IMG/VR virus record: IMGVR_UViG_3300020042_007950
Span: 18,324-82,323 of that record
Source of the DNA: a virus
Taxonomy: Duplodnaviria > Caudoviricetes
DNA: 64,000 bases
Strand: one strand, 5' to 3'
A model generated the notes under the pieces. It did no database searches. It saw only the letters and a program-made list of their open reading frames with translations, and had not been told where the DNA came from. Within the stretch, counting starts at the first letter, position 1. The number at the start of each line of letters is the position of its first letter. The position numbers and the translations under genes are program-made. This document shows positions 1 through 64,000 of the stretch, in pieces.

Positions 1-2
1 AT

Positions 3-980
3 AACGCTACATCAGCATTTATATCTGGTACAATTGACTTAGTTTCTGAAGTAACAGGAACACTACCTGTTGCTAACGGTGGTACCGGTCTAGCTACTTT
101 AACAAGCAATAGCTTGTATGTAGGTAATGGAACTTCAGCTTTAACGGCATTAGGAGTTGCAACTGATGGTCAAATTCCAATCGGACGTACAGGCCTTAGC
201 CCAGTATTAGCTACCTTAACTGCAGGAGCAAACGTTACAATTACCAATGGTATTGGAGCTATTACAATTGCTGCTAACTTAAGCACATTGACTGCTAATT
301 TAAATGCTTCGACTTATAACATTTACGGGACAGGTTGGATTAGTGGTGACGGAAATAACGAAGGTATTAAAGTAGATTCATCAGGAAGAGTGTTTGTTGG
401 TTCATCAACTCCAACAGCTTTTTACACTTACGATTTAAACATAAACAATAGTATTGCTTTAAACGGCAGCAATACTCAATATATATCAATGGGGTCTTCT
501 GCCACTCCAGGATTTTTAATTATAGATGGAGCAGACGGATCAGGAGCCAACGTAATTGGAGGACCTATTATTCTTACAGCAGGAGATAGCACTGGAACAG
601 CTACTGCTGGTCTTGCAACACTTTCTGGAGGAGCAGCTGTTTCAACAGGAACTGGTGGAGCAGCAGGACTATATGGTGGAAATAGTGTAAATGGAAGTGC
701 TGGAGCAGTGGTAATAACTGGGGGCCAAGCTACTGGTTCAGGAGCAGGAGGAGACATTGCAATTATTCCTGGACCAAGTGCTACAGGTACAGATGGAATA
801 GTAATTCAAAGTGCCTCATCAACTACAAGAGCTTTCACTAACTTTGCAGGAACTAGTGGAGCAGCATCAGCTAACTCTTTGTCTAGTTCAACTGCGGCAG
901 CTGGGGCTAAGACTGGAGCAATTAAAGTACAAATTAACGGTGTAGATGCATGGATCAGAGTGTATGCTACAGCAGAATAA
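3..980 (+). CDS. Tail fibre protein, 5'-truncated by the window edge
   Basis: The frame is open from base 3 (NATSAFISGTIDLVSEVTGTLPVANGGTG...). GTLPVANGGTG is a common phage tail-fibre motif, followed by Gly/Ala/Thr-rich GGxxxIxxG repeats. Confidence 0.75.
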   Translation, partial: NATSAFISGTIDLVSEVTGTLPVANGGTGLATLTSNSLYVGNGTSALTALGVATDGQIPIGRTGLSPVLATLTAGANVTITNGIGAITIAANLSTLTANLNASTYNIYGTGWISGDGNNEGIKVDSSGRVFVGSSTPTAFYTYDLNINNSIALNGSNTQYISMGSSATPGFLIIDGADGSGANVIGGPIILTAGDSTGTATAGLATLSGGAAVSTGTGGAAGLYGGNSVNGSAGAVVITGGQATGSGAGGDIAIIPGPSATGTDGIVIQSASSTTRAFTNFAGTSGAASANSLSSSTAAAGAKTGAIKVQINGVDAWIRVYATAE

Positions 981-1005
981 ATAGTAAACCAATACAAATA
1001 GTTAT

Positions 1006-1431
1006 ATGTTACAAGTAAAAAGAAACGGTGTGAACATCACTGGGACAAAAAGAGAATTTTTAAACATGTTTCAGGTTTTTAACGAAACTAAAGATGTTAA
1101 AAATGTTAAGTATGCTACTATCAATCTAGTTAACTCTAAAGTTATTAGAGAGCAATTAGATGAGTTAGAAGCAATGGCTACTCCTTCACAAGAGTTTATT
1201 GACCTTTCATTAAAGGCTCAAGAACTTATAAAAGAAGAAAATGAAGAAGGGTTAAAGCAGTTAGAAGAAGAAAATGCCTCACTAGTTGAAGCTCGTAAAG
1301 AGCAATTAGCTGCAGTGCAAGCAAAACTTGACGAAGAAGTTACTCTTGAACTTAAAATGATCAATGAAAAAATTCTTCCAGAAGACCTTAATGCCGAGCA
1401 ACTTGAAATGATTTCAAAACTAATAAATTAA
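1006..1431 (+). CDS. Hypothetical acidic helical protein, possibly a tail-fibre chaperone
   Basis: 141-aa Glu-rich ORF directly after the fibre gene; function inferred from position only. Confidence 0.5.
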   Translation: MLQVKRNGVNITGTKREFLNMFQVFNETKDVKNVKYATINLVNSKVIREQLDELEAMATPSQEFIDLSLKAQELIKEENEEGLKQLEEENASLVEARKEQLAAVQAKLDEEVTLELKMINEKILPEDLNAEQLEMISKLIN

Positions 1432-1435
1432 TATA

Positions 1436-1867
1436 ATGCCTTATCCTACTACAACTGACAACTTACTTGATAACACTTTAACAAAAGTAAGTCAAGGACT
1501 AGCTATAAACAGAGTTTGGGCTAATAATTCTGGAACTGTTTCAAGCAACTCTTTAAAGCTTGCAAACCAAAAACCACCATCTTCACATCTTACTACTATT
1601 CCTGGTATATTTGATAATACGTTTATAGCAATTATGGAAGATGCTAGTTCAGTTTCTTATGATGCTGCAACTATTATAAGAAATAGAATAGTTTCAATTG
1701 TAGGAGTTGCAATTACTAATATAAACGCAGCTTTTACGGCCGGAATAGCAACATGGTCTGTAGAAGTTGTAGACTATAAACTAACTGGAATACCAATATC
1801 AGATGGGGCTGGAGGGTTTATCCCAATAGTGTCTATAACTTGCCAAATCAATTTATATGTAGCATAA
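1436..1867 (+). CDS. Hypothetical protein, probably structural
   Basis: 143-aa ORF in the structural block; its stop overlaps the next start (TAATG). Confidence 0.55.
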   Translation: MPYPTTTDNLLDNTLTKVSQGLAINRVWANNSGTVSSNSLKLANQKPPSSHLTTIPGIFDNTFIAIMEDASSVSYDAATIIRNRIVSIVGVAITNINAAFTAGIATWSVEVVDYKLTGIPISDGAGGFIPIVSITCQINLYVA

Positions 1868-3024
1868 TGACTCTACTAGAACTAACCCAGACATTAACGG
1901 CCAGGCCATGGTTCTTAAAAAAAGGGCCTGCTTTAGTAGCTAGAAAATTTAAAGTTAGTTTACATGACGCCACTGCAGCATTAAAAATTGCAAGAGCAAA
2001 GAGTAGAGAAGTTAATAGAAAAGTTGTAACAGTTGAAGTATCTAACGATTCTGATAATGTTATTACAGAATTTGAACAGTATTTAGATAAAAACGGGATT
2101 GATCACTCAATGGTCAATTCCGTTAAATACTGGCAGAATATGAAAGGAGAACAACGGTTCTCTGTAGTTACCAAAAATGATAGGTCAGCAGAAGAAATTC
2201 AAAAAGACATTGAAGAATTTGCAGCCAGCTATAGCCCTAAAGCTAGAGTTATAACTAAAGGCAGAGGAGTTGACTACAAAGTGAAGTCAACTTTAGAGAT
2301 CTCTTTACCTGATATTCATTATGGAAAGTTAACAGATATTACCCTAGAAGAGATGGAGAAACAATTCCTTGATACAATTGAGGATTTAGTTACTAAAGGT
2401 CGAGGGATAAATATCGAAAAGATTCTTCTCCCAATTGGAAACGATGGGATGAACACAGACGGAATGAGAATGGCTACAACAAAAGGTACCCCTCAACACG
2501 ATACTGTAGGATGGAAAGAATCATTTAAAGGATACTGGACTCTAATAGTTAGAGCAGTAGATTTCTTGAAAGATGTGGCTCCAGTCGATATCATTGTTGT
2601 ATCGGGAAACCATGATTACGAGAGAATGTTTTATGCTGGGGATGTCCTAGCCGGGTGGTATAGAAACGACCCAAGTGTTACTGTAGATAACTCTACAATG
2701 CCAAGAAAATATTACAAGTACGGGAAAAACATGATAATGTTTACCCACGGAGATAACGAAAAACCTTCAGATATGCCACTAATAATGGCTACTGAGCAAC
2801 CGGAAATGTTTGCAGCAACTGAGTTTAGAGAAGCTCATTGTGGACATTACCATAAAGAACAGGTAAACGAATACCGAGGTGTTAAAGTAAGATTTCTTCC
2901 TTCAATATGTGCTCTAGATGAGTGGCATAAGAAGATGGGATATCAAGCATTAAGAGCAGCTCAGGCATTCATTTGGAATCACGACGAAGGACTTGAAGGA
3001 TATTTACAAAGCAATGTTAGATAA
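1867..3024 (+). CDS. Calcineurin-like metallophosphoesterase
   Basis: Motifs DIHYG, GNDxxNTD, GNHD, HGD and GHYH. Start moved to ATG 1867, which is coupled to the upstream stop. Confidence 0.8.
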   Translation: MTLLELTQTLTARPWFLKKGPALVARKFKVSLHDATAALKIARAKSREVNRKVVTVEVSNDSDNVITEFEQYLDKNGIDHSMVNSVKYWQNMKGEQRFSVVTKNDRSAEEIQKDIEEFAASYSPKARVITKGRGVDYKVKSTLEISLPDIHYGKLTDITLEEMEKQFLDTIEDLVTKGRGINIEKILLPIGNDGMNTDGMRMATTKGTPQHDTVGWKESFKGYWTLIVRAVDFLKDVAPVDIIVVSGNHDYERMFYAGDVLAGWYRNDPSVTVDNSTMPRKYYKYGKNMIMFTHGDNEKPSDMPLIMATEQPEMFAATEFREAHCGHYHKEQVNEYRGVKVRFLPSICALDEWHKKMGYQALRAAQAFIWNHDEGLEGYLQSNVR

Positions 3025-3035
3025 AATACAGAAAG

Positions 3036-3743
3036 ATGACTTTAGATGAAATTTCGTTTAACCTTTTAAATCTATTTAGAGGTGGCCGTAGCTCACAGGA
3101 TGAAATGATCTCCTTGGCTCAAATCAAATTTAACGTTAAGCACTATCGTGCTGTATTCATACGTAGAGACTATGCAAGAAATGGTCTAGTAACTCGTCAC
3201 TTAGAACAAGACTTAAAATGTGTGCAACTTAAACAAGTTGATTTATCAAAATGTTGCAACATCGATTTAAAATGCCAAGCTTATAGAAGCATAAAAAAGA
3301 TCCCAAGAACAGTAAGATTTAACTTTGAAGAAGCCATCACTTACATAGGAGATGTATCAGGATTAGGCCGTATTCAAATGATTAAACCATTTGAGGCTAA
3401 CTACATTTCAGCAGATAAATTTACTGGCAAAAATGCTAAAGCATTTATGATTGAGGACTACTTGTATGTCCTTAATCCTAACGGTATGTCTACTGTAAAC
3501 ATTCGTGGAATATTTGAAGACCCAGAAGAAGTTGCTGAATTCATTGATTGTGAAGGCCAAGTGTGCTATAGTGGTGCAAGCCAGTTCCCTATGCCTATGG
3601 ATATGGTTCAGGGTATTACTCAGGGTATGATGAATGGAGAACTTAGATTGTTGGCTGGAACATTCTCTGACACTAGTCTTGATCGTGGTCAAGATTTAAC
3701 TGGAGGAGCACCACAAACTGCACAACAACCTGCTCAAGAATAA
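3036..3743 (+). CDS. crAss-like tail/neck ring protein
   Basis: N-terminus MTLDEISFNLLNLFRGG...IKFNVKHYRAVFIR and C-terminal FPMPMDMV resemble crAss ring proteins; lies upstream of the muzzle gene. Confidence 0.65.
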   Translation: MTLDEISFNLLNLFRGGRSSQDEMISLAQIKFNVKHYRAVFIRRDYARNGLVTRHLEQDLKCVQLKQVDLSKCCNIDLKCQAYRSIKKIPRTVRFNFEEAITYIGDVSGLGRIQMIKPFEANYISADKFTGKNAKAFMIEDYLYVLNPNGMSTVNIRGIFEDPEEVAEFIDCEGQVCYSGASQFPMPMDMVQGITQGMMNGELRLLAGTFSDTSLDRGQDLTGGAPQTAQQPAQE

Positions 3744-3754
3744 AAAATTTTAAC

Positions 3755-3762
3755 TAACTTTG
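3755..3762 (+). promoter_or_regulatory. Bacteroidota sigma70 -7 promoter element (TAACTTTG)
   Basis: Matches TAnnTTTG, 5 nt before ATG 3768. Confidence 0.55.
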
Positions 3763-3767
3763 TGACT

Positions 3768-4028
3768 ATGGCAGCTTGGCAAAATAAAGAAGGTAAAAAT
3801 CCAAAAGGAGGTTTAAACGAAAAAGGCAGAAAGTCTTACGAAAAATCTAACCCTGGATCTAACTTAAAAGCTCCTCAACCTAAAGGTGGTAGCAGGAGAA
3901 ACTCATTCTGTTCTAGAATGTGTGGGATGAAAGCCAAACTTACTAGCTCTAAAACAGCAAATGACCCTAACTCAAGAATTAACAAATCACTTAGAATCTG
4001 GAACTGTGGAAGTTGCAGTAACTGGTAA
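3768..4028 (+). CDS. Small basic phage protein, DUF6321-like
   Basis: AWQNKEGKNPKGGLNEKGR...RRNSFCSRM...DPNSRINKSLRIWNC is a recognisable aquatic-phage family. ATG 3768 preferred over GTG 3762. Confidence 0.7.
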   Translation: MAAWQNKEGKNPKGGLNEKGRKSYEKSNPGSNLKAPQPKGGSRRNSFCSRMCGMKAKLTSSKTANDPNSRINKSLRIWNCGSCSNW

Positions 4029-4039
4029 CAATTAATAAA

Positions 4040-4267
4040 ATGGCTTTTAACATTGACACAACCAAAATAACCGAATACGGGGAATGGGCAGGATTAAACG
4101 TAGCATGGGCTACAATATCATATGCTATGTTTACAAATAGTATAACTTGGATTATAGGAATAGTCGGAGGTATTACTTTGATTTGGTTCAACATTGAAAG
4201 AGCATTAAAAGCACGACAAGAAAGACAATTACTTAATAAACCAGAAGAAGATGAGCAAAATGATTAA
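4040..4267 (+). CDS. Small membrane protein, holin-like
   Basis: 75 aa with a hydrophobic stretch (ITWIIGIVGGITLIWF) and a charged C-terminus. Confidence 0.5.
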   Translation: MAFNIDTTKITEYGEWAGLNVAWATISYAMFTNSITWIIGIVGGITLIWFNIERALKARQERQLLNKPEEDEQND

Positions 4268-5165
4268 AAGAAAAGACGGGTCATACTCTAAAAGAGGGCT
4301 TTGGGATAATATAAGAGCTAACAAGGGTTCTGGCAAAGAGCCTACTAAAGAAATGTTAAAACAAGAATCTAAAATAAAAAAAGAAGAAAACATGAACTCA
4401 ATGTATAAGAAAGGAGGCAAAGCCCCTAAGAAAAAAATGATGAATAAAGAGTCTTTTCTAGAAGAGTCTAAAGAAATGGAGTTTGGAGCTCCAGGAACTA
4501 AACCTCCTATGAAGAAAAAAATGATGGGAGGAATGTACAAAAAAGGTGGATTCCCAGATCTTAACGGAGATGGTAAAACAACTTTTGCCGATGTTCTTAA
4601 AGGAAGAGGTGTAGGAAAAAAGATGATGGGAGGAAAGTATGAAATGGGTGGTCCTGGTGATGGTACTACTACTAGAAAAAATCTTCTTGGGCAAACTGTA
4701 ACAGAAAACAGATCAGGTTTAGATTACGATAAAACCGTTACAAGAAAAAACGGTACTGTAGCTAGACAAAGTGGAGTAAAAACAGATGCTTTTAATCCAG
4801 AAACAGGTACTTCAGATACAAACAACTTTTACAGCAAAAAATTTGATAGAGCTGGAAACTTAAAAAGCTCTTCAGCTAGCAGAGAAAAATACATCCAAGA
4901 AGATAAAAATTCAAAAGGTGAATATGACGGTAATTCCGTACCATATGTTTCATCAGCCAAAGCTAATAGAAATGGAAAAGTTACTCGTGAAAATGGGTAT
5001 AAAACAGTAGATAATCCTAGCAGATTAACTATTAATGAGTCAAGCTCTTCTTCAAAAAGAGATTTAAAAGAAAAAGCTAAACAAAGCAGAGCAAGTTTTA
5101 AAACTGGAGGAAGCATGTTTGAGACAATGCTTGATAAACTAAAAGTTAAAGGTAAAAAGAAATAA
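4251..5165 (+). CDS. Basic low-complexity virion protein with xxKGG/MMGG repeats and an EF-hand-like loop
   Basis: Repeats MYKKGG, KKMMGG, YEMGG and FKTGG; loop DLNGDGKTTFAD at 4557-4592. Confidence 0.6.
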   Translation: MSKMIKRKDGSYSKRGLWDNIRANKGSGKEPTKEMLKQESKIKKEENMNSMYKKGGKAPKKKMMNKESFLEESKEMEFGAPGTKPPMKKKMMGGMYKKGGFPDLNGDGKTTFADVLKGRGVGKKMMGGKYEMGGPGDGTTTRKNLLGQTVTENRSGLDYDKTVTRKNGTVARQSGVKTDAFNPETGTSDTNNFYSKKFDRAGNLKSSSASREKYIQEDKNSKGEYDGNSVPYVSSAKANRNGKVTRENGYKTVDNPSRLTINESSSSSKRDLKEKAKQSRASFKTGGSMFETMLDKLKVKGKKK

Positions 5166-5167
5166 AC

Positions 5168-5674
5168 GTGCAGCAAACCAAATCACACACGTTAAAAACT
5201 ATTTATAAAGACTACCTAGAAACTGCAGAAGATAAAATTGATTTTGAAACCTTTTCTGATATATGTTCCGAGTTTAACATTGCCATATTCGAATCTCTCC
5301 TTGACGGGCATGAGTTCAATATGCAAAACAACCTCGGAACATTATCAGTAAGAAGGGTAGAAAGAGATCCAAGAGCAATGTCAATTGATTGGCTTGAGAC
5401 GAACAAGTACAAAAAAGAACTAGAAGAAGAAGGTGTAGAGTTATACGATAGTGCAACAGGAAAAGGACAAAAATGGCACATATATTATACTGACAAGTAT
5501 TACTGTAAGTTCCATTGGACCAAGCATAAAGCAAAGGTGGCTAACAAAACTGCTTACAGATTTGACGCCTCTAGAGGATTGAAAGGTAATAAAGAGAAGT
5601 TAACAGCTCTTTTAAAACAAGATGACATTGCTTATTTAAGGTTCAAGAAATATACACCGACAAAAAATAATTAG
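5168..5674 (+). CDS. crAss-like IHF/HU-family DNA-binding protein
   Basis: FSDICSEFNIAIFESLLDGHEFNMQNNLGTLSVRR fits the HU/IHF helix-strand pattern; sits beside the tail genes as in crAss-like phages. GTG start. Confidence 0.65.
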   Translation: MQQTKSHTLKTIYKDYLETAEDKIDFETFSDICSEFNIAIFESLLDGHEFNMQNNLGTLSVRRVERDPRAMSIDWLETNKYKKELEEEGVELYDSATGKGQKWHIYYTDKYYCKFHWTKHKAKVANKTAYRFDASRGLKGNKEKLTALLKQDDIAYLRFKKYTPTKNN

Positions 5675-5676
5675 TC

Positions 5677-6570
5677 ATGATTTATAAAAACGTATCTAGC
5701 AAAGTAATCATTCGTAAAGTTATGAGGGACTTAAAACCCCCTGGAGATAACTGGATTGATGATGCTGTTGAATGGACTGGAGAGGCTCTAGAGCATATTG
5801 GCTCTGCCCCACAGCTTGTTCAAAAAGGATGTGTTTTACATATTAAAGACTTTAAAACTGTTATGCCAGCTGACTTGTACTATATCAATCAAGTGGCTAT
5901 CAACAACACAATCAGTCCGTCAATGACGACTGAATTGACTGAGTTATTGGCTCAGGTAAAAGAATTAAACGAACTTATTTTAGCTAATCCAAACGATGCT
6001 GTAGCATTTAATTATCAGCTACGGCAGTTAAACTCAAGGATTTCAGTAATTGAAAATCTTTACCTTTCATCGGGACAGCCGCTATCACCATTGCAGTACG
6101 GGACAAACAATTTCCCTATTGGACTTCACTGTGAACAATGTGAAAACAAGTTTGCTAAATCAAAGGATACCTATACAATTAATGGAGATTATCTTAATAC
6201 TTCATTTGAAACAGGAGCAGTTTGTTTTAGCTACACAGCATTTCCAGTAGATGAGGATTGTTACCCAATGGTACCAGACGACATCAGTTTTAAAGAGGCT
6301 ATGTTTTGGTATATTTACAAGCAAATGTTATTAGGAGGATATACCCCAGCTATGAATGGAATTGATTACAATTTTGCAGATACTAAGTGGAAATACTACT
6401 GTACTCAGGCACGTAATCAAGCTAACTTCCCAAGTATCGATAAGTACGAATCGTTCATGAACCAGTGGGTTAGACTTATCCCAAACTTGAACAGACATGC
6501 AAACTTCTTCGAGAACTTAGGAACAAGAGAAGAATTGAACAGAGGAGCTTACGGAAGAGGATACTTCTAA
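5677..6570 (+). CDS. crAss-like tail ring / tail tubular protein
   Basis: MIYKNVSSKVIIRKVMRDL...DAVEWTGEALEHIG and YPMVPDDISFKEAMFWYI are typical of this family; immediately upstream of the muzzle gene. Confidence 0.7.
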   Translation: MIYKNVSSKVIIRKVMRDLKPPGDNWIDDAVEWTGEALEHIGSAPQLVQKGCVLHIKDFKTVMPADLYYINQVAINNTISPSMTTELTELLAQVKELNELILANPNDAVAFNYQLRQLNSRISVIENLYLSSGQPLSPLQYGTNNFPIGLHCEQCENKFAKSKDTYTINGDYLNTSFETGAVCFSYTAFPVDEDCYPMVPDDISFKEAMFWYIYKQMLLGGYTPAMNGIDYNFADTKWKYYCTQARNQANFPSIDKYESFMNQWVRLIPNLNRHANFFENLGTREELNRGAYGRGYF

Positions 6571-6580
6571 TACTAAAACT

Positions 6581-9500
6581 ATGGCATCAGAATTAAAGTT
6601 TTTAAAGGGAATGAACAAAGATACTGGTCTTTCAGATCAGGTCGACGGTACATATAGAGATGCACTTAATGCTGTAGTAGACATTAATAAAGGAGCTATT
6701 AGCAATGAATTTGGAAACAAACTTGTAGCAAGTCTTCCAACTGGATATTTACCTGTTGGCCAGATTGCTCTTCCTGATGATAACTTTATAATCTTTGCCA
6801 ACAAAGCTGGTACTCCAACATCTACTTCAAGTATTTTCCTTGTAAATACCTCCACAAATGTTTTATCTGCTTTACTTACAACAAATACTGGAGAACTAAC
6901 TGGGCATCTAAACTTTGATATAGACAACCCTATTACAGGGGAATTCAGAGTTTCTCCTACAGGAGAAATCATTGTGTACTTTACTGATAACAAATACAAG
7001 TTCACAGTAGAACCTGTAACTAAGATTGAATACCCAGAGTACTATAATCCTCCACGAGTGTTTAATGTTACAAGACAACAGATTTTTTTAAGTACTGGAG
7101 GTACCCCAAACAAATTATATACATTTACAGGACAAAACATAACCATGCTTAACATGTTTATGGACTCTGGTAGAATTCCTGAATTTAATGCAGCTTCTAT
7201 AATAGAGGGTGGTGGAGTTGTAACAGGGGCTTACTATTTAGCAGTTGCATATGCAGACAAAGACTTCACTGAAACTAACGTTTTAGGGATGGCTAATCCA
7301 GTGTACGTTCACCCATCTTCAGAAAGTTACATCCCATTTGAAATGATTGGAGGAGCTCCAGGTGGAGTTGAAACAAACAAATCTATCAAATGGGATTTAA
7401 CAAGTTTAAACATTGACTATAAATATATTGTACCATACGTACTTCAAAAAATAGGAGAAGTTCAATTTGTATACAAACTTGAATTTGTAGAAATTAAAAC
7501 TACAACTATAAGCATTACATATAGTGGTTTAGAGCAAGTAGATAAAGCCACAGTAGAAGATTCAGTATTAGATAAAGTTAACTACCTCAGTGCAAAATCT
7601 ATTGCACAGTTAGATAACAGAATGTATGCCGCAAACTTAACTGGAAGAAAAGACCTAGGTTTTCAAAGATTTGCTAACGGAATACGGTTGCAAGCCGTTA
7701 CAAAAAATATTCTAGAATTCGATCCGAGAGCTTATGATATATATAACATTAATGTAGGATATGCTGCCGTTTCAAAAAATGTAGACTACCCTTTTCCAAC
7801 GGATTATAACTATATTTCTGCAGTAACTTACCTAGTTCAAAATGGAAAAGACAGAGGGTATAGAAATATAAATAGATTGTTTAAAGAAAAAAGTTATAGA
7901 AGAGGAGAAGTATACTCATTCTATATATCTTTTATATTTAAAGATGGTACAGAAAGTTATGCATACCACATTCCTGGACGTAATGTAGTTAAATCTTGGG
8001 AAAACGGCCCTTTAAATAATGTTGATGTTTCAGGATTTAATCCTGTAGAATTTATAGAAACAAACCCAAATGGGTTAATGTATCAATATTTAGATACAAG
8101 TTTATACGTTTCTCAGAGTACAGGATATTGGGAAAATAGAAATGAAACTTACCCAGACTCTCCAGACTTTGATATTTATAGTGTAGATGGAGCAGGATCT
8201 CCAGTGCTTTCAGGATCTATAAGAAATCTAAATGTTAGGCATCACAAAATGCCTTCTAATCATAATCTTTCATTTTCTACATTAGTAACTAGTATAGATT
8301 TTTCTTTTCCCACACTTGCCAATTCATCTGTTTCAACAAGTGCACAAACTAAATTTAACGAAAATGTTAGAATATTAGGATTCAAACTTGAAAATTTAAA
8401 AATTCCTAAATTTATTCTTCAGCAAGTGCAAGGTTATAAAGTGTATTATGCAAAAAGAAATCAAGGAGACAAAACAATTATAGGACAAAGTGGGTTGCAT
8501 CCATCCGAATGGATTAAATCTGGAAATTTATATAATAAAAGGCAAACAGCTATGTTTGGACCATATTACCATATGTGGCAAATGGGTGCTCTTCCATATT
8601 CAGGTTCGTTTGCTTATACAAATTATCCTTGGGCAAGTACCTACAATGATAATGTAGCAGCTCAATCAGTATTTAAATTCCATGATTTTAATTTACTTAG
8701 AACTCAAAAAAGTTTAGGGCAAGCAACTCACATAGATTTGCAATACGTTGCAACAATGCATCAATGGAGGGGAAGGCATAAGGGTATACAACCTGGAAAT
8801 ATAGATGGTGAAGGAAACTTTGATTCTAGTACTTATTATACACAATTTAGAAGTGGAGAATCAGAATATCAATGGATAAACTCTACTCTAGCAAACACAG
8901 ACAATTACGATAATACATCGGATGATACGTCAGTTTACAGTACTCCAAGTGCATATGGTTTATTAATGGTAGCTGCAAAATATAGCCCACCTGGAGCCAG
9001 TGGTGCAAATGATTATGGAGTAAGTGTTGCTGGAGTAACTGGAAACCAAAGTTATTTAGGAGTAAATCAAACTATATTCCCACTAGATCCTGATAGTGCA
9101 AGTTACTTGGCAGGAATGTCAATTCTTAAAAACAGTTCTTCTACGGCATTTAAAGGGGCTACATATTTGTTAAATTTAAGTGGAGAAAGTTCAATTGTAC
9201 TTGGTTTAAAATCAGGCATACCTCCTTTACGTGGTACAAACATAAACTTACTTGGAGAAGATTTTGCATTTTTAAGAAAAGTAAATGTAGAGAATGCTCA
9301 AAACGGGCCTGTAACAACTGGCAGACCTAATGTTTATATAGCTAATTTATGTTCAACTAAAACAGATGTATTTGAACCGTTTGATGCTCAAAGGTTAGTG
9401 TGGACTGGATTTTATAAATCTACATTACTAGTTAACATAATTACAGGTGGGGATGTAGACGGAACTAATTACTACACAGGAGTAAGAACTTCTGACATTT

Positions 9501-11437
9501 TTGGTGGAGATACTTACATTTGTAGGTATGGTTACAGAATGACATCTCAAAGATATGGTTTTAAATATTTTAGAGGAGAAGCTGCATACGGAGAAGAGAT
9601 AGGATTTGCAGGTGGAGATATTGATGACGACGATCCTTCTGAAAACACAGGGTCTACTACTGCATATAACTTTAATACTGGGGAAAATTTTGTTACAAGC
9701 TCAGAAGACATTATAAATATTGACAATTGGAGAGGTGATGGGGAAAACACTGATTGGAATCCACATGCAACTTTACATCAAATAATAATAGAATCTGATG
9801 ACAATATCAACTTCCGGTATTGTGGAGATTCAAAAAAAGGAGTAAGCACAGCTGATAGTATGTACTTTGATAAATATACTGCTACAGATGTATTGTGGAG
9901 ATCTCCTACACACGACCTTACTAAAAAAGAAAACATACTTTACGAAGATCACTATTCTGCTTTACAGGATATTAGAGTAGCAATACCTTACCCAAAGAAA
10001 GACAAATCTACTAACTTGTTCCCTAATCGTGTAATTAGGTCAATAATACAAGATGGAAACTTTATAGATACTTACCGTTATTTCTTAGCAATTGATCTTA
10101 AAGACTTTGGTCAAAACAAAGGGTCTATTACAAACATCTTTAACTTGAATGCATTGATTTACATTCATACTGAAAAGAGTTTGTTCAAAACAAAAGGTAA
10201 ACAAAACCTTGAGTTAGCTGATGCATCTCAGGCATACATCGGTTCAGGTGATTTGTTTGCACAAGAGCCTGATGAGTTTGTGCAATCTACAGACGGATAC
10301 ATGGGATTAACCAATAAAATGGGAGCCTTAGTAACCAAAGATGGGTACGTGTTTATCTCTAGAAACTCTAGAAAAATCTTCTTAATTACAGACAAAGTAC
10401 AAGATTTAACTGACCTTGGATTATCAACTTGGGCTAGAGAGAATGTACCATTTGCTTTACAAAACTATGGTGCATCTCTTGCTGGGATAAACCTAGATGC
10501 CCCAACAAATAACTTTGGATACCTTGTTACTTATGACCCACTGTTAAAAAGACTTATCATAACTAAACGTGATCTTGTTCCTACAGCTACATTTGAATCA
10601 CAACTTGCTGCAGGAAACATCTTAGTCTCTACAGGAGTAGTTGTTGATAAAAATAAAAGACCAATATCTCTTATAGAAGGGGTTAATTTTAACAAAGGAG
10701 GTTGGACAATTTCATTATCTTTAGATACAGGGGCTTGGGCTAGCAGACACTCTTACATACCACCACTTTATGCATTCAATACTAAAAATCTGTACAGCTT
10801 TAATTCAATACCTGCATCAAAGTTTTATGTACATAATGATTATGTTAATCCTGGTAATTTTTATGGTATTGTATTTAACTTTGAGTTTGAATTTATATCT
10901 ACTGGGGATGTATCTACGTCTAAAACGGGGGCTGTTTCAACTACTAAGAGTGATAATAAACTATATTCAGCTGTCACTTACTTCTTAGAAACGTATAAAG
11001 CAGATGCTAATAACATCTCTAAAGTAACTACAACTCTAAATCCTGGATTCACTAGTTTCTATGTTTACACTACAGAACAAATCTCGGGAGTTAGGGATCT
11101 AACGTATCTTAAAAACATTAGAAAAGTTGATCACAACTGGATATTTAATGACTTTAGAGATTTGTCAAAAATAAATTTCAACACAACTTTGGCTCAAAAC
11201 CAAATCAATGTTAATGGTGACTTTTATACAGGAACGTATGCTCCAGGGGGATCAACTCCTATGTTTACGTCAGAAGGAATTGTAAATTCTCTTTACTTAG
11301 ACACAGCCAAACCTTGGTACGAGCAAAGAAAGTTCATAGATAAATTCTTAGGAATACGATTAATTTCTAACAACCGAGCTCAAAATTTAATAAATTTGTA
11401 TACAGCTAAAGCTAACTACCGTACTACGAGTAGATAA
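6581..11437 (+). CDS. Muzzle / tail stabilisation protein (crAss gp44, P22 gp10-like)
   Basis: N-terminal FLKGMNKD...YRDALN signature, beta-rich repeats, 1618 aa, and conserved position before the cargo genes. Confidence 0.8.
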   Translation: MASELKFLKGMNKDTGLSDQVDGTYRDALNAVVDINKGAISNEFGNKLVASLPTGYLPVGQIALPDDNFIIFANKAGTPTSTSSIFLVNTSTNVLSALLTTNTGELTGHLNFDIDNPITGEFRVSPTGEIIVYFTDNKYKFTVEPVTKIEYPEYYNPPRVFNVTRQQIFLSTGGTPNKLYTFTGQNITMLNMFMDSGRIPEFNAASIIEGGGVVTGAYYLAVAYADKDFTETNVLGMANPVYVHPSSESYIPFEMIGGAPGGVETNKSIKWDLTSLNIDYKYIVPYVLQKIGEVQFVYKLEFVEIKTTTISITYSGLEQVDKATVEDSVLDKVNYLSAKSIAQLDNRMYAANLTGRKDLGFQRFANGIRLQAVTKNILEFDPRAYDIYNINVGYAAVSKNVDYPFPTDYNYISAVTYLVQNGKDRGYRNINRLFKEKSYRRGEVYSFYISFIFKDGTESYAYHIPGRNVVKSWENGPLNNVDVSGFNPVEFIETNPNGLMYQYLDTSLYVSQSTGYWENRNETYPDSPDFDIYSVDGAGSPVLSGSIRNLNVRHHKMPSNHNLSFSTLVTSIDFSFPTLANSSVSTSAQTKFNENVRILGFKLENLKIPKFILQQVQGYKVYYAKRNQGDKTIIGQSGLHPSEWIKSGNLYNKRQTAMFGPYYHMWQMGALPYSGSFAYTNYPWASTYNDNVAAQSVFKFHDFNLLRTQKSLGQATHIDLQYVATMHQWRGRHKGIQPGNIDGEGNFDSSTYYTQFRSGESEYQWINSTLANTDNYDNTSDDTSVYSTPSAYGLLMVAAKYSPPGASGANDYGVSVAGVTGNQSYLGVNQTIFPLDPDSASYLAGMSILKNSSSTAFKGATYLLNLSGESSIVLGLKSGIPPLRGTNINLLGEDFAFLRKVNVENAQNGPVTTGRPNVYIANLCSTKTDVFEPFDAQRLVWTGFYKSTLLVNIITGGDVDGTNYYTGVRTSDIFGGDTYICRYGYRMTSQRYGFKYFRGEAAYGEEIGFAGGDIDDDDPSENTGSTTAYNFNTGENFVTSSEDIINIDNWRGDGENTDWNPHATLHQIIIESDDNINFRYCGDSKKGVSTADSMYFDKYTATDVLWRSPTHDLTKKENILYEDHYSALQDIRVAIPYPKKDKSTNLFPNRVIRSIIQDGNFIDTYRYFLAIDLKDFGQNKGSITNIFNLNALIYIHTEKSLFKTKGKQNLELADASQAYIGSGDLFAQEPDEFVQSTDGYMGLTNKMGALVTKDGYVFISRNSRKIFLITDKVQDLTDLGLSTWARENVPFALQNYGASLAGINLDAPTNNFGYLVTYDPLLKRLIITKRDLVPTATFESQLAAGNILVSTGVVVDKNKRPISLIEGVNFNKGGWTISLSLDTGAWASRHSYIPPLYAFNTKNLYSFNSIPASKFYVHNDYVNPGNFYGIVFNFEFEFISTGDVSTSKTGAVSTTKSDNKLYSAVTYFLETYKADANNISKVTTTLNPGFTSFYVYTTEQISGVRDLTYLKNIRKVDHNWIFNDFRDLSKINFNTTLAQNQINVNGDFYTGTYAPGGSTPMFTSEGIVNSLYLDTAKPWYEQRKFIDKFLGIRLISNNRAQNLINLYTAKANYRTTSR

Positions 11438-11448
11438 ACCTTACCATT

Positions 11449-14400
11449 ATGGCCAAAAAACTAATTAGTAGACAACAACAAAAACCTGCACTAAAGAAAG
11501 TTAAGAAGTATTCTTTAGCTGGATATAACTTAAGTGGAGTCTCTCAGGCTCCACAAGCTTCATATTACCTAGGGCAATCTGCAGCAGATGAGGCAGGTAA
11601 AACTCAAAACGTTGCTTTGCAATCTTTGAAAGAAACTCAAGACGAATTAAAAAAACTTAACGAAGGGCAAAAAGAACAGCAAGAAGCTGCTATCAAACAA
11701 TCTAGTATGGAGCTAAGTAAGCTTGCACTTAATACTGGTAAAGACATTTTTCAAGAAAGAGCAGCAAAGAAAGCTGCTGAGTTAGCCGCTAGTCAAATTG
11801 CTAAGAATACAGCAACTACTGCAACTAAAGAGTTTGGTACAAATGCAATGATAGCTGGAGACGCAGGAGTAGATCTTGCATCTACTGGAGCTGCTGTAGG
11901 AACAACTGCAGCTAAAACAGCTGGATCTTTCATGTCAGGAGTAGCTTCTTACGGCCAGCCTGTATCAGCAGCCTTAGCTATTGGTGGAGAAATAATTAAG
12001 AATACTGGTAGTGATAACAATGCTGCTACTTACACTCAGAAAGAAAGAAACAGATATGGTGTAGGTAACATAATGGCTAAAACTGGACAGTTTGCTGGAT
12101 ACGGTTCAATGCTTGGACCTGTAGGTACTTTAGTAGGAGCAACTGCTGGACTTGGATATGGTATTTATGATACTGTAAAAGATAATAAAAAAACAGCAGA
12201 AGAAGCAGGCAACCTTGCTATGGCTAATACAGATCCAATGGCTGCAGCTAACAATGCTTTTATTGACAGCAAAATGATGGATGCCTACAGAGGTGGGAGT
12301 CAAATGGCTCGTTACGGTGGTATGAGTAAGTATGCAATGGGTGGATCAGAATGTCCTCCAGGTACTACTTACAATCCTGCAACAGGAGCATGTGATCCAG
12401 TAGCCCAAGCCACTTCACAATTTAACTACTTTACTACTCCCGCTGCTGCACCTGAAGGAGACAAAGCTTCTGGAGAAATGTACAATTCGTTTGACGAGCA
12501 AAGTGCTAAAAGACAAGCTAAACAAGAGTACCAGCAAAAGAAACAACAGTACAATATGGATTGGGCAAAAGCCCGTAGAGTAGATATTGATTCTGCTGAT
12601 CCTCATACACTTCAAGATAGAATTCCTTATCCACAAATGCCTCTTTCTCCAGCAGAGCAACGTCGTGTAGATGCAGGAAGAGACCCTGGAACTTTCTTCG
12701 ATCATTATCAGTCAGATCCTAAACGTCCAGGAACTCGAATGTTAAATAAATTTAACAACGATTTAATGGAAGGAGATCAAGACTTAGGCTTTAGACAAGA
12801 AAGGCCTGTTGAGGAAGAACAAAGTTCTGGTGGAGGTGGTGTAAGTCTTCGTGGTTTATTTACTAAAAAAAGTAAAGCCAACCGTGGAGGTGACCACAGC
12901 AAAAGACAAACAGGTACAGATTGGTTTCAAAGGCAAATAAATAAACATTGTGAGGAAGTAAGTAAATATGCTGCTGGTGGAGCAATAGACCCTAACTGCT
13001 ATGAATTTGGAGGAAGTTATGAAGACCTTGGGGGAACTCGTTATGCACAAGGTGGAAAGATTAAACCTATCCCAAACTCTAACGATGTTGAATATGTGGG
13101 GAACACCCATGAAGAAGGAGGAATTAAGCTTGATAAATATACTGAAGTAGAAGATAAAGAAACTGGAACTAAGATTAACGGAAACCAATACTTCTTCTCT
13201 CGTGTATTAAAAACACCAAAAGGAGAGCCGTATTCTCAAGCACATAAAGCTATTGCTTCCAATCCGTCTTTAGACCCTATTTCAAAAAAAAACATTATAA
13301 AAGACTTAGCTCGTCAACAAGAAGAGCAGGCAGGTCGTGATCCTAAACAGATTGCTAGAACTGGTGGTATGCAAGAATATGCTGGAGGTGGTAAAAAGAA
13401 AGATCCTGTAAAAAAGAAAAAAAGCAAAGATTTTACATATGCAGATATGCAAAATTACGATCTTCCAATAGGCCCTACAAATGAGCCTAGCACCGGATTT
13501 ATGTTAAATGGCCAACTTGTTGAATATAGAATGGATGCTGAGACTGGAGATTATATTAGAGATCCTAAAACAAATCAACCTGTACCATTCCCCCTTTCTA
13601 CAAAAACAGATTTTAAAGTTCAAGATGGTTTAAGACAAGAACTTTTAGATTACAACTTTAGACCTCAAGATAATGGAGAGCCAGGAAGCCTTCCTAAAGA
13701 TCCAGAAAGAAAGTTAGATCTAAGTAAAACTTGGTTAGAAGAACATCCTGGGTTCCTTGGAGGATTAGCACAGTTAGCAGGTCCAGCTTATGCAATGCTT
13801 AAACCGTATAAGAAAACAAATGCTATGGCTGCAGCTCAATCTGTAACTGCCCCAAGTCTTGCAAGAGTAGATAAGTCAGGAGAAATTGAAGATGCACGTC
13901 GTCAGCAAAATGCCATGAATACCTACCTAAAGAATACAAACTTAGGTCCTGGTAAAATCATTGCTATGCAAAGTGTAGCAACTAAAACTGCTGATGAGAT
14001 TTCTAAAATCTCTTTAAGACAAGATGCTGAAAACAGAGCAATTAAAAACTCAGAAGCACAGATAGCTGCTGAAGTTGCTGGAAGAAACCAAGCTGCACAA
14101 CTTGAAACAAGTAAAGCAAACATGATGGCTGATATTAATCAGAACCAATACATGGATGAAAGAAACTTGGGAGTTGCAGAAGCTCTTGGTAAAGACATTG
14201 CTGGGATGTCAATGGATCAACGTAAGCTTGATATGCAATACAGAATTGCAAGAGGTCTAGATAAAACTGGGTCACTTAACCGTTACGAGATAATGGAGCA
14301 ATTAAGAAAGCAAGCTAAGAATCCAGAAAGCCCTGTGTACCAAAAATCAGAAGCAGAACTTCAACAAATTGCTTCTGACTTAGGATATAAAGTAGTACAA

Positions 14401-14514
14401 GTTTTAGCAGATGACAAAGAGGAGAAAAGATTTGGTGGAATGGGTAGAAAATACACATCTCGTCTAGGTGATTTGTCTACTAAAAGAAATACTACAGCTA
14501 AACAATCGATATAA
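11449..14514 (+). CDS. Virion cargo protein 1 (crAss gp45-like)
   Basis: GNTHEEGGIKL...EVEDKE motif, Gly/Ala-rich hydrophobic segment, repeated YxxGG motifs; directly after the muzzle gene. Confidence 0.7.
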   Translation: MAKKLISRQQQKPALKKVKKYSLAGYNLSGVSQAPQASYYLGQSAADEAGKTQNVALQSLKETQDELKKLNEGQKEQQEAAIKQSSMELSKLALNTGKDIFQERAAKKAAELAASQIAKNTATTATKEFGTNAMIAGDAGVDLASTGAAVGTTAAKTAGSFMSGVASYGQPVSAALAIGGEIIKNTGSDNNAATYTQKERNRYGVGNIMAKTGQFAGYGSMLGPVGTLVGATAGLGYGIYDTVKDNKKTAEEAGNLAMANTDPMAAANNAFIDSKMMDAYRGGSQMARYGGMSKYAMGGSECPPGTTYNPATGACDPVAQATSQFNYFTTPAAAPEGDKASGEMYNSFDEQSAKRQAKQEYQQKKQQYNMDWAKARRVDIDSADPHTLQDRIPYPQMPLSPAEQRRVDAGRDPGTFFDHYQSDPKRPGTRMLNKFNNDLMEGDQDLGFRQERPVEEEQSSGGGGVSLRGLFTKKSKANRGGDHSKRQTGTDWFQRQINKHCEEVSKYAAGGAIDPNCYEFGGSYEDLGGTRYAQGGKIKPIPNSNDVEYVGNTHEEGGIKLDKYTEVEDKETGTKINGNQYFFSRVLKTPKGEPYSQAHKAIASNPSLDPISKKNIIKDLARQQEEQAGRDPKQIARTGGMQEYAGGGKKKDPVKKKKSKDFTYADMQNYDLPIGPTNEPSTGFMLNGQLVEYRMDAETGDYIRDPKTNQPVPFPLSTKTDFKVQDGLRQELLDYNFRPQDNGEPGSLPKDPERKLDLSKTWLEEHPGFLGGLAQLAGPAYAMLKPYKKTNAMAAAQSVTAPSLARVDKSGEIEDARRQQNAMNTYLKNTNLGPGKIIAMQSVATKTADEISKISLRQDAENRAIKNSEAQIAAEVAGRNQAAQLETSKANMMADINQNQYMDERNLGVAEALGKDIAGMSMDQRKLDMQYRIARGLDKTGSLNRYEIMEQLRKQAKNPESPVYQKSEAELQQIASDLGYKVVQVLADDKEEKRFGGMGRKYTSRLGDLSTKRNTTAKQSI

Positions 14515-14523
14515 TAAAATACC

Positions 14524-16806
14524 ATGCCGTATAAATTTGGTGAATATGTAAGTCAGTATGTAGACCCAAAGTCTATAGAGATAGGGGAAACTCTCCATAA
14601 TCGTTATATGGAGGCCTTTAAAACAAATGATCAACTGGCTATGGCCGTAGATCAAATGCAGGCTGCTTTACCTTTTGAAAACGATATGATGAAGAAGAAA
14701 GAATTGCAAGCTCAGTTAGATGAGAAGCTTGCACAGATTGCTAATCGTGGAGACTTTGAAAATTTAGGATTTGTAATTCATAAAGAAGCCAAAGACTTTT
14801 CTCGTAAATATGCTCCTATCAAAGAGAACTATACTCGTTATGCAACAGCTATGACTGAGTTGCAAGAAAGTGTTAAGAAAGGAGATGTTAACGAAGAGTA
14901 TGCAAACCTATTCCCTTCTTACATGGTAAAGGGATATAAAGGGTTTGAAATGGACGAGGCTACAGGAAGAGTAAAGCAAGGATCAATGTTCTCTGCTCCG
15001 ACTGCTGTAAAAGATCCTAAAATCATGGAGAAGCTTCAAGCTAGATTAGCTATTCTTGAACCTGAGAAATTTAAAAGTAGAATTACTGGCTACACCGGAG
15101 AAGGTAACATGTATAAGTTTACCACAGAAAACGAAGTAGTTGAAATTAGAAAAGAAGATGTTCAAGATATAATTGATGCTGTACTTTCTGAACCAGATGT
15201 AAAAGCATACGTAGATCAATTTTCAGATATGAAAGCTTATGCTGCTACTAAAGCTGAAGGAGCTTCTGCAACTGTGACATCTATGGCTGATAACTATTCA
15301 AACGTAGTTGGACAACTTACTGCAAAGCTTGATGACCCTAGTCTTAAAAGTGGAGAAAGAGTTCAGATTAAAACTCAAATTGAAGCATTAACTGCTGAGA
15401 TTGCAAAAGTTACAAAAGTTGCAGCAGATGAAAAACTGGCTTACGAGTACGTTAAAAATAAGTATGAAGACGAAATTATAGCTCCTTATCAATCATACGG
15501 AGAGAAGAAAATTAGAAGAAGTGAAAGTACTGAAAGAAGTAAAGAGTTTTCTGAAACATATCTTAAAGACAGAGAGTGGGAACTTGCTAATCAAAGTCTT
15601 CAAGTTATGGGTAAAGTTAGTCTTGCTGATAGAAATGGGGCTACGTTAGATGAAAAATCTACTAACATGAAAAATGCATTTGCATCAGCATATGCACTTG
15701 AACAAAAATTAAATAACCCAGACTACGTAGCTACTTTATCTCCAAAATCTTTGGAACTAGAGAGAGCTACTTTAAAAGGATATAAAGACCAAGCTCTTCT
15801 TATTCAACAACAAATGTTTACTGCAGCTAACGGAGCTATTAGTGAAAGAGACATTATAGAAGCTGCTCCAGATGCTTGGAAAACTTACACTGCATTTAAA
15901 GAATTGTATCCTTGGGCAAAACCTGGAGAGATATATATTCGTATGCAATCAACGTTTGGTGATCAAGGTGGGCAGGATTACTCAAACTTCTTGAACAAAT
16001 ACAAAGAAAAATACGGAGATTACGTTGCACCTGGTGTTAAATACGATAGTAAAAAAGTAGGATTTATAGGGTCTACTGGAGCTGGAGCTGGAAATATTGA
16101 TTACTCAGCTACTGCAGTTCCACAAGATCTTGCAAGCATATTAACTGGTAAATTTAACGATAAAATAAACAGTCAATTTAGAGAAATTAAAACTGCTACT
16201 ACATTTAACTACGGACGTATTGATGCCCCTACTTTAGAAGCATCTAAAAATTTAACAGCTGCTATACAAAACTTCTTTGTAAATAAACCTATTACTGCAG
16301 ATTTCACTCTTACAGATATTACTAAAGAAGGTGCTACAACTATTAGTGGGTCTGAACTTGCAGGATTTACAGTAGCAGATGTTGGATGGAATATGACTAA
16401 CAACATATATGAATTAAAACTTGTTGGAGGAACAAAAGACGCTCCTATAAGCAAAACAGTTCACTTAGATGGTGAGTACATTCGTAACTCGACCTTAGAC
16501 AAAATGTTAAATACTCCTGAAAACAGAGTAGCTGGGATAGTTGCACAATTAGATATGCATAAAAAAGGAGAAGTTTCTACTAGAGAAGTTACAATTTTAG
16601 GGGAAAATGGACGTATGCCTGCATACATGGTTGTAGAATCAGATGGGGCAGGGCACCCTTACATTAGGTATGTAGATAAAAACTGGCAAAACTTTGGAGG
16701 AAACTCAGCAATACTTAGTCAAAAGCATAGACTAGACTCTCAAGACTTAAAAGATATTGTCAATTATTATGATAATAATACTGGGAGTTATGCAATAGAA
16801 TTTTAA
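14524..16806 (+). CDS. Virion cargo / ejection protein
   Basis: 760-aa helical ORF between cargo 1 and the three giant ORFs. Confidence 0.6.
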   Translation: MPYKFGEYVSQYVDPKSIEIGETLHNRYMEAFKTNDQLAMAVDQMQAALPFENDMMKKKELQAQLDEKLAQIANRGDFENLGFVIHKEAKDFSRKYAPIKENYTRYATAMTELQESVKKGDVNEEYANLFPSYMVKGYKGFEMDEATGRVKQGSMFSAPTAVKDPKIMEKLQARLAILEPEKFKSRITGYTGEGNMYKFTTENEVVEIRKEDVQDIIDAVLSEPDVKAYVDQFSDMKAYAATKAEGASATVTSMADNYSNVVGQLTAKLDDPSLKSGERVQIKTQIEALTAEIAKVTKVAADEKLAYEYVKNKYEDEIIAPYQSYGEKKIRRSESTERSKEFSETYLKDREWELANQSLQVMGKVSLADRNGATLDEKSTNMKNAFASAYALEQKLNNPDYVATLSPKSLELERATLKGYKDQALLIQQQMFTAANGAISERDIIEAAPDAWKTYTAFKELYPWAKPGEIYIRMQSTFGDQGGQDYSNFLNKYKEKYGDYVAPGVKYDSKKVGFIGSTGAGAGNIDYSATAVPQDLASILTGKFNDKINSQFREIKTATTFNYGRIDAPTLEASKNLTAAIQNFFVNKPITADFTLTDITKEGATTISGSELAGFTVADVGWNMTNNIYELKLVGGTKDAPISKTVHLDGEYIRNSTLDKMLNTPENRVAGIVAQLDMHKKGEVSTREVTILGENGRMPAYMVVESDGAGHPYIRYVDKNWQNFGGNSAILSQKHRLDSQDLKDIVNYYDNNTGSYAIEF

Positions 16807-16814
16807 TATCTTTG
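16807..16814 (+). promoter_or_regulatory. Bacteroidota -7 promoter element (TATCTTTG)
   Basis: TAnnTTTG 6 nt before ATG 16821. Confidence 0.55.
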
Positions 16815-16820
16815 TAGAAT

Positions 16821-19800
16821 ATGGCTGAATCAGATGCAATCCTCAATGCTTTTACTAACCTGTCAGGAAAACCAAAAGAATCTTTTGTAAATAAAAGTAA
16901 ACCTGATGGTGACCCTATAAAAGGTGCTTTTGAATCATTGTCTGGAGGAACTGCTAAACTTGAAAATAGAGCCCCTAAATATAGTAACTATAGTCCTTTA
17001 GATATTGCTGGTCAAGCTGTAGACTTAACTAATGTTTACACTGACCCTATTGGAAAATATGCAGCATACAATGTTGCATTAAATCCATTCAACGACTGGA
17101 ATGAAGAACGTGCTCAAAACCAAAGCACTACTCAAAAGTGGATGAATGGTTTAAGCAAAGCCGGTCTTACTACATTAGGTTCTGTGTATGAAAATACAGT
17201 AGGAGTATTAGCAGGTGTTGGTTCTATGATGTCTGGTGGTTCATACTACGACAACTTTGTTGGAAGACAAGTTGATGAAATGAACCAATGGGCTCAATCA
17301 GCTCTCCCAAACTACTACACCAAGGCAGAGGTAAACGGAAGTCTAGTTTCCAATCTTGCTACAGCTAACTTCTGGGCAGATAAATTTGCTGGAGGTTTAG
17401 GGTACACTCTTGGATCTATTGCTACAATGTGGCTTGGTACAGGAGAATTAGGGCTATCTGCTAAGTTAGGTTCACTTGTTGCAAAAGGTGCACAAGGTGC
17501 TAAAATTGCAGATGCTGCAGGTGACATACTTAATGTAACAGACGACTTAGCAAAAGTTGCAGGTAATGCAGCTAAAGCAGGAAGTAAAGAAAAGATTTTA
17601 TATCAAACTATCAAAGGAGTAGAAGATGCTAAATCAGCTGGTAAAGGGTTAGAAGCTTTAGATAGATATGCTAAAATTAAAACTGCTACAAAACATCTAG
17701 CAGTTGGTACTCAGATGTCATTAGCTGAATCTTCTGTTGAAGCTCGTGAAGCTAAAAACTCATTCATTGAAGAACGTAAGGCAGAATGGGAGGCATCAAA
17801 TCCTGGTCAACCTCTTCCAGCAGATGTAGAAGAAGCTATCATGCAAAGTGCTAATGCTGTAGGTAATACTACGTTTGCTATTAACCTTCCTCTTCTAACT
17901 GCTACAAACTTATTGATGTTTGGTAAAGCAATGCAAGGAGCTCGTGTTGGGGAAAAAACAATGTATGACATTGAGAAAAAAGGATTAACTGCAGGTGAAG
18001 AATGGGTTGAAAAAGCTGCAAGCTCTAAGTTTGGGAAAGCATACGGCAGAGCTCAAAAAACATTTGGCCCCGTACTTAAAACTTCTGCTGAAGAAGGTTT
18101 TCAAGAAGCCGGCCAGTTTGCTGGATCTCAATTTGCACGTAACTACTACGGAGAAAAGTTTAATGATGGTACAGGAGACATGGCTTCTGCAATGAGCAAA
18201 GCATTGTCATCGACTATAGGGACTAAAGAAGGTTTAGAGAACATATTGATTGGAGCATTAGTCGGAGGTGGTACCGGAGCAGTAAGCCGTCTTATGGGAG
18301 CTGAGAAAAAACTTCTTGCTCAAAAAGGACTTAATACTACTGAAGCTATTAAGATGCTTAACTCAGGAGCTATTAAAAAAATTATTGAGAATGCAGAGCA
18401 AAGTGCTGAAAACCTAGCATTCATCAAAGACATTAATGATGCTAATCTTGATAATGAAAGAGAAGGCATTACAAAAGCTGAAAGACGTCAAAACGATTTA
18501 AAGGCTGAAACTGCTCGTATGAGATTGATCCACGGAGTCTTTGCTAAGATGAATGGATTAGGGGCAATCGATTATGCAATGGAGCAGTTTGATGACGCTG
18601 CTTCAATGGACGAAAAAGAATTCAAGCAAGCTTTTGGTTATGACATGAACCGTACTCTTGAACAGCAAACTGGTAAAACCCAGATGCAGATCATTGAGGA
18701 CACGAAAAATAAAATGCAATCTGCTATCAAACGTTCAGAGCAGGTGCATAATATCCTTTCACAGTTTAACCCTGGTACATCACTAGTAGCTAAGCTTAGA
18801 GATAGTTTCCAAACAGAAGAAACTAAAAAGAATAAATTGATTCAAGATACTGTACGTAGAACATACGGACAAATCTTAACTCACAATCTTCTTGATATAG
18901 ATACTATCGACAGTAGAATTGACGAGCAATACGATAAACTTGTACAGCTTGCTCCGGCTCTAGCAAAATTAGATCCAGAAGAAATTAAATACCAAATTAA
19001 AGTTGGAAATGTTGAACTTGACTCAAACGGTAACCCAATGTTCAAGGCAGCAGCTTCTGTTAACTTTAAAGACAATATTTTAAAACAATTTAATGAGATC
19101 TATGCTGCTAAAGTAGAGCTTGATGCAGCAACAGCTGATGAATTCAAAGCTGAATTGCTACATCTTAGAGATCTTGGAATTAAACGTGCAGGTATTTCAG
19201 AGTCATTTAAGAACTTGTCTCGTAATCCAGAGCAAATGGATTTGTATGTAGAAGCTCAAATGGCTATGCAAGAGCAAGAACAGAAGAGAGCTGCAGAAGA
19301 TAGAGCTAGACAAGCAATTGAAGGAGCAGAAACTGCAGATGATCTTACAGATGCTGTAGACCCAGATGCTTCCCCAGAAGTTAAAGCTGCTGCATTAGAA
19401 AGACGTGCTCAGCTTGAGCAAGAAGAGAAAGCTAAGATTGCTCAGTACATGTCAATGGACTTAGAGGACATGAAAGCTATCGATATGGATAGCTTGGATG
19501 CTATGTCTCAATCAGCATTGATGAAGGCAATGGAGGCCAAGACTAAAGAAGCTCAAAGTAAAGGTCTTACTCCCGATCAACTTAAATCTGAAAAAGAATT
19601 TAAAACTGTTGGAGGAGAAAGTGCAGGACTTGTCGATCTGTCTGAAATGGAGCAGACTCTGTTGGATGAGATAATGGTTTCTCCAAACGGAACTCAGTTC
19701 AATATTGATGGTAGACAGTACTACATGGAGAGTGCTGACCCAGTAGAAGCTTTAATTTTAGATGATGCTGGAGAAGTAGTAGGAGTAAAACTTACTGACT

Positions 19801-22800
19801 GGCAAACTGGGAATGAAGTTACTTGGAAAATACAAGAAGCAACTGTTCCTGTAGCACCTGTTAATCCACAAGACTACGAAGAAACTCAGCTATCGACTGG
19901 AGCAGTATTAAAACCTGCAGAAGCTGCTCAAATTGCAGCTCAATCTCAAGCTGATGCAACTAATGCTGCTATAGAAAGAGAAACAGCTATTGCTACATTA
20001 CTTGCATACAATCTTTTATTGCAGGCTTCTAAGATTCGTCCTACAGCAGAAACTGATACAACTACTCTAGAAGAATCTAAAGAAAAAATAGCTGTAATAG
20101 CTGAAAACTTAATTACTGATACTGAAGAGATCTTAGCTAACGAAGATGCTCTGCAAAAAGAAATGAAAGACATGTCAAAGACGGCAGGTCTGAGCATGGA
20201 TGAACTTCGATATCAAGTAGAGTTAATCAAACAAGACCTTCAAGAGCTTGATGAGGTTCTTGCAATGGAAAGAGCTGTTGCAATCGAAGCTGGCTTTAGC
20301 ATGAAAGAGTTCAAAGCTGATGCACAAGTTGCACAGTTATTAGAACTTAGAAAAAGGATGAACGAACTTCTTAAAAAGAAGATCAAAGCTCTTGGAAAAA
20401 TGAAAGCTGCTGAAAAAGCAGGTCTAAATGCTAAAGAAGAAATTGAGTTAGCTCCTACAGAGCAAGAACAGAATACTATTATTGCTGCAGCCAGTGCTAA
20501 GATTGATGAGCTACATACCGAAAGGAATAGGCTTATGCAATTATCAAATGAGTATCAGAAAATTATTGACGGTGTTTACGAAAATCAAGACGTAGATGCT
20601 GCAAAAAATTCTAAATTAGCTACTGATAGAAGAATTGCCGCTAAGAAAGGCCAAATAACAAGACAACGAAATATAATAAAAGAAGTCAATGAGCAAAGAG
20701 AACTTGAGGAACGTAATAAAAACGGTGACAGTACCGCAGGAACTAGCCCTACTCCTGAAGGGCAAGAGCCTCAAGCAGCGGATATCGACCCTACAGCAGG
20801 ACTTACGTCGGAAGGGGTGGATGGCTCCATCACCGATGAAGAAGCCGAAGCTATAAGAAAAGCAAAAGAAGAAGCTTTACTTGCTGAAGATGTGCTAAGA
20901 ATGGGTACAGGTGGTCCTGTATTTGAAGCTCCTACTGAAGATCCAGCTGCCCCAAAAGCAATTGTGTCTGGAGAAGCTAATGATATTCAATTAGCAAAAG
21001 GAACCGTTGTTAAAAAGGATGGAAAAGTTTTAGTAGACCTTAATGGCCAGACTAGAACTGAAGCCCCTAAAAAAGATATGCCAGGCTATGACCCAGCTCT
21101 ACGTGGGCAAATGAGTCAGGAAATTGAAGGATCTACTGTAATAATGTTCCCACATCATTTGACTAGTTCAGAAATAGTTCCAGTTGGAACTACGTTAGAT
21201 TTAATTGTACAACCAGATACTACTTGGTTTAAAACCCAGATACCTGCAGATGTAGCCAACGACCCAGAAAAGTTTAAAGAATGGATGATGACTACTGGTT
21301 GGAAAAATGTTCCAATCTATGCAGCTCTTCCTGATGGTACACGTCTTCAACTATTGACTAAACATAACGATAGTAGCCCAGAAGGATTTAAAGGAAGCAA
21401 ACGTCGTGAAATTGTACAGCACTTCTTAGATGGATTTACTCCTACTGCAGAAGTTCTAGCTAAGTTCAATGATAGTTCTGAGATAAGTAACGCTAGAACT
21501 AACACAGGAAAAGTGTTCTTCTACCCTGTGACTAAAATCACAAAGCAACCTACTCCAACATTATTCTATGTAGGTAGTGAGAATGGAGATCTAGTTTGGA
21601 AAGTGATGTACGATTCTGAAGAAGGTAATGCAGAAGTTATTGCAACTGGATCTCGTCCATTCCCTCGTGACCCTAATGACCCAGAATCTAAAGGAGTTAC
21701 TCCAGGACAAATTGCTGTATTAGTTGAGTCTCCAGACGGTACTCCTGTAATGGTTATGGCCAGTACAAAGGATATAGATACAAGAGGTGCAACAGCTGCT
21801 CTTAACCATATCACCAAGGAAATTCCTGAAGCATATAAGTATGCTCAAATAGTAGGTTGCAACTTACTTGAGGTAGAAGCTCAATCAGAGTCAGATGAAG
21901 TGGCAGTAACAGACAAGTCTATTGCAGAAGAACTTAAACGTACTGAAAGCTTATCTAAGTTTATCTCTACATACCAATTAGAAGATGGGCAATCAATCTT
22001 TATATTCTATTCTAAATCTGCAAACAGCCTTGTAAAAATAAATGCTAGTGAGATGAAGGCAGCATTGAATGGAGGCAGACCTAGATTTAGTTTTATAGAG
22101 TCTGAAGTTAACGACCAAGGCTTTATTAAATTCACTGCTGTTAAAAAAGAAGGTGCAGACTATGCAGCTGCAGAGAATAATATTGGCAATGAGTTTAAGG
22201 AAGCTACGATGTCTAAAAAATATCAAGTAGATAAATTTAAATTTGGAGTTAACGAAGATTTTACTAGTCCAATTGATGGGGTTACTTATAAATACGAAGA
22301 GGGAAAGACTCATCCTTACATGCAGTATCTCTCTGACTCTGGTCAATTTGCAGGAGAAGCTAGAACAGAAGGAGTAGGACATAACTCAATCTTAGCAGTA
22401 GATACAGTTCCAAATGCAAACGGATCTGTATTCCATGATGTTAATATGAAGTTCGGCCCAGTAGGAGTTAAGAATGCTACAGCTGAAAAAGCTGCTGACG
22501 TTGCTGCAAACTCTGTAGTAACTACTGCACTCCCTAAAACTTCTTCTACTCCAGCCGCAGCTACAGTTCCAGTAGCTCCTAGTAATGCAGTTGACATTGA
22601 GGCTTTGTTAGCAGAATCTCAAAAGCTTGTAGAAGGTAAAACAGCAGACGAACAATTCTACATCATTGGTGGAGAGTTGTACAAACGTATGACTAACGTT
22701 CTTCCTGATGGGTTTGATGGAGATTCTAGTTTATATGAAAATAGTAGAATTGCTGGTAACACTGTAGATGAGATTGTTAAAAAATTCTTTGACGAAGGTG

Positions 22801-23921
22801 ACACTACAAAACCTGAAGGAATCTCTCAAGGAGCATTTAATATGCTTATGACTAAACTGCAAACAATTAAAGCAGAGTTAGACGCTAAAGGTGGAAGATA
22901 CATAACTAGAAATCTTGTAGTATATGATAAAGAAAGTAAAGTAGCAGGAGAAATTGACATCTTAGCTGTTGATAAAGATGGTAACTACATGATCTATGAT
23001 GTTAAGACTGGGAAGTTAAAAAGTTGGGAAAGTTATTCTCGATCTTTCGGTCCAGGACAGCTTACTAAAAAAGAAAAACATCAATTTCAAGTTTCTGGGT
23101 ATGCTTATTTATTTAATAAAATGCTTGGACTTAGTGTTAAAAAATTAGGCATTATGCCGTTTGAAATAAATTACGATGCAGATGGAAACATTACATCTCT
23201 ATTTAATAGACCTGGAATTCCTGTATCGTATGCACCAAGAATTGAAAAGATGATTAAAGATGCTGGCCCAGAAGGTCCGGCACCAGTAGCTCCATCAACT
23301 CCAGCACCTACTCCAACTACACCTGCAGCTCCTGCTTCTATTGCACCAGCTCCACCTTCTACTTGGAAAGTAGGGGATACTGTAATAATTACAGCAAGTA
23401 GTAGCAAAAGAACATCTGAGGCAACTACAAAAATTGTAGGTATAAGATATGATGGAGCTTCTACAAGTTTGGACTACAAAAATCCAGCTGGGGGTGTACA
23501 AACTATTGATGCTATAGATGAAAATGGAGTTTTTACAGAAGGTAATGATATGAAATATGGCATATTTAGAACTGTTAGACTTGCTGATAATGCAATACCT
23601 GCAACTACAGCACCAGCTCCTGCATCTCCTGTTACACCAACTGTACCTGGGCCACCTGCAGCTACACCAGTAGTAGCAAGCACTGATGGACTTGTGGCTC
23701 CTAAAACAAACTCTGCATTTTTTGGAAGTAAGAAAAATGTTGTAACTTCACAACCTACAACCGGGGGGATGAAAGTAGTTTCAATGGGAGGGGGAGCAGT
23801 AGATATGAGTGCTTTACCAGATGACATGCTAGCTGCAATGGGAAATCAATCCTTAGAGAGCATGATAGCTAATTTAGATACCTCTGGAGAGAACATACAA
23901 GAAATTTGTAAACCAAAATAA
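16821..23921 (+). CDS. Giant virion cargo protein with a C-terminal PD-(D/E)xK nuclease domain
   Basis: 2366 aa. Hydrophobic Gly/Ala-rich N-terminal helices, coiled coils, VAGEIDILAVD...IYDVKT...HQFQVSGY nuclease motifs (about 22.7-23.2 kb) and Pro-rich linkers. Confidence 0.7.
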   Translation: MAESDAILNAFTNLSGKPKESFVNKSKPDGDPIKGAFESLSGGTAKLENRAPKYSNYSPLDIAGQAVDLTNVYTDPIGKYAAYNVALNPFNDWNEERAQNQSTTQKWMNGLSKAGLTTLGSVYENTVGVLAGVGSMMSGGSYYDNFVGRQVDEMNQWAQSALPNYYTKAEVNGSLVSNLATANFWADKFAGGLGYTLGSIATMWLGTGELGLSAKLGSLVAKGAQGAKIADAAGDILNVTDDLAKVAGNAAKAGSKEKILYQTIKGVEDAKSAGKGLEALDRYAKIKTATKHLAVGTQMSLAESSVEAREAKNSFIEERKAEWEASNPGQPLPADVEEAIMQSANAVGNTTFAINLPLLTATNLLMFGKAMQGARVGEKTMYDIEKKGLTAGEEWVEKAASSKFGKAYGRAQKTFGPVLKTSAEEGFQEAGQFAGSQFARNYYGEKFNDGTGDMASAMSKALSSTIGTKEGLENILIGALVGGGTGAVSRLMGAEKKLLAQKGLNTTEAIKMLNSGAIKKIIENAEQSAENLAFIKDINDANLDNEREGITKAERRQNDLKAETARMRLIHGVFAKMNGLGAIDYAMEQFDDAASMDEKEFKQAFGYDMNRTLEQQTGKTQMQIIEDTKNKMQSAIKRSEQVHNILSQFNPGTSLVAKLRDSFQTEETKKNKLIQDTVRRTYGQILTHNLLDIDTIDSRIDEQYDKLVQLAPALAKLDPEEIKYQIKVGNVELDSNGNPMFKAAASVNFKDNILKQFNEIYAAKVELDAATADEFKAELLHLRDLGIKRAGISESFKNLSRNPEQMDLYVEAQMAMQEQEQKRAAEDRARQAIEGAETADDLTDAVDPDASPEVKAAALERRAQLEQEEKAKIAQYMSMDLEDMKAIDMDSLDAMSQSALMKAMEAKTKEAQSKGLTPDQLKSEKEFKTVGGESAGLVDLSEMEQTLLDEIMVSPNGTQFNIDGRQYYMESADPVEALILDDAGEVVGVKLTDWQTGNEVTWKIQEATVPVAPVNPQDYEETQLSTGAVLKPAEAAQIAAQSQADATNAAIERETAIATLLAYNLLLQASKIRPTAETDTTTLEESKEKIAVIAENLITDTEEILANEDALQKEMKDMSKTAGLSMDELRYQVELIKQDLQELDEVLAMERAVAIEAGFSMKEFKADAQVAQLLELRKRMNELLKKKIKALGKMKAAEKAGLNAKEEIELAPTEQEQNTIIAAASAKIDELHTERNRLMQLSNEYQKIIDGVYENQDVDAAKNSKLATDRRIAAKKGQITRQRNIIKEVNEQRELEERNKNGDSTAGTSPTPEGQEPQAADIDPTAGLTSEGVDGSITDEEAEAIRKAKEEALLAEDVLRMGTGGPVFEAPTEDPAAPKAIVSGEANDIQLAKGTVVKKDGKVLVDLNGQTRTEAPKKDMPGYDPALRGQMSQEIEGSTVIMFPHHLTSSEIVPVGTTLDLIVQPDTTWFKTQIPADVANDPEKFKEWMMTTGWKNVPIYAALPDGTRLQLLTKHNDSSPEGFKGSKRREIVQHFLDGFTPTAEVLAKFNDSSEISNARTNTGKVFFYPVTKITKQPTPTLFYVGSENGDLVWKVMYDSEEGNAEVIATGSRPFPRDPNDPESKGVTPGQIAVLVESPDGTPVMVMASTKDIDTRGATAALNHITKEIPEAYKYAQIVGCNLLEVEAQSESDEVAVTDKSIAEELKRTESLSKFISTYQLEDGQSIFIFYSKSANSLVKINASEMKAALNGGRPRFSFIESEVNDQGFIKFTAVKKEGADYAAAENNIGNEFKEATMSKKYQVDKFKFGVNEDFTSPIDGVTYKYEEGKTHPYMQYLSDSGQFAGEARTEGVGHNSILAVDTVPNANGSVFHDVNMKFGPVGVKNATAEKAADVAANSVVTTALPKTSSTPAAATVPVAPSNAVDIEALLAESQKLVEGKTADEQFYIIGGELYKRMTNVLPDGFDGDSSLYENSRIAGNTVDEIVKKFFDEGDTTKPEGISQGAFNMLMTKLQTIKAELDAKGGRYITRNLVVYDKESKVAGEIDILAVDKDGNYMIYDVKTGKLKSWESYSRSFGPGQLTKKEKHQFQVSGYAYLFNKMLGLSVKKLGIMPFEINYDADGNITSLFNRPGIPVSYAPRIEKMIKDAGPEGPAPVAPSTPAPTPTTPAAPASIAPAPPSTWKVGDTVIITASSSKRTSEATTKIVGIRYDGASTSLDYKNPAGGVQTIDAIDENGVFTEGNDMKYGIFRTVRLADNAIPATTAPAPASPVTPTVPGPPAATPVVASTDGLVAPKTNSAFFGSKKNVVTSQPTTGGMKVVSMGGGAVDMSALPDDMLAAMGNQSLESMIANLDTSGENIQEICKPK

Positions 23922-23931
23922 ATAATCAACT

Positions 23932-26900
23932 ATGGCTTTTTGCCCCAATATTAATTCAAAAGAATACAAAGATCTTGCAGCTGTTCAAGGTGATGCTATT
24001 GCTCACAAACTATGGGATAAATTCCGTGGTACAGTACCAGGATTTTACTATGGGAATAAAATTAAAGGTTCTGCAATAGATACTTTGTTAAGCCCAGACC
24101 AAAAGAAAGCTTGGCTTACTTCAAGAGGGATAGAAGCAAATCTTTTTGAAACTATTGAGAAGATTGGGTCAGAAGAAGTGCATGGGTATGTAGAAAATGC
24201 AGTTGTTAATATGTGGACTAACTCTGATATTGGTACAGAATTCCACGAAGCTTACCACTTGACATTTAGAACTATGTTGTCTGAAAGTCAAAGAGAGCAG
24301 CTATATGCAGAAGCTGTTGCAAGATTTGGAGAACCGACTGCAGGAGAGATTCGATACATCAAAAGAACATTCCCAGAAATCTCTGATGAAGAAGCACGTA
24401 AAGCTGCTTTGGAAGAGAAAATGGCTGATGACTTTAAAGACTATGTGCTAACTGAAGGATACACTGAAAAAAGTTTACCTGCTAAAATTGCAAAGTTCTT
24501 TAGAGATTTGTGGAACTTCTTCAAAGGATTAGTTACAAACAACCTTAGTCTTCGTCAAGCATACTCTTTAATTGAGAGTGGTAAGATGAATTCTTCTATT
24601 CTTGGTAGAGGAGTATTCAGAAACCCAGAGAAATTTAAAGGCCCTAAGAAAGCTTATATGTACCGTCCAGAAATGGGGGATGCAATGTTTAAAGCATCGT
24701 TAGACACTATCTACACAATCTTCATGGATACTAAAAAAGATCTAGGAAGAAAATTTAGTGCACAAGTACAATTAGGTGTAAATGGAAAGAACGGTGCTAT
24801 TGTAGATCAGTTTCAAATGCAGATGTACAAAAAGGTTGATGGAACTCAGATAACTGCCGGAGAAGCTAATAGACTCTTTGAAGCTGAGATGGCAATGGAT
24901 GCTGCTACCCCGGAAACTCTTGACGATGCAGAAGCAAACATGTGGAATGTACTCGAAGAAGTTGGGGCAGAGTTTACAATGGAAGAGAACATCACTCTTC
25001 GAAATGTATTTAAAAATGTAGCATCTACATGGAATGATGTATATGATCCTGCTACAGGAAATTCAATCCAGACAGGTTGGAGAACATTCTTAGAGATTAA
25101 ACTTCGTGAGGCTGGAATCAAAATTACTAACAAAACTACAGAAACTCCTGAAGGAGAGATAGTAGAGGAAGAAGATAGAGATGACAGCTTTGATATAGAT
25201 GCTAACAACGAATTAGACCCAGCAGATTTAGATGCTCTTCAAGAAGAGATGAAGTTGATTGATGAGGGGACAATGAAAATATACAGTATGACTACTCTAC
25301 AGGAGTCTCCTTCAAAAAGATTAACGGGAAAGGTTAAGGAATTGCTGAGTACTATCAGAAATATAGAACCAAATCTTTTAGGGGTACGTTCTTATATGAA
25401 TAGAGAGGATGTGTACCAAGAGATGTTACGTGTATTTACTGGAAAACAAACTTTTGAGTCTATGCATGCAGCAATAAAAAAAGCTGCAGAATTAAAACCA
25501 GTGTTACAGCCTATAGCAAAATTCATGTCAGAATTGGATGACCGTGACTGTGCTATGCTATACACTGCATTTGCTCTTGTGAATACTGAATTCATTATGA
25601 TCAAAGATCGTATTGAAGGTAATAAAAAATTTGCAGATGTAATTAACCCTAATAGAAAGGACGTAGTAGCTGGAACAATTGACCGTTGGAAAATTCAACT
25701 TATCAGAGACGATAATGAAAATCCTAGAGCCTTATACCAAAGAAAACCGGTAATCGGTCCAGATGGTAAGCCAACCATAAATTCTGATGGAAGCCCAGTA
25801 ACATACTTAGAAGCTGATAAAACAAAAATATTAGCAGCAGCTGCCATTGTCAAAGACTTAGAAAAAGGATTGAATAAAGCTGATGCAAGAACATTTATTG
25901 TTCAAACATCTGATGGCTCTATTAACGAAACTGTAGAAAAAGTAGCAGAGTTGATGTGGGCCTTAGGGATGCACATTGGGACTGACTCTTCAAATATAGC
26001 TGAGACTAAATGGGCATTACAGTCTTTAATAAATATTGGTGTAGGAGTTAAATCCCCTAATGGATTAGTTAGAAACTACAATGGAACTGGATTACTTAAA
26101 TTACTTGCAACAGATTTAACCAAAGTATTAAAACTGTCTGCAAAGTTTACACCTTCTAGACAAAGTACTGTAGAGCAGCTTGAGACAATTACTCCAACAG
26201 CAGACTACATCAGTTTAAACAAAGCATTGATTACGGGTATTGTTAAATATTTTACCCCAATGCTTAATACAATTGGAGAAAGCTTTGTGAACAGTAAGGG
26301 TAAAGCTATGTACCCATCCAACCTTGCATCTAACATGAACGATATTGTTAACACCCTTAGTGACGGAAGTGCTGAGAGTGTTGAACTGTATAAAGAATAC
26401 ATGTCAGATCCATTCATTAATGGTGGAAACAATACCAAGTTTGCAAGTGTATTATTCAGATATTTAAAGACTCCAGGATTCTTAAAAGATTTTAAGGTAG
26501 TTGACTTTGATGCTGCTAAGAGTGGTGAAAAGGTTGACGATGCAATGTCTTACGAGGATTTCTCAAAACTTGATAACTTAGTTGTAAGGATCAATGCCTT
26601 TATCAACAATGACCCAAGATCTGAAACCTGCTTTATTGCTGTACCAGTTCAATCTGACCGTAACAAATATTCTTTTATTGAGGTACCAAGAGTCTTAGTA
26701 AACCCATATGGTATTGATAACTCTGAGGCAGACTTAATTAAAGCACAGATTGTACAAGATTTACTTCGTGTAGCAGCTGCTAAGGAGGTTGTACATACTG
26801 CAATTACAACAGGAAACTACAGTACACTGTTAGAAGGGGTACACACTGCACCAGGCAATCCTACAAAAGATGGAATTGTAAAAGACAGAAAATATTTAGG

Positions 26901-29900
26901 GACTGCTTTTAATTCAGACTTCTTTCAGTTTACTGCAAAAGACCAAGATGGAGCTGCCATAGTAACCGATGAAGTGCTTAAAGATGATAACCCTCGTTAC
27001 AATGGTGTAGAACAACTTAGTGATAAAATCAATGACTACGTAAAAGGAGAATTAACTCCTGCAGAAACTGCTGATATAGATGCTCGTCTTACCAAAATGG
27101 TTAATAAAATGAGTGACTATTTTACAAGACAGGCCCAGGCAGCGACTACTGCTTTGAAAGATGGAGGTAAAATAGGAAGCATAGGAGCAGGTTCTTTAAA
27201 TTTCTCTCAAGAGAAAGGAGCACTTGAAACTACAATGAGAGGTTTTATTATTACAGAAGCTTTAATGAGAAATGAGATTGTGAAAATGTTCCGTGGAAGC
27301 AGAGCAAATCACAAGAACTTAGAGAACTTCTACAAACGTATGGGGCACTTAACTACTCCTGGTACTCGTTTGGCTTTGCAAGGAGAGCTGTCAAATAAAA
27401 GAACTTTTATTCAAGGAGAACCTTATGGAATGATCAGAGAGTTTAATGAAGTTACAATGAGAGATTTGCATCTTGACTTGACTCCTGCACTTACTGCTCA
27501 AGGCCACGTAGCTTGTGATAACATTGCTAGAGGACTTATTAACAATGAGCTATCTAAACTAGATCCAAGTGTTAGTAACTACAAAGTTACATTTGAATAT
27601 AATGCAAAAGCTGAAGAAAAAGCCCCAGCTGTAAAAGTATCAGGTAACAATATTACAATTAATGTAGCTAACTCTAAAGGTAGAGTTTCTTCTGCAAAAA
27701 TTAATGAAGAAATAGCTGTATTATTACCAACAGCTAAGAGAGTTTTTGAAAAATCATTAGCCATTGCAGATGCATACCGTCCTGGAAAATTTGAGTCTAC
27801 AGATGCGCAAGCTTTTATTAGCATGGAAATGCATAGATACATTTCTATGGGGGAAGGCAAATGGGGGCCAGAAGAAGAAGAAGCTTACAAAGCATATAAG
27901 AAAACTGGTAAGTTTGTATACCAACCAGGATTTGTCCCTAAAGGATATAAAGAAGGAGAAGCTGTCCCTGTTACACCACATAAACCATACTATGAGGATG
28001 TACACTACGACAAAGAAAATAATATGATAAGTACTACTTCTGAAAAGAATTCGTACACTGTATTATTAAAAGAATACACAAAAGACTTTCCACACCTTGA
28101 AGATATACGTCAACGTATGGAACTTGAAGGGCAGTATGCAGGACAAGGTTTACAACCTTTACACGTATTAAATCACGTATCAGGCAAAAAGGTAGCAAAA
28201 CGTGGGGTATACCAGCATACTGGAAACATTGGGGAACTCAGCAATATGGTGTTAAATAAAAACAACTCCAAGAAACTACGTTTCCCTCAGAACATCGGGG
28301 AAATGAAACCGGACCCAAAAGTTATCATCAGCCGCCAGTTGAAAAAGAACATGATTGCTAATGTAAAAGATGAAACTATCTACGACTTAAATGCAGGACT
28401 AGGGTCTCAAGTCAGCTTGACTGGCTCTGTAATGAAGAGGTTGTACCATGCTGCTATTGAAGAAAAGCTTAGAAGAGATACAAATGCAGTAGAAGAAGAA
28501 TTAGGAATTGACAAACTTAGAGAAGCAACTGCATTAGGGGATATTGACAATCTTAAAAAAGTAAAACTAGAAGTTTTGCAAAAGGTAAGAGATATTCTAT
28601 TAAAGCAAATTGATGAAAGTGATCTTCCTTCCAACTACTCTGATGCTATCAAGATTAGCTTTGATGAGACTGGAATGCCAAGATTCTCTATTCCATTGGA
28701 CTTACCTATCTACAATAAAAAGTATGAGTCTATTATCATGTCTTTGGTTAACAATAAAGTATTTAACCAAAAGGCCAAGGGATATGATGCAGTACAGATT
28801 GCACAGATAGGTGGACATCGTGTAGACAATGCATTAAACTTTACACAAATCTCTGAAGACGGCCGTCGAGTTATTCATGCTGAGATTATGATTCGTGAAG
28901 ATATTGCTCGTGAGTTTGGAATTGAGCCTGGACAATCACTAGACGATGTACCAGAAGAGCTTCGTAGAATCATAGGTTACCGTACACCTAACTCAGATAA
29001 GTCTGCAACAATCATATTAAAGATTGCCAAGTTTCTACCTGCTAACTATCAAAAGGGAATTGTGGTGCCAGGACAGCTTATCAAGTTGATGGGATCTGAC
29101 CATGACGTCGATAAATTAACTTTACTTTTTCCTGAAGTAAAAAAGGTTGAACCGACTGAAGAGTACCCATATAAAATTCAAAAGGTACTCCCAAACTACA
29201 ACATGCTTGCAAACAACGTAGGAGCTTTATCAAACGAAGCTCTTGTAACACCAGAGATGTTAAACAACATCATCTTTGATACAGTTGAAGCAGTATACTC
29301 TAATCCTGCTCACTTCAACGAAGTGTTTGCTCCACTTGATGACACGACTCTCCCTAACCAAGCAGCTGAAATTAGAAAAGTAAAGCCTGAACTTGGAATG
29401 GCAAGTGACTGGAATGCTTGGGATACAGAATCCAATACTATTGTTCGTAGTATCAAGGGTAATAAGCTTCGTGGTATTTATGCAAACATGCTATCTGGAC
29501 GTAACGTAGCTTCTCATGGAAATGTGTCAATAAATAAAAGCCATGCTATTAAAATAATTGATGATGCAGGAAACTTAACTGAATACATTAATTATGTAAA
29601 AGAAGCACAAGGAATTCCTACAGATAGATCGGCATCTTTATTCTTATCAGCTGCTGTGGATGCATCGAACGTTCCAATTCATACTGAGTTAAATGACAAT
29701 ATGCTTACATCTAGAGTACGTGCATTGTTCATGGCATTCTACCCTGAGTACTCTTCTAAGACATGTAGCTACTTCTTAAACCAGCCTATCATTAGAGAGT
29801 TAATAGATGTATTTGAAACAAAGCATGGAGGAGATTTAAGAAAGTTAACTAAGTCTATTGATTTTATTAAAACAAAGTATAATTTAAATACTCTTATCCC

Positions 29901-31437
29901 TAAAGGAGCGGGCATAAACTTAGCTGCAACTCTTCCAATGAAAGCTTCTGAGATCTTAAACATCACAGGAAACAAAGCTGCTACTCAACAAGCTGGATTT
30001 AATTTCATCGAAGGAAGAGATATGGCTGAACAAGCAATCTTCCTACACAACTTTGAATTCTTTTCAAAAGCAGGTAAAAGTTTGATGACCATGTACAAAC
30101 GTATCACTCCAGACTCTATGGACGGTATGAATCGTATTGGTTCTATCCAAGGATATCAAGACAAGCAATCTGAGTTTGATGAAGAGTACGATACAGAGGA
30201 TGGAAAAGTAAACAAAGAAGTTTTATTCTTTGACACTATGCACCCTGGTCGTAATGTAGTAGACCAATATATTGGAGAAAATTCTATATACGGATTTGAA
30301 AGAGGTTATGAAAAGTTATTAAGAGATGGATTAGAACTTGCAGGTATGTATTTCCCAATTCGTACTTCAAATGCTTTCAATAACTTCAAAGAAAATTTAA
30401 AGAGAGCTAGTGGTAGAAATGATGTTAATGCAGAGATGCATCAGTTGATTGACTACAACTTAATGTTTATGATGTTGATGAGACCTGGATCCCCATTCTT
30501 TGCAAACACTACTTATGGAGATTTGTACGACAGTCCTTCTAACAACATTGGGGAAAGAATGTTAAAACTTAGAGCAAAGCACCCAGCTTTAGCTAGTGCA
30601 CCATTCATTGCTAATTTAGAGTTGGATGTTAATGCACAAGCTGGATACTACGGTGTTAAGTTTGATAACTCTGTAACTCCTACACGTTCAGCAAAAGAAG
30701 CTTACACAAACAATCTTCGTACAATGTTGTACAATCCTGTTGCATATGTGTCTGCTCCTCTTGAACAAAAGTTTTTAGGGCCTGATGGAAAATATAGCCC
30801 AGAGATTCAATCTCAAGTTAATGCAATCAAACGTTTAGGGAGAGACTTAGTTATGCACACGTTTATTACTAATGGTTTTAGACAAAGTGCTAACTCATAT
30901 TCTGATCTTGTTCCAGCTGAATTCTTTACTACTCCAATGGAAGTAGAGGGTTCTGATAAAAAAGTTACAATCTCAGAATTCATGTACAACGAAAGAGAAA
31001 AACTTGCAGATGGTAATTACTTTGATGCAAAAGATCTAGTTAGATACATGACTATGTTTGGTAAGATGAGAGCTGCAGGGCAAGGTATGCTATCAACTGT
31101 TCCTAGTGATGAACTCAAACCAGATATGGCAACAGTAATTACTAGCAAAGAAATCCACAAACCATTTGTTATAGTTCGTAATCAAGATGCTAAAACATCT
31201 GCAGTATACCAAAGAGTTCCAAATGATTCTAGAGAAGTATCTATGTACACAGCTCTAGCAGGATCGTTTGCAGCTAGAGGGGCCACAAAATTATATGGTA
31301 CTGGTATTTCATACGTACTTAAAAATGATGTCCCTACTAATTTAGTTACTTACTTAACTTCTGGAAGAAGTGCTGTATGGGAGGCTGGAGTGAATAACAT
31401 AGGAAATGAAGATGGAACTATGTCGTGCTTTATATAA
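23932..31437 (+). CDS. Virion-packaged DNA-dependent RNA polymerase (phi14:2 gp66-like) with an N-terminal zincin domain
   Basis: 2501 aa. GYRTP followed by LMGSDHDVDKL (DxDxD at 29098-29112); HEAYH at 24244-24258; middle of three giant genes as in crAss-like phages. Confidence 0.85.
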   Translation: MAFCPNINSKEYKDLAAVQGDAIAHKLWDKFRGTVPGFYYGNKIKGSAIDTLLSPDQKKAWLTSRGIEANLFETIEKIGSEEVHGYVENAVVNMWTNSDIGTEFHEAYHLTFRTMLSESQREQLYAEAVARFGEPTAGEIRYIKRTFPEISDEEARKAALEEKMADDFKDYVLTEGYTEKSLPAKIAKFFRDLWNFFKGLVTNNLSLRQAYSLIESGKMNSSILGRGVFRNPEKFKGPKKAYMYRPEMGDAMFKASLDTIYTIFMDTKKDLGRKFSAQVQLGVNGKNGAIVDQFQMQMYKKVDGTQITAGEANRLFEAEMAMDAATPETLDDAEANMWNVLEEVGAEFTMEENITLRNVFKNVASTWNDVYDPATGNSIQTGWRTFLEIKLREAGIKITNKTTETPEGEIVEEEDRDDSFDIDANNELDPADLDALQEEMKLIDEGTMKIYSMTTLQESPSKRLTGKVKELLSTIRNIEPNLLGVRSYMNREDVYQEMLRVFTGKQTFESMHAAIKKAAELKPVLQPIAKFMSELDDRDCAMLYTAFALVNTEFIMIKDRIEGNKKFADVINPNRKDVVAGTIDRWKIQLIRDDNENPRALYQRKPVIGPDGKPTINSDGSPVTYLEADKTKILAAAAIVKDLEKGLNKADARTFIVQTSDGSINETVEKVAELMWALGMHIGTDSSNIAETKWALQSLINIGVGVKSPNGLVRNYNGTGLLKLLATDLTKVLKLSAKFTPSRQSTVEQLETITPTADYISLNKALITGIVKYFTPMLNTIGESFVNSKGKAMYPSNLASNMNDIVNTLSDGSAESVELYKEYMSDPFINGGNNTKFASVLFRYLKTPGFLKDFKVVDFDAAKSGEKVDDAMSYEDFSKLDNLVVRINAFINNDPRSETCFIAVPVQSDRNKYSFIEVPRVLVNPYGIDNSEADLIKAQIVQDLLRVAAAKEVVHTAITTGNYSTLLEGVHTAPGNPTKDGIVKDRKYLGTAFNSDFFQFTAKDQDGAAIVTDEVLKDDNPRYNGVEQLSDKINDYVKGELTPAETADIDARLTKMVNKMSDYFTRQAQAATTALKDGGKIGSIGAGSLNFSQEKGALETTMRGFIITEALMRNEIVKMFRGSRANHKNLENFYKRMGHLTTPGTRLALQGELSNKRTFIQGEPYGMIREFNEVTMRDLHLDLTPALTAQGHVACDNIARGLINNELSKLDPSVSNYKVTFEYNAKAEEKAPAVKVSGNNITINVANSKGRVSSAKINEEIAVLLPTAKRVFEKSLAIADAYRPGKFESTDAQAFISMEMHRYISMGEGKWGPEEEEAYKAYKKTGKFVYQPGFVPKGYKEGEAVPVTPHKPYYEDVHYDKENNMISTTSEKNSYTVLLKEYTKDFPHLEDIRQRMELEGQYAGQGLQPLHVLNHVSGKKVAKRGVYQHTGNIGELSNMVLNKNNSKKLRFPQNIGEMKPDPKVIISRQLKKNMIANVKDETIYDLNAGLGSQVSLTGSVMKRLYHAAIEEKLRRDTNAVEEELGIDKLREATALGDIDNLKKVKLEVLQKVRDILLKQIDESDLPSNYSDAIKISFDETGMPRFSIPLDLPIYNKKYESIIMSLVNNKVFNQKAKGYDAVQIAQIGGHRVDNALNFTQISEDGRRVIHAEIMIREDIAREFGIEPGQSLDDVPEELRRIIGYRTPNSDKSATIILKIAKFLPANYQKGIVVPGQLIKLMGSDHDVDKLTLLFPEVKKVEPTEEYPYKIQKVLPNYNMLANNVGALSNEALVTPEMLNNIIFDTVEAVYSNPAHFNEVFAPLDDTTLPNQAAEIRKVKPELGMASDWNAWDTESNTIVRSIKGNKLRGIYANMLSGRNVASHGNVSINKSHAIKIIDDAGNLTEYINYVKEAQGIPTDRSASLFLSAAVDASNVPIHTELNDNMLTSRVRALFMAFYPEYSSKTCSYFLNQPIIRELIDVFETKHGGDLRKLTKSIDFIKTKYNLNTLIPKGAGINLAATLPMKASEILNITGNKAATQQAGFNFIEGRDMAEQAIFLHNFEFFSKAGKSLMTMYKRITPDSMDGMNRIGSIQGYQDKQSEFDEEYDTEDGKVNKEVLFFDTMHPGRNVVDQYIGENSIYGFERGYEKLLRDGLELAGMYFPIRTSNAFNNFKENLKRASGRNDVNAEMHQLIDYNLMFMMLMRPGSPFFANTTYGDLYDSPSNNIGERMLKLRAKHPALASAPFIANLELDVNAQAGYYGVKFDNSVTPTRSAKEAYTNNLRTMLYNPVAYVSAPLEQKFLGPDGKYSPEIQSQVNAIKRLGRDLVMHTFITNGFRQSANSYSDLVPAEFFTTPMEVEGSDKKVTISEFMYNEREKLADGNYFDAKDLVRYMTMFGKMRAAGQGMLSTVPSDELKPDMATVITSKEIHKPFVIVRNQDAKTSAVYQRVPNDSREVSMYTALAGSFAARGATKLYGTGISYVLKNDVPTNLVTYLTSGRSAVWEAGVNNIGNEDGTMSCFI

Positions 31438-31443
31438 TCTGAT

Positions 31444-31451
31444 TATCTTTG
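31444..31451 (+). promoter_or_regulatory. Bacteroidota -7 promoter element (TATCTTTG)
   Basis: TAnnTTTG 4 nt before ATG 31456. Confidence 0.55.
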
Positions 31452-31455
31452 TATT

Positions 31456-34400
31456 ATGCCTTGTACATATTTAAGAATAGACGAAAACGGACAGATCAGA
31501 CAATCTCCTGTCCACACTAGAGTAATCAACATGATTGACAACAAGCTTGCTTCGGTAGGTTTTGTTACTGCTTCAGACTTATTACGAGAATTAGCAGATG
31601 CTGATGTAATGGGATTATTCAACCCTATTCTTAAAACTGGATTTGACTTATCACCTATTGAAGATGTTATGCAATTAAATGCAATTCTTCAATTCAACTA
31701 CGGAGCTCCGGCCCCAGTGATATCTCTTACCCCAGTACACCGTGAAGGTAGAAATAACAATGTAGAAATAGTTGTAAGATTTAACGAAGATCATCTTAGT
31801 GCTATCCAGCCGAACATTGCCCCAGTATTTGAAAATGAGCAGATATCTTATGAGTATGCTTTAGAGCAACCTATAAGAAGTAACGGTTATATCAATCCTA
31901 TCATTCCACTTACAGGTGACCCACGTCCTGCTAGAATTGCTAATCCTAGAGCAGCTATGCCGGTACCATCTCAGGTAACTTCACAATTTAAACATCAGTT
32001 TAATCCTAATCTTCTTGATGCAGCTATCTCTGAATCAAAAGTTACTCGTGAAAGTGTACAGAGTATCATGGCCAGATTTGAGCAAGACTCTAAAGATAGC
32101 AGAATTGATATTGGGGGAATGCAAAATGTTGAGATTGAAACTATATCTCAAGGTATTAACAGAATGAGAATTGCTTTTGAAAGAGCTGGCATTCCTGTTG
32201 AAATTATCATTGATCCTGAATTGGATGCAAAAGGTAGAGTAGACTCTGTACCTGGTAAAAAACCAATAATCCGTCTTAACCCTGCAAGAGTAACAGAGGA
32301 TACAGCTATTCACGAATTTGGTCACATATTATTAGACTTGCTTGGGGAAGACAATCCTACTGTAAAAAGAGCAATTGAAGAACTTCGTAATACAAACCTG
32401 TACAAAGAAGTACAGAAAGCCTATCCAGAATTAAGTGGAAAGCAATTAGATAATGAGGTATTGACTACAGCTATTGGTATATCTGGAGCCAAGATTCAAC
32501 GAAAGAACCCTAACAAATTCCAAACAATTGTAAATAGAATCTTTCGTGCATTATCAAAACTATTTGGTGTAGAGGCAAATCCATCTGCAGTCGAAGAGCT
32601 TGCTCAAATCCTTATGAAAGATAAGATTGATAGCAGACTATTTAAAAACATGTCAGTAGGATTTCTTGCAGCAGACAGTAAAGCTTTGGATAATGAAAAG
32701 AAAAAAAGATTTGATGAAGTATTAACACAATCTAAAATAGCTTTAGAAGAAGCTATGATTAATCTTCAACGTCAGGGAGAGAATGCAAGTGAGAAAGAAA
32801 TTGAAAAAATAAAAAATATTCAAGCCAAACTAGAATTAGCTAAAGAGCTTGAGGATTTAGGAGAATTTATTGAATATGCAGTTTCTCTTGTAGACAACAC
32901 TAAGACATTAATAGAGCAAGTTAATCAAGAATATAGTACTAGTTTATCAACAGACCAACGTTTAAAACTTATCCACCAACTGCACTCTGCAGGTCAAAAC
33001 CTATCTGATTTCTTTGGGGCCAAAGAGGCTAAAGATAGTATGATGGGAAGTATTCGTGAGCTTGTACGTTATAAGATTGAAAGAAAAGGTCTTACTAAAG
33101 AACAGTTATTAAACGACCCGGCTTATAAAAACTTATCATCTTTAGAGCAAAGTATTGTAAGTGCTGTCGATGTGATGAAAGGGATGTCAGAAAAGTATTT
33201 AGAAACAGGTATCCCTATGATGGTTGACTTGTTGTTAGAATACAATACTCCTGAAATTAATGATCAAATTGATTCTGCTGTTGCTAACATTGAAAAAAAT
33301 AACCGTTTAGTTGCTATTGAACGTACTGAAGAATACTACAATATTCTTAAGCAACAAAAAGAAGGTACAATTACTAAAGAAGAAACTCATGAAATGCTAA
33401 AAGCATTAAATATTGAGCAGCTTAAAAATAAAAAAATTACTCGTGCAACTTTAATTAGAGAATTCAGAGAGGGGCAGGCAGATAAATCTGCATTCAGTTA
33501 CTTGATGGATCCTATCATCTACTCATCTAAAGTTGGTTTGCAGATGTTTGCAACGATGTTAAAGGATAAGATGTATCAAGCTAATGATGACACACAAGCA
33601 GACATTTACAGAGTAGCAGCTCTTTACAAGGCCTATGAAGAATCTGTAGGGGGAAGTGTAAATCCTAACACATTTAACGAAGCCTTATTAGAAACACAGG
33701 AATATAGAATCTATAATCCTGAGACTGGTAAAAGAGAGACAATGAAGTTGCTATCTTTTGTACAGCCTTATGACGTAAAAAGATTTAAGAAAGATGAGTC
33801 TGATATGTACGACATGCTTGCTGCAAAGTATGCTAAGCCAGAAAAATCAGACGAGGATGCATTAAAAGCTTGGAAAAAATCTCCAGCTAAAGCAGCATAT
33901 TATACAGAGGTAGCAGCATGGTATGCAGCTAACACAACACCAAGTCCAGATTCTCAAGCACGTCTTGAAAAATTGTTGCTTGACAAAGATGCATACTACA
34001 ATCTTATGCTTCAAGAGTCAAGTGGAATTGATGCTGACGGTAATCCAAAGACACCGGACCCAGAGTTGATGGCTAAGTACAAGTATGACTTTGATACTGT
34101 AGAGTCTATGATTAATAAAATCTACGACACTAACAGAAATGTATTTAAATATAATGCTGTGCAACCAAATGCTAAATATGCAAACCCAAAGTATGCACAA
34201 CTTCAATCAAACCCTGCAGCATTTGCTTATTACAATGGCTTGCTTGACCTTTACAAAGAAAAACAAAAGATCTTAGGACAGGCTAGTCAACAACCAAAAA
34301 ACTCTTGGGATAACTTTAGTTACATTGCCCCAAGTATTCGTGCAGAAGGTTTAGAAAAAGTACAAAGAGAAGGAGCATGGTCAGCAACTAAAGATGCTAC

Positions 34401-36192
34401 TAAAGAAGCATTCCAATTTCTATCTACAGATACAAGCTACGGAGATGCAATCAATGCAAACAGAGAGTCTACTAAAAAAGTGGTACCTGTTTACTACGTA
34501 AATCCTCTTGAAGAAAAATTAGTTAGCCGTGACTTGGCTAGTACAATCATACAGTTCTCTGGTATGACTAACATCTTCAAAAGAAAAGCACAGATTAATG
34601 GAGCTGTTGTATTGATGAGAGATGCAATAGAAAATCGTAAGACTTACGAAACAACTTCTGCTGGTCACCCTATCTACCATGCATTTGGTAAGAAGCTTAA
34701 ATTTACTAAACACGTTCTTAAAGAAGGTCCTAGTAATGACTTCAAACATTTGACTGAGTGGATTGATACTATATTCTATGGGGAGAAAGACCTCAAGACC
34801 AATCTCGATATCTTTGGAAGGGAATTTTCAGCTAACAAAATAGCTAATAAACTTGCAAGCTTTACAGCTTTGAACAACCTTTCATTCAATGCTCTTCAAG
34901 CTACGAACCAGTTCTTAATTGATAACGTTCGTATGATAGAAGAAGGGGTTGCAAATCAATTCTTCACTAAAACAAATTTAGCTTGGGCTAAGAAGACATA
35001 CTACTCTATTGCTAATGGAGGACTATCATCACTTAAAGACTTTGATGCATTTGCCCCACAGTCTAAACTTGTACAAGCTATTCAACAGTTTGATGCTCTT
35101 GGGGAAGCCTTAGATGTTGCTAACAAAAAGAAATCAGGGCCGTTTGCACTAAAAGCTGTTAACGATGTACCAATGATTCTTCAAAAAGTAGCTGAACATG
35201 AGACAGGTGTTACTCGTATGTTTGCTTTGATGGATTCATACAGAGGTAAACTCCTTGATGAAAATGGACAAGTGCTTAAGAATGCAGAAGGTCAAGATGC
35301 AAATCTTTGGGATGTATTTGTCTTAGATGAGAAGACCGGCCGATATTCTGTGGACCCTAAGGTTCGTGTGATGAAAAAAGTAAATGAGATTGATGAAGAT
35401 GGTAATGATATCACAGTAGAAGTACTTGGAGAATTCAATAGAATGCAGTTCATGGGAAAGATCTCTGGATTGACTAAGAAAACTAACCAGGTTAAAACTA
35501 AGTTTGATGATGCTATGCTTCAACGTAGATCATTTGGTAAATTGATCATGCTATTCCGTCGTTACTTTGTACCATCTCTTCGTAGAAACTTTGGACACAA
35601 CGGACTTCGTGGGGGTATCCACCGTGACTTAGAACTTGGAACTATTTCAGAAGGTATGCTTACTACTATGAAACGTTTCATTGGAGACACATACAGAAAA
35701 GGAGGAAACTTTGTAAGTGTGTACAAAATGATGGAGGACTTTGAGAAAGAAAACGTAAAACGTGTAAGTGTTCAAATGGCCTTCTTTACATTATGTTTGT
35801 TAATCTTATCAGCTTTAGGGGGAGATGACGAGGATGAAAGTTACGGAGAACAATTCTTAATGTATCAAGCTCTTCGTATGAATTCTGAGTTAACTCAGTT
35901 TATAAACCCAGAAGAATTCTTAAAGCTTGCAGTAAGTCCTACAGCAACTGTTCGACCACTACAAAGATTCTTAGATGTTGTTCACCAAACATTCTCTACA
36001 GCTGTAGGAACTGTAACTGGAAACGATGAAGATTCTTATTACCAACGTCGTTCAGGAATACACGAAAAAGGAGACAGCAAGTTACAAGCAAAAATTGCAA
36101 AGCTTATCCCAATATGGGGAGGAATTGAAAAGTCTTCTGACCCAGGAGCCGCAGCTAAGTGGTTCGATCTTGGAGCAGGAAGCAATAAATAA
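31456..36192 (+). CDS. Large virion cargo protein (third RNAP-cluster protein) with a zincin motif
   Basis: 1578 aa; IHEFGH at 32311-32325; long helical C-terminal region. Confidence 0.7.
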   Translation: MPCTYLRIDENGQIRQSPVHTRVINMIDNKLASVGFVTASDLLRELADADVMGLFNPILKTGFDLSPIEDVMQLNAILQFNYGAPAPVISLTPVHREGRNNNVEIVVRFNEDHLSAIQPNIAPVFENEQISYEYALEQPIRSNGYINPIIPLTGDPRPARIANPRAAMPVPSQVTSQFKHQFNPNLLDAAISESKVTRESVQSIMARFEQDSKDSRIDIGGMQNVEIETISQGINRMRIAFERAGIPVEIIIDPELDAKGRVDSVPGKKPIIRLNPARVTEDTAIHEFGHILLDLLGEDNPTVKRAIEELRNTNLYKEVQKAYPELSGKQLDNEVLTTAIGISGAKIQRKNPNKFQTIVNRIFRALSKLFGVEANPSAVEELAQILMKDKIDSRLFKNMSVGFLAADSKALDNEKKKRFDEVLTQSKIALEEAMINLQRQGENASEKEIEKIKNIQAKLELAKELEDLGEFIEYAVSLVDNTKTLIEQVNQEYSTSLSTDQRLKLIHQLHSAGQNLSDFFGAKEAKDSMMGSIRELVRYKIERKGLTKEQLLNDPAYKNLSSLEQSIVSAVDVMKGMSEKYLETGIPMMVDLLLEYNTPEINDQIDSAVANIEKNNRLVAIERTEEYYNILKQQKEGTITKEETHEMLKALNIEQLKNKKITRATLIREFREGQADKSAFSYLMDPIIYSSKVGLQMFATMLKDKMYQANDDTQADIYRVAALYKAYEESVGGSVNPNTFNEALLETQEYRIYNPETGKRETMKLLSFVQPYDVKRFKKDESDMYDMLAAKYAKPEKSDEDALKAWKKSPAKAAYYTEVAAWYAANTTPSPDSQARLEKLLLDKDAYYNLMLQESSGIDADGNPKTPDPELMAKYKYDFDTVESMINKIYDTNRNVFKYNAVQPNAKYANPKYAQLQSNPAAFAYYNGLLDLYKEKQKILGQASQQPKNSWDNFSYIAPSIRAEGLEKVQREGAWSATKDATKEAFQFLSTDTSYGDAINANRESTKKVVPVYYVNPLEEKLVSRDLASTIIQFSGMTNIFKRKAQINGAVVLMRDAIENRKTYETTSAGHPIYHAFGKKLKFTKHVLKEGPSNDFKHLTEWIDTIFYGEKDLKTNLDIFGREFSANKIANKLASFTALNNLSFNALQATNQFLIDNVRMIEEGVANQFFTKTNLAWAKKTYYSIANGGLSSLKDFDAFAPQSKLVQAIQQFDALGEALDVANKKKSGPFALKAVNDVPMILQKVAEHETGVTRMFALMDSYRGKLLDENGQVLKNAEGQDANLWDVFVLDEKTGRYSVDPKVRVMKKVNEIDEDGNDITVEVLGEFNRMQFMGKISGLTKKTNQVKTKFDDAMLQRRSFGKLIMLFRRYFVPSLRRNFGHNGLRGGIHRDLELGTISEGMLTTMKRFIGDTYRKGGNFVSVYKMMEDFEKENVKRVSVQMAFFTLCLLILSALGGDDEDESYGEQFLMYQALRMNSELTQFINPEEFLKLAVSPTATVRPLQRFLDVVHQTFSTAVGTVTGNDEDSYYQRRSGIHEKGDSKLQAKIAKLIPIWGGIEKSSDPGAAAKWFDLGAGSNK

Positions 36193-36199
36193 TGGCATT

Positions 36200-36230
36200 A
36201 AAAAAGGGGCTACTGCCCCTTTTCTTTTTT
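36200..36230. terminator. Bidirectional intrinsic terminator
   Basis: AAAAAAGGGGC-TACT-GCCCCTTTTCTTTTTT, between the converging + and - gene blocks. Confidence 0.85.
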
Positions 36231-36615
36231 AATACCCTGTCATAGTACCGTTAGTGTATCGAACCTTGTCGGTACCATTTGGTTTCATCAATGGTAACCC
36301 TAACTGATCTACTCCGTCAAACTTTTCATATACTGTTTTATAAGCAGCATTTTTCTTATTCAATTGAACTTTCAAAAGAACTAAGTACCCAATCAGATCC
36401 ATAAGAGTATCTTCAGTATCATTAGATGAAACTCCTATATTCTTAATACGAGATAACTTGTCATCAATACGTACAAGTAATCCATCTAAAGAATCATTCT
36501 TTGAAAAGATTCTTACAGGCTCAAGTGCTGAGTCCCCGTAAGCTTTGTTCTTTAAAAGTAAAAGTGATTTAATTTGATTGCAGACATTGGCAATCTGCTG
36601 TTCAGTATCGTTCAT
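36229..36615 (-). CDS. Nucleotide modification-associated domain 1 (Nmad1/DUF1599) protein
   Basis: KNKAYGDS...LLVRIDDKLSRI...EDTLMDLIGY is characteristic of this family. Confidence 0.75.
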   Translation of the reverse strand: MNDTEQQIANVCNQIKSLLLLKNKAYGDSALEPVRIFSKNDSLDGLLVRIDDKLSRIKNIGVSSNDTEDTLMDLIGYLVLLKVQLNKKNAAYKTVYEKFDGVDQLGLPLMKPNGTDKVRYTNGTMTGY

Positions 36616-37367
36616 AATAAATTAAATTGAGATTCTAATTCATCCTCTTTCTTTTGTGGTAATGTAAACCAGTTAATTGGCTCTGCAATTACTTCATTAA
36701 CTTTAATGAAATGGTTACAGCCAATAAATCTAGCATTACCTCCGTATACCTCAGCAGCCGGATGTGACGCTGCAAAGATGATATGTGATTTATCCTTTAA
36801 GTTATTCACCTCTTTAACTATTCCTCCAAAGGCATGTTGTGCAAACTTACCCCAAAGTAGAAAGATAACTCCGTCTAGATTCTCACATATTGCTTTAACC
36901 ATTTCCTTGGTGTACCAGCCCCACACTTGTTCGTGTGAATTTGGTTTACCCTTAGTAACAGTTAGAGTAGTGTTTAGTAGCAATGTCCCTTGCTTGGCCA
37001 GGTGCGACAATGAATAATCGAACTCAGTTGTTTTTGCATCTGATTCATCTATGCCATGGGATCTACAGATTTCTTTCTGTATCACTCGTAGACTAGGATT
37101 AATTTTCATTCCCTCTTTGACTCCAAAGCAAAGGCCGGTAGCAGCTCCATTGTGATATGGATCCTGCCCTATGATGACAACTCGTAGGTCTTTCATTTGA
37201 CATAACTCGAATGCTCTAAATACTTCTGGTGCAGAAGGATAAACAGTATAGTTAGTTCTATGATATTGAACAAAATCTACGAGCTGCCTGTAAAGACCGG
37301 GGTGGCTTTCTACTATCGATTGATGAATAGGTCCCCAATCCCCGATCTGTTCAAGCAGTTTACTCAT
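36612..37367 (-). CDS. ung: Uracil-DNA glycosylase, family 1
   Basis: VVIIGQDPYH, LLLNTTLTV, FLLWG and SHPAA motifs. Confidence 0.92.
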   Translation of the reverse strand: MSKLLEQIGDWGPIHQSIVESHPGLYRQLVDFVQYHRTNYTVYPSAPEVFRAFELCQMKDLRVVIIGQDPYHNGAATGLCFGVKEGMKINPSLRVIQKEICRSHGIDESDAKTTEFDYSLSHLAKQGTLLLNTTLTVTKGKPNSHEQVWGWYTKEMVKAICENLDGVIFLLWGKFAQHAFGGIVKEVNNLKDKSHIIFAASHPAAEVYGGNARFIGCNHFIKVNEVIAEPINWFTLPQKKEDELESQFNLL

Positions 37368-38167
37368 TTTAAGAATTTAGTGTTTTCGTATTTTAATTTA
37401 CCTGTATAGTATAGTTCTGGATCAAATGTTTCTTCGTTTAATTTTGGTGGGGAATGTAATTCATTCCCTTCTGGTATCGTTACGTCTAATTGTTCCTCAA
37501 GCTCTGCCTTTAACGACGGAGACTTGAATAGGATTTTAGCTGTTGACCCATCCATATTAAATCCATGATAATCCAAAATCTTAAGTTTGATAATATCATC
37601 TATCTCTGAATACCGACCGTTAATAAAATGTTCATAAGCTCCTTGAGCATGCTCAGGGACACCAAATACAAACAAAACATGGTACGGGTCAGTATCAATC
37701 TTATACTTAAAAGTCCCAAACTTTTCAAGAGCATGTTCAAATTTTGTGAACGTAGCATCTCCTGAAAATCTATAAAGTAATGCAATCACATTTCCCTCGT
37801 TCGGTATAGCAAAGAATGCATTTACTAATAGATTATTCCAGTAGAATAACTCTCTCTTTCCTCCAAGCATTGGGCATAAAAAGATTGTAGACTTTGTTGC
37901 TTTTGCAACTGATAGATCATATCCAGCTAAAAGATTTACAGCATTATAAAGTGGAGTGATGATGTTTACTTTGTAGGGATTCTTTGTACGGCCTCTAACA
38001 ATAGAGCCGATATCATGTTTTAATTTCCCACTTACCAAAGCAGTTACCGTCTTTCCATCTTCATCATAAACTCTAGAATAGTCTGCAACACTCCCTGTCA
38101 TACGAATGGTTCGTCCATTCACGGGGGCAAAGATTATCTTACCATCCGTCACTATCTGTTGGCTCAT
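37364..38167 (-). CDS. Conserved crAss-like hypothetical protein
   Basis: About 267 aa, overlapping both neighbours; start taken at ATG 38167. Confidence 0.6.
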   Translation of the reverse strand: MSQQIVTDGKIIFAPVNGRTIRMTGSVADYSRVYDEDGKTVTALVSGKLKHDIGSIVRGRTKNPYKVNIITPLYNAVNLLAGYDLSVAKATKSTIFLCPMLGGKRELFYWNNLLVNAFFAIPNEGNVIALLYRFSGDATFTKFEHALEKFGTFKYKIDTDPYHVLFVFGVPEHAQGAYEHFINGRYSEIDDIIKLKILDYHGFNMDGSTAKILFKSPSLKAELEEQLDVTIPEGNELHSPPKLNEETFDPELYYTGKLKYENTKFLK

Positions 38168-38918
38168 AAGCAATATAAGTAAAAGGTTTTAAGGGTTCTA
38201 AGTTATTTTGAAGCTCTCTGAGAATATCCTCAGGGCTTTGAAGTAAATATACAAGTTTAAAGTTAGTATAGAACTGCATGATGCCTTCTGTACTCCCAAA
38301 TTTCTCAATATACTTCTTCAAAACAAATGCTTCAACATCGTTAGTTCTCCCCATCAACCAATTCTCAGCTGTCTTAATCCCAACTCCTGGTATGCCTGCA
38401 ATATTATCTGTACTGTCTCCCATCAACACTTGCTTCCACAAGAATTCTTCTGCATCATCTGGTGATGTGTGCAGGAATTCAGAAGTACGATAATTAAAAT
38501 GCATACCTGGGCACTGATAAAGAACATCCTTATCAGGTGAACAGATAATAGTTTTACGTGGCTCGTTCTTAGCATAATAACTGACCAAGTCATCTGCTTC
38601 TAGTCCTTCAACTCCGTAGAATCCCCATTTTTGTTTAAGGTATTCTCTGAGTGAAGGAAAGATAACAGGTTTAAGTCTATGTTTCCGATTAGCTTTATAG
38701 TCTGCACTAACTTTGTAACGAAAACAGTTATGATCTGTAAGAAATCCAACATATGTAGGGGTTTTGCATTGTTCAAGAATAGACAAGATCCTGGAGTCTA
38801 GCCCTTGTAAGGCTTCCTCCAGGGTTGGTTTGTCCATCTCATAATAAATTAAGCTATCTCCATCAATTAGACATATCGGTTCCACTGGTCCTACACTCTG
38901 GTCTAACATCTCTTCCAT
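38139..38918 (-). CDS. 5'-3' exonuclease / flap endonuclease (T5 D15/T7 gp6/RNase H-like)
   Basis: LIDGDS, EADD, DKD and GDSTDNIAGIPGVGIKTA (helix-3-turn-helix) motifs. Confidence 0.9.
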   Translation of the reverse strand: MEEMLDQSVGPVEPICLIDGDSLIYYEMDKPTLEEALQGLDSRILSILEQCKTPTYVGFLTDHNCFRYKVSADYKANRKHRLKPVIFPSLREYLKQKWGFYGVEGLEADDLVSYYAKNEPRKTIICSPDKDVLYQCPGMHFNYRTSEFLHTSPDDAEEFLWKQVLMGDSTDNIAGIPGVGIKTAENWLMGRTNDVEAFVLKKYIEKFGSTEGIMQFYTNFKLVYLLQSPEDILRELQNNLEPLKPFTYIAYEPTDSDGW

Positions 38919-38928
38919 CTAACTTAAT

Positions 38929-40098
38929 TTATATGTTATTTATTCTAGCAACGGCTGCTTTTATTTCTTCAATACGAGAATAAGATTTCTCTACTGCCTC
39001 TTTACGAGCTATAGCCCATTCATCATCAGTCTTAGATGCATAAGTTGAAGAGTGATAAATGGAACCATTTACACCAGCCAAACTTGAATGCACGAAATAC
39101 TGAAGACAACGGATAGCACCCGTATTATCGTCTGGAACGGCTCCGATGTGCATCGGGTCTACAAAAATGTTGTGAATCTCACCTGAGATACGGTTGATAT
39201 ACTCAAGACCTCCGAAGTGTAAACCAGGTACACATGCCTGACGGTCATTAGTATTAACTTGATCCCAAGATCCAAGACGATGAGTACATCCTACTTTAAT
39301 GAAGTGGCCAGGGTTAGCATACCCGTTAGGGCCCTCACAATAGAATGCATCTCCACCTTCTCCCATGATAGCAGGTTGGAACACACGATCCTCAACAAAC
39401 TCTGGTAAGCCTTCTGACTCAATTTCTCCAGTGTCTACATTGAATGTACGTGCATAACGATCTACTACTTCTCCAGTTTCAGCATCGAACTTGTGCAAAA
39501 CTTCAGAAGAAACTTTGTAACCGTTCAATAAACCTTCCTTGGTAATTTTCATCTGATACATTGTAGCTTTCTTTTCAGCTACTTCATCACTCAATCCTTT
39601 CTCTTCAACAAGTTCCTTGAATAGAACAGGGTGAACATACTTAAGATTGATAAAGTTGAAGAATCTCTCAGAGAATTCTACCCCTGTACCATTGTGCATC
39701 TTCTTCCAAAGAATTGGGTTACGTAGCCAACGAGTCCACATCTTGATAAGTGGCATGAAATCTAATCCCATATCCATAGACTCATAGATTCTCTCTACTA
39801 AAGCCTTAGGCATTGGAATGTTAGATACCACTTCACCAGTCTTTAAGAAGAACTCTCCAGTAGTACTGTTAACGTAAATGTGCTCACACTTATCTTCAAT
39901 AAGTGCAGTGTAGTCCTCAACAGCCAAGCTATCGAAGGTATCTAAGATAGCCTTCAACTCGTCCATTGTTTCTACTTTGTCAGCCTTGTTGGCTAACTCT
40001 TGCATTTGCTTGTACAACTCTTCAGTGTACTTTACAGAGAATGATTTCTCCCCGTAAGATCCGACGATGTTACCGTCAATTACATTTAAACTAATCAT
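38929..40098 (-). CDS. rIIB: rIIB-like protein
   Basis: C-terminal DRQACVPGLHFGGLEY resembles the rIIB CxxGLH motif; directly downstream of an rIIA-like gene. Confidence 0.7.
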   Translation of the reverse strand: MISLNVIDGNIVGSYGEKSFSVKYTEELYKQMQELANKADKVETMDELKAILDTFDSLAVEDYTALIEDKCEHIYVNSTTGEFFLKTGEVVSNIPMPKALVERIYESMDMGLDFMPLIKMWTRWLRNPILWKKMHNGTGVEFSERFFNFINLKYVHPVLFKELVEEKGLSDEVAEKKATMYQMKITKEGLLNGYKVSSEVLHKFDAETGEVVDRYARTFNVDTGEIESEGLPEFVEDRVFQPAIMGEGGDAFYCEGPNGYANPGHFIKVGCTHRLGSWDQVNTNDRQACVPGLHFGGLEYINRISGEIHNIFVDPMHIGAVPDDNTGAIRCLQYFVHSSLAGVNGSIYHSSTYASKTDDEWAIARKEAVEKSYSRIEEIKAAVARINNI

Positions 40099-40121
40099 AT
40101 AAGATTTTGTTATTATTTGTA

Positions 40122-42950
40122 TTACAAATTTAGTGAAATAAATGACTCGAACTCATTAATTTCATCAACAGGAATGGTCATTTCGAGTAACCCTTTTGCT
40201 TTAAGATACAGCTGAATCTCACGTTTAGTGTTCTCATCCTCATACTTGTAGTTAGAGATTTGAGAAAGTACGTGTTGAGAAGTTTCTGTGAAATCTTTGT
40301 AGAAAGATATCATGCCTTCTAACCCTGGAATACGGATCTTGGCCCCTGGAATATCAGATGCTATGAACAACTTACTTGATGTATCAGCAATTGCTTCTTT
40401 ATCATCAGGGGAAGTCATACATACATACTCTAGAGCAGCCATCTTATTCAATCTTGTGAACACCTCATTAATTACTTCATGAGATTTACCCTTTAACTTG
40501 TAAGATAGCTTGTCTTTTACATAGTCAAGCTTCTCATAGATTTGAGCAAACAAAGGATTGATAGATTGTAAGTTCTCAAAGAAAGGTTGAACTCTCTCAA
40601 TATCCATAGTATGTGCAGCATAATACATTCTAAGGTAGAAACTACAAGTAAGATTGTCTTCTTCATCTACAGCATAAAAGAACTCGTCAATATGCTTGAT
40701 GTTTTCTACATTCTGTACTTGCTTTACATTAGTCTCACTAAGCTTAATTAACTGTGGGCATTGAGACTCTCTCTTAATAAGACTTTCTAATCCCATAGAA
40801 TATTCGTTAAGCTCTCCCTTACCATTCATAAATCTAGTAGGATTACACATGTAAAAATGCATAGGATCATTTCTACCATTAGAATAAGGAGGAGTGTAAG
40901 TAGCTCCAGGGTAGATGTCACAAATCCTAGGGGCAAAATGATGCAAGATCTCAGCAGCTAACTTAAGTTTATCAGCATCTGCATCTGTACCGTAATAAAT
41001 CACAGTCTTAGTTGCTCTAAGTTCTGATAACTTTGGCTCTACCTTATCCCACACAGAATCATCCCAGTCATTAGCATGTCTTGCAGTAGCAGCACGAACA
41101 GTGTAACCTACAATCTGCTTGTTCAACTCACGAAGTTCAGCAGGAGTAAGTTTAAGTGTACCTCCACCTGTAGCAGCCAGGGTATCTTCCTCCTCTTTAA
41201 GACTAGCCTCAAAGTCATCAGGAACTATCACATCATCATAAACTCTATAGCTTTCTGACTCTGATAAATATTTCTCAACTTCTAATTGATTCTTCTTAAT
41301 TTTCCCTAACTGAGCTTCAAGCAGTACCAAGTCCTCTGGTCGTGTAGAAGGATCATCACACTTGTCTTCTAAATCTTGAGTGGATTTTTTCTTGATAGAT
41401 ATAAAAGAACCACCATTCTCCTTCATAAGATATGCATCTTTAAGTCTGGTAAATCCTTCTTTTCTGAAATACACCTTAGCAATGTCAAACTTTTCCCAAG
41501 TATCAACATCAGTAGTATTAGAAACTATCTTAAACTCTCCGTTCTCAAGCTTATTAGTTAAAGTGTGAAGTTTGACATTAAACCCTTCGAATACCTTCCC
41601 CATATGCTCAAACTTGATTCGTTTGTTCACTGGATATACCGGCTTCAAAGATTTAGTATCAATGATTCTACTCATAGACTGCAGCACTTTACCATTGGTA
41701 GAATAATCTTCTGCAATTCTTCCTGAGAATACTACATTCTTACATGCATCTACCCATTTCAAGAAATCTGTCTCGTTCAGCTTCTCTTGCACAAGCTCTG
41801 TTGCCTCGTCACCTGCTTTAATAATCAAGTTCTGAACAAACTGTTTAGTGTGGTCAGACCAGATTACTTTCTCACGGCTCGGAGTAACATCGACTCCATC
41901 TTGAATAACTACTTCTTCCCCCTGTTCATTCTTGTACACTTGTCGTATAGGACACTTCAGACCAACTGCCCCATATAACTGCTCCATCTCCAACTCTCGG
42001 AAATCCACGTGACCATAGTTAATACCAGTGGTTGCACCCTCTGCTTTAACAATGACAATGTGTGGACGTGCATAGTAGTTACTCTCAGTGATAATCAAAT
42101 ACTTTGAGTTGTAGATAACACTAGGCTTGAAGTCGATCTCACGTTTGTAGTCGTTCTCTTCAATCACATGAAATCTAACATTGCTCAAATAAGTTAATTG
42201 CTCACTGACTGCATCTAAGAAACGATCTGCATTGTGCTTCTTTACTTTGAATGAAATCTCAGTTCTGTTTAACTCGTTAGCTGGCTCATAATAGACTTTA
42301 GTCCCATCAGTAAATGTGATGTATGGATTCTCTTGGCCTGTACTAAGATTAAATCGTGGAATTAAGAAATCAGTCTTGTAATTAAAGCAATTTGCTTTGA
42401 ATCGTTTCCCATTATAAACGGTTTCAATAGTGTAGAAGTCTACACCGGTAGATAATGCAACCTTAGCACCTAAACCGAAGGCACCAAAATTCTCTGAGGT
42501 ATTACGTTTAGTTGAGTAACCTAGTTCTAGGATACCCTCTAATCTTCTACCCCCGATACCAACACCATAGTCTTTAATTGTGAACTCGTCACAATATCCA
42601 ACTCCAGCATTGTGCTTGTAATAAACGTCAACGTGGTTATTAACTAGATCAAGGTTAGTTATGTTATAATAACTAGCATCGAAGTTACTGTCTTCGTATT
42701 GCTCACCTTCTCGGCTAATGTAATAATCCTCCACGGTTTTCTGGCCAGTCAATATCTCTATGGCAATCTCCTTCTCTCGTTGAGAATCGCAGGCATTTGT
42801 TACCAGCTCTCTGACAGTTGAAGGGATTGGGGTAGAATACTGAGTGGCTTGTAATATGTCAAACACTAGTTTCTCTGCACCACGATTAATTCGTTTAGCA
42901 ACACCAGTGTCTGAACCGACAAATTCATTGTCAATTTGTTTGATACTCAT
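40122..42950 (-). CDS. rIIA: rIIA-like protein with an N-terminal GHKL/HATPase domain
   Basis: VRELVTNACDS, IKDYGVGI and STKRNTSENFGAFGLGAK GHKL motifs; 942 aa; paired with rIIB. Confidence 0.8.
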   Translation of the reverse strand: MSIKQIDNEFVGSDTGVAKRINRGAEKLVFDILQATQYSTPIPSTVRELVTNACDSQREKEIAIEILTGQKTVEDYYISREGEQYEDSNFDASYYNITNLDLVNNHVDVYYKHNAGVGYCDEFTIKDYGVGIGGRRLEGILELGYSTKRNTSENFGAFGLGAKVALSTGVDFYTIETVYNGKRFKANCFNYKTDFLIPRFNLSTGQENPYITFTDGTKVYYEPANELNRTEISFKVKKHNADRFLDAVSEQLTYLSNVRFHVIEENDYKREIDFKPSVIYNSKYLIITESNYYARPHIVIVKAEGATTGINYGHVDFRELEMEQLYGAVGLKCPIRQVYKNEQGEEVVIQDGVDVTPSREKVIWSDHTKQFVQNLIIKAGDEATELVQEKLNETDFLKWVDACKNVVFSGRIAEDYSTNGKVLQSMSRIIDTKSLKPVYPVNKRIKFEHMGKVFEGFNVKLHTLTNKLENGEFKIVSNTTDVDTWEKFDIAKVYFRKEGFTRLKDAYLMKENGGSFISIKKKSTQDLEDKCDDPSTRPEDLVLLEAQLGKIKKNQLEVEKYLSESESYRVYDDVIVPDDFEASLKEEEDTLAATGGGTLKLTPAELRELNKQIVGYTVRAATARHANDWDDSVWDKVEPKLSELRATKTVIYYGTDADADKLKLAAEILHHFAPRICDIYPGATYTPPYSNGRNDPMHFYMCNPTRFMNGKGELNEYSMGLESLIKRESQCPQLIKLSETNVKQVQNVENIKHIDEFFYAVDEEDNLTCSFYLRMYYAAHTMDIERVQPFFENLQSINPLFAQIYEKLDYVKDKLSYKLKGKSHEVINEVFTRLNKMAALEYVCMTSPDDKEAIADTSSKLFIASDIPGAKIRIPGLEGMISFYKDFTETSQHVLSQISNYKYEDENTKREIQLYLKAKGLLEMTIPVDEINEFESFISLNL
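40125..40132 (-). promoter_or_regulatory. Bacteroidota -7 promoter element (TAAATTTG)
   Basis: TAnnTTTG at the end of rIIA, upstream of the rIIB ATG. Confidence 0.4.
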
Positions 42951-43309
42951 AATAAGTTTCTAGCTTTTTTGTAATCGTGTTGAATCTCTAATAATTTCTT
43001 AGTACACATCTCTTGTGGGATAGGGAAAATTCTTTTAATTGCATGGGTATTAGTAAAATCAACAGACCCTTGTTTAGGGTCATTAATTTTCTTGTACAAC
43101 CATGAAGAATCTCCATTTGCAGTATTTTTTTCATAAAGATGCTCATGCCAAGCACCTCCTAGAAAATAATAGTAGATCTTGCCTGCAGACTTCATGCTAT
43201 CATAAATAGCATAATGCAACCCATTGCCAATAGAAATAAGAATTAAATCCCCTCTTTGAAAAGTATGTGGCTTAAGATAATCAGAGTCTTCATTAATAGT
43301 GAGACTCAT
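42947..43309 (-). CDS. Hypothetical protein
   Basis: 120-aa ORF packed tightly in the operon. Confidence 0.55.
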   Translation of the reverse strand: MSLTINEDSDYLKPHTFQRGDLILISIGNGLHYAIYDSMKSAGKIYYYFLGGAWHEHLYEKNTANGDSSWLYKKINDPKQGSVDFTNTHAIKRIFPIPQEMCTKKLLEIQHDYKKARNLL

Positions 43310-43320
43310 AACTTCTTAAT

Positions 43321-43830
43321 TTATAGCTCAGAAATGAGCTGAATTACTTGTAAAATTTGTTTTTGATCTTTTGGTAAGAATAATGGGCAGACAGAATCAT
43401 TGTCCATTAAATGCTTTTTGAAGTTTTTCCAAGTGTTTGGGAACCTATCATTAGCAAAACCTTTACATTCTATTACCCATAGCAGCTTACCATCTGCATC
43501 GTGACTCACAAAGTCTGGTGTGTATGAAATACCTCTAATCTTATCCTTACTCTTGTCTGCAAATTCTTTAGTCGTAGCTTTGGTTTCAAAGATTGGACAA
43601 GGATAGTAGAAAGCCTCAGTCAATTGATAAGAATGTTCCTCATACGTAAAAGCAACTCCAAGTTCTTTTAACTTTCTGTAACAAAATACCTCAAGCATAG
43701 ATTTAAACTTAATTCCATCTACTTCTTTTGGTTTAGCTTGAATCTTCCCTTTACCTTTTACTCTTGCTCCTGGTTTAGGTCTAGCTTTTTGAACAGTGTT
43801 AGATCGAATTCTTTGAGTCTTTTTTGCCAT
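43321..43830 (-). CDS. PD-(D/E)xK endonuclease, DUF1064/T7 endonuclease I-like (possible Holliday junction resolvase)
   Basis: DGIKFKSMLE...YTPDF...IECKG motifs. Confidence 0.75.
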   Translation of the reverse strand: MAKKTQRIRSNTVQKARPKPGARVKGKGKIQAKPKEVDGIKFKSMLEVFCYRKLKELGVAFTYEEHSYQLTEAFYYPCPIFETKATTKEFADKSKDKIRGISYTPDFVSHDADGKLLWVIECKGFANDRFPNTWKNFKKHLMDNDSVCPLFLPKDQKQILQVIQLISEL

Positions 43831-43833
43831 TGC

Positions 43834-44817
43834 TTACGGTAGTTGTATTTGTACAATCCTTTTACCTATTTCTATTCCATGATCTTTCATCAGGTCAGAA
43901 ATGTCTTTGGATTTGTAATGTGCTGGTAAAATTACATTAATTAGATTGAATTCTGCACAAATTTTATTAGCCATTGTCTGGCCTGGATTTGTCTCCTTCT
44001 CAAAATCATTATCGTAAAGTACAGCTACAACTTGGAATCTTTCTTGCAGCTCATTAATTAGCTTTCGATCAGGCATTTGCATCTCACTCTGTAGAGCAAT
44101 AGCTTCATATCCCAATACATTAAGGCACATGACATCCTTGAGAGAAGAGGCTAGAAATACAATGTCTCCACTGTCTTTTAGTTGCTCCCACCCTTGAATG
44201 TCATCTTTAGAAGTGTTGCTATACCACTTACCCTCTGTTTCAAATGGTCTATAGACTTTGTAACGACCATTAATGTTATATACATAACTAGGAGTGTGGC
44301 AACGGTAACGGGCTTCATTAATCCAAAAGTAATCAATTGGTTCGACACCAAATTTAATCAATAAACTCTTACTAATATGGAATTTTTCCCAGAAATCTTT
44401 ATCTTCTAATGACCAACTTCTTGACCTCTTTGCAAGTTTAGTTGGACGTCTTTCAATAACTTCTTGAGTACCATATGTAATAGCTATTTGAGTTTTAATA
44501 ACAGTTCCAGCTTGTAAACCAAGCCCGAAATCTGTGTCAATAACTCTCATTGCTTCAGAGAATGTTAAACCAAATTTAGCTTGTATGTAAGAAAAACAAT
44601 CATGGCTTTCTCCACTACCGAAATCTTTGTAAATAACTTTACCTTTCCAAGGTACAATCGAGCATGTAGGGGATCTATCCTCTCTTAACTCACTGCAAAA
44701 CTTGTCACCAAAATTCTTAAAATTGTGACAATAATACCTGAATATATCGTACTCAGATATCTTACACAAAATAGAATCCTTATGCAAGTATGCATCACTG
44801 CTTCTTGATTCAATCAT
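43834..44817 (-). CDS. dnaG: crAss-type DnaG primase
   Basis: Degenerate Zn-ribbon (FCSELREDRSPTC...KDFGSG...CF) and TOPRIM motifs (SSLKD, LYDND). Confidence 0.8.
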   Translation of the reverse strand: MIESRSSDAYLHKDSILCKISEYDIFRYYCHNFKNFGDKFCSELREDRSPTCSIVPWKGKVIYKDFGSGESHDCFSYIQAKFGLTFSEAMRVIDTDFGLGLQAGTVIKTQIAITYGTQEVIERRPTKLAKRSRSWSLEDKDFWEKFHISKSLLIKFGVEPIDYFWINEARYRCHTPSYVYNINGRYKVYRPFETEGKWYSNTSKDDIQGWEQLKDSGDIVFLASSLKDVMCLNVLGYEAIALQSEMQMPDRKLINELQERFQVVAVLYDNDFEKETNPGQTMANKICAEFNLINVILPAHYKSKDISDLMKDHGIEIGKRIVQIQLP

Positions 44818-44831
44818 AAGGAGGCTAAATT

Positions 44832-44860
44832 AAAAACAAAAGGGGTCATAATCGACCCCT
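44832..44860 (-). terminator. Intrinsic terminator
   Basis: Perfect 7-bp stem AGGGGTC/GACCCCT followed on the - strand by TTTGTTTTT, just after the SSB-like gene. Confidence 0.75.
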
Positions 44861-44883
44861 ATTGTTCTTTTGTTAGAAACTAA

Positions 44884-45651
44884 TTACATCCAAGCATCGT
44901 TGCTATCGTCGTCAGCCTTGAATGGGCTTTCGTCTTTAGCATCAGCTACGATCATAGTTGGAGAATAAACCCCGAACTTAAGATCCTTTGTGTACTCAGC
45001 ATTGAATGAACCGTAATCCTCGTTAAGAGCCTTAACAAACAAGCTGTCGTTAGCCGGCTTAAGACGGCCGAAGTGACGGTTATAAACTGTCTGATACTTC
45101 TCGTCCTTAACACCAATCAACACACGAAGTTTGTTAGCAGCTAATGCCTTGATTAACTGCTTCAACTCTTTAACATCTCCCTTCATGATAGCATCGATAG
45201 TATCGAAGCTAATCTTACCACCATTGGCTACGTTAGCCCATGCCTTAGTGAAGTTAACAAGTGTGTCCTCTCCAACATAAGCTTTACGGCTTGTATCAGA
45301 GTTCTTCCACCACTCATATGCAGGAGCTTCTTCACTCCATGTCATCTGACCTACGTTGTTAATCCACATTGCCTTACCGTTCTTTGACATACGGTGCTCA
45401 GGCTTGGTTAAGATGTCGAATCTTACAGTGATATTTGGCTCCTCGTTACGAAGATAAAATACAATCTTGTTGTACTCTTCTCCATTGATTTCCACACTGT
45501 ACTTCGGCTCTTCCTTAGCATTAATTCCAATCTCTTGGAGTTCTGCTTGAGTAGGGTTAACCGCTACTACACTCACAGCTGCAATACCAGTGTATAACTG
45601 ATACCCACCACCTGCTACTACTTCTTCTGAATTGTTTGACTCAATTGCCAT
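44884..45651 (-). CDS. Probable single-stranded DNA-binding protein
   Basis: 255 aa, beta-rich, acidic/aromatic tail DDDSNDAWM; located between primase and the AAA ATPase. Confidence 0.55.
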   Translation of the reverse strand: MAIESNNSEEVVAGGGYQLYTGIAAVSVVAVNPTQAELQEIGINAKEEPKYSVEINGEEYNKIVFYLRNEEPNITVRFDILTKPEHRMSKNGKAMWINNVGQMTWSEEAPAYEWWKNSDTSRKAYVGEDTLVNFTKAWANVANGGKISFDTIDAIMKGDVKELKQLIKALAANKLRVLIGVKDEKYQTVYNRHFGRLKPANDSLFVKALNEDYGSFNAEYTKDLKFGVYSPTMIVADAKDESPFKADDDSNDAWM

Positions 45652-45716
45652 TTTATTTTGAATTTAAATTAACGAAAATATGCTGTATAAACTATGTCCT
45701 GTTGCTGCCTGAACTC

Positions 45717-46073
45717 TCAGTTACTGATAGCCTCAGTTGCTGCTTGATGATCTTGGATAGCTTCCATTAGATCCATTTGATTAGGATCAACGTTATCTAA
45801 ATCATTAGCATTAGACTTACTGATGATAGTATCATCTACCAATGTAAAACGTACAGCAATCTTCTTACGAGCACGAAGACCTACCAATTTAGGGTGCTTG
45901 AACAACTCAGTAACTTCAGCTTTAGTCAAGTTATACTTAGTTGCAATACCATCACGATCGATACCATCGTTTAAGTCGTTGATAATTCCTGTTACCGTCA
46001 ATACGATAGGACCTTCAGTTGTTGCATTTTGTGCAACAATTGGATTTTGTTGAATGTTAGCTTCGATAGCCAT
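45717..46073 (-). CDS. Hypothetical protein with a possible HTH
   Basis: DRDGIATKYNLTKAEVTELF looks like a helix-turn-helix. Confidence 0.55.
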   Translation of the reverse strand: MAIEANIQQNPIVAQNATTEGPIVLTVTGIINDLNDGIDRDGIATKYNLTKAEVTELFKHPKLVGLRARKKIAVRFTLVDDTIISKSNANDLDNVDPNQMDLMEAIQDHQAATEAISN

Positions 46074-46091
46074 TTTTTTAAGATTTTAAAA

Positions 46092-46763
46092 TTAGTAATT
46101 TGAAAGTTTGTCGATTATCATCTGATAATCATTGTCAATTTTACCTTCGAAAAGGTTTTGTGGGCTACGAGCAGTGTTGAAGCCGTTATTCTGAGTCTCT
46201 AGAATGTATTTAGGATTACCTCCTACCATTTCTACTCGTGAATAAAGAACAGTCTCCATCTTACCCTCTAACTGCATTTTAGTACCTAACTTACCTAAGA
46301 TCTTAAGACGTTCTTTGGTGTCGTTACCAACCTTATAAGTTTCGGTATGACCAGTGATAAATGCATATCTCTCATCGGCAAGTAAGCCCTTGCTTATCCC
46401 CCCTTTGATGTGGTTAATTATACCAGCATAATCTGTTGGGATTACGTGATACGGAGATCTAGGTGCAGCTTTCTTGCCGTACTCAGCTTTGCCTCCCTCC
46501 CACACTGGATTCTTGTTGTCAGCATTATACCAGATGTTGGTATTAGGGGCAAGAGTTCTCATTCCTGAAGACTTACCTGTACCAGGCTCTCCTAAGATTA
46601 AGATGATCTCGAATCCTAACTGCTGAATGTCTGACATGAAAGTATAAATGTCTTGACCATAATCTTTCCATTGATCGTGGCCAGGCTTCTTTTTATCTCT
46701 CATAAAATCTTCATTCTGTATAGCCGTCAGTGTGTCTATACAAATGCTCTTGATTAGTTCCAT
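46092..46763 (-). CDS. AAA_24/Sak4-like P-loop ATPase with permuted motif order
   Basis: Walker A GEPGTGKS at 46569-46592 comes after the Walker B-like ICID (46734-46745); C-terminal TQNNGFNTARSP...IDND matches the family. Confidence 0.8.
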   Translation of the reverse strand: MELIKSICIDTLTAIQNEDFMRDKKKPGHDQWKDYGQDIYTFMSDIQQLGFEIILILGEPGTGKSSGMRTLAPNTNIWYNADNKNPVWEGGKAEYGKKAAPRSPYHVIPTDYAGIINHIKGGISKGLLADERYAFITGHTETYKVGNDTKERLKILGKLGTKMQLEGKMETVLYSRVEMVGGNPKYILETQNNGFNTARSPQNLFEGKIDNDYQMIIDKLSNY

Positions 46764-46780
46764 TGAGTCAATTTATTAAT

Positions 46781-47758
46781 TTACTTTTTAACACGTTCTG
46801 TCAAATTGAATGTTGACAAATTAGCTTCGTAGGGAATCATACCCAATTGACCATCACGATTCTTCTCGATATGACAGGCTAACAACCCTTCAGGATCCTC
46901 TCCACAATAGCTGTCTGTAATACCGTAAAGGTCGAATGGTCTTTGTAGCATCATCACTACGTGAGCATCTTGCCCAATAGAATCACCACCAAATAGGTCT
47001 GTAAGTTGTGGTTGATACTGTTGTTTGGCACGATACTCTTGCTCGATATTCCTGTTTAGCTGTGACAACAGGATAGAAATACTACCCATTCGTGCTTGCA
47101 ACCACATACATGTCTTCGATACTTGATTCAGCTTCTGAAGCTCTGTGTCTTCTGAGCCTAGAATCAATCTCGAATGGTCATAAAGATTAATGATTGTGTG
47201 TTCAGGGTGCTTTTGATACACTCTGTTGTTAATCTCTTTAATCTTCACCATGTTCTGTGGAATAGAGCAGAAGAAAATAGGATACTTCCTATAGCTGTCT
47301 ACTGCATCTTCATACTTCTTTAATCCATCGTCAGATAACTTTTGGTCGACACTGTATAACTGTGAAAACTGGAGTTGAGCCTTGTTCGATGCAGCTCTCA
47401 TGATCTGCTGATAGTCAGGCATCTCGAACGTCCAGTACAGTACTATTACTTTCTTGTCTTTGTTTTTATCTAATACATCAAAGATTAATTGGTTTGAAAA
47501 TGCAGATTTACCTACACCAGGACGACCGGCAATAACGTACATCTTACCTTTCTGCAAACCTCCAAGAAGATTCTTATCCAATCTCGACCATCCAGTAGGG
47601 AAGACAATTCGTTGCCCTGTTTGAGCAAGCTTAATTTCTTCTATTGATTTGTCTACTGAATGAGAGATGTGTCTAAAATCCTTTAACGAATCGTCAAAGT
47701 TGTCTTGTGATTCTACTTTCTGAGCCTGATGACTCAGTTGTTGATTTTGATTCTCCAT
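46781..47758 (-). CDS. dnaB: DnaB-like replicative helicase, C-terminal ATPase domain only
   Basis: AGRPGVGKS, LSQLNR, IGQDAH and IEKNRDG motifs. Confidence 0.88.
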   Translation of the reverse strand: MENQNQQLSHQAQKVESQDNFDDSLKDFRHISHSVDKSIEEIKLAQTGQRIVFPTGWSRLDKNLLGGLQKGKMYVIAGRPGVGKSAFSNQLIFDVLDKNKDKKVIVLYWTFEMPDYQQIMRAASNKAQLQFSQLYSVDQKLSDDGLKKYEDAVDSYRKYPIFFCSIPQNMVKIKEINNRVYQKHPEHTIINLYDHSRLILGSEDTELQKLNQVSKTCMWLQARMGSISILLSQLNRNIEQEYRAKQQYQPQLTDLFGGDSIGQDAHVVMMLQRPFDLYGITDSYCGEDPEGLLACHIEKNRDGQLGMIPYEANLSTFNLTERVKK

Positions 47759-48257
47759 CACTTAAATCACTGTACTTCTCCCATGTGTGATTATTAATCC
47801 ATGTTTCTAGCTGCTGCATAAATCCTAAGTTATTGCCTCTCTTACGTAATAGGAGCTCTCGTTGCAGACACTCTATAACGTGTTCGTGCTTTTTCTTGTC
47901 CTTTCCTATGTATTTGAGATAACGGGATTTTGCCTTTGCATTTGCCTTAGAGCTGGGATCTTTAGCTCTAAGTATTCTGACTGCTCCATTTGCAATTACT
48001 TTGAGTGGATAGTGAGAAAGGAGGCCGTGCCATATGACATCTTCTGTACTTGAGAATTCGTCGTTAAATTTTTCTCTCAATGTACATTCGTCCTCCTCTC
48101 CCAACTTAATCCAACCGTTGGTTTGCAATTTCTCACGGTCAATAATTAACTTTAAGTCACTAGAATCAAGGTCACGACTAAGCATAGATAAGAATAAAAA
48201 CTCATCAGCTGTAAACCCATGATTTACAAGCTTTTCTGTATCAATTTCAATGATCAT
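47694..48257 (-). CDS. Conserved crAss-like replication protein (possible initiator or helicase loader)
   Basis: 187 aa ending FMQQLETWINNHTWEKY; overlaps the helicase start by 65 nt. Confidence 0.55.
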   Translation of the reverse strand: MIIEIDTEKLVNHGFTADEFLFLSMLSRDLDSSDLKLIIDREKLQTNGWIKLGEEDECTLREKFNDEFSSTEDVIWHGLLSHYPLKVIANGAVRILRAKDPSSKANAKAKSRYLKYIGKDKKKHEHVIECLQRELLLRKRGNNLGFMQQLETWINNHTWEKYSDLSDGESKSTTESSGSESRITRQL

Positions 48258-48293
48258 AAAAGTTTCTTTTATACTTTCTATAAGTAATCGTAT

Positions 48294-49493
48294 TCAAATA
48301 TAAGAAGAAATATCCGAACACCAAACTATATTTGATAAACTTTCGATAGAACTTCTTAACCACTTTTCCTCTTGAGAATCTTTTACGTATAAGATTACTA
48401 CTTCACCAGTTTTATCTGGGCTAAGTCGTAACAATCTACCCACTCTCTGAATCATGGCTAATGCTTTGCTATCAAGGCCACAGATGATTCCGAGCTGTGC
48501 ATCAGGTATATCGAATCCTTGATTCAATGCCTTTGTAGAACACAGTATTCGTACCTCATTTTCTCTGAAATCCTTGAGAGCTTTGTCCTTCTCTTTCTTA
48601 CCAAGAGCTGAATGATACCTAGCTGCATTGCAACCATTCTCATTCAACTCTGTATACATTTGATTGGTGAACTCATTAGTTCCGGCAAACGTTAGTATTT
48701 TCTTATCTGCTTTAGTCTGAGCTATCATAGCAGTATAAAGAATTTTGTTATGAGCCTTCTGAACTACTTCCTTCCTATCTCGAATAGCTTTGTAGAACAA
48801 AGTTGCATTCTTCTTCTGTACAGGGGTTGCATTAGGGTCCTTCAATATTCTACCTGCTTCCTCGAAAGCATTGTACATCCCAAGATGATACTTATAATGA
48901 ACAAAGGCATTGTTTGCAGCTTTGTAAGCATCTCTCTCTGAATCTAACAATGGAACGGGGACACAGTGAATAGTGTAAGGGGCCACTAATCCTTTCTCTA
49001 CACATTCATCTAGGGTAATGGTATAAACCGTTGGGGCTATATCATCAAGTAAATCTTTGTACTCCTCCTCCTCTGGGGCAGTAGCAGTCATACAAAGAAG
49101 TCTTTTGTGGTTATTTTGAAGAAAGATCTCTCGATAGATTGGGGACAAGCCAAGATGCACCTCATCTGCTATTGTAACAGTGTACATCTTATCTCGTAGT
49201 TTATGAGCCGATGCATAACAAAGAATGTCTATACTCTCTAACACATCTTCATAACCCCACTTCTTGAACTCTTCTTCAAACTGGTCTTGCAATTGATTAG
49301 TAGGGACTAAGACCAAGCCTCTACCTCCATGTTTACGAATCATAGCTCCACAGGCAATAACACCAACACGACTCTTTCCGAATCCTGTACCAGCTATAAC
49401 AGTACCTATGTAGCCTTCATCTTTCCAAGCATTCAATGCTTTCTTCTGCTCCTGATCTTTAATCAGTAAGAGTTTGCTCTGTACTTGTGACAT
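48294..49493 (-). CDS. Superfamily 2 helicase (UvsW/XPB-like)
   Basis: GTGFGKS, DEVH, TAT and QRVGRLLR motifs. Confidence 0.88.
   Translation of the reverse strand: MSQVQSKLLLIKDQEQKKALNAWKDEGYIGTVIAGTGFGKSRVGVIACGAMIRKHGGRGLVLVPTNQLQDQFEEEFKKWGYEDVLESIDILCYASAHKLRDKMYTVTIADEVHLGLSPIYREIFLQNNHKRLLCMTATAPEEEEYKDLLDDIAPTVYTITLDECVEKGLVAPYTIHCVPVPLLDSERDAYKAANNAFVHYKYHLGMYNAFEEAGRILKDPNATPVQKKNATLFYKAIRDRKEVVQKAHNKILYTAMIAQTKADKKILTFAGTNEFTNQMYTELNENGCNAARYHSALGKKEKDKALKDFRENEVRILCSTKALNQGFDIPDAQLGIICGLDSKALAMIQRVGRLLRLSPDKTGEVVILYVKDSQEEKWLRSSIESLSNIVWCSDISSYI
48295..48302 (-). promoter_or_regulatory. Bacteroidota -7 promoter element (TATATTTG)
   Basis: TAnnTTTG upstream of the ORF starting at 48257. 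Confidence 0.45.
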
Positions 49494-50028
49494 TGTCTTT
49501 AGATTTTACGTTAACTAATAGGTTACCTAGCATTCCATTGAGAGTCTCTACCTCTTCGTTAAGCTTGATTATTTTCTCTATGATGCTATCTATTGTGACA
49601 TCATCAATGTGAGGAATAAAATTAGCTCTTGCATACAAACTAGAAGCTCTCTCAAACCAATCCTTGTAAGTTTTGTCTACAATCATTAAGTCATCGTGCA
49701 GTCTAAACATATGCAAAGCAGAAGTTCTATCACGAGTGATAATCTTACCAATAGCTACATCTCTAAGATCTGTATAAGTAAGAATAAGATTAGCAACTAA
49801 ACAACGTCTAACTACATGATCTCTAACTCTACTGTTAGTTAAGAATTCAGCTCTCGGAATCGCAAACAGATGTTCCACTATCTTCAGCATCATCTCTGCT
49901 ATGTCCTGTGGGTCTCGTGACTTCGTAAAGCTTATCGAGGAATCCCGTGAAGCTTCTATCATAGCTAAGATTTGGCTCTTCCTTCTTGTTGAGTAAATCT
50001 GTTTTACTTTGTCCTTTTTCTTGATCAT
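49459..50028 (-). CDS. Protein with a DnaA domain IV (Bac_DnaA_C)-like HTH
   Basis: SRVRDHVVRRCLVANLI...DVAIGKIITRDRTSALH parallels DnaA R..ARQ.AMYL...IG..FGRDHTTVLH. Confidence 0.7.
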   Translation of the reverse strand: MIKKKDKVKQIYSTRRKSQILAMIEASRDSSISFTKSRDPQDIAEMMLKIVEHLFAIPRAEFLTNSRVRDHVVRRCLVANLILTYTDLRDVAIGKIITRDRTSALHMFRLHDDLMIVDKTYKDWFERASSLYARANFIPHIDDVTIDSIIEKIIKLNEEVETLNGMLGNLLVNVKSKDNVTSTEQTLTD

Positions 50029-50210
50029 TTGTCATTTGAATTAACTTTAATTTTTTCGTTTGGTAAATAATATTCACATTCTTTTTTCTCTTCATCCCAT
50101 GGAGTCTCAGTCATGTAAGACTGTCGATAAGGATCTGCTTTAGCTGTAAACCTGTAACAGTTAAAGGAAAGGGGGCAATTAACCCCCTTACACATAGATA
50201 TGTCCGGCAT
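50025..50210 (-). CDS. Small Cys-rich protein, probably Zn-binding
   Basis: MPDISMCKGVNCPLSFNCYRF...CEYY. Confidence 0.7.
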   Translation of the reverse strand: MPDISMCKGVNCPLSFNCYRFTAKADPYRQSYMTETPWDEEKKECEYYLPNEKIKVNSNDK

Positions 50211-50509
50211 TATTTCCCGTATTTTTCTTCGAACTTAACCTTATCAAACTTAGGTCTCTGAACCTTGTTCTTAGAACCTTTAGGACGGCCAGGTTTCTTT
50301 GTGGCTGCAGAGATTTTGAACTTTAATAATTCATCAAGCTTCTCTTGATAAGCATCTACATAGTATGTCAAAGCATCGTTCTTAGCATCAATAATATCTT
50401 CTTGATACTTGATTTCATCTGACATTCTTCTAATTATTTTTAACCCAAAAGCAAATACTACTGCCATACAGGCCAATAGTAATGATAAAACTGTGATTGC
50501 TATAACCAT
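50210..50509 (-). CDS. Membrane-anchored coiled-coil protein with an AT-hook
   Basis: N-terminal hydrophobic helix and KKPGRPKGSKNK near the C-terminus. Confidence 0.65.
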   Translation of the reverse strand: MVIAITVLSLLLACMAVVFAFGLKIIRRMSDEIKYQEDIIDAKNDALTYYVDAYQEKLDELLKFKISAATKKPGRPKGSKNKVQRPKFDKVKFEEKYGK

Positions 50510-50515
50510 TTTTGT

Positions 50516-50683
50516 TTAATTATTTAATTGATTAAGTTCTTCTTCTGTTGGGTCTGTTGTAGTACCTACAGTTTCTAAGTCAAACAGTTTCGTCGTGTCT
50601 TTTTCTGGACAATGAACTGTAATGTTTACTGGTGCCTGCTTACATGAAGCAAACACGAGTATAAGAATGAATAACTTTTTCAC
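50516..50683 (-). CDS. Small lipoprotein, 55 aa (not in the ORF track)
   Basis: Translated by hand from a GTG start: MKKLFILILVFASCKQAPV..., a lipobox-like signal; fills the intergenic gap. Confidence 0.6.
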   Translation of the reverse strand: MKKLFILILVFASCKQAPVNITVHCPEKDTTKLFDLETVGTTTDPTEEELNQLNN

Positions 50684-50684
50684 G

Positions 50685-50984
50685 TTAATTTATGTTATCG
50701 ATATCGGGAACTTTAGCCTGTTCCACTTTGAGGCCCCACATTAGGTTGAACATAGATGCTGCAGTTTGAGCATGTCTGATAGTAAGACTACGGTGTTTAC
50801 GGAAATACTTTACCATATGTTCCATCCACTTTTTCTCTTGTTCAGCAGTCATAGTCCACTGATAGTACCATTGATCTTTACGACCCTTGATGTCCTCAAA
50901 GGTTACATCATGACCAGCTATTGCAAACATAGCATCTATTAGTTCTTTGATGATGTCATCATCAGTTAATCTTTTAGTCTTCAT
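50685..50984 (-). CDS. Hypothetical protein
   Basis: Start taken at MKTKRLTDD (50984), overlapping the upstream stop. Confidence 0.6.
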   Translation of the reverse strand: MKTKRLTDDDIIKELIDAMFAIAGHDVTFEDIKGRKDQWYYQWTMTAEQEKKWMEHMVKYFRKHRSLTIRHAQTAASMFNLMWGLKVEQAKVPDIDNIN

Positions 50985-51213
50985 CTTCGTCAGCCAATTG
51001 TTCAAAGTAACAATATCTACAATCTGCAAAAGATCCCATGTTATCTAATTCTTCATAAGCTTCATCCCAATCTCCACAATCGAGGTTTGCTGCTAAATAC
51101 TGATCAACCATTTCTCCAATGGCTTCAGTATCACAGCTAGGACAAAGTGTATCTGCAGTTTCCCATGGTCTATTAGGAGCACTCTCTGCCCCTGCTGGTA
51201 AATTACTGTTCAT
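50974..51213 (-). CDS. Small acidic protein with CxxC...CxxC
   Basis: CPSC and CRYC motifs. Confidence 0.55.
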   Translation of the reverse strand: MNSNLPAGAESAPNRPWETADTLCPSCDTEAIGEMVDQYLAANLDCGDWDEAYEELDNMGSFADCRYCYFEQLADEDED

Positions 51214-51556
51214 TTCTTATAGGATTAAAAGTGTCTTCAAATTCTCCTGCTTGATAAGCTCTGATAAGAGCTGATACCTCAGGCATTTTATAATAATCAG
51301 TAGTAGCTAAGAGTTTAGTAAATTCTTCTATTGCTTTGGTAACCTCAGGCATTTGAACCCCGTCAGTATCCCATAAACTCATAAAGACTTTACCATGTTC
51401 TTTCAGAATGATGTCAACAGTTGCTTTCAATAGTTGTTTACTACGTTTAGTATTAAACCATTTAATCTCTTGACATTCATCTGCAGCATAAACAGCAGTT
51501 TGTAACCACATTAATAATGTTAGTACTTGAATTTTTTCTTTTTCTACTTGCTCCAT
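51203..51556 (-). CDS. Hypothetical protein
   Basis: 117-aa ORF overlapping the polymerase stop. Confidence 0.55.
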   Translation of the reverse strand: MEQVEKEKIQVLTLLMWLQTAVYAADECQEIKWFNTKRSKQLLKATVDIILKEHGKVFMSLWDTDGVQMPEVTKAIEEFTKLLATTDYYKMPEVSALIRAYQAGEFEDTFNPIRNEQ

Positions 51557-53460
51557 ACGTTAGTGATTGATGTTTCTGCTTTTAATAATCCATTCTTGAT
51601 AACAATGTTAGCTGCTTGTTCCATAAGCTCAGTCATTCTTTGTTTCCATTCTTCAGCATATTCTCTTGGGCAAACTGTGTCAATCTGATCATGAACGGTC
51701 ATGATTATCTTAACAGGTAAGTTGTACTTTTTGATATACCTATAGATGAGAACTAATGCAAGCTTAGTCATATCAGCTGAACTGCCTTGAATCGGTGTGT
51801 TCTTAGATGCTCTCTCAATTGATCCCAGTTCCATAAAGCTATCTTTATCACTGTACATCTTTGGAGTCCAACTGTTAAACCACCTCTTTCTCTTGAATGG
51901 AGGGAAAGTTTCAATGTAACCGTGTTTCTTCCCAAATTCACCAAGACCATTTAAGAATGCCTCAATTTTAGGGAAAGCTTTGAAGTACTTCGTAATCAAC
52001 TCCTTTGCTTCTTTTGTAGAGCAATTGATTGTTTCAGATAACTTCTTAGGCCCCATGCCGTAAGCCAATCCGAAATTGATTGTCTTAACTTGAGTTCTTA
52101 ATTTCTTGTGAGCTTTACAGTCACACTTCTCTTTCGTTTTGTAATAAGCACAATCCTCTTCTGCTGCATTCTTCCATACTTCTCCGAATACTAACTCTGC
52201 ACATACCGAGTGCAAGTCTTCATTATTTTCGAGAGCTTTTAGAAACACAGGGTCTTGAGAACCATATGCTATTACATTTAGTTCTTGTGATGAGTAGTCA
52301 CTAGATACAAACACATAACCTTCAGGGGCCACAAAGCAATTTCTGTACTCGTTAGTAGCAGGTATTTGTTGCATGTTGGGCCCAGAACTACTAACACGAC
52401 CTGTGTCCAGGATTTGTGTGAAATTCGTTCTAACTTTCTTGTCAGCACTAAGGAATGTATAGAAGTTATCTCCAAATGCAGATGATAACTTATCCTTCTC
52501 CTTGTACTTGATATACTCATCGATAAGAGTGTGTTTATACCTATAAGGTGCAAGCTTCTTACCATTAGCATTCTCAAGCTCAGGTACTAACGTTCTGAAA
52601 ATCTTAACCACTTGAGTTGGGGACGACCACTTAACTGTAGACTCTTTCAAATCTTCTACATCAGTAAACATATCCAACTGTTTGTGTGCTTTGTAACTAC
52701 TAAACCTCTCATCAGCAAGCAACGACTTATCTAGCTCTTTTTCAAGCTGAATAGACATTGCTTTGTTTCTGACAGCAAGTTTTTGCCAAGCATCAGTATC
52801 AAGGATTAATCCCTCATACTCTATCTCAGAGAAAACTACAACAGCTTGATTCTCTAAGTTGACTACACTACGTAATCGTTTGAGATCAATATCAGGCTGT
52901 TGTTTGTGGTAAATATCGATTAGATATTCTACATCTTTAGCACCATACACCATTTGATCAACAGTGAATGGATTGCTACCAAGGTCTATGAATCTGTTAC
53001 GTACATCTTTACTTAGAGTGACGTTTAGATACCGTTGTGTAAGCTTGCCAAGACCAAAACCAAAATCATCTTTACCACAGTGTAATACCTTCTCAGTTAA
53101 CATTGTGTCATACACATTGTTTAAGCTGATATTACAATAGAACTTGAGGAACTTGTAGTCAAACTTAGCATTATGAAGTATCTTAATTTTAGAATCATCT
53201 TCTAAAACAGATTTCAACAATGCTATGTCTTGCTTACTAGTTACTCTGTAATCAATGACAAACTGCTTGTCTTTGTCACCAACTTGAATCATTAACAACT
53301 TCTTACCTGTGAAGTCAAGACCTTCGGTCTCGGTGTCAGCTGCAATCAAATCAATTGATTGTAGGTGATTAACACAGTCTTGCATTGTACATGATTGTAG
53401 TGGTGAATCAAAGAGAGTATCTTTACCATTAACTACATAGATAGAATCAGAGTTTATCAT
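51544..53460 (-). CDS. polA: Family A DNA polymerase with a 3'-5' exonuclease domain
   Basis: Exo motifs DTET, HNAKFD and YGAKD; polymerase motifs DYSSQEL, KTINFGLAYG, NTPIQGSSAD and VHDQ. Start moved to MINSD (53460). Confidence 0.93.
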   Translation of the reverse strand: MINSDSIYVVNGKDTLFDSPLQSCTMQDCVNHLQSIDLIAADTETEGLDFTGKKLLMIQVGDKDKQFVIDYRVTSKQDIALLKSVLEDDSKIKILHNAKFDYKFLKFYCNISLNNVYDTMLTEKVLHCGKDDFGFGLGKLTQRYLNVTLSKDVRNRFIDLGSNPFTVDQMVYGAKDVEYLIDIYHKQQPDIDLKRLRSVVNLENQAVVVFSEIEYEGLILDTDAWQKLAVRNKAMSIQLEKELDKSLLADERFSSYKAHKQLDMFTDVEDLKESTVKWSSPTQVVKIFRTLVPELENANGKKLAPYRYKHTLIDEYIKYKEKDKLSSAFGDNFYTFLSADKKVRTNFTQILDTGRVSSSGPNMQQIPATNEYRNCFVAPEGYVFVSSDYSSQELNVIAYGSQDPVFLKALENNEDLHSVCAELVFGEVWKNAAEEDCAYYKTKEKCDCKAHKKLRTQVKTINFGLAYGMGPKKLSETINCSTKEAKELITKYFKAFPKIEAFLNGLGEFGKKHGYIETFPPFKRKRWFNSWTPKMYSDKDSFMELGSIERASKNTPIQGSSADMTKLALVLIYRYIKKYNLPVKIIMTVHDQIDTVCPREYAEEWKQRMTELMEQAANIVIKNGLLKAETSITNVWSK

Positions 53461-53653
53461 TTCTTGTTGCTGTATGTGCATCGTCATTCTTGTCAATAAA
53501 GTCAAGAACATTAGCCACAAATTTAACATCAAGATTAGAATTGTCAAACTCTATTCTTTCAAACTTACATTCAATAGCTTCATCGTATTTCTGACGAAGA
53601 ATTGAATGACGACCTGTATCCATCAGGCCTTTTACCCACTTCATATAACCCAT
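53447..53653 (-). CDS. Hypothetical protein
   Basis: 68-aa ORF overlapping the polA start. Confidence 0.5.
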   Translation of the reverse strand: MGYMKWVKGLMDTGRHSILRQKYDEAIECKFERIEFDNSNLDVKFVANVLDFIDKNDDAHTATRNDKL

Positions 53654-53737
53654 AGCTGATTAGTTTTTACCTTCGTGATTATTATCTGTCAACATAATAC
53701 TACAAGCATCAGGTATTTCTACCTGAATGCTTTTCTA

Positions 53738-54115
53738 TCAATCATACAACTGAATTTCTACATAATATGCACGATCTGCATACTCCACTCTTACGTAAGT
53801 AGCATCATCGTAATCCATTAAGTACACCCAGCATTTCTCACCATCTTCATCAGTTGATTGCCACTCTTCAGTTTCGCTATCAATTCTTCTGTATTTGCTA
53901 TTGACAAATCTTTTAGTTTGATAAGGAGACTTCATAATAAGAGTGTCTTTGTGCATGATTACAGGGAAATCAATCTCTCTCATATCACTCCATATGTATT
54001 CTCCTTTAACATCCTCATTTAAATGAGCAATACTTAGAGAAACACCATGGAATACTGATGGTTGTGCAATTGCTACATTAGCAAGCAACATAAATGCAAA
54101 AACGATTTTCTTCAT
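53738..54115 (-). CDS. Secreted/periplasmic protein
   Basis: Signal peptide MKKIVFAFMLLANVAIA-Q. Confidence 0.65.
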   Translation of the reverse strand: MKKIVFAFMLLANVAIAQPSVFHGVSLSIAHLNEDVKGEYIWSDMREIDFPVIMHKDTLIMKSPYQTKRFVNSKYRRIDSETEEWQSTDEDGEKCWVYLMDYDDATYVRVEYADRAYYVEIQLYD

Positions 54116-54163
54116 AATTGTTTGGTTTTAAATTGTGTTTATTAGTAATTAAATCTTTGCTAT

Positions 54164-54222
54164 AAAAAAACAAGTCAGTAGCCATAAGAGAGCATTGCCA
54201 ACTCTCCTATGGTACTACTTGC
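54164..54222 (-). terminator. Intrinsic terminator downstream of twister B
   Basis: 11-bp stem CCAUAGGAGAG/CUCUCUUAUGG (one G-U pair), outer CAAG/CUUG extension, then U7. Confidence 0.7.
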
Positions 54223-54238
54223 CTAATCATTAACCTAA

Positions 54239-54362
54239 CCCTCTGTACTCAATCACAAAACTCGGCTAAACTATGTTGTTTATATGCATTTCAAACATAG
54301 TCTTTATAACGCTGTCTCTATTTTGTAATTGCTTAGCCTTGGGAACTAAGAATGGTACATTA
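54239..54362 (-). ncRNA. Twister self-cleaving ribozyme (copy B)
   Basis: UAA, P2 UGUA/UACA, T2 CC/GG, P4 CUUAG/CUAAG, loop UUCCCAAGG, 11-bp P5, then GA-GGG (T1 CCC/GGG). P1 is weak. Confidence 0.8.
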
Positions 54363-54365
54363 AAA

Positions 54366-54391
54366 TGCCTAGGAGATTTCTCCCCTAGACA
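54366..54391 (-). other. 11-bp GAAA-tetraloop hairpin immediately 5' of the twister B cleavage site
   Basis: UGUCUAGGGGA-GAAA-UCUCCUAGGCA followed by UUUUAA. Confidence 0.7.
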
Positions 54392-54433
54392 CTTTTGTTT
54401 AACAGCGACCTTTTATACTAACAAATCGAAAAA

Positions 54434-55036
54434 TTAGTTAAAGATTTCTCCTGTTGCTGCAGAGATACCAGCTGGTATACCTGTAGTCTTTGATTCTACT
54501 GCATCCATTGCTAAGAATACGTGATTAGCTTTGTGGAAAGCCATACGTGTATTAGCAAAGATATACAGACCTTGATGTGTGCAATAAGCACCATCTTTAC
54601 CTCTACGTTTAGCAGAGGTTTCGATGTTGTTGAGCTGATACTCAGTAGGCTGAGTAGTCTCTGCAACTTCTACCTTCAATGGAATTTCTTCCCCATTAAC
54701 AATAGCTACTGGATTAAGGATGTTCAATGGAAGAACTTCACGTCCCATTGCATCAATAGTCCAAGCATCATTGTTATCAGACAAATCAATGCCTAACAAT
54801 GTCGTAGCAGCTTTCGCTTCTACTGTTAACCAAGCACGACGTGCTCCTCCTTGAGAAAAACGGTCATCACCTGCATTAAATAAAGCCAGAGGATTAGCTG
54901 ATTGTGTAGACTCTTTTTGAAGAACCTCAGCAAATTCCAACTGCAATTTTTGTCCATTCACTTTCCTAGCTTGGACTAACAAGGTGCTATTCATTGACAA
55001 ACCTGCCAATGAACCGCTGTTTAGAGTGTTACTCAT
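54434..55036 (-). CDS. Hypothetical protein
   Basis: Start taken at MSNTLNSG (55036); 200 aa. Confidence 0.65.
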   Translation of the reverse strand: MSNTLNSGSLAGLSMNSTLLVQARKVNGQKLQLEFAEVLQKESTQSANPLALFNAGDDRFSQGGARRAWLTVEAKAATTLLGIDLSDNNDAWTIDAMGREVLPLNILNPVAIVNGEEIPLKVEVAETTQPTEYQLNNIETSAKRRGKDGAYCTHQGLYIFANTRMAFHKANHVFLAMDAVESKTTGIPAGISAATGEIFN

Positions 55037-55107
55037 GATTTTTATATGTTGATTTATGATTAAATCCAAATTTGAAAGCAGTTTCAACACTTGCTTAGGT
55101 GATTTTG

Positions 55108-55269
55108 TTATAGTTCCATTAAGTGGAACTCTACTCTAATGAGAGGTCTTTCGATGAGTTGTACATCACCTCTAAGATACTTTTTACCATCAATGGTAAT
55201 TACATCTTCTTTATCAATGATGTCACGTTGTTCATCACTGTGTGCATAATACCTTACGACTTTATGCAT
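55108..55269 (-). CDS. Small hypothetical protein, 53 aa (not in the ORF track)
   Basis: Translated by hand: MHKVVRYYAHSDEQRDIIDKEDVITIDGKKYLRGDVQLIERPLIRVEFHLMEL. Confidence 0.6.
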   Translation of the reverse strand: MHKVVRYYAHSDEQRDIIDKEDVITIDGKKYLRGDVQLIERPLIRVEFHLMEL

Positions 55270-55481
55270 AATTTATACTTAAATGAAAATGTCCAAGGAG
55301 CAATGTTTACTCCTTCTCCTATTTTTGTAATTCTTTCTAGCAATCTACCTTCTGCATCTCTAACAAAATGAGGAACACTAACAATATCTTTTGATAGCAA
55401 AGGTTCTTTACTTCTGTCCTCAAATTTTACTATGAGTTCAGTGATATCATTATCAAGTTTGTTTACTGAAAATTCTGCCAT
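55254..55481 (-). CDS. Hypothetical early protein
   Basis: 75-aa ORF in a tightly packed small-gene array. Confidence 0.55.
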   Translation of the reverse strand: MAEFSVNKLDNDITELIVKFEDRSKEPLLSKDIVSVPHFVRDAEGRLLERITKIGEGVNIAPWTFSFKYKLCIKS

Positions 55482-55483
55482 AA

Positions 55484-55669
55484 TTATTCTTGTGTTATAT
55501 TATTAGCAACTCGTTTGAATCCCATTCTCATAGGACCAAACATGAACGCCAGCCAATATGAGTCCTCATATTCTGGTAAACATTCCCCAAAGGCAATGGT
55601 TGGAACGAATACAAATACTCGTTCCTCCCAATACCAATGGATTTGAATGTGGTGTTTAAGCTTTCTCAT
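55484..55669 (-). CDS. Hypothetical early protein
   Basis: 61 aa; ATGA overlap with the upstream gene. Confidence 0.5.
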   Translation of the reverse strand: MRKLKHHIQIHWYWEERVFVFVPTIAFGECLPEYEDSYWLAFMFGPMRMGFKRVANNITQE

Positions 55670-55875
55670 TGATGCATTGATGTGTAAAAGATAGACACAA
55701 TGATACCAATCATGCTAAGCAATACACAGTAAGTAGCATTATGTATGCACAAGAAGTACACACTAATGTCGAAATTAACTAACGCAGCAAGTAATGCTGG
55801 TGCTACAAATACAGCTGTGAATACAGCAGCTAATTCTGCTAATCCACGAAATAGTTGTTTGAATTGCTTTCTCAT
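55666..55875 (-). CDS. Small two-helix membrane protein
   Basis: Two hydrophobic stretches. Confidence 0.55.
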   Translation of the reverse strand: MRKQFKQLFRGLAELAAVFTAVFVAPALLAALVNFDISVYFLCIHNATYCVLLSMIGIIVSIFYTSMHQ

Positions 55876-55877
55876 GA

Positions 55878-56087
55878 TTAATCTTGTTTTAATGGATTAG
55901 CAAAATTGTAACGTTCTGTAACTCTGTATTCAGAGTTATAAGGCTTGATAGTTCCCTTGTCATCGTAATAGCAAGGGTTTTTGCCACCACTACGTGTTGC
56001 AATAGAGTGTGCATTACATGATGATAGCATAGCTATCGATAAGATTGTTGCAAAGTAAAGCAACACATACGCTGTTGATTTTTTCAT
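55878..56087 (-). CDS. Small lipoprotein
   Basis: Lipobox-like MLSS-C after a hydrophobic signal. Confidence 0.6.
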   Translation of the reverse strand: MKKSTAYVLLYFATILSIAMLSSCNAHSIATRSGGKNPCYYDDKGTIKPYNSEYRVTERYNFANPLKQD

Positions 56088-56111
56088 GATTATTTATAGG
56101 TTAATTGATTA

Positions 56112-56119
56112 CAAATATA
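56112..56119 (-). promoter_or_regulatory. Bacteroidota -7 promoter element (TATATTTG)
   Basis: TAnnTTTG upstream of the ATG at 56087, preceded by an AGGCA/TGCCT hairpin. Confidence 0.5.
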
Positions 56120-56158
56120 TAAGGCAGTTTGTCTACATGCCTAGGTATACGACGAATA

Positions 56159-56410
56159 TCACGTCCTTTCTATTGTAACTTTAATAACTACTTCGTGTAG
56201 TTTAGTAGGCTGATAATCATTATCATATGGATAATCATCATCAGGACTGCTATCCATTTTACGACGTAGATCTTCTAATGCATCTCTGTCATTAATTTCT
56301 TGACGAGCTTCCTCGACTTCTTTAATAACTTTAGATGTGTACAAGATTGTACTCATTAGGTCATCTATATCCACACTTGGATACTTTACTATAAATTCGT
56401 TTAGATTCAT
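56159..56410 (-). CDS. Hypothetical acidic early protein
   Basis: 83-aa ORF immediately downstream of twister A. Confidence 0.55.
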   Translation of the reverse strand: MNLNEFIVKYPSVDIDDLMSTILYTSKVIKEVEEARQEINDRDALEDLRRKMDSSPDDDYPYDNDYQPTKLHEVVIKVTIERT

Positions 56411-56441
56411 GGTTAATAAATGTTAGTTAATGATTTGATTA

Positions 56442-56544
56442 TGTACCACTCTGCATTCAGTTGTCCGTTCGACGATATAGTATTAGACTATAAGGTTATT
56501 ACAACTGCTTACCCTTGTGAAGTAAGTTGTGATGCATTAATACA
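56442..56544 (-). ncRNA. Twister self-cleaving ribozyme (copy A, type P1)
   Basis: P1 UGUAU/GUACA, UAA, P2 UGCA/UGCA, T2 UC/GG, P4 CUUAC/GUAAG, loop UUCACAAGG, P5 CAGUUGU/ACAACUG, then GA-GUG (T1 CAC/GUG). Covaries with copy B. Confidence 0.85.
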
Positions 56545-56545
56545 A

Positions 56546-56604
56546 ACCAACAACATATCGGTCGAAAGACTTATATAGATAAATCAGACCTCAATGCTGT
56601 TGGC
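56546..56604 (-). other. Long hairpin immediately 5' of twister A
   Basis: 11-bp GCCAACAGCAU/AUGUUGUUGGU, inner GGUC/GACC and GAUUUAU/AUAAGUC. Confidence 0.6.
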
Positions 56605-56610
56605 TAATGA

Positions 56611-56790
56611 TTAAACTTTTGATCTTAATTCTTTGATGTGGAATATTAGTAACCATACTGTGAATGCAGAAACAAACGATACGAATGTAATTACATACAC
56701 TGATGGATTGAGTAATACCACAGTAAAATACAACAATGCAAAGCTGTCAAGCATAGCAATGATAATGATAGTCAATAGAAAGTATTTCAT
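56611..56790 (-). CDS. Small two-helix membrane protein, 59 aa (not in the ORF track)
   Basis: Translated by hand: MKYFLLTIIIIAMLDSFALLYFTVVLLNPSVYVITFVSFVSAFTVWLLIFHIKELRSKV. Confidence 0.6.
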   Translation of the reverse strand: MKYFLLTIIIIAMLDSFALLYFTVVLLNPSVYVITFVSFVSAFTVWLLIFHIKELRSKV

Positions 56791-56829
56791 AACAATGTGT
56801 TATATAATTTGATAGACTAATTTGTAGGT

Positions 56830-57050
56830 ATTAGTTAATGACCTTGATAATGATGGTGAAGACCCTGGTGGGCAATCACTTAATCTTTGGTACTACACCT
56901 AAATTCCCATTTATGTAGTATTAGCTTCATTGATTAACAATAGGGGAACAAGCCTCCCAATTCTACTTATTGTTTAGTCAATCAAATCTACCATAGGACC
57001 CAAAGATCTCGTGATTACTATCAGGCTCTCCGATCATCCCCGAAGGGCAG
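56830..57050 (-). ncRNA. Highly structured RNA, possibly a circularly permuted twister-like ribozyme
   Basis: Helices UAAUCAC/GUGAUUG and AUCUUUGG/CCAAAGAU flank a GAG/UAA internal loop; L4-like UUAUCAAGG; nested 9-, 7- and 7-bp stems; cUUCGg hairpin. P4 has a C-C mismatch. Confidence 0.45.
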
Positions 57051-57051
57051 C

Positions 57052-57234
57052 CTATAGCTGCACCTCCAGTCCCACCACGAAACGGTCCCACAAGTCTGAG
57101 TTGTAGCACGTTACCAATGCACCTGCATGGAACACACCAGCTGAGTCGATGTACTCAGAGGTTCTACCCCACATCATATCTACACCGTTCTTGTCTTGTC
57201 CTAAGTTGGACACGTAAATCAATTTTGCTTTCAT
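57052..57234 (-). CDS. Hypothetical protein, first gene of the - strand block
   Basis: 60-aa ORF starting at the strand switch. Confidence 0.55.
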   Translation of the reverse strand: MKAKLIYVSNLGQDKNGVDMMWGRTSEYIDSAGVFHAGALVTCYNSDLWDRFVVGLEVQL

Positions 57235-57251
57235 GGCAATGAAATATTAGG

Positions 57252-57260
57252 TTATCCACA
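57252..57260 (+). promoter_or_regulatory. Perfect DnaA box (TTATCCACA)
   Basis: Exact consensus 9-mer in the divergent intergenic region; a single copy was seen. Confidence 0.35.
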
Positions 57261-57628
57261 GGGCCACCTTGACCCGTCGATGCTTAGTGGGGTCTTTGAT
57301 TCTGTAGGGCCTCACTCTCAAAAAATTTTTCCCCACAAAAAAAATTTTCAGTTGGTTACAGTCGCTAACCATCTTATATGCTCTTGCATATTGTATTAGG
57401 CAAATCGTTAATTCTATATGTTAATGCATGTTAAATCATACACAGCAATTCGGTAAACTTCCGAGTTTGGCCATGTTTTGTTACGGAGTTTGGCAAATCT
57501 AATTCGTACCCGTCAAGGTATTGCAATATGCAAAAACCACATTAAAGTATCATACAGGGTATAAAACCAACTAATATTAGGAGTTATAACGGACATTACT
57601 TACTATAGTGTGGTAACAATTTTCTATG

Positions 57629-57636
57629 TATATTTG
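57629..57636 (+). promoter_or_regulatory. Bacteroidota -7 promoter element (TATATTTG)
   Basis: 5 nt before ATG 57642. Confidence 0.55.
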
Positions 57637-57641
57637 CCAAC

Positions 57642-57794
57642 ATGCACAGTCTAGAACAATACCAATTTCTAAGAGTCCAGGTTAAGATGAAGAACCCCGA
57701 TTGGGATGATGCTCAAATAAATGAAGAGTGTCAAAAGATCGTAAATGGATTCTATGATGATGATAATGAAGATTGTCTATACTGTGGCAGCTAA
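57642..57794 (+). CDS. Microprotein, 50 aa, ending CxxCGS (not in the ORF track)
   Basis: MHSLEQYQFLRVQVKMKNPDWDDAQINEECQKIVNGFYDDDNEDCLYCGS; promoter element directly upstream. Confidence 0.65.
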   Translation: MHSLEQYQFLRVQVKMKNPDWDDAQINEECQKIVNGFYDDDNEDCLYCGS

Positions 57795-57809
57795 CTAAAT
57801 AAAACAAAG

Positions 57810-57965
57810 ATGAAACTAAGAACAACAAAGAGAAAGATGAACCTCACAAAAAGAATTGGGGTTGATTTCAAATTCGTACAACCAGAAACCAAACTTTGGT
57901 GGGAGGTATACTTTAGTGTATACTTGTACGGTACATCATTTAGAGTAACATTAGAAAAGCACTAA
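57810..57965 (+). CDS. Microprotein, 51 aa (not in the ORF track)
   Basis: MKLRTTKRKMNLTKRIGVDFKFVQPETKLWWEVYFSVYLYGTSFRVTLEKH. Confidence 0.5.
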   Translation: MKLRTTKRKMNLTKRIGVDFKFVQPETKLWWEVYFSVYLYGTSFRVTLEKH

Positions 57966-57970
57966 GAGCA

Positions 57971-58105
57971 ATGGCTAAGCAAACAAATACTACTAGCTTT
58001 AATCCGAAACCAAAGAAACAACGTCCTGGAATTCACAGTAAGAAAAAGACGTCTAAGTTGAAAACTTCCAAATTGTATCGGAAAGTTTCAGTAGGACAGG
58101 GGTAA
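57971..58105 (+). CDS. Small very basic protein, 44 aa (not in the ORF track)
   Basis: MAKQTNTTSFNPKPKKQRPGIHSKKKTSKLKTSKLYRKVSVGQG; the RPGxHSK...GQG pattern recurs in aquatic phages. Confidence 0.65.
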   Translation: MAKQTNTTSFNPKPKKQRPGIHSKKKTSKLKTSKLYRKVSVGQG

Positions 58106-58114
58106 CAAAATTAT

Positions 58115-58122
58115 TATATTTG
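58115..58122 (+). promoter_or_regulatory. Bacteroidota -7 promoter element (TATATTTG) with no ORF behind it
   Basis: TAnnTTTG followed by about 260 nt of structured non-coding sequence. Confidence 0.5.
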
Positions 58123-58380
58123 CATCTGCAACCGTAAGCTTAAACGATCACCCCTGAGGTAACCAAAGTAAGGGGTCAGAAGTTGGGTTCTATTTTCAGT
58201 AACATAGCTGAAGAAAGTTGTCCCCAATAGTTGCAAAAATTGAATTGATATAGGATACTGGGGAGGGTTAAAACTATAGGCTGACAGAAATGTTCCTCCA
58301 AAGGCTAAAGACGGCAGTAATCTGAAGGTCAATTTTAAACACAAAAATCACCAAGGGGATAACTATGTCTAAGAATTTGA
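58123..58380 (+). ncRNA. Candidate structured non-coding RNA
   Basis: Stems UGCAAC/GUUGCA, ACCCCU/AGGGGU, UUGGG/CCCAA, UUCAG/CUGAA, GGAGGG/UCCUCC and ACA-GAAA-UGU. Confidence 0.45.
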
Positions 58381-58381
58381 T

Positions 58382-58389
58382 TATCTTTG
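58382..58389 (+). promoter_or_regulatory. Bacteroidota -7 promoter element (TATCTTTG)
   Basis: 16 nt before ATG 58406. Confidence 0.5.
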
Positions 58390-58405
58390 ATTCAAATTAC
58401 TACAA

Positions 58406-58636
58406 ATGCCAACTTATCTAAAGACTGGAATTTATCAACCTCCTTTTAGTAAATTAGAAGAGGAGGCTGAGCAAGCTGTAGTGTATATTGATGAAAATGT
58501 TATCCAAGTCTTAAATGCTGAAGATGACTTAGTTATACAATTTACCTATGAAGAGCTACGAGGGATAATGGCTGTAATGGCTGCTGAGCAAGAGAAGTCA
58601 CATTTGTATATACAAGCTAGAACTAAACTTAACTAA
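58406..58636 (+). CDS. Hypothetical protein
   Basis: 76-aa ORF after a promoter element. Confidence 0.6.
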   Translation: MPTYLKTGIYQPPFSKLEEEAEQAVVYIDENVIQVLNAEDDLVIQFTYEELRGIMAVMAAEQEKSHLYIQARTKLN

Positions 58637-58649
58637 AAATAAAACTTAA

Positions 58650-59207
58650 ATGGCTACTCTTATAACCCCTCAAAATTACTCTGTAGATAATCTTCCTTTA
58701 GGATCTATCGAAAGAGCTCCAGCATCTATTCGTCAAATGAATGAAATTGTTTCCGAGCTGAACTGTGCTGGGTCTTTCTACAATTCTACTACTATTACTA
58801 CTGCGGCAATTAACACTGCTTATCCGGTCCCAACCCCGACTACTGCTTATTCAGAAGGAATGGGATATGTTTCAAATACTATTCTACTTGTAAAAGCAGG
58901 AACTTACAGCTTTGACTTTACAATTCAAGTGTTTAAAAACAATACTAGTGCTGAAGGATCTTTAACTGCATGGCTAGCTATAAATGGAACTAACCAAGAT
59001 TACACTGCCAATACAATATCAATGGCAATTACAAATCAAATTGGGGTTCTTACTCTTCACTCTCATGTAGTAATAGCTGCTGATAATAGTAGAGTTGGAT
59101 TATTGTATGCTGCTAACTCAACAGATATGCAACTTAGATCATCTGTTGCTTCAGCCCCATACCCAGCAATTGCAGGTGTTACTTTAGAAGTGAACAAAAT
59201 CCGATAA
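58650..59207 (+). CDS. Structural protein with a BclA-C/C1q-like jelly-roll domain
   Basis: KAGTYSFDFTIQV...AWLAINGT...VTLEVNKI strand pattern. Confidence 0.55.
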   Translation: MATLITPQNYSVDNLPLGSIERAPASIRQMNEIVSELNCAGSFYNSTTITTAAINTAYPVPTPTTAYSEGMGYVSNTILLVKAGTYSFDFTIQVFKNNTSAEGSLTAWLAINGTNQDYTANTISMAITNQIGVLTLHSHVVIAADNSRVGLLYAANSTDMQLRSSVASAPYPAIAGVTLEVNKIR

Positions 59208-59536
59208 TGGATACTCTTACCATCATAGAAGAATCTAAGCCAACTAAGAAAGTTGATATCTCTCTTAGACAACTTATTGATATCGATGAGACTGGTGGTA
59301 TAATGGCAGGAACTACAAGAGCAATTGGGAAAATTGAAAACAATCAAGTCCTTACAGCTTATGCAGAAGTGATAGATCAGAACGGAACCCTTGGTAAAGT
59401 AAAATCATTTAGGTTTAAAAATCTAACATCAGTCCTCACTGGGGGTACCGGCATTCTGATCTCCACAAGAAAGGATGGTAAGACTGTTGTAGAAGTAGAT
59501 GATTCACTTATGATAGCATATGCCGTAGCTTTGTAA
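59207..59536 (+). CDS. Hypothetical protein
   Basis: 109 aa; TAATG coupling to the upstream gene. Confidence 0.55.
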   Translation: MDTLTIIEESKPTKKVDISLRQLIDIDETGGIMAGTTRAIGKIENNQVLTAYAEVIDQNGTLGKVKSFRFKNLTSVLTGGTGILISTRKDGKTVVEVDDSLMIAYAVAL

Positions 59537-59544
59537 TATATTTG
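59537..59544 (+). promoter_or_regulatory. Bacteroidota -7 promoter element (TATATTTG)
   Basis: 5 nt before ATG 59550. Confidence 0.55.
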
Positions 59545-59549
59545 CACTT

Positions 59550-60038
59550 ATGAAATTACTTGTAGACAGTTACACATTCGACCCAGTAGCAAAAACTGTT
59601 ACGTTTAACGAGTACACAACTCTTAACCATGCATCATTGTTATTGATTACGAATGTAACGGTTGGAGCAATAATTTATAACTTTGCAAAAGCTACACAAG
59701 TCGTAACAATTGCAGGGAACGTAGTAACATTAAACCCATCAGTTGTAACAACAGGGATGTCGGCTACAGATGATCTTCAAATATTTTATGAAGATGCTAA
59801 TACAAATGCGGCCTCGGATGAGTCTGTAATATTACTTAGAAGAATATCTAGGCTTCTTGAACCTCTTGCTACACAAGATGCTAACCAAAGACAGAGGGTT
59901 GCTGTAGAAATTATGCCTACCATTAATATAGCAACTGTATCAAATATAGCGGCTTATGGAGGAGTAGATCCAAGATTTCAAATTATAGACACTGCTAGAA
60001 TAGCTTATGCTACAGGAATAAGAGCAAAATTAACTTAA
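59550..60038 (+). CDS. Tail/baseplate-associated protein, partner of the downstream propeller protein
   Basis: YTFDPVAKTVTF...LLLITNVT...IIYNFA is an N-terminal pattern seen in phage tail-associated proteins; ends 1 nt before the next gene. Confidence 0.5.
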   Translation: MKLLVDSYTFDPVAKTVTFNEYTTLNHASLLLITNVTVGAIIYNFAKATQVVTIAGNVVTLNPSVVTTGMSATDDLQIFYEDANTNAASDESVILLRRISRLLEPLATQDANQRQRVAVEIMPTINIATVSNIAAYGGVDPRFQIIDTARIAYATGIRAKLT

Positions 60039-60039
60039 T

Positions 60040-62859
60040 ATGGCAATTACTAATAATCTTAAAAAGCAAGTAGATCAACCAGTATGGGAGTGGTCTAGAT
60101 TTGCACTTACATCATTTAACGCAAATGCCTCAAGTTTTGCTACGGCTATTGATGGATCAGATAGATACATTTATTATCAAAACCCTGGAGTATTTCAAAG
60201 GTATGATACTTGGAGTGATACATGGGTTTCTTTAGCTGCTCCTAGTTATTTTGCAACAAGTGGTGTTGCATCAATGGCTTATTCTAAATCTCAAGGAAAT
60301 AGGGGTAAAGTATTGTCAGGAGGCTCAAGCACTATAACTATTCCAGGACTTGCTGCACCAGCTAAACTAATTGGTCAGAAAATAAGAATTACCTACGGAC
60401 CTGGTGCAGAGCAAACTAGAACTATAAGTGCTGCTAGCGATGTAATAACTTTAGAGTCAGGAGTTCAAACAACAGGTAGTGGTACGACACTAGCAGATAC
60501 TACAAAAAGATGGCAAATAAACCAATGGGTTGGTTATACCTGCCGTATTATATTTGGAACTAATGCTACAACTCAAAGAACTATTGTTTATAATGATGCT
60601 ACTACATTGTACTTCTTTGATACAAACTTAGCTCAGTACGATCCTTGGGATAATCAAAGTTTTACTGCACCATTTACAGGAGCTACATTTTCAACATATA
60701 AAATATGTACACAAACAGTTACTGTAAGTAGTCCATTTACTATTGCTCCAACAACAGATAGTAGATTTATGATTCAGTCTGGAGTTATCTGGTTGATGTC
60801 TGGAACAGCAGGTACTTCATTTTTTACATGGCAGATGTATGATATACTTACAGATGTTTGGTATCAAAAGACTACTCCTCAAAACCTTATCTCAGCAACT
60901 TTAGCAGTTGAAGTTTCTATTACTCCTTTAGATGAAGTTGAAGCAGCTTATATATCTAGCACAGCAACAGCTGGAACTACTAGAACATTAACGGATTCTA
61001 CATTAACTCTTAGTACTGACATATATCGTAACTATCAAATTAGAACTACAGGTGGTACAGGAGCTGGGCAAAGAAGAAGAATTGTATCTAATCGTGCTAC
61101 TACATTTGAAGTAGATACTAAGTGGGATACTACTCCTGACGCTACTACTACTTATGAGATTTGGCCAGACACAGACCTTATCCACTTTGCTGGAAATGGG
61201 CAATCTATACATCTTGCTTATGATGTAGAAGCAGACCAATGGTGTACAGGGCCTCACTTTGACCATGGAGTTGCTACAAATGCTTCTGTAACTAAAGTTG
61301 GGGAATTGCCGTTAGGTATTTCTACAGCAGTAGATAACGGAACAGGTTCTGTTCTTACTGTAGTAGTAAATGCCGCAGGGTCAGGATATGCAGTTGGGGA
61401 TGTTATTCAAATATCAGGAGGTGGAGTAAACTGCCGTCTATATGTAACGGGTTGTACAACAGCTGGTGGGGTTACATCTGTTTCATTTAAAAACAATGGA
61501 TCAGGTTATGCTACATCTACAGGTACTGCCACAACTACAATTTCGGGATCTGGATCAGCATGTACAATTAACGTAACTGCTATTGGAAGAACAGGGTTAG
61601 TTTCAACTGGTATAAATCATTTCCTTAAAACAGGAGATACGGTTACTATTGCAGGATCCTCCGTAGCAGGGTGGAATGGAACTTACACGGTTTTAAGTGC
61701 TGATACCAACCTTACATTAACAGTAGCAAGTACAGCAACAGCATCTGCTACTGCTACTTCTTCTAACGGTACATCTCTTATTGTAGACCCTACAAAAAAC
61801 TGGGATGTTAATGAACATACAGGAAAGTTTTTAATGATTTTACAAGGAGGTAGCCTTACCCCTAACCAACAGATAAGAAGAATTACTTCTAATACTGCCA
61901 CTACTATTACTGTTCCTGCATATACAGCACTTACCCCAACTAGCGGAACAACTCGTTACATTATTATTGACCCTGCATCTTATGGGAGAGATAATAGATT
62001 CTGGGCAGATAATCAATTAGCTTACGGTTATCCTACTAGCGGTACTACAACATCTATTGTAGATACAACTAAGAACTGGATCAGAGGTGTTTGGGTAAAT
62101 CACGTTGTAAGGATTACAGCAGGTACAGGACTTGGAAGTGAGTTAACTATTACTGCCAATAACAATAATACTTTAACATTTTCAGCAGCGGCATTTACTC
62201 CAGATACTACTACTCGTTATGAGATAATGGATACATTTGGGACAGCTACTTCGGGATCTACAAATATTTTAGTAGACTCTACTAAAAACTGGGCTACTAG
62301 TCAATGGGTCAATAAAAGAGCTAGGGTTATTGGAGGTTTAGGAGTAACAAATGAACTAACAATTTCAGCATCAACAGCAACAAGTATAACAATAGGAATA
62401 GGTCTTTCTCCAGATACTACAACTAACTATGTTATTTATGGACCTGCAGCTAAAGGTGCTGGAATGATTTTAAAATGGACTTGGGGTAATGGAAACCATA
62501 GATATATGTTCTCAGCATTTGGTGGTACAAGTGCAGGAGTTATGAGGTTTGATATTACTACAGGTATTTATGAATACTTCTATCCAAACTCTGGTCAAGG
62601 TGAAACATTTACTACAGGTTCTATGTGGGCATATGATGGTGCAGATAGAGTTTATGTTCAGAAAGATGCCACAGGACGTATATTCTATTTTGATATAGTT
62701 AAACGGGAAATGGTTAATTCTGGAACTGTGCCTTATGGCATGTCTACACCAATTTTAGGAAATAGAATGGAGATAATTAAAACTGAAGATGGTCTTAAAT
62801 ATCTTTATGTAGCAAGACATAATGGAACAGAAATGTGGAGAACTTTGATATTTTGGTAA
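60040..62859 (+). CDS. Tail/receptor-binding protein: split Kelch-like propeller with about six internal beta repeats
   Basis: Repeats of the form TxxDxTKNW...G..xRI..GTG.GQ.R.I..N..TT...TPD.TT.Y.I; Kelch-like blades at both ends. Confidence 0.6.
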   Translation: MAITNNLKKQVDQPVWEWSRFALTSFNANASSFATAIDGSDRYIYYQNPGVFQRYDTWSDTWVSLAAPSYFATSGVASMAYSKSQGNRGKVLSGGSSTITIPGLAAPAKLIGQKIRITYGPGAEQTRTISAASDVITLESGVQTTGSGTTLADTTKRWQINQWVGYTCRIIFGTNATTQRTIVYNDATTLYFFDTNLAQYDPWDNQSFTAPFTGATFSTYKICTQTVTVSSPFTIAPTTDSRFMIQSGVIWLMSGTAGTSFFTWQMYDILTDVWYQKTTPQNLISATLAVEVSITPLDEVEAAYISSTATAGTTRTLTDSTLTLSTDIYRNYQIRTTGGTGAGQRRRIVSNRATTFEVDTKWDTTPDATTTYEIWPDTDLIHFAGNGQSIHLAYDVEADQWCTGPHFDHGVATNASVTKVGELPLGISTAVDNGTGSVLTVVVNAAGSGYAVGDVIQISGGGVNCRLYVTGCTTAGGVTSVSFKNNGSGYATSTGTATTTISGSGSACTINVTAIGRTGLVSTGINHFLKTGDTVTIAGSSVAGWNGTYTVLSADTNLTLTVASTATASATATSSNGTSLIVDPTKNWDVNEHTGKFLMILQGGSLTPNQQIRRITSNTATTITVPAYTALTPTSGTTRYIIIDPASYGRDNRFWADNQLAYGYPTSGTTTSIVDTTKNWIRGVWVNHVVRITAGTGLGSELTITANNNNTLTFSAAAFTPDTTTRYEIMDTFGTATSGSTNILVDSTKNWATSQWVNKRARVIGGLGVTNELTISASTATSITIGIGLSPDTTTNYVIYGPAAKGAGMILKWTWGNGNHRYMFSAFGGTSAGVMRFDITTGIYEYFYPNSGQGETFTTGSMWAYDGADRVYVQKDATGRIFYFDIVKREMVNSGTVPYGMSTPILGNRMEIIKTEDGLKYLYVARHNGTEMWRTLIFW

Positions 62860-62869
62860 ATTATAAATT

Positions 62870-63415
62870 ATGAAAAAATACAGTTACGTAGAGTTAGAAA
62901 ACAAGTTCAAAGAGCTTGGATACGAATGGCCAGCCTTCCATATAATTGGAACTCGTTCAAAAGCTAACGAAAAAAACAAGTTTGATGATTACTTCTACTT
63001 GATTAAAGGCCCAATAATGTACGTATACTCAGGAACTACTAATCCTGGGACTCACTGGCTAAAGAATTTGATGAATCCAAAGGGAACTGCAGTCCTCAAG
63101 CCAGGACAATACGTCGACAGTTGGAAATTAGGGTTACATCAAGGTAAGTACGAGGCATTAGTACAAGCTAAACCTATCATTGTTTACCGTGATAACAACA
63201 AAAATGACATAGCAGAAGAAACAAAGACTGAAGATACAGGAATGTTTGGTATTAACATACACCGTGCTAACCCATCAGCTATTAGTTCAATCATTGACAA
63301 GTGGTCAGCAGGTTGTCAAGTGTTAAACGATCCCGAACAGTTCAAAACATTGATTAGCTCTTGTAAAACATCGGGTAGAAAGGCATTTACTTACACTTTA
63401 CTTAGAGAATTCTAA
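62870..63415 (+). CDS. Probable endolysin with a YkuD/L,D-transpeptidase-like His-Cys motif
   Basis: GINIHRAN...WSAGCQV (His 63260-63262, Cys 63314-63316), next to holin- and spanin-like genes. Confidence 0.6.
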   Translation: MKKYSYVELENKFKELGYEWPAFHIIGTRSKANEKNKFDDYFYLIKGPIMYVYSGTTNPGTHWLKNLMNPKGTAVLKPGQYVDSWKLGLHQGKYEALVQAKPIIVYRDNNKNDIAEETKTEDTGMFGINIHRANPSAISSIIDKWSAGCQVLNDPEQFKTLISSCKTSGRKAFTYTLLREF

Positions 63416-63660
63416 TGAAAAAGTGGGTAAGATCCATATTTTCTGCTGAAGGAGATGCAAGTTATAAAAGAGTTGGGTCAGCCCTAGCTCTTTTAACTTG
63501 CATAATCATTGCATATGTGTCTACATTTACAGTCTACGTATGCCCTGAGTTTATTTACGACGGATTGCTAATTTTAGCAGGAGCAGGAATGGGATTTACT
63601 ACTGTAGAAAACATAACAAAAGTCTTTGGAAAATCAAAAACAAATGAACCAGAAGGATAA
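63415..63660 (+). CDS. Holin-like two-helix membrane protein
   Basis: Two hydrophobic helices; TAATG coupling to the endolysin gene. Confidence 0.6.
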   Translation: MKKWVRSIFSAEGDASYKRVGSALALLTCIIIAYVSTFTVYVCPEFIYDGLLILAGAGMGFTTVENITKVFGKSKTNEPEG

Positions 63661-64000
63661 AGTAGTTTCTTGGCAAGGAGTGGTATTTGTAGCATCTGCA
63701 ATGTTACTTGCAATTGCAATAGGCCTATTCTCACAGTTACAAGCTAGTAGAGAGGCCAAAGCTAAGGCAGATGCTAGACTGAAAGTAATATCAGATTTGT
63801 ATGAGCTCAAGATTGACTCAATACAAACAATGCACATTGTAGATAGTCTAGCTTATCACGATAGTATCAACAAATACAAGATACTTGCAAATGCACACCT
63901 AATCATTAACATAAAAAAAGACAGAGATGAAGTCATTGGTCGTATTTCTAGTGCTGATAACAATGAACGTGATCAGCTATGGGCAACTTACTCCCCAAAG
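63644..64000 (+). CDS. Inner-membrane spanin-like protein, 3'-truncated (not in the ORF track)
   Basis: MNQKDKVVSWQGVVFVASAMLLAIAIGLFSQ followed by a coiled coil; open to the window end. Confidence 0.55.
   Translation, partial: MNQKDKVVSWQGVVFVASAMLLAIAIGLFSQLQASREAKAKADARLKVISDLYELKIDSIQTMHIVDSLAYHDSINKYKILANAHLIINIKKDRDEVIGRISSADNNERDQLWATYSPK

Follow-up and report, generated by a model that had tools for sequence, protein, structure and literature searches.

The locus considered here raises the question of whether a phage punctuates its own transcripts with ribozymes. It lies in an 82-kb viral genome, from which a single stretch of 64,000 nucleotides (the window) was analysed, and consists of a run of small genes sharing the minus strand and heading the leftward replication block. 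A first-pass annotation had described three places in less than 3 kb at which a stop codon is followed by a stable hairpin, a twister or twister-like RNA, and the next small gene. Two of these (A and B, within 2.2 kb) were confirmed and the third (element C) was not. Architecture and covariation place A and B, both on the coding strand and situated between or after small genes, among the twister-type RNAs; very probably they are twisters of a phage-specific subtype missed by Rfam.

Twister A (56442-56544; like all features below on the minus strand) is of type P1 with an additional P5, and scores 87.5 bits with our family model R1. Its parts follow in the canonical order: P1 of 5 bp (56544-56540 with 56446-42; UGUAU/GUACA), the U^AA cut site (U-1 = 56539, A+1 = 56538), P2 (56536-32 with 56456-52; UGCA(U)/(A)UGCA), P4 (56526-22 with 56512-08) carrying the L4 loop UUCACAAGG (56521-13; family form UUCNCAAGG), a large P5 (56507-01 with 56464-58), P2', GAG (GA at 56451-50), the T1 pseudoknot CAC (56519-17) : GUG (56449-47), and the closing strand of P1. 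Upstream is a small hydrophobic ORF of 59 amino acids (56611-56790), conserved in relatives L005 and L006. Directly 3' of its stop codon stands a long irregular hairpin (56545-56605; -24.8 kcal/mol, z -6.4) which abuts P1, and the ATG (56410) of an 83-aa ORF (56159-56410) follows about 30 nt past the ribozyme. The hairpin is kept in L005, L006 and L123; L006 has an extra hairpin of about 60 nt between it and the ribozyme.

Twister B (54239-54362; 86 bits with R1) possesses P5 and, apart from P1, the same elements in canonical order: the cut site (U-1 = 54362, A+1 = 54361), P2 (54359-55 with 54248-44; UGUA(C)/(G)UACA), P4 (54350-46 with 54336-32), L4 UUCCCAAGG (54345-37), P5 (54331-20 with 54261-50), GA (54243-42) and T1 CCC (54343-41) : GGG (54241-39). 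Both predicted cut sites coincide with those of the first-pass annotation. P1 of twister B comprises no contiguous pairs, which does not disqualify it because a mini-twister without P1 retains cleavage (PMC5408937). Compensatory changes are seen in P2, P4 and P5 of its orthologues from L003 and L006, which keep the fold next to a protein only 63% identical; in L003 P5 is reduced to a 4-bp hairpin. An outer three-way-junction stem present in the minimum free energy fold (CGCUGU/ACAGCG) was rejected, since L003 deletes its 3' strand and L006 alters its 5' strand.

Twister B occupies the 3' UTR of a 218-aa ORF (54434-55090) which matches no known family and whose true start is probably the ATG at 55036, giving a product of 200 amino acids. 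Next comes a terminator-like hairpin with a GAAA tetraloop, an A-tract and a U-tract (54362-54395; -20.1 kcal/mol, z -6.3), then the ribozyme, then an intrinsic-terminator-like hairpin with a U7 tract (54163-54226; z -7.0, MFE -29.3 kcal/mol for 60 nt, conserved in L003), and finally the ATG (54115) of a 125-aa ORF (53738-54115) with a signal-peptide-like N-terminus. The GAAA hairpin is retained with compensatory changes in L003-L006, and its 3' strand reaches U-1 of the ribozyme; the predicted pairing of U-1 in the hairpin could compete with ribozyme folding. If the hairpin and its U4 formed an efficient terminator, twister B would rarely be transcribed. Metatranscriptome contigs from four freshwater studies cover the 218-aa gene only, ending at 54404-54453. 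One metatranscriptome contig bears a twister core from another phage.

A and B are the only two copies of their common two-block core in the 82-kb genome. The core recurs in more than 119 viral contigs, each genome having one or two copies. A nucleotide search of the region against phages gave no match. Of the 112 unique cores in the viral collection, 101 are followed, 11-311 nt downstream, by the exact 5-nt complement of P2 plus GAG, a block which the search pattern had left unspecified. A, B and every protein-anchored relative bearing the element have both UAA and GAG; in the wider family set the search pattern and filter had partly dictated these letters.

Over 66 sequences the model pairs 91.0% of cells. 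Shuffles pair 81.3% of them (0/500), and slid partners 29.7-50.9%. P4 is paired in 99.7% of cases with two covarying positions, and P5 in 93.6% with nine of its 11 pairs changed on both sides; P2 has two positions at which C-G alternates with U-A. P1 covaries at all six positions and has a mean length of 3.0 bp, compared with 1.25±0.12 when partners are swapped; the P1 sequences number 66 distinct ones, and about one third of the family has a P1 of 0-1 bp. T1 is always paired (100%), and its middle pair covaries (C:G 86, A:U 8, U:A 1). The GG of L4 is able to form T2 with CC (B) or UC (A) past P2, all positions being invariant or wobble-compatible; because the T2 nucleotides are invariant, covariation cannot test this contact. 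The first T2 nucleotide does covary with the base before P2' (C:G 86, U:A 10), which implies a P2 of 5 bp or, failing that, a shorter T2. The conserved unpaired nucleotides (UAA, UUcCAAG in L4, and A-P2'-GAG) agree with the Rfam twister-P3 consensus. The fold of A and B, its conservation and its covariation are direct observations, and we regard it as probable that both cleave themselves in cis as ribozymes of the twister class, forming a phage-restricted subfamily of type P1 which would cut at U^A on transcription.

Would such ribozymes serve the phage? Across the family the nearest same-strand gene start lies a median of 93 nt downstream, and in 68% of cases within 150 nt, compared with 25% for opposite-strand ORFs. 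The downstream ORFs are diverse (69 clusters among 86), and no particular flanking gene family was found to accompany the ribozymes. One might accordingly view the ribozymes as active, recombining modules which hitch-hike without specific benefit to the phage, their adjacency to hairpins being incidental. The near invariance of the core among unrelated flanking genes fits this view, as does the loss of twister B from L004 and L005, which retain the GAAA hairpin and the gene; and between L006 and the window the non-coding DNA is far more similar than the adjacent protein. The upstream hairpin, moreover, is not a feature of the family: the 60 nt upstream of family ribozymes are no more structured than control windows, and hairpins are not supported as a substitute for P1 in members lacking it (19% vs 14%). 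A hairpin as the family-wide partner of the ribozyme was rejected; hairpin and ribozyme are conserved together in the close relatives of this phage, and the layout does not extend to the family as a module. Nevertheless, the consistent orientation and position ahead of same-strand gene starts, the restriction to one or two copies per genome with no expanding repeat, and the compensatory changes which maintain the fold all speak against mere passengers, and we consider this explanation unlikely.

A second alternative is that the RNAs resemble twisters in fold and do not cleave, acting instead as structured elements of a leader or 3' UTR that bind a protein, for instance, or affect stability. 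The first-pass annotation had recommended a search with the Rfam twister models; RF03160, RF03154 and RF02684 gave no match at E≤10 anywhere in the window, A and B included, nor in the compact versions from L003 (141 nt) and L065, nor in L009 or L041. L010 carries a sub-threshold P3-type twister elsewhere in its contig. The failure of these models, the absence of P1 from B, and departures from the twister consensus at L4, the T2 partner and the L4-closing pair all speak for a non-cleaving RNA. Against this, conservation within the family is highest at the positions which matter for twister catalysis (A+1, the G of GAG, T1), and T2 partners vary among twister types, the Rfam P3 consensus having AC with GU. 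Furthermore, in L014 and L021 Hatchet ribozymes scoring above the Rfam gathering threshold are found on the same strand, about 1 kb upstream, and ribozyme classes characteristically cluster (PMC6765202). A non-cleaving role appears improbable.

Among known self-cleaving RNAs, A and B most resemble the type P1 twister with optional P5 and P0 (Roth et al. 2014, as reviewed in PMC5408937 and PMC6154101). Shared with it are the order P1-U^AA-P2-L2-P4(L4)-P5-P2'-GA-T1-P1', the four canonical pairs of P2, the three base pairs of T1 between L4 and L1, the L4 motif U..C.CAAG. and the conserved G and A beside the cut site; the hairpin upstream of A (56545-56605) takes the position of the optional stem P0. 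The differences are that P5, invariably present here (11-311 nt), is reported in about 1% of twisters, and that P3, absent here, is reported in about 78%. In addition L2 has CC or UC in place of the 'conserved GC', the pair closing L4 is variable where an 'essentially invariant' G-C is described, a fifth P2 pair is possible and P1 is missing from B. Relative to the Rfam P3 consensus GUUcCAAGUC, L4 of the family has one extra U. The predicted subfamily is characterized by a large P5 in every case, no P3, an L4 longer by one nucleotide and CC or UC as the partner of T2.

The model initially proposed was broader, with three ribozyme sites including element C processing an early polycistronic transcript, made by a virion RNA polymerase, independently of host RNases. 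Two of its three sites are very probably real, the run of small genes does head the leftward replication block, and the best matches of PolA are to crAss-like phages, distantly so (27-31% identity). Element C, however, failed every test. The spacer in which it was placed (56791-57051) falls outside the ribozyme family: A and B show no alignment to it, R1 does not match it, nor, in the 291 nt searched, does any Rfam model at E≤10, and it folds no better than shuffled sequence (z +0.13), while its central 100 nt or so are replaced by unrelated sequence in L003, a relative of 97% identity. Only the cUUCGg hairpin at the 5' end of the spacer (CCCUUCGGGG) is conserved, in L003 and L006, and it is thermodynamically undistinctive (z -1.1). 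Element C is thus not supported as a twister or as any other detectable ribozyme. The genome encodes giant virion proteins, and PHROGs and PDB sequence searches recognised no virion RNA polymerase among them. We consider the three-site model very doubtful. Lastly, the notion that the core works as DNA (as an operator, as a terminator joined to a promoter, or as a hairpin promoter serving a phage RNA polymerase), suggested by its intergenic location, conservation and inverted-repeat character and by a TAnnTTTG box within P5 of B, was rejected as having next to no likelihood once the distal second block and the covariation had been found, since compensatory pairing bridges 11-311 nt of variable insert, a pseudoknot is present, the many G-U pairs are valid on just one strand and so point to RNA, and Bacteroidota -7 boxes are not enriched (6 observed vs 3.0±1.9).

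If A and B are self-cleaving twisters, each would fold in the leftward transcript of the small genes and cut itself, A at 56539/56538 and B at 54362/54361. The first-pass annotation was correct in placing a stable hairpin ahead of both, so that cleavage would yield an upstream RNA ending in a hairpin and a downstream RNA with a 5'-OH. The cut at A would part the RNA of the 59-aa gene from that of the 83-aa gene and later genes. The former would terminate in the stable hairpin with, by analogy with other twisters, a 2',3'-cyclic phosphate, and the latter would open with a 5'-OH and the folded ribozyme, the start codon following about 30 nt on. The cut at B would trim the 3' UTR of the 218-aa gene immediately past the GAAA hairpin and free a fragment of some 200 nt made up of ribozyme and terminator. 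Effects on mRNA stability or translation may be suggested from the position of the ribozymes.

This arrangement invites comparison with the early transcript of phage T7, in which a stop codon is followed by a stable RNase III hairpin and the next gene, and processing leaves the upstream mRNA with the hairpin as a stabiliser at its 3' end. In T7 a host enzyme cuts inside the hairpin, whereas A and B would cut themselves just past it, leaving the predicted cyclic phosphate and 5'-OH ends. As a tentative extension, the subclass may be a distinct, phage-restricted one, associated here with a P0-like hairpin, through which mRNA 3' ends would be made by self-cleavage past a protective hairpin instead of by termination or host RNases.

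The first-pass annotation took the layout to be undescribed. The system-level idea of ribozyme punctuation of phage transcripts is not new: Perreault et al. (2011) found genes in the transcripts of phages and prophages to be flanked by ribozymes, and suggested that these cut long transcripts to gene-length mRNAs (PMC3088659), and a 2019 review in NAR states the same role for twisters (PMC6765202). Like A and B, the hammerhead arrays of the former study occupy the coding strand between phage genes that are small and variable, and a 5' end of an early polycistronic transcript of halovirus HF2 was mapped to the ribozyme cut site (PMC3088659). The arrays belong to a different class, and their cleavage was shown in E. 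coli as well as in vitro; that of A and B is predicted. In its 3'-UTR position twister B resembles the engineered bacterial reporter constructs of Felletti et al. (2017), in which, as summarised in PMC6765202, twister cleavage alters expression of the upstream gene; B is a natural example, set between a hairpin and a terminator. On a more extreme and speculative reading, the 2.18-kb fragment from A to B would bear a 5'-OH and a 2',3'-cyclic phosphate and might be ligated by a host RtcB to a circular mRNA. A search for a phage-encoded RtcB found none, and circular products of hammerhead arrays were sought by Perreault et al. and not found (PMC3088659).

Few biological roles have been established for the twister and hammerhead ribozymes, of which genomes contain thousands (PMC6765202, PMC5408937). 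More than 100 freshwater phage contigs carry the present subclass, just upstream of diverse small genes. Since it is invisible to Rfam it is skipped by phage annotation pipelines, and the number of twisters in viral metagenomes is underestimated. One operon here offers two contrasting natural contexts, with A separating cistrons some 30 nt ahead of a start codon and B located in a 3' UTR; together with relatives which lack a copy or have a shrunken P5 these make a practical system for testing the effect of cleavage, in which it can be asked whether cleavage sets mRNA stability or translation.

The viral genome is complete at 82,323 bp with direct terminal repeats, the window covering bases 18324-82323, and its PolA shares 27-31% identity with those of crAss-like phages, a distant relation. 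Elements A (56544-56442) and B (54362-54239), both on the minus strand, lie among a series of small minus-strand ORFs heading the leftward replication block. The non-coding head of this leftward small-gene cluster (57240-57400, minus strand) is almost identical to L006:1261-1385 in a distant relative, the flanks being different; it contains repeats of GGGGAAAAATTTTT-like boxes and may act as a promoter or a regulatory leader of the cluster. The 218-aa ORF upstream of B (54434-55090, minus strand), which probably starts at the ATG at 55036 to give 200 aa, had no family match in Pfam or PHROGs. Contigs from four freshwater metatranscriptome studies cover it better than any other part of the region; such contigs constitute all of the RNA data for the region and end short of both ribozymes. 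Elsewhere, a 394-aa ORF (1840-3024, plus strand) gave weak Pfam matches to calcineurin-like phosphoesterase and GhoS endoribonuclease, both below the curated cut-offs.

A and B have in common a core of about 45 nt, with a compensatory change in one hairpin stem, which occurs exactly twice in the whole genome. Among relatives retrieved via the adjacent 218-aa protein, conservation of the core greatly exceeds that of the protein, and a second conserved block, CUGA-NNNCA-GAG-NNN, follows downstream. The variable stretch between the blocks measures 49 nt in A and about 81 nt in B; the 97% relative L003 has 11 nt and the L006 copy of A has 113 nt. Combined, the two blocks reproduce the twister order P1, U^AA, P2, L2, P4(L4), P5, P2', GA, T1, P1'. 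The two copies differ in compensatory fashion in P2 (UGCAU/AUGCA in A, UGUAC/GUACA in B), in the T1 pseudoknot (CAC:GUG versus CCC:GGG), and also in P4 and P5.

A pattern specifying the first block only, the second being left unspecified, matched more than 119 viral contigs. Among the matches listed, 101 of 112 unique instances carry, 11-311 nt downstream, a perfect P2-strand complement and then GAG; the L2/P2 junction base (position 5, left free) is C:G in 86, U:A in 10 and U:G in 1, and the middle T1 pair is C:G in 86, A:U in 8 and U:A in 1. In an alignment of 66 sequences 91.0% of cells are paired, versus 81.3% in shuffles (0/500) and 30-51% with slid partners. Pairing in this alignment reaches 100% for T1, 99.7% for P4 and 93.6% for P5, in which both sides have changed at 9 of 11 pairs; P1 covaries at 6/6 positions. 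The 100% obtained for P2 is by construction, the rows having been chosen on P2, and the independent figure is 101/112. P1 averages 3.0 contiguous pairs, versus 1.25±0.12 with swapped partners. Because G-U pairs are frequent, the signal is strand-specific, which argues for RNA and not DNA. The first-pass annotation had proposed three twister or twister-like RNAs here; the element order, the compensatory differences and the family covariation uphold A and B, while its third case, element C (spacer 56791-57051), failed every test as a ribozyme and was rejected.

R1, a covariance model built from the family alignment, matched nothing but A and B, whether run on the window or on the whole genome, and found one or two copies in each of five other large contigs. 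A search of approximately 186,000 species genomes yielded only six hits, all in freshwater MAG contigs, two of which were in Bacteroidota bins. Among ribozyme-bearing contigs, L132 (JBBALJ010000002.1, 81,638 bp) and L131 are binned with Bacteroidia and Sediminibacterium MAGs. L132, which is close in length to the genome containing the window and carries two copies separated by 2.0 kb, is probably a mis-binned relative and hints weakly at a Bacteroidota host. In L022 and L075 a second TAATGCACC... core starts right after the GAGGG of the first copy, forming tandem ribozymes.

The Rfam twister search suggested at the outset found neither element: the whole window gave no match at gathering thresholds, and 53500-58000 no ribozyme family at E≤10. 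Taken alone, this silence would lead to dismissal of A and B; the Rfam models do not score the phage family, compact copies included. The twister consensus has P1, P2 and P4 as essential and P0, P3 and P5 as optional stems, with P5 in about 1% of examples, pseudoknots T1 and T2, a U-A scissile step, and a conserved G and A in the active site; cleavage does not require P1 (PMC5408937; PMC6154101). The phage family agrees in P2, P4, T1 and the cleavage-site letters, and in P1 at the family level. It differs in that L4 is one U longer, the T2 partner reads CC or UC and not GC, the L4-closing pair varies, P5 is obligatory and P3 absent; at the T2 positions covariation is uninformative as a test. 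A sub-threshold type-P3 twister in L010 (1792-1855, minus strand; 25.8 bits against a gathering score of 39.9) has the consensus single-stranded letters UAA, UUcCAAG and A-P2'-GAG, as does the phage family; L010 also has the P1+P5 variant; several types of twister may coexist in phages with this variant. In 2 of 11 contigs examined, the variant has a Hatchet ribozyme about 1 kb upstream on its own strand (L014:191-325 and L021:46-208; 82.4 and 81.1 bits, gathering 51), consistent with the established tendency of self-cleaving ribozymes to cluster (PMC6765202). On the shared features and these neighbours we assign A and B to the twister class as a new variant, predicted to cleave. Other RNA matches were a phage-borne tmRNA (L014:8424-8820; 62.7 bits, above gathering) and a Y-RNA-like (YrlA) match (L010:5023-5086; 37 bits, below gathering).

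Among the matches listed, the usual setting is intergenic and oriented with the next gene, whose start lies at a median distance of 93 nt downstream; the genes on either side are small and show no relation to one another. The proposed order of stop codon, hairpin and ribozyme is real for A and B and kept in close relatives, but is not family-wide. The hairpin in front of each is strong, at z about -6.3 to -6.4, is preserved among close relatives and occupies the position of the optional P0 stem. That before B, with its UUUU, looks like a terminator, and since it is kept in L004 and L005, both of which lack the ribozyme, it is an independent element. Among the matches listed, the 60 nt upstream of the ribozyme are no more structured than controls and P1-less members show no preference for an abutting hairpin; the unit is therefore lineage-specific. 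A TAnnTTTG box, resembling the Bacteroidota -7 element, falls within the P5 insert of B (54292-54299, minus strand); the region shows no enrichment of these boxes (6 observed versus 3.0 expected).

The first-pass annotation knew of no description of such a layout for a crAss-like early region. Hammerheads flanking genes in phage transcripts, their processing to gene-length mRNAs and the idea of circular products were published in 2011 (PMC3088659), and the same role has been suggested for twisters (PMC6765202). What is new is that a twister subfamily has been documented, together with its size and restriction to phages. From the sequence, transcripts of the leftward cluster would most likely be cut at two U^A steps, 56539/56538 in A and 54362/54361 in B. 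Cleavage at A would leave the 59-aa gene with a hairpin-capped 3' end and detach it from the 83-aa gene and the genes after it, whose RNA would begin with a 5'-OH and a folded ribozyme; cleavage at B would shorten the 3' UTR of the 218-aa gene immediately past its hairpin. Searches of PHROGs and PDB sequences gave no match to the virion RNAP that the first-pass annotation had invoked for a putative early polycistronic RNA. By their position, and in line with the published suggestions, these cuts could affect the stability or translation of the resulting RNAs.

Follow-up and report, generated by a model that had tools for sequence, protein, structure and literature searches.

The element examined here, B, lies on the minus strand of a virus represented by a complete 82-kb record with terminal repeats; the window, that is the whole stretch of DNA analysed, covers 64,000 nt of this virus. 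B sits in a 318-nt gap between two co-oriented minus-strand ORFs, of 218 and 125 aa, neither of which has a match among the Pfam and PHROG families. Just downstream of the locus is a gene for a family A DNA polymerase, and the DNA polymerase of the virus is closest to those of crAss-like phages, at only ~30% identity. The DNA runs that hold the virus are lake and freshwater metagenomes. An earlier note on this DNA had proposed that B is a second copy of the twister ribozyme, with an extended P5 and a weak P1, flanked by two terminator-like hairpins. The features of the locus and the other copy in the window (A) are listed below; L004 and L007 are two further variants of the B locus.

54434-55090, minus strand: upstream ORF of 218 aa, its stop codon 38 nt before the upstream hairpin
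54362-54395, minus strand: upstream hairpin of 15 bp with a GAAA loop, from the MFE fold; same hairpin in L004 and L007
54239-54362, minus strand: B, candidate ribozyme core and P5, read 5' to 3' as 54362 to 54239
54362/54361/54360, minus strand: predicted scissile bond between U54362 (-1) and A54361 (general-acid position), then A54360, placed by alignment to the twister core
54359-54355, minus strand: 5' strand of P2, UGUAC, pairing with GUACA at 54248-54244
54354, minus strand: single C after P2, candidate 5' half of T2, with G54338 as possible partner
Directly 3' of C54354 and before P4, minus strand: junction AUU, read from the sequence
54350-54346 with 54336-54332, minus strand: P4, CUUAG/CUAAG, enclosing L4
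54345-54337, minus strand: loop L4, UUCCCAAGG, with CCC 54343-54341 as the 5' half of T1
54250-54331, minus strand: whole P5 arm, made of a 12-bp base, an internal loop, a distal stem and a 16-nt loop
54331-54320 with 54261-54250, minus strand: P5 base, 12 pairs with two G-U among them, from the MFE fold
54302-54294 with 54277-54269, minus strand: P5 distal stem, 9 pairs, from the MFE fold
54239-54249, minus strand: 3' core, with A54249, GUACA 54248-54244, G54243-A54242 and GGG 54241-54239
54243 and 54242, minus strand: putative general-base G and A of the A-A pair, respectively, with roles taken from the twister literature
54343-54341 with 54241-54239, minus strand: T1, CCC with GGG, three Watson-Crick pairs
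54164-54224, minus strand: terminator-like downstream hairpin of 24 pairs with two 1-nt bulges, then U7 (54170-54164), from the MFE fold
53738-54115, minus strand: downstream ORF of 125 aa with a signal-peptide-like N-terminus, its start 48 nt past the U-run
56439-56547, minus strand: copy A, with a 5-bp P1 (UGUAU/GUACA), T1 CAC/GUG and a 51-nt P5

Copy A lies 32 nt before a start codon at 56410, and a long hairpin precedes it. The 17-nt spacer after B (54222-54238, minus strand; UUAGGUUAAUGAUUAGG) shows a 94% match to the terminal repeat of the virus (E = 0.15; G000:C1:19-35 and 82221-82237), which may be chance.

We found every twister motif that the earlier note had listed for B at 54362-54239 of the minus strand, although several stems proved longer than described: P2, given there as UGUA/UACA, has five pairs (UGUAC/GUACA) and not four, the 11-bp P5 is the core of a base of 12 pairs that includes two G-U, and the 7-bp stem CUAUGUU/AACAUAG is part of the 9-pair distal stem. 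The P2, P4 and P5 stems and both flanking hairpins appear together in one MFE structure of 54400-54150 (-78.2 kcal/mol, z = -5.7), and none of 200 shuffled sequences folded as well. P2 and P4, in the canonical twister order round the cut site, both form in B, and the catalytic and tertiary-contact bases (A+1, A+2, the G-A after P2', and the U and A-A of L4) are all present. By the fold and a pairing check, no contiguous P1 pair is possible next to T1, because the bases 5' of the cut site are locked in the upstream hairpin, with U54362 itself in its last pair.

Within the window, the 5' core pattern is present as A and B only, two occurrences against 0.00 expected in shuffles. A first search pattern, consisting of the core common to A and B, matched 13 IMG/VR contigs, and a looser one with P4 left free matched at least 120. 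The 3' half lies outside the search pattern, yet every match has it after a P5 of very variable length: the strand that closes P5 comes first, then an A, a sequence exactly complementary to P2, G-A, and a triplet complementary to that of L4. This half is conserved in 112-113 of 113 members. The family so defined comprises at least 135 distinct copies on well over 100 IMG/VR phage contigs. A covariance model (R2) made from 11 copies of other phages, with no window sequence and no B orthologue among them, detected B at 60.1 bits (E = 1.3e-12) and copy A at 76.9 bits (E = 7e-17); these two are the only family copies in the complete 82-kb virus.

On the other side, the Rfam twister models (RF03160, with a gathering score of 67.2 bits, RF03154 and RF02684) gave no twister match in the whole window at the gathering score, nor at E <= 10 in the 3 kb around B and the region around A. 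The same was true of RF03160 against the whole 82-kb virus, of 140 kb of related loci at the gathering score, and of the compact relative L010 at E <= 10, while blastn against isolated phages returned no match to the B region or to copy A. The twister assignment made in the earlier note is thus supported by the architecture and by the covariation among orthologues and family members, but B is missed by all Rfam twister models, and since this holds even at E <= 10, we regard it as a variant and not as a textbook member.

Two other places on the minus strand of the window deserve mention. The segment 56830-57050, 'element C', gave no match to model R1 at E <= 1 or to R2 at E <= 10, and element C, if twister-related, lies outside the family consensus. 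The segment 44077-44130 matches both models weakly (13-14.5 bits, E ~0.7-0.9) and carries UAAUGUA...UACAGAGUG without P4/L4, which is probably chance.

Conservation of the fold was assessed in alignment A3, which holds 114 matches from a model search over 100 loci. The paired fraction is 99.2% in P2, 99.6% in P4, 98.7% in the P5 base, 99.1% in T1 and 74% in P1; the model was fitted to the nested stems and thus favours their pairing, whereas T1 lies outside the covariance model and its pairing was therefore not fitted. Double changes are seen in 21 of 25 pairs, and the covariation score is 0.485, a value that none of 500 shuffles reaches (0.166) and that compares with 0.03-0.10 when the partners are slid. 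All five pairs of P4 covary, P2 shows CG/UA swaps at its third and fifth pairs, and T1 shows C-G to A-U swaps at two positions, with CUC/GAG in L010.

Invariant or nearly so in A3 are the U-A-A at the cut (in all 114 members), the C after P2 (114/114), the next A, the A after P5 and the G-A. In L4, this applies to U-U-C and A-A-G-G, with the UCNNAAG part among them and the G that would partner the C found in 114/114, while the T1 positions vary. The catalytic and tertiary-contact bases as a whole are invariant or kept in 112-114 of 114 copies, and published work identifies them as the general-acid A, the second A, the general-base G and the bases engaged in the sheared A-G, U-A and A-A tertiary pairs (PMC5408937; PMC11662667). 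The family L4 has U-UCNNAAGG where the rice P4-L4 loop, as quoted in PMC11662667, has UCCCAAGC. As judged from its sequences, the family is a variant branch of the twister class that current Rfam models miss. Its predicted layout is a P0 hairpin, U^AA, a 5-bp P2, C, a short junction, P4/L4, an obligatory P5, A, P2', GA and T1'.

This layout departs from that of textbook twisters in several respects. P3 is absent in B and in the family layout, and P5 is found in every copy, with a conserved base (consensus CAGUUGUAA.../...UUACAACUG) and a total length of 12-195 nt, usually 40-140 nt. Beyond the four canonical pairs of P2 comes a C or U that would be expected to form the second T2 pair but covaries with the G/A just 3' of P5. 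Four separate lineages of P4/T1 contain both states (CG in 105 copies, UA in 28, other in 2), which gives P2 an apparent length of 5 bp, with five pairs in B and nearly all copies against the canonical four. T2, for its part, may be reduced to an invariant C-G pair, the extra U of L4 possibly pairing with the second G. In B, C54354 can pair with G54338 and C54355 could pair with G54337; the C and the GG are invariant and show no covariation, so that the C-G pairing of T2 is one that we infer only.

Prior studies bear on several of these points. One review warns that changing the length of P2 might disturb the active site (PMC5408937), and in the data of McKinley et al. cleavage was unrelated to the length of P2 (PMC11662667). 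In the same study, defects were least tolerated in T2 (PK1), PK1 had a 5' strand described as 'NC', changes at L4 position 1 and imperfections of P1 were tolerated, and the P5-bearing twisters of the large assay were all highly active (PMC11662667). Most of the departures would thus seem acceptable in light of the literature.

The weak P1 reported for B in the earlier note is confirmed, and P1 loss is a trait of the family: contiguous P1 pairs number at least four in 56 of 135 copies and at most one in 54, and by threshold P1 is weak or absent in 40-58% of the family. In 53 of the 54 P1-less copies, T1 consists entirely of G-C pairs. Copies with CCC/GGG divide into 27 with P1 and 78 without, those with an A-U-containing T1 into 29 and one (Fisher p = 6e-13, a value that overstates the evidence because the copies are related). 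P1 is phylogenetically conserved but dispensable for cleavage in vitro (PMC5408937; PMC11662667), in line with the statement of the earlier note that twisters without P1 can cleave.

The upstream hairpin of B has its 3' arm paired right to the cleavage-site U54362, giving a flush end. The fold agrees with the claim that this GAAA hairpin occupies the P1 sequence, and the hairpin is also terminator-like, with an A-tract, the 15-bp stem and UUUU within its last pairs. The more fitting name for it is P0, a known optional stem-loop that directly precedes the twister and is present in ~10% of tested twister candidates (PMC11662667). A stable upstream fold (46 nt, -10 kcal/mol or better) is found in 42/135 copies against 7/135 shuffles, and 21/131 control windows 300 nt further up reach -10 kcal/mol or better. 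The upstream hairpin is enriched in the family yet optional, with about a third of the copies having one, and that of B is unusually strong by comparison. A new circular permutation in which this hairpin replaces P1 was rejected as a family rule: only 9 of the 54 P1-less copies have a hairpin that stops no more than 1 nt from the cut site, and the arrangement holds for B and its two orthologues only.

Family copies lie between genes and run in the same direction as their neighbours. The nearest same-strand ORF is at a median distance of 192 nt on the upstream side and 115 nt on the downstream side; for ORFs of the opposite strand the medians are 485 and 437 nt. The distance from the 3' end of the ribozyme to the next ATG-ORF is 30-39 nt in 26/115 cases and 20-49 nt in 42/115, and the spacer up to the start codon is A/U-rich, without Shine-Dalgarno-like sequence. 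At L018:516-2377 (minus strand), four solid copies and a weak one are found within 1.9 kb, with small ORFs between them. The 15 bacterial genome matches are all metagenome-assembled bins, with no cultured host among them; Chitinophagaceae, Sediminibacterium and Bacteroidia are represented, a hint, though no proof, of hosts in the Bacteroidota. Related phage contigs with other RNA features are L065:12716-12973 and L063:13038-13371 (both plus strand), of which one carries a group I intron (97.6 bits) and the other two overlong tRNA matches (99 and 145 nt).

Considering all the above results, we propose, with a probability of about 0.75, that B cleaves itself as a twister-class ribozyme and belongs to a phage-specific variant family. 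At the level of sequence, the fold of B and its membership of the family are established; the cleavage, the cut site and the role in processing are what we infer from them. In this model, P2, P4 and P5 would form as the minus-strand transcript exits the 218-aa gene, L4 would dock on the 3' GGG (T1) and on the C after P2 (T2), and the RNA would cut itself between U54362 and A54361. The upstream mRNA would be left with a flush 15-bp hairpin and a 2',3'-cyclic phosphate, and the downstream RNA would start with a 5'-OH and a compact ribozyme fold, and would either stop at the hairpin-U7 (54164) or continue into the 125-aa gene. The 3' end given to the 218-aa mRNA by cleavage would be the same as that expected from termination at UUUU, with the downstream part uncoupled.

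The biological role of twisters is still largely unknown (PMC5408937, PMC6765202), and for twisters and hammerheads near phage genes it has been proposed that they cut polycistronic transcripts into pieces of different fate (PMC6765202). Intercistronic RNA processing is most likely the role of the present family too. The 124 nt that separate B from the next gene contain a strong hairpin, and a role in leader processing therefore fits B less well than it might fit other copies.

Since a strong hairpin-U7 separates B from the next gene, its downstream product may be a ~198-nt RNA. This opens an alternative, which we consider unlikely, in which the ribozyme of B mainly releases a discrete small RNA running from 54361 to ~54164, with the long P5 as its functional part. 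The cut site and the strong hairpin-U7 do bracket the element, and the downstream terminator of the earlier note appears in the fold as a 24-bp hairpin with U7, but it was not listed by a simple consensus terminator scan, and neither was the upstream hairpin. Across the family, a terminator-like downstream hairpin is found in 22/135 copies only, which rules out a downstream terminator as part of the family element and makes the idea of a discrete small RNA specific to this locus.

The three variants of the B locus (window, L004 and L007) bear on the same question. In L004, with a neighbouring protein 97% and upstream DNA 95% identical to those of the window, the same hairpin, core and downstream terminator are found, the downstream hairpin (54224-54164) being identical, and P5 measures 12 nt only (CAGU-AACU-ACUG); therefore, the long arm is not required there, and the extended P5 of the earlier note is present in B but not conserved at the locus. 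L007 is more distant (neighbouring protein 63%, upstream DNA about 68% identical) and shows compensatory double changes in P2 (UGCAC/GUGCA), P4 (CUCAG/CUGAG) and the P5 base, and another hairpin with a U-rich tail downstream, so that each of the three variants has such a hairpin after B. The distal 60 nt of P5 in L007, absent from L004, are 98% identical to the window amid flanks of 61-67% identity and compensatory stems, suggesting sequence-level constraint or recent transfer. Two further loci, L005 and L006, have nothing but the hairpin at the B site. A scan of viral and metagenome contigs with a hairpin-plus-core pattern returned no further B orthologue, only duplicates, and a scan with the P5 tip of B returned only L011, which is the same contig as L007.

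RNA libraries and the rest of the family also bear on the small RNA. The 218-aa ORF is covered by RNA-library contigs from three freshwater studies at depths of 12-40, where DNA carry-over is possible, and in four RNA runs with small shares of the virus as contigs, these reach the 218-aa gene and stop short of the ribozyme, hence of the B element. One RNA contig, of another phage, spans a twister cut site and could be uncleaved RNA or DNA carry-over. Furthermore, the P5 tips of the family are nearly all unique (122 inserts in 100 clusters), even if the whole P5, base and tip together, is strongly structured (median z -4.2).

A more speculative and decidedly improbable extension would see the twister scaffold as a carrier of hypervariable P5 modules that move between phages independently of the flanks, with the cut and terminator of B releasing a ~200-nt 5'-OH RNA that acts in trans, for example in strain-specific regulation or anti-defence. 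It is suggested by the L007 locus, where the tip of B is 98% identical in spite of neighbours at 61-67% and compensatory changes in the surrounding stems.

It could also be argued that B is a twister-derived structured RNA that has lost cleavage and serves, for instance, as a protein-binding, stabilising or termination element. The failure of Rfam to detect it and the deviations in P2 length and possibly T2 would be in keeping with this, as would a P0 placed directly against the cut site, given that P0 lowers cleavage in vitro (0.40 in P0-bearing twisters against 0.85; PMC11662667). However, all positions whose change abolishes activity are invariant in the 114 copies and T1 covaries, and with the catalytic bases kept, a non-catalytic role is hard to see; we consider loss of cleavage quite improbable.

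The P5 tips themselves appear to be exchanged between copies, as seen at the following loci.

L012:10405-10575, L013:10774-10889 and L015:3585-3703: tip-swap loci, with unrelated tips in near-identical contexts
L017:3142-3324 and L019:7876-8058: tips 100% identical, with flanks of 37% and 31% identity

The first three have unalignable tips in contexts 97-99% identical upstream, and the window and L004 are a further such case. We counted 20 pairs with tips at least 80% identical, most of them with far less similar flanks, and several pairs share one flank only. The simplest reading is probably gene conversion between copies, with the conserved cores as homology arms, or, alternatively, mosaic breakpoints at the ribozymes, although the tips may in addition serve a function, and this exchange may matter more than B itself. 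Taken to its extreme, it would make the cores mainly DNA-level homology patches for swapping P5 modules or gene cassettes, with RNA activity secondary. The L012, L013 and L015 swaps, the L017/L019 tips and the one-flank pairs are what this proposal would predict, but the compensatory changes in four stems and a pseudoknot point to selection on the RNA fold, and recombination at repeats is an expected side effect that needs no separate function, which makes the proposal very improbable. Finally, the idea that AT-rich intergenic DNA came to look like the twister consensus by chance, for which only the missing Rfam match could be cited, is ruled out by the covariation across 135 copies, the shuffle expectation and the independent model R2.

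With self-cleavage by a twister variant as the preferred reading, the gain at locus B itself is modest, namely a new variant form of a known ribozyme class. The family, with at least 135 copies in lake phages and often several per genome, is a large natural data set that reveals a whole branch of the twister class to be overlooked by current Rfam models. It also shows that natural twisters often lose P1, a loss associated with an all-G-C T1, and that the canonical 4-bp P2 and 2-bp T2 may be re-wired. The intergenic, co-oriented placement and the 20-49 nt spacing to start codons make the idea of a 'cistron separator / 5'-end insulator' directly testable.

Among known systems, twister-sister (RF02681) resembles B only vaguely in its stems: it cleaves the opposite strand and has no pseudoknots (PMC5408937), whereas in the B family T1 covaries, the twister-specific bases are present and RF02681 gives no match. 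The closest likeness is to twister type P1 (RF03160; Roth et al. 2014, as summarised in PMC5408937). It has the same order of elements (U^A-A, P2, T2 dinucleotide, only a candidate in B, P4/L4, P2', G-A and T1'), an L4 that carries both pseudoknot halves, as predicted for B, the same bases for the A-G, U-A and A-A tertiary pairs, and the same catalytic A and G. The rice twister loop UCCCAAG (PMC11662667) is matched by the L4 of B, which is one U longer. Yet P3 is found in ~78% of known twisters and is lacking in the B family, a GC of L2 goes with a GC of L4 where the B family has YC with GG, and four P2 pairs stand against five, with P5 always present and B without P1. B scores below the reporting level of RF03160.

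The twisters of McKinley et al. 2024 include forms with P0 upstream and P5 3' of L2, both of which B has, and their 'NC' PK1 strand and tolerance of P1 imperfections fit the YC of the family and its frequent lack of P1 (PMC11662667). In that library P0 occurs in ~10% and P5 is uncommon, while in the B family P5 is universal and a stable upstream hairpin is found in about a third of the copies. B also resembles the mini-twister without P1 (Kosutic et al. 2015, as reported in PMC5408937), in which cleavage would likewise take away the RNA that precedes a single U, whether unpaired or held in a hairpin; in that account the mini-twister is engineered, whereas the lack of P1 in the B family is natural and recurrent (54/135).

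With respect to genomic setting, phage-associated hammerheads and twisters are also intergenic, occur in several copies per genome and have been proposed to process polycistronic transcripts (PMC6765202, PMC10085705), but they reside in bacterial chromosomes, unlike the B family, which is found in free lake-phage contigs. Hatchet, present largely in Crassvirales (bioRxiv 10.64898/2026.03.07.710320), shares with the B family its setting in phage genomes.

Follow-up and report, generated by a model that had tools for sequence, protein, structure and literature searches.

A conserved phage subtype of twister-class RNA with an apparently reduced T2 contact, placed between small early genes

Here, we found that a 103-base element on the minus strand of a virus genome (element A) is, by comparative sequence evidence, a genuine twister-class RNA that belongs to a phage subtype uncatalogued in Rfam. 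The stretch of DNA analysed, hereafter the window, comprises 64,000 nucleotides (positions 18,324 to 82,323 of the IMG/VR record IMGVR_UViG_3300020042_007950). The element occupies an intergenic gap in the orientation of its neighbouring genes, and both its fold and its sequence are conserved. With a probability of roughly three in four, we read it as a type-P1 twister-class self-cleaving ribozyme of this phage subtype, situated within a minus-strand early or replication message; its catalysis, the exact cut site and its role in processing are what we infer by analogy with known twisters.

Read on the minus strand from 56544 to 56442, the 103 bases present P1-UAA-P2-P4(L4)-P5-P2'-GA-T1'-P1', all in order (Table 1), and the letters as well as the pairings are identical to those reported in a first-pass annotation made from the sequence alone. 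That annotation held that every canonical element was present, which is true of the order, of P1, P2, P4 and T1 and of the core bases, whereas P3 is absent and T2 is non-canonical. Indeed, copy A has the P1/P2/P4 stem order of the type-P1 twister and all of the twister core bases, namely the A 3' of the cut, the G of the GA and the AA in L4. We take G56451 to be the counterpart of the catalytic guanine, a role that comes from established twister knowledge. Known twisters have a U-A cleavage dinucleotide, U6-A7 in Osa-1-4 (PMC6154101). They are reported to do without P1, and P5 hardly influences their cleavage (PMC6154101, PMC11662667). The P5 interior of copy A is 36 nt long and folds with a small hairpin. 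The minimum free energy (MFE) fold of the whole element is unremarkable (z = -1.9), and the evidence for element A is comparative, not thermodynamic.

Table 1. Positions in the window of the parts of element A, of its second copy and of neighbouring structures, with canonical twisters of related phages in the last row (positions there are those of the loci named).
Feature	Positions	Strand	Pairing or basis
P1 5' strand, UGUAU	56544-56540	-	pairs with GUACA 56446-56442
P1 3' strand, GUACA	56446-56442	-	start codon of ORF 56159-56410 is 31 nt further downstream
Predicted scissile dinucleotide	U(-1) 56539, A(+1) 56538	-	analogy with U6-A7 of the Osa-1-4 twister (PMC6154101)
A(+1)A	56538-56537	-	minus-strand read
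P2 5' strand, UGCA, with fifth-pair U56532	56536-56532	-	pairs with 56452-56456
P2 3' strand, A56456 with UGCA	56456-56452	-	covariation of the fifth pair
C56531, candidate remaining T2 contact	56531	-	with G56514 or G56513; both sides invariant
P4 hairpin, CUUAC 56526-56522 / GUAAG 56512-56508	56526-56508	-	all five pairs with double changes
L4, UUCACAAGG	56521-56513	-	loop of P4; AA 100% conserved in the family
T1 pseudoknot, L4 side, CAC	56519-56517	-	pairs with GUG 56449-56447
T1 pseudoknot, 3' side, GUG	56449-56447	-	covariation
P5 arm	56507-56458	-	7-bp base CAGUUGU 56507-56501 / ACAACUG 56464-56458 and variable interior
Conserved GA	56451-56450	-	counterpart of the GA in 'GAGGG' of the Rfam consensus
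P0-like three-tier hairpin, 54 nt	56604-56551	-	fold; compensatory changes in relatives
Copy B, same subtype	54362-54239	-	R2 89.8 bits; T1 CCC/GGG; long P5
GAAA-loop hairpin upstream of copy B	54387-54368	-	fold
Compact canonical twisters in relatives	L080:3209-3260, L040, L064, L031:6846-6904	gene strand	RF03160 match

Is element A a single occurrence or a member of a larger family? An exact pattern for the 5' half (33-34 nt with 19 specified bases) matches at least 120 viral contigs in IMG/VR and, in addition, 18 contigs of genome collections, all of them MAG records, several of which are binned as Bacteroidota and several of which are 80-150 kb long. In the retrieved DNA, 152 of the 172 pattern sites are followed within 300 nt by the exact 9-mer composed of the reverse complement of P2, GA and the reverse complement of T1, for which we ourselves estimate a chance rate of about 0.1% per site. 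Model R1, built from 16 copies, gave 100 matches in 80 of the pattern-positive loci, nearly all of them full length, and found only copy A and a second copy, B, in the whole genome. Model R2 was built from 100 matches in other contigs, with the window's own sequences excluded; it scored copy A at 94.2 bits (E 2e-24), recovered copy B (Table 1) and matched nothing else in the window. Only 20 of 138 subtype loci share any protein with the minus-strand block of the window, and thus the subtype spans many phage lineages. The genes that flank its copies are mostly small (median about 80 aa) and mutually unrelated.

The pairing was assessed on an alignment of 100 sequences, 94 of them distinct (A4). 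Among the distinct sequences, 94.5% of the cells are paired, compared with 79.5% for shuffled controls and 28-46% after sliding of the partners, and 22 of the 26 pairs show double changes. P2 is paired in 99.2% of cells, with double changes, P4 in 99.4% and P5 in 99.1%, where six of seven pairs show double changes and the length of the interior varies widely among relatives. P1 is paired in 74.4% family-wide, with double changes in all 5 pairs. The T1 pseudoknot, whose 3' side was constrained neither by the search pattern nor by the covariance model, reaches 99.2% and shows 1, 13 and 11 double changes in its three pairs, with C-G to A-U exchanges at two positions. Bases that have no helical role are nearly invariant in the 100 aligned sequences (U 96%, A 100% and the next A 99%; loop AA 100%; G 96% and A 96%), so that the UAA, the loop AA/GG and the GA, which had been described as fixed between copies A and B, are indeed 96-100% conserved among relatives. 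The claim that an RNA structure is under selection is likewise borne out, by the double changes in 22 of 26 pairs and by the R2 E-value of copy A. A first, loose descriptor, with about 20 false positives per 1 Mb, was used only for seeding alignments; alignment A2 is biased, since this descriptor required the pairing of P2, P4, T1 and T2, and our conclusions therefore rest on A4, on R2 and on the 3'-half test. As read from these sequences, the subtype is characterised by the absence of P3, an obligatory P5 of variable length, a P2 of 5 bp, a 9-nt L4 (UUCNNAAGG) and a reduced T2.

The base of P5 (CAGUUGUAAUA / UAUUACAACUG; A4 columns 42-49 and 248-254) is far more conserved in sequence than a helix requires, and this across otherwise unrelated phages. 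A tertiary contact, a protein site or a recent spread could account for it.

Copy B, first located by a simple descriptor, lies on the same strand as A. The compensatory changes that had been noted between the two copies are all found: P2 exchanges C-G for U-A, P4 exchanges C-G for G-C, three P5 pairs change, and T1 exchanges A-U for C-G. The core of copy B has no adjoining P1, and its P1 columns are marked as unpaired in the R2 alignment. UUAGG (54238-54234) finds its sole complement in CCUAG (54373-54369), a sequence that also serves as the 3' strand of the GAAA-loop hairpin upstream of copy B; since both this hairpin and a P1-like pairing at copy B would need it, the two pairings are mutually exclusive. 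A second hairpin, followed by a U-run, lies downstream of copy B at about 54170-54210.

One departure from the twister consensus concerns T2, for which U56532 and C56531 had been paired with GG in the first-pass annotation. The base that follows P2 and the one that precedes P2' make a C-G combination in 96 of 133 distinct copies, U-A in 33 and another combination in 4; on alignment A4, the same positions are CG in 70 and UA in 19 sequences. Such an exchange of C-G for U-A is impossible for a base that pairs with an invariant G, and U56532 is therefore better read as paired with A56456, a fifth pair by which P2 is extended and which in copy B is C54355-G54248. Although a wobble of U56532 with G would be possible, this base covaries with A56456 according to Watson-Crick pairing (129 of 133 relatives). 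C56531 is conserved at 98% in the family and the GG at 99-100%, such that a pairing between them would involve invariant bases that show no variation. The first and the last loop bases are U-G in 90 sequences, C-G in 1 and U-A in 1; the first U and the last G of L4 could thus close P4, which would leave a single C-G contact for T2. By this reading T2 is non-canonical in the subtype, with the GC/GC replaced, and its outer pair appears to have been replaced by the fifth P2 pair. When natural twisters were assayed on a large scale, T2, there termed PK1, comprised 2 bp in every ribozyme tested and responded sensitively to mismatches (PMC11662667), and a subtype with a reduced T2 thus falls outside the range tested there. 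We speculate that selection might act on a folding intermediate and not on the active state.

Do the catalogued twister models recognise the element? With Rfam release 15 at the gathering score, no twister-group family was found in the window, and at E<=10 there was no twister match in the whole window or in slices of 201 and 241 nt around A and B. In the window's own genome, RF03160 gave only a chance match of 9.8 bits inside an ORF (window 58807-58863). The first-pass annotation had named the lack of a covariance-model hit as one half of what would speak against a twister, and the cmsearch against Rfam twister-P1 that it proposed indeed gives no match even at E<=10, so that this search is not decisive for the subtype. 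We attribute the miss to the consensus, which has P3, no P5, GC after P2 and GC at the end of L4, whereas the variant lacks P3, carries a long P5 and shows YC following P2 and GG in L4. In related phages, compact canonical twisters (Table 1) match RF03160 significantly, at 42-57 bits (E 4e-10 to 3e-14), although below its high gathering score of 67.2 bits. These compact versions are 43-65 nt long, lack P5 (one has P3) and have a GC/GC T2. They lie in the same operon region as copy A, upstream of the family A DNA polymerase and on the gene strand, and share with it the UAAUGCA...UGCAGAGUG core and the CAC/GUG T1. In one locus, L031, a canonical copy with P3 and a variant (5353-5489) lie 1.4 kb apart on the same strand, and only the canonical one is detected by Rfam. 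Model R1 did not recover the compact canonical twisters, and the link between variant and canonical forms thus rests on shared core sequence and position, not on a single model. Together, the covariation over about 100 relatives and the Rfam-detectable twisters in the relatives' operon support the earlier assignment to the twister class, type P1 with a P5 arm.

The window belongs to a complete virus record of 82,323 bp with direct terminal repeats and giant ORFs of 1,500-2,500 aa. A replication block on its minus strand encodes a family A DNA polymerase, helicases, a primase and rIIA/B-like proteins. The closest named relatives of this polymerase come from crAss-like phages, at about 30% identity, and we class the host as a phage distantly like crAss-like phages. 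Both copies occupy gaps between small ORFan genes where this block begins, upstream of the polymerase gene, and they bracket seven small early genes that precede the replication genes. A query with the polymerase retrieved 80 related viral loci, in which the motif, on the same strand as the genes, again precedes the polymerase. Almost all of 98 distinct copies of the subtype are intergenic, and only 7 overlap a long ORF; the flanking genes are mainly on the ribozyme strand in 70 and mainly opposite in 7. A blastn search of 53500-57500 against GenBank phages gave no match, and PHROGs and Pfam gave no families for the small flanking ORFs. Scans for sigma-70-type promoters and intrinsic terminators yielded no more sites than shuffled sequence, and the window holds a mild excess of the Bacteroidota-type TAnnTTTG motif, which does not delineate the transcription units near A and B. 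From gene order alone we infer that A is co-transcribed with its flanking genes. In the literature that we searched, no paper connects twister ribozymes to crAss-like phages. Neither Pfam nor PHROGs matches the 218-aa ORFan at 54434-55090 (minus strand), which is nevertheless conserved in about 70 of the polymerase-related loci, and a canonical twister ends within a few nucleotides of the start of its homologue in L080, L010 and L031. In L007, a group I intron (RF00028, 53.6 bits; 9471-9698) is found where the DNA polymerase match stops at residue 493, and the polymerase gene there looks intron-split.

A markedly stable structure precedes element A. The 62 nt upstream of it have an MFE of -24.8 (z -5.9) and contain a P0-like hairpin that starts 7 nt past the stop of ORF 56611-56790 and ends 6 nt before P1; compensatory changes conserve it in L002, L003, L004, L006 and L007. 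About 38% of the family members have a markedly stable fold in these 62 nt. P0 is an optional stem-loop immediately upstream of the twister 5' end, which on average lowered cleavage in vitro (PMC11662667), and the hairpin, by analogy, fits this optional stem. Further upstream, a candidate permuted twister ('element C', 56830-57050, in the region 56800-57080 of the minus strand) is so far unsupported: neither R2 nor Rfam matches it, and its AAGG loop motif is AAUGG in the closest relative, L002. L002, L004, L006, L007 and L215 strongly conserve the 3' part of this region, which covers about 56800-56880 and immediately precedes the start of ORF 56611-56790, and this conserved tail may be a promoter or a leader; L215 is without a middle section of about 140 nt of the region 56800-57080.

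The surroundings of the copies are mosaic. Within the P5 of copy A, homology to L002 breaks off at 56503; it is restored at 56188, about 315 nt further on, and the 83-aa gene downstream of A (56159-56410) has no homologue in that relative. The compared segments are window 56188-56503 and L002:3297-3507, and the homology picks up again close to where the next small ORF ends. Copy B has a P5 interior of 84 nt here and of 12 nt in L002, and about 1.9 kb that separate the 125-aa gene from the polymerase in L002 are absent from the window. Two other loci carry variant twisters in tandem (L004:5121-5435, 22 nt apart; L006:3927-4276, 96 nt apart); if both members of such a pair cut, the first ribozyme body would be released as a small RNA with 5'-OH and cyclic-phosphate ends. 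The mosaic pattern is compatible, as far as the sequences go, with recombination at the conserved cores.

How would element A act? Upon formation of P2, P4 and the T1 pseudoknot, the 2'-OH of U56539 would attack its own 3' phosphate, with a predicted cut between 56539 and 56538, and G56451 and A56538 would take the catalytic roles known for twisters. The upstream piece would then end in the P0-like hairpin with a 2',3'-cyclic phosphate, and a 5'-OH would mark the start of the downstream piece, in which the folded ribozyme body would precede the next small gene. Copies A and B together would cut the polycistronic message into segments that are separately stable or separately translated. By analogy, the most likely role of A would be self-cleavage of a polycistronic early message between two small genes. 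A role in transcript processing has been suggested for bacterial and phage ribozymes, which matches our proposal for A (PMC6765202).

In its architecture, the element corresponds to the type-P1 twister (RF03160; the class is reviewed in PMC6154101 and PMC6765202): the order P1-UAA-P2-...-P4(L4)-...-P2'-GA-T1'-P1' is the same, as are the 3-bp T1 between L4 and the strand after the GA, the open end at P1 and the conserved U-A cleavage dinucleotide, loop AA and GA, and P0 and P5 are known there as optional arms. It differs in that P3, present in 78% of known twisters, is absent from the subtype, and that P5, present in 1% of them, always occurs, with a conserved base (PMC6154101). The Rfam twister consensus has GC after P2 and GC in L4, whereas the subtype has YC and GG, with the Y pairing with the purine before P2', and its L4 has 9 nt instead of the 8 of the type-P1 twister. 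Twister-sister, likewise a small self-cleaving RNA that occurs close to phage genes, resembles twister in the sequence of its P4 loop, but its cleavage-site sequence is different and the double-pseudoknot fold of twister is inaccessible to it (PMC6154101). The covarying T1 and the UAA...GA core speak against an assignment of element A to twister-sister, and no family of the Rfam twister group matched at E<=10. Gut phages carry HDV-like theta ribozymes, which are likewise small, self-cleaving, widespread in uncultured phages and missed by earlier catalogues, and for which a part in the processing of phage transcripts is assumed (PMC10879173). They are, however, of another class, adjoin tRNAs and are tied to recoding, whereas the twisters described here lie between small protein-coding genes. 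In phage T7, RNase III sites between the early genes cut the polycistronic early mRNA and leave a hairpin at the upstream 3' end. The likeness between these sites and element A is a functional analogy only, both being intergenic structured sites; T7 uses a host enzyme, whereas the RNA of element A would cut itself and leave 2',3'-cyclic phosphate and 5'-OH ends.

Could the element descend from a twister and no longer cleave, serving instead as a protein site, a stabilising 5' or 3' structure or an attenuator? Such a role would fit the rearranged T2, in which a fifth P2 pair stands in place of the outer T2 pair, together with the sensitivity of natural twisters to defects in this pseudoknot (PMC11662667); the lack of a match to the Rfam models, a P5 base unusually conserved for a plain helix and the hairpins followed by U-rich tracts upstream of both copies point the same way. 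We nevertheless consider it unlikely, given that the unpaired bases needed for catalysis only (the cut-site U-A and the GA after P2') are 96-100% conserved in 94 distinct sequences, that T1 has been maintained through compensatory changes, and that variant and canonical twisters occupy equivalent places in related operons, which suggests a shared task.

The mosaicism invites a different explanation, namely that conservation acts at the level of DNA, with the cores as recombination junctions or protein-binding sites that move gene cassettes and with an incidental fold. The break of homology to L002 inside the P5 of A, the unequal P5 interiors of copy B, the absence of the 83-aa gene from L002 and the tandem copies in L004 and L006 would all fit such sites. 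However, compensatory changes that span five helices and a pseudoknot bear the mark of selection acting on RNA pairing and not on DNA sequence, only the ribozyme strand has G-U pairs in number (for example, U-G occurs 33 times at the innermost P1 pair), the strand orientation tracks the flanking genes, and recombination at conserved cores can be a by-product of RNA function; we hold this explanation to be very improbable. As for a chance resemblance or a plain repeat without selected structure, short stems arise easily in an AT-rich region, the MFE z-score of the element is modest and the loose descriptor produced false positives. The E-value of copy A, obtained with a model that excluded the window's own sequences, and the at least 120 viral contigs with the 5' half, nearly all of them with a matching 3' half, leave this a negligible probability, and we regard chance resemblance as refuted by the R2 score, the family size and the covariation.

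Our preferred reading remains that of a self-cleaving type-P1 twister. A bolder combination would make the subtype a distinct twister branch, in which the outer T2 partners have been recaptured (Y-R extending P2 and U-G closing P4), the cores would be portable junctions where crAss-like phages swap small early genes, and the 2.2-kb message between A and B could be circularised by a host RtcB-type ligase; that all of this holds together seems to us doubtful. If the portable-junction part were true, the near-invariant cores with their free-form P5 would be ribozyme-headed gene cassettes. If the A-B pair cuts, the 2.2-kb message would carry 5'-OH and cyclic-phosphate ends and could be a substrate for an RtcB-type ligase.

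In summary, we found a widespread phage subtype of twister-class RNA that departs from the consensus in the pseudoknot least tolerated to vary by natural twisters and that offers a natural test of the need for T2. The Rfam models miss this large family, whose 5'-half pattern occurs in at least 120 viral contigs, and published counts of phage twisters may therefore be underestimates. Although the chemistry of twister ribozymes has been studied in depth, what they do for bacteria and phages is not yet settled (PMC6765202), and the two copies that bracket seven small genes provide a tractable case in which to ask whether ribozymes set the boundaries and the stability of phage mRNAs.
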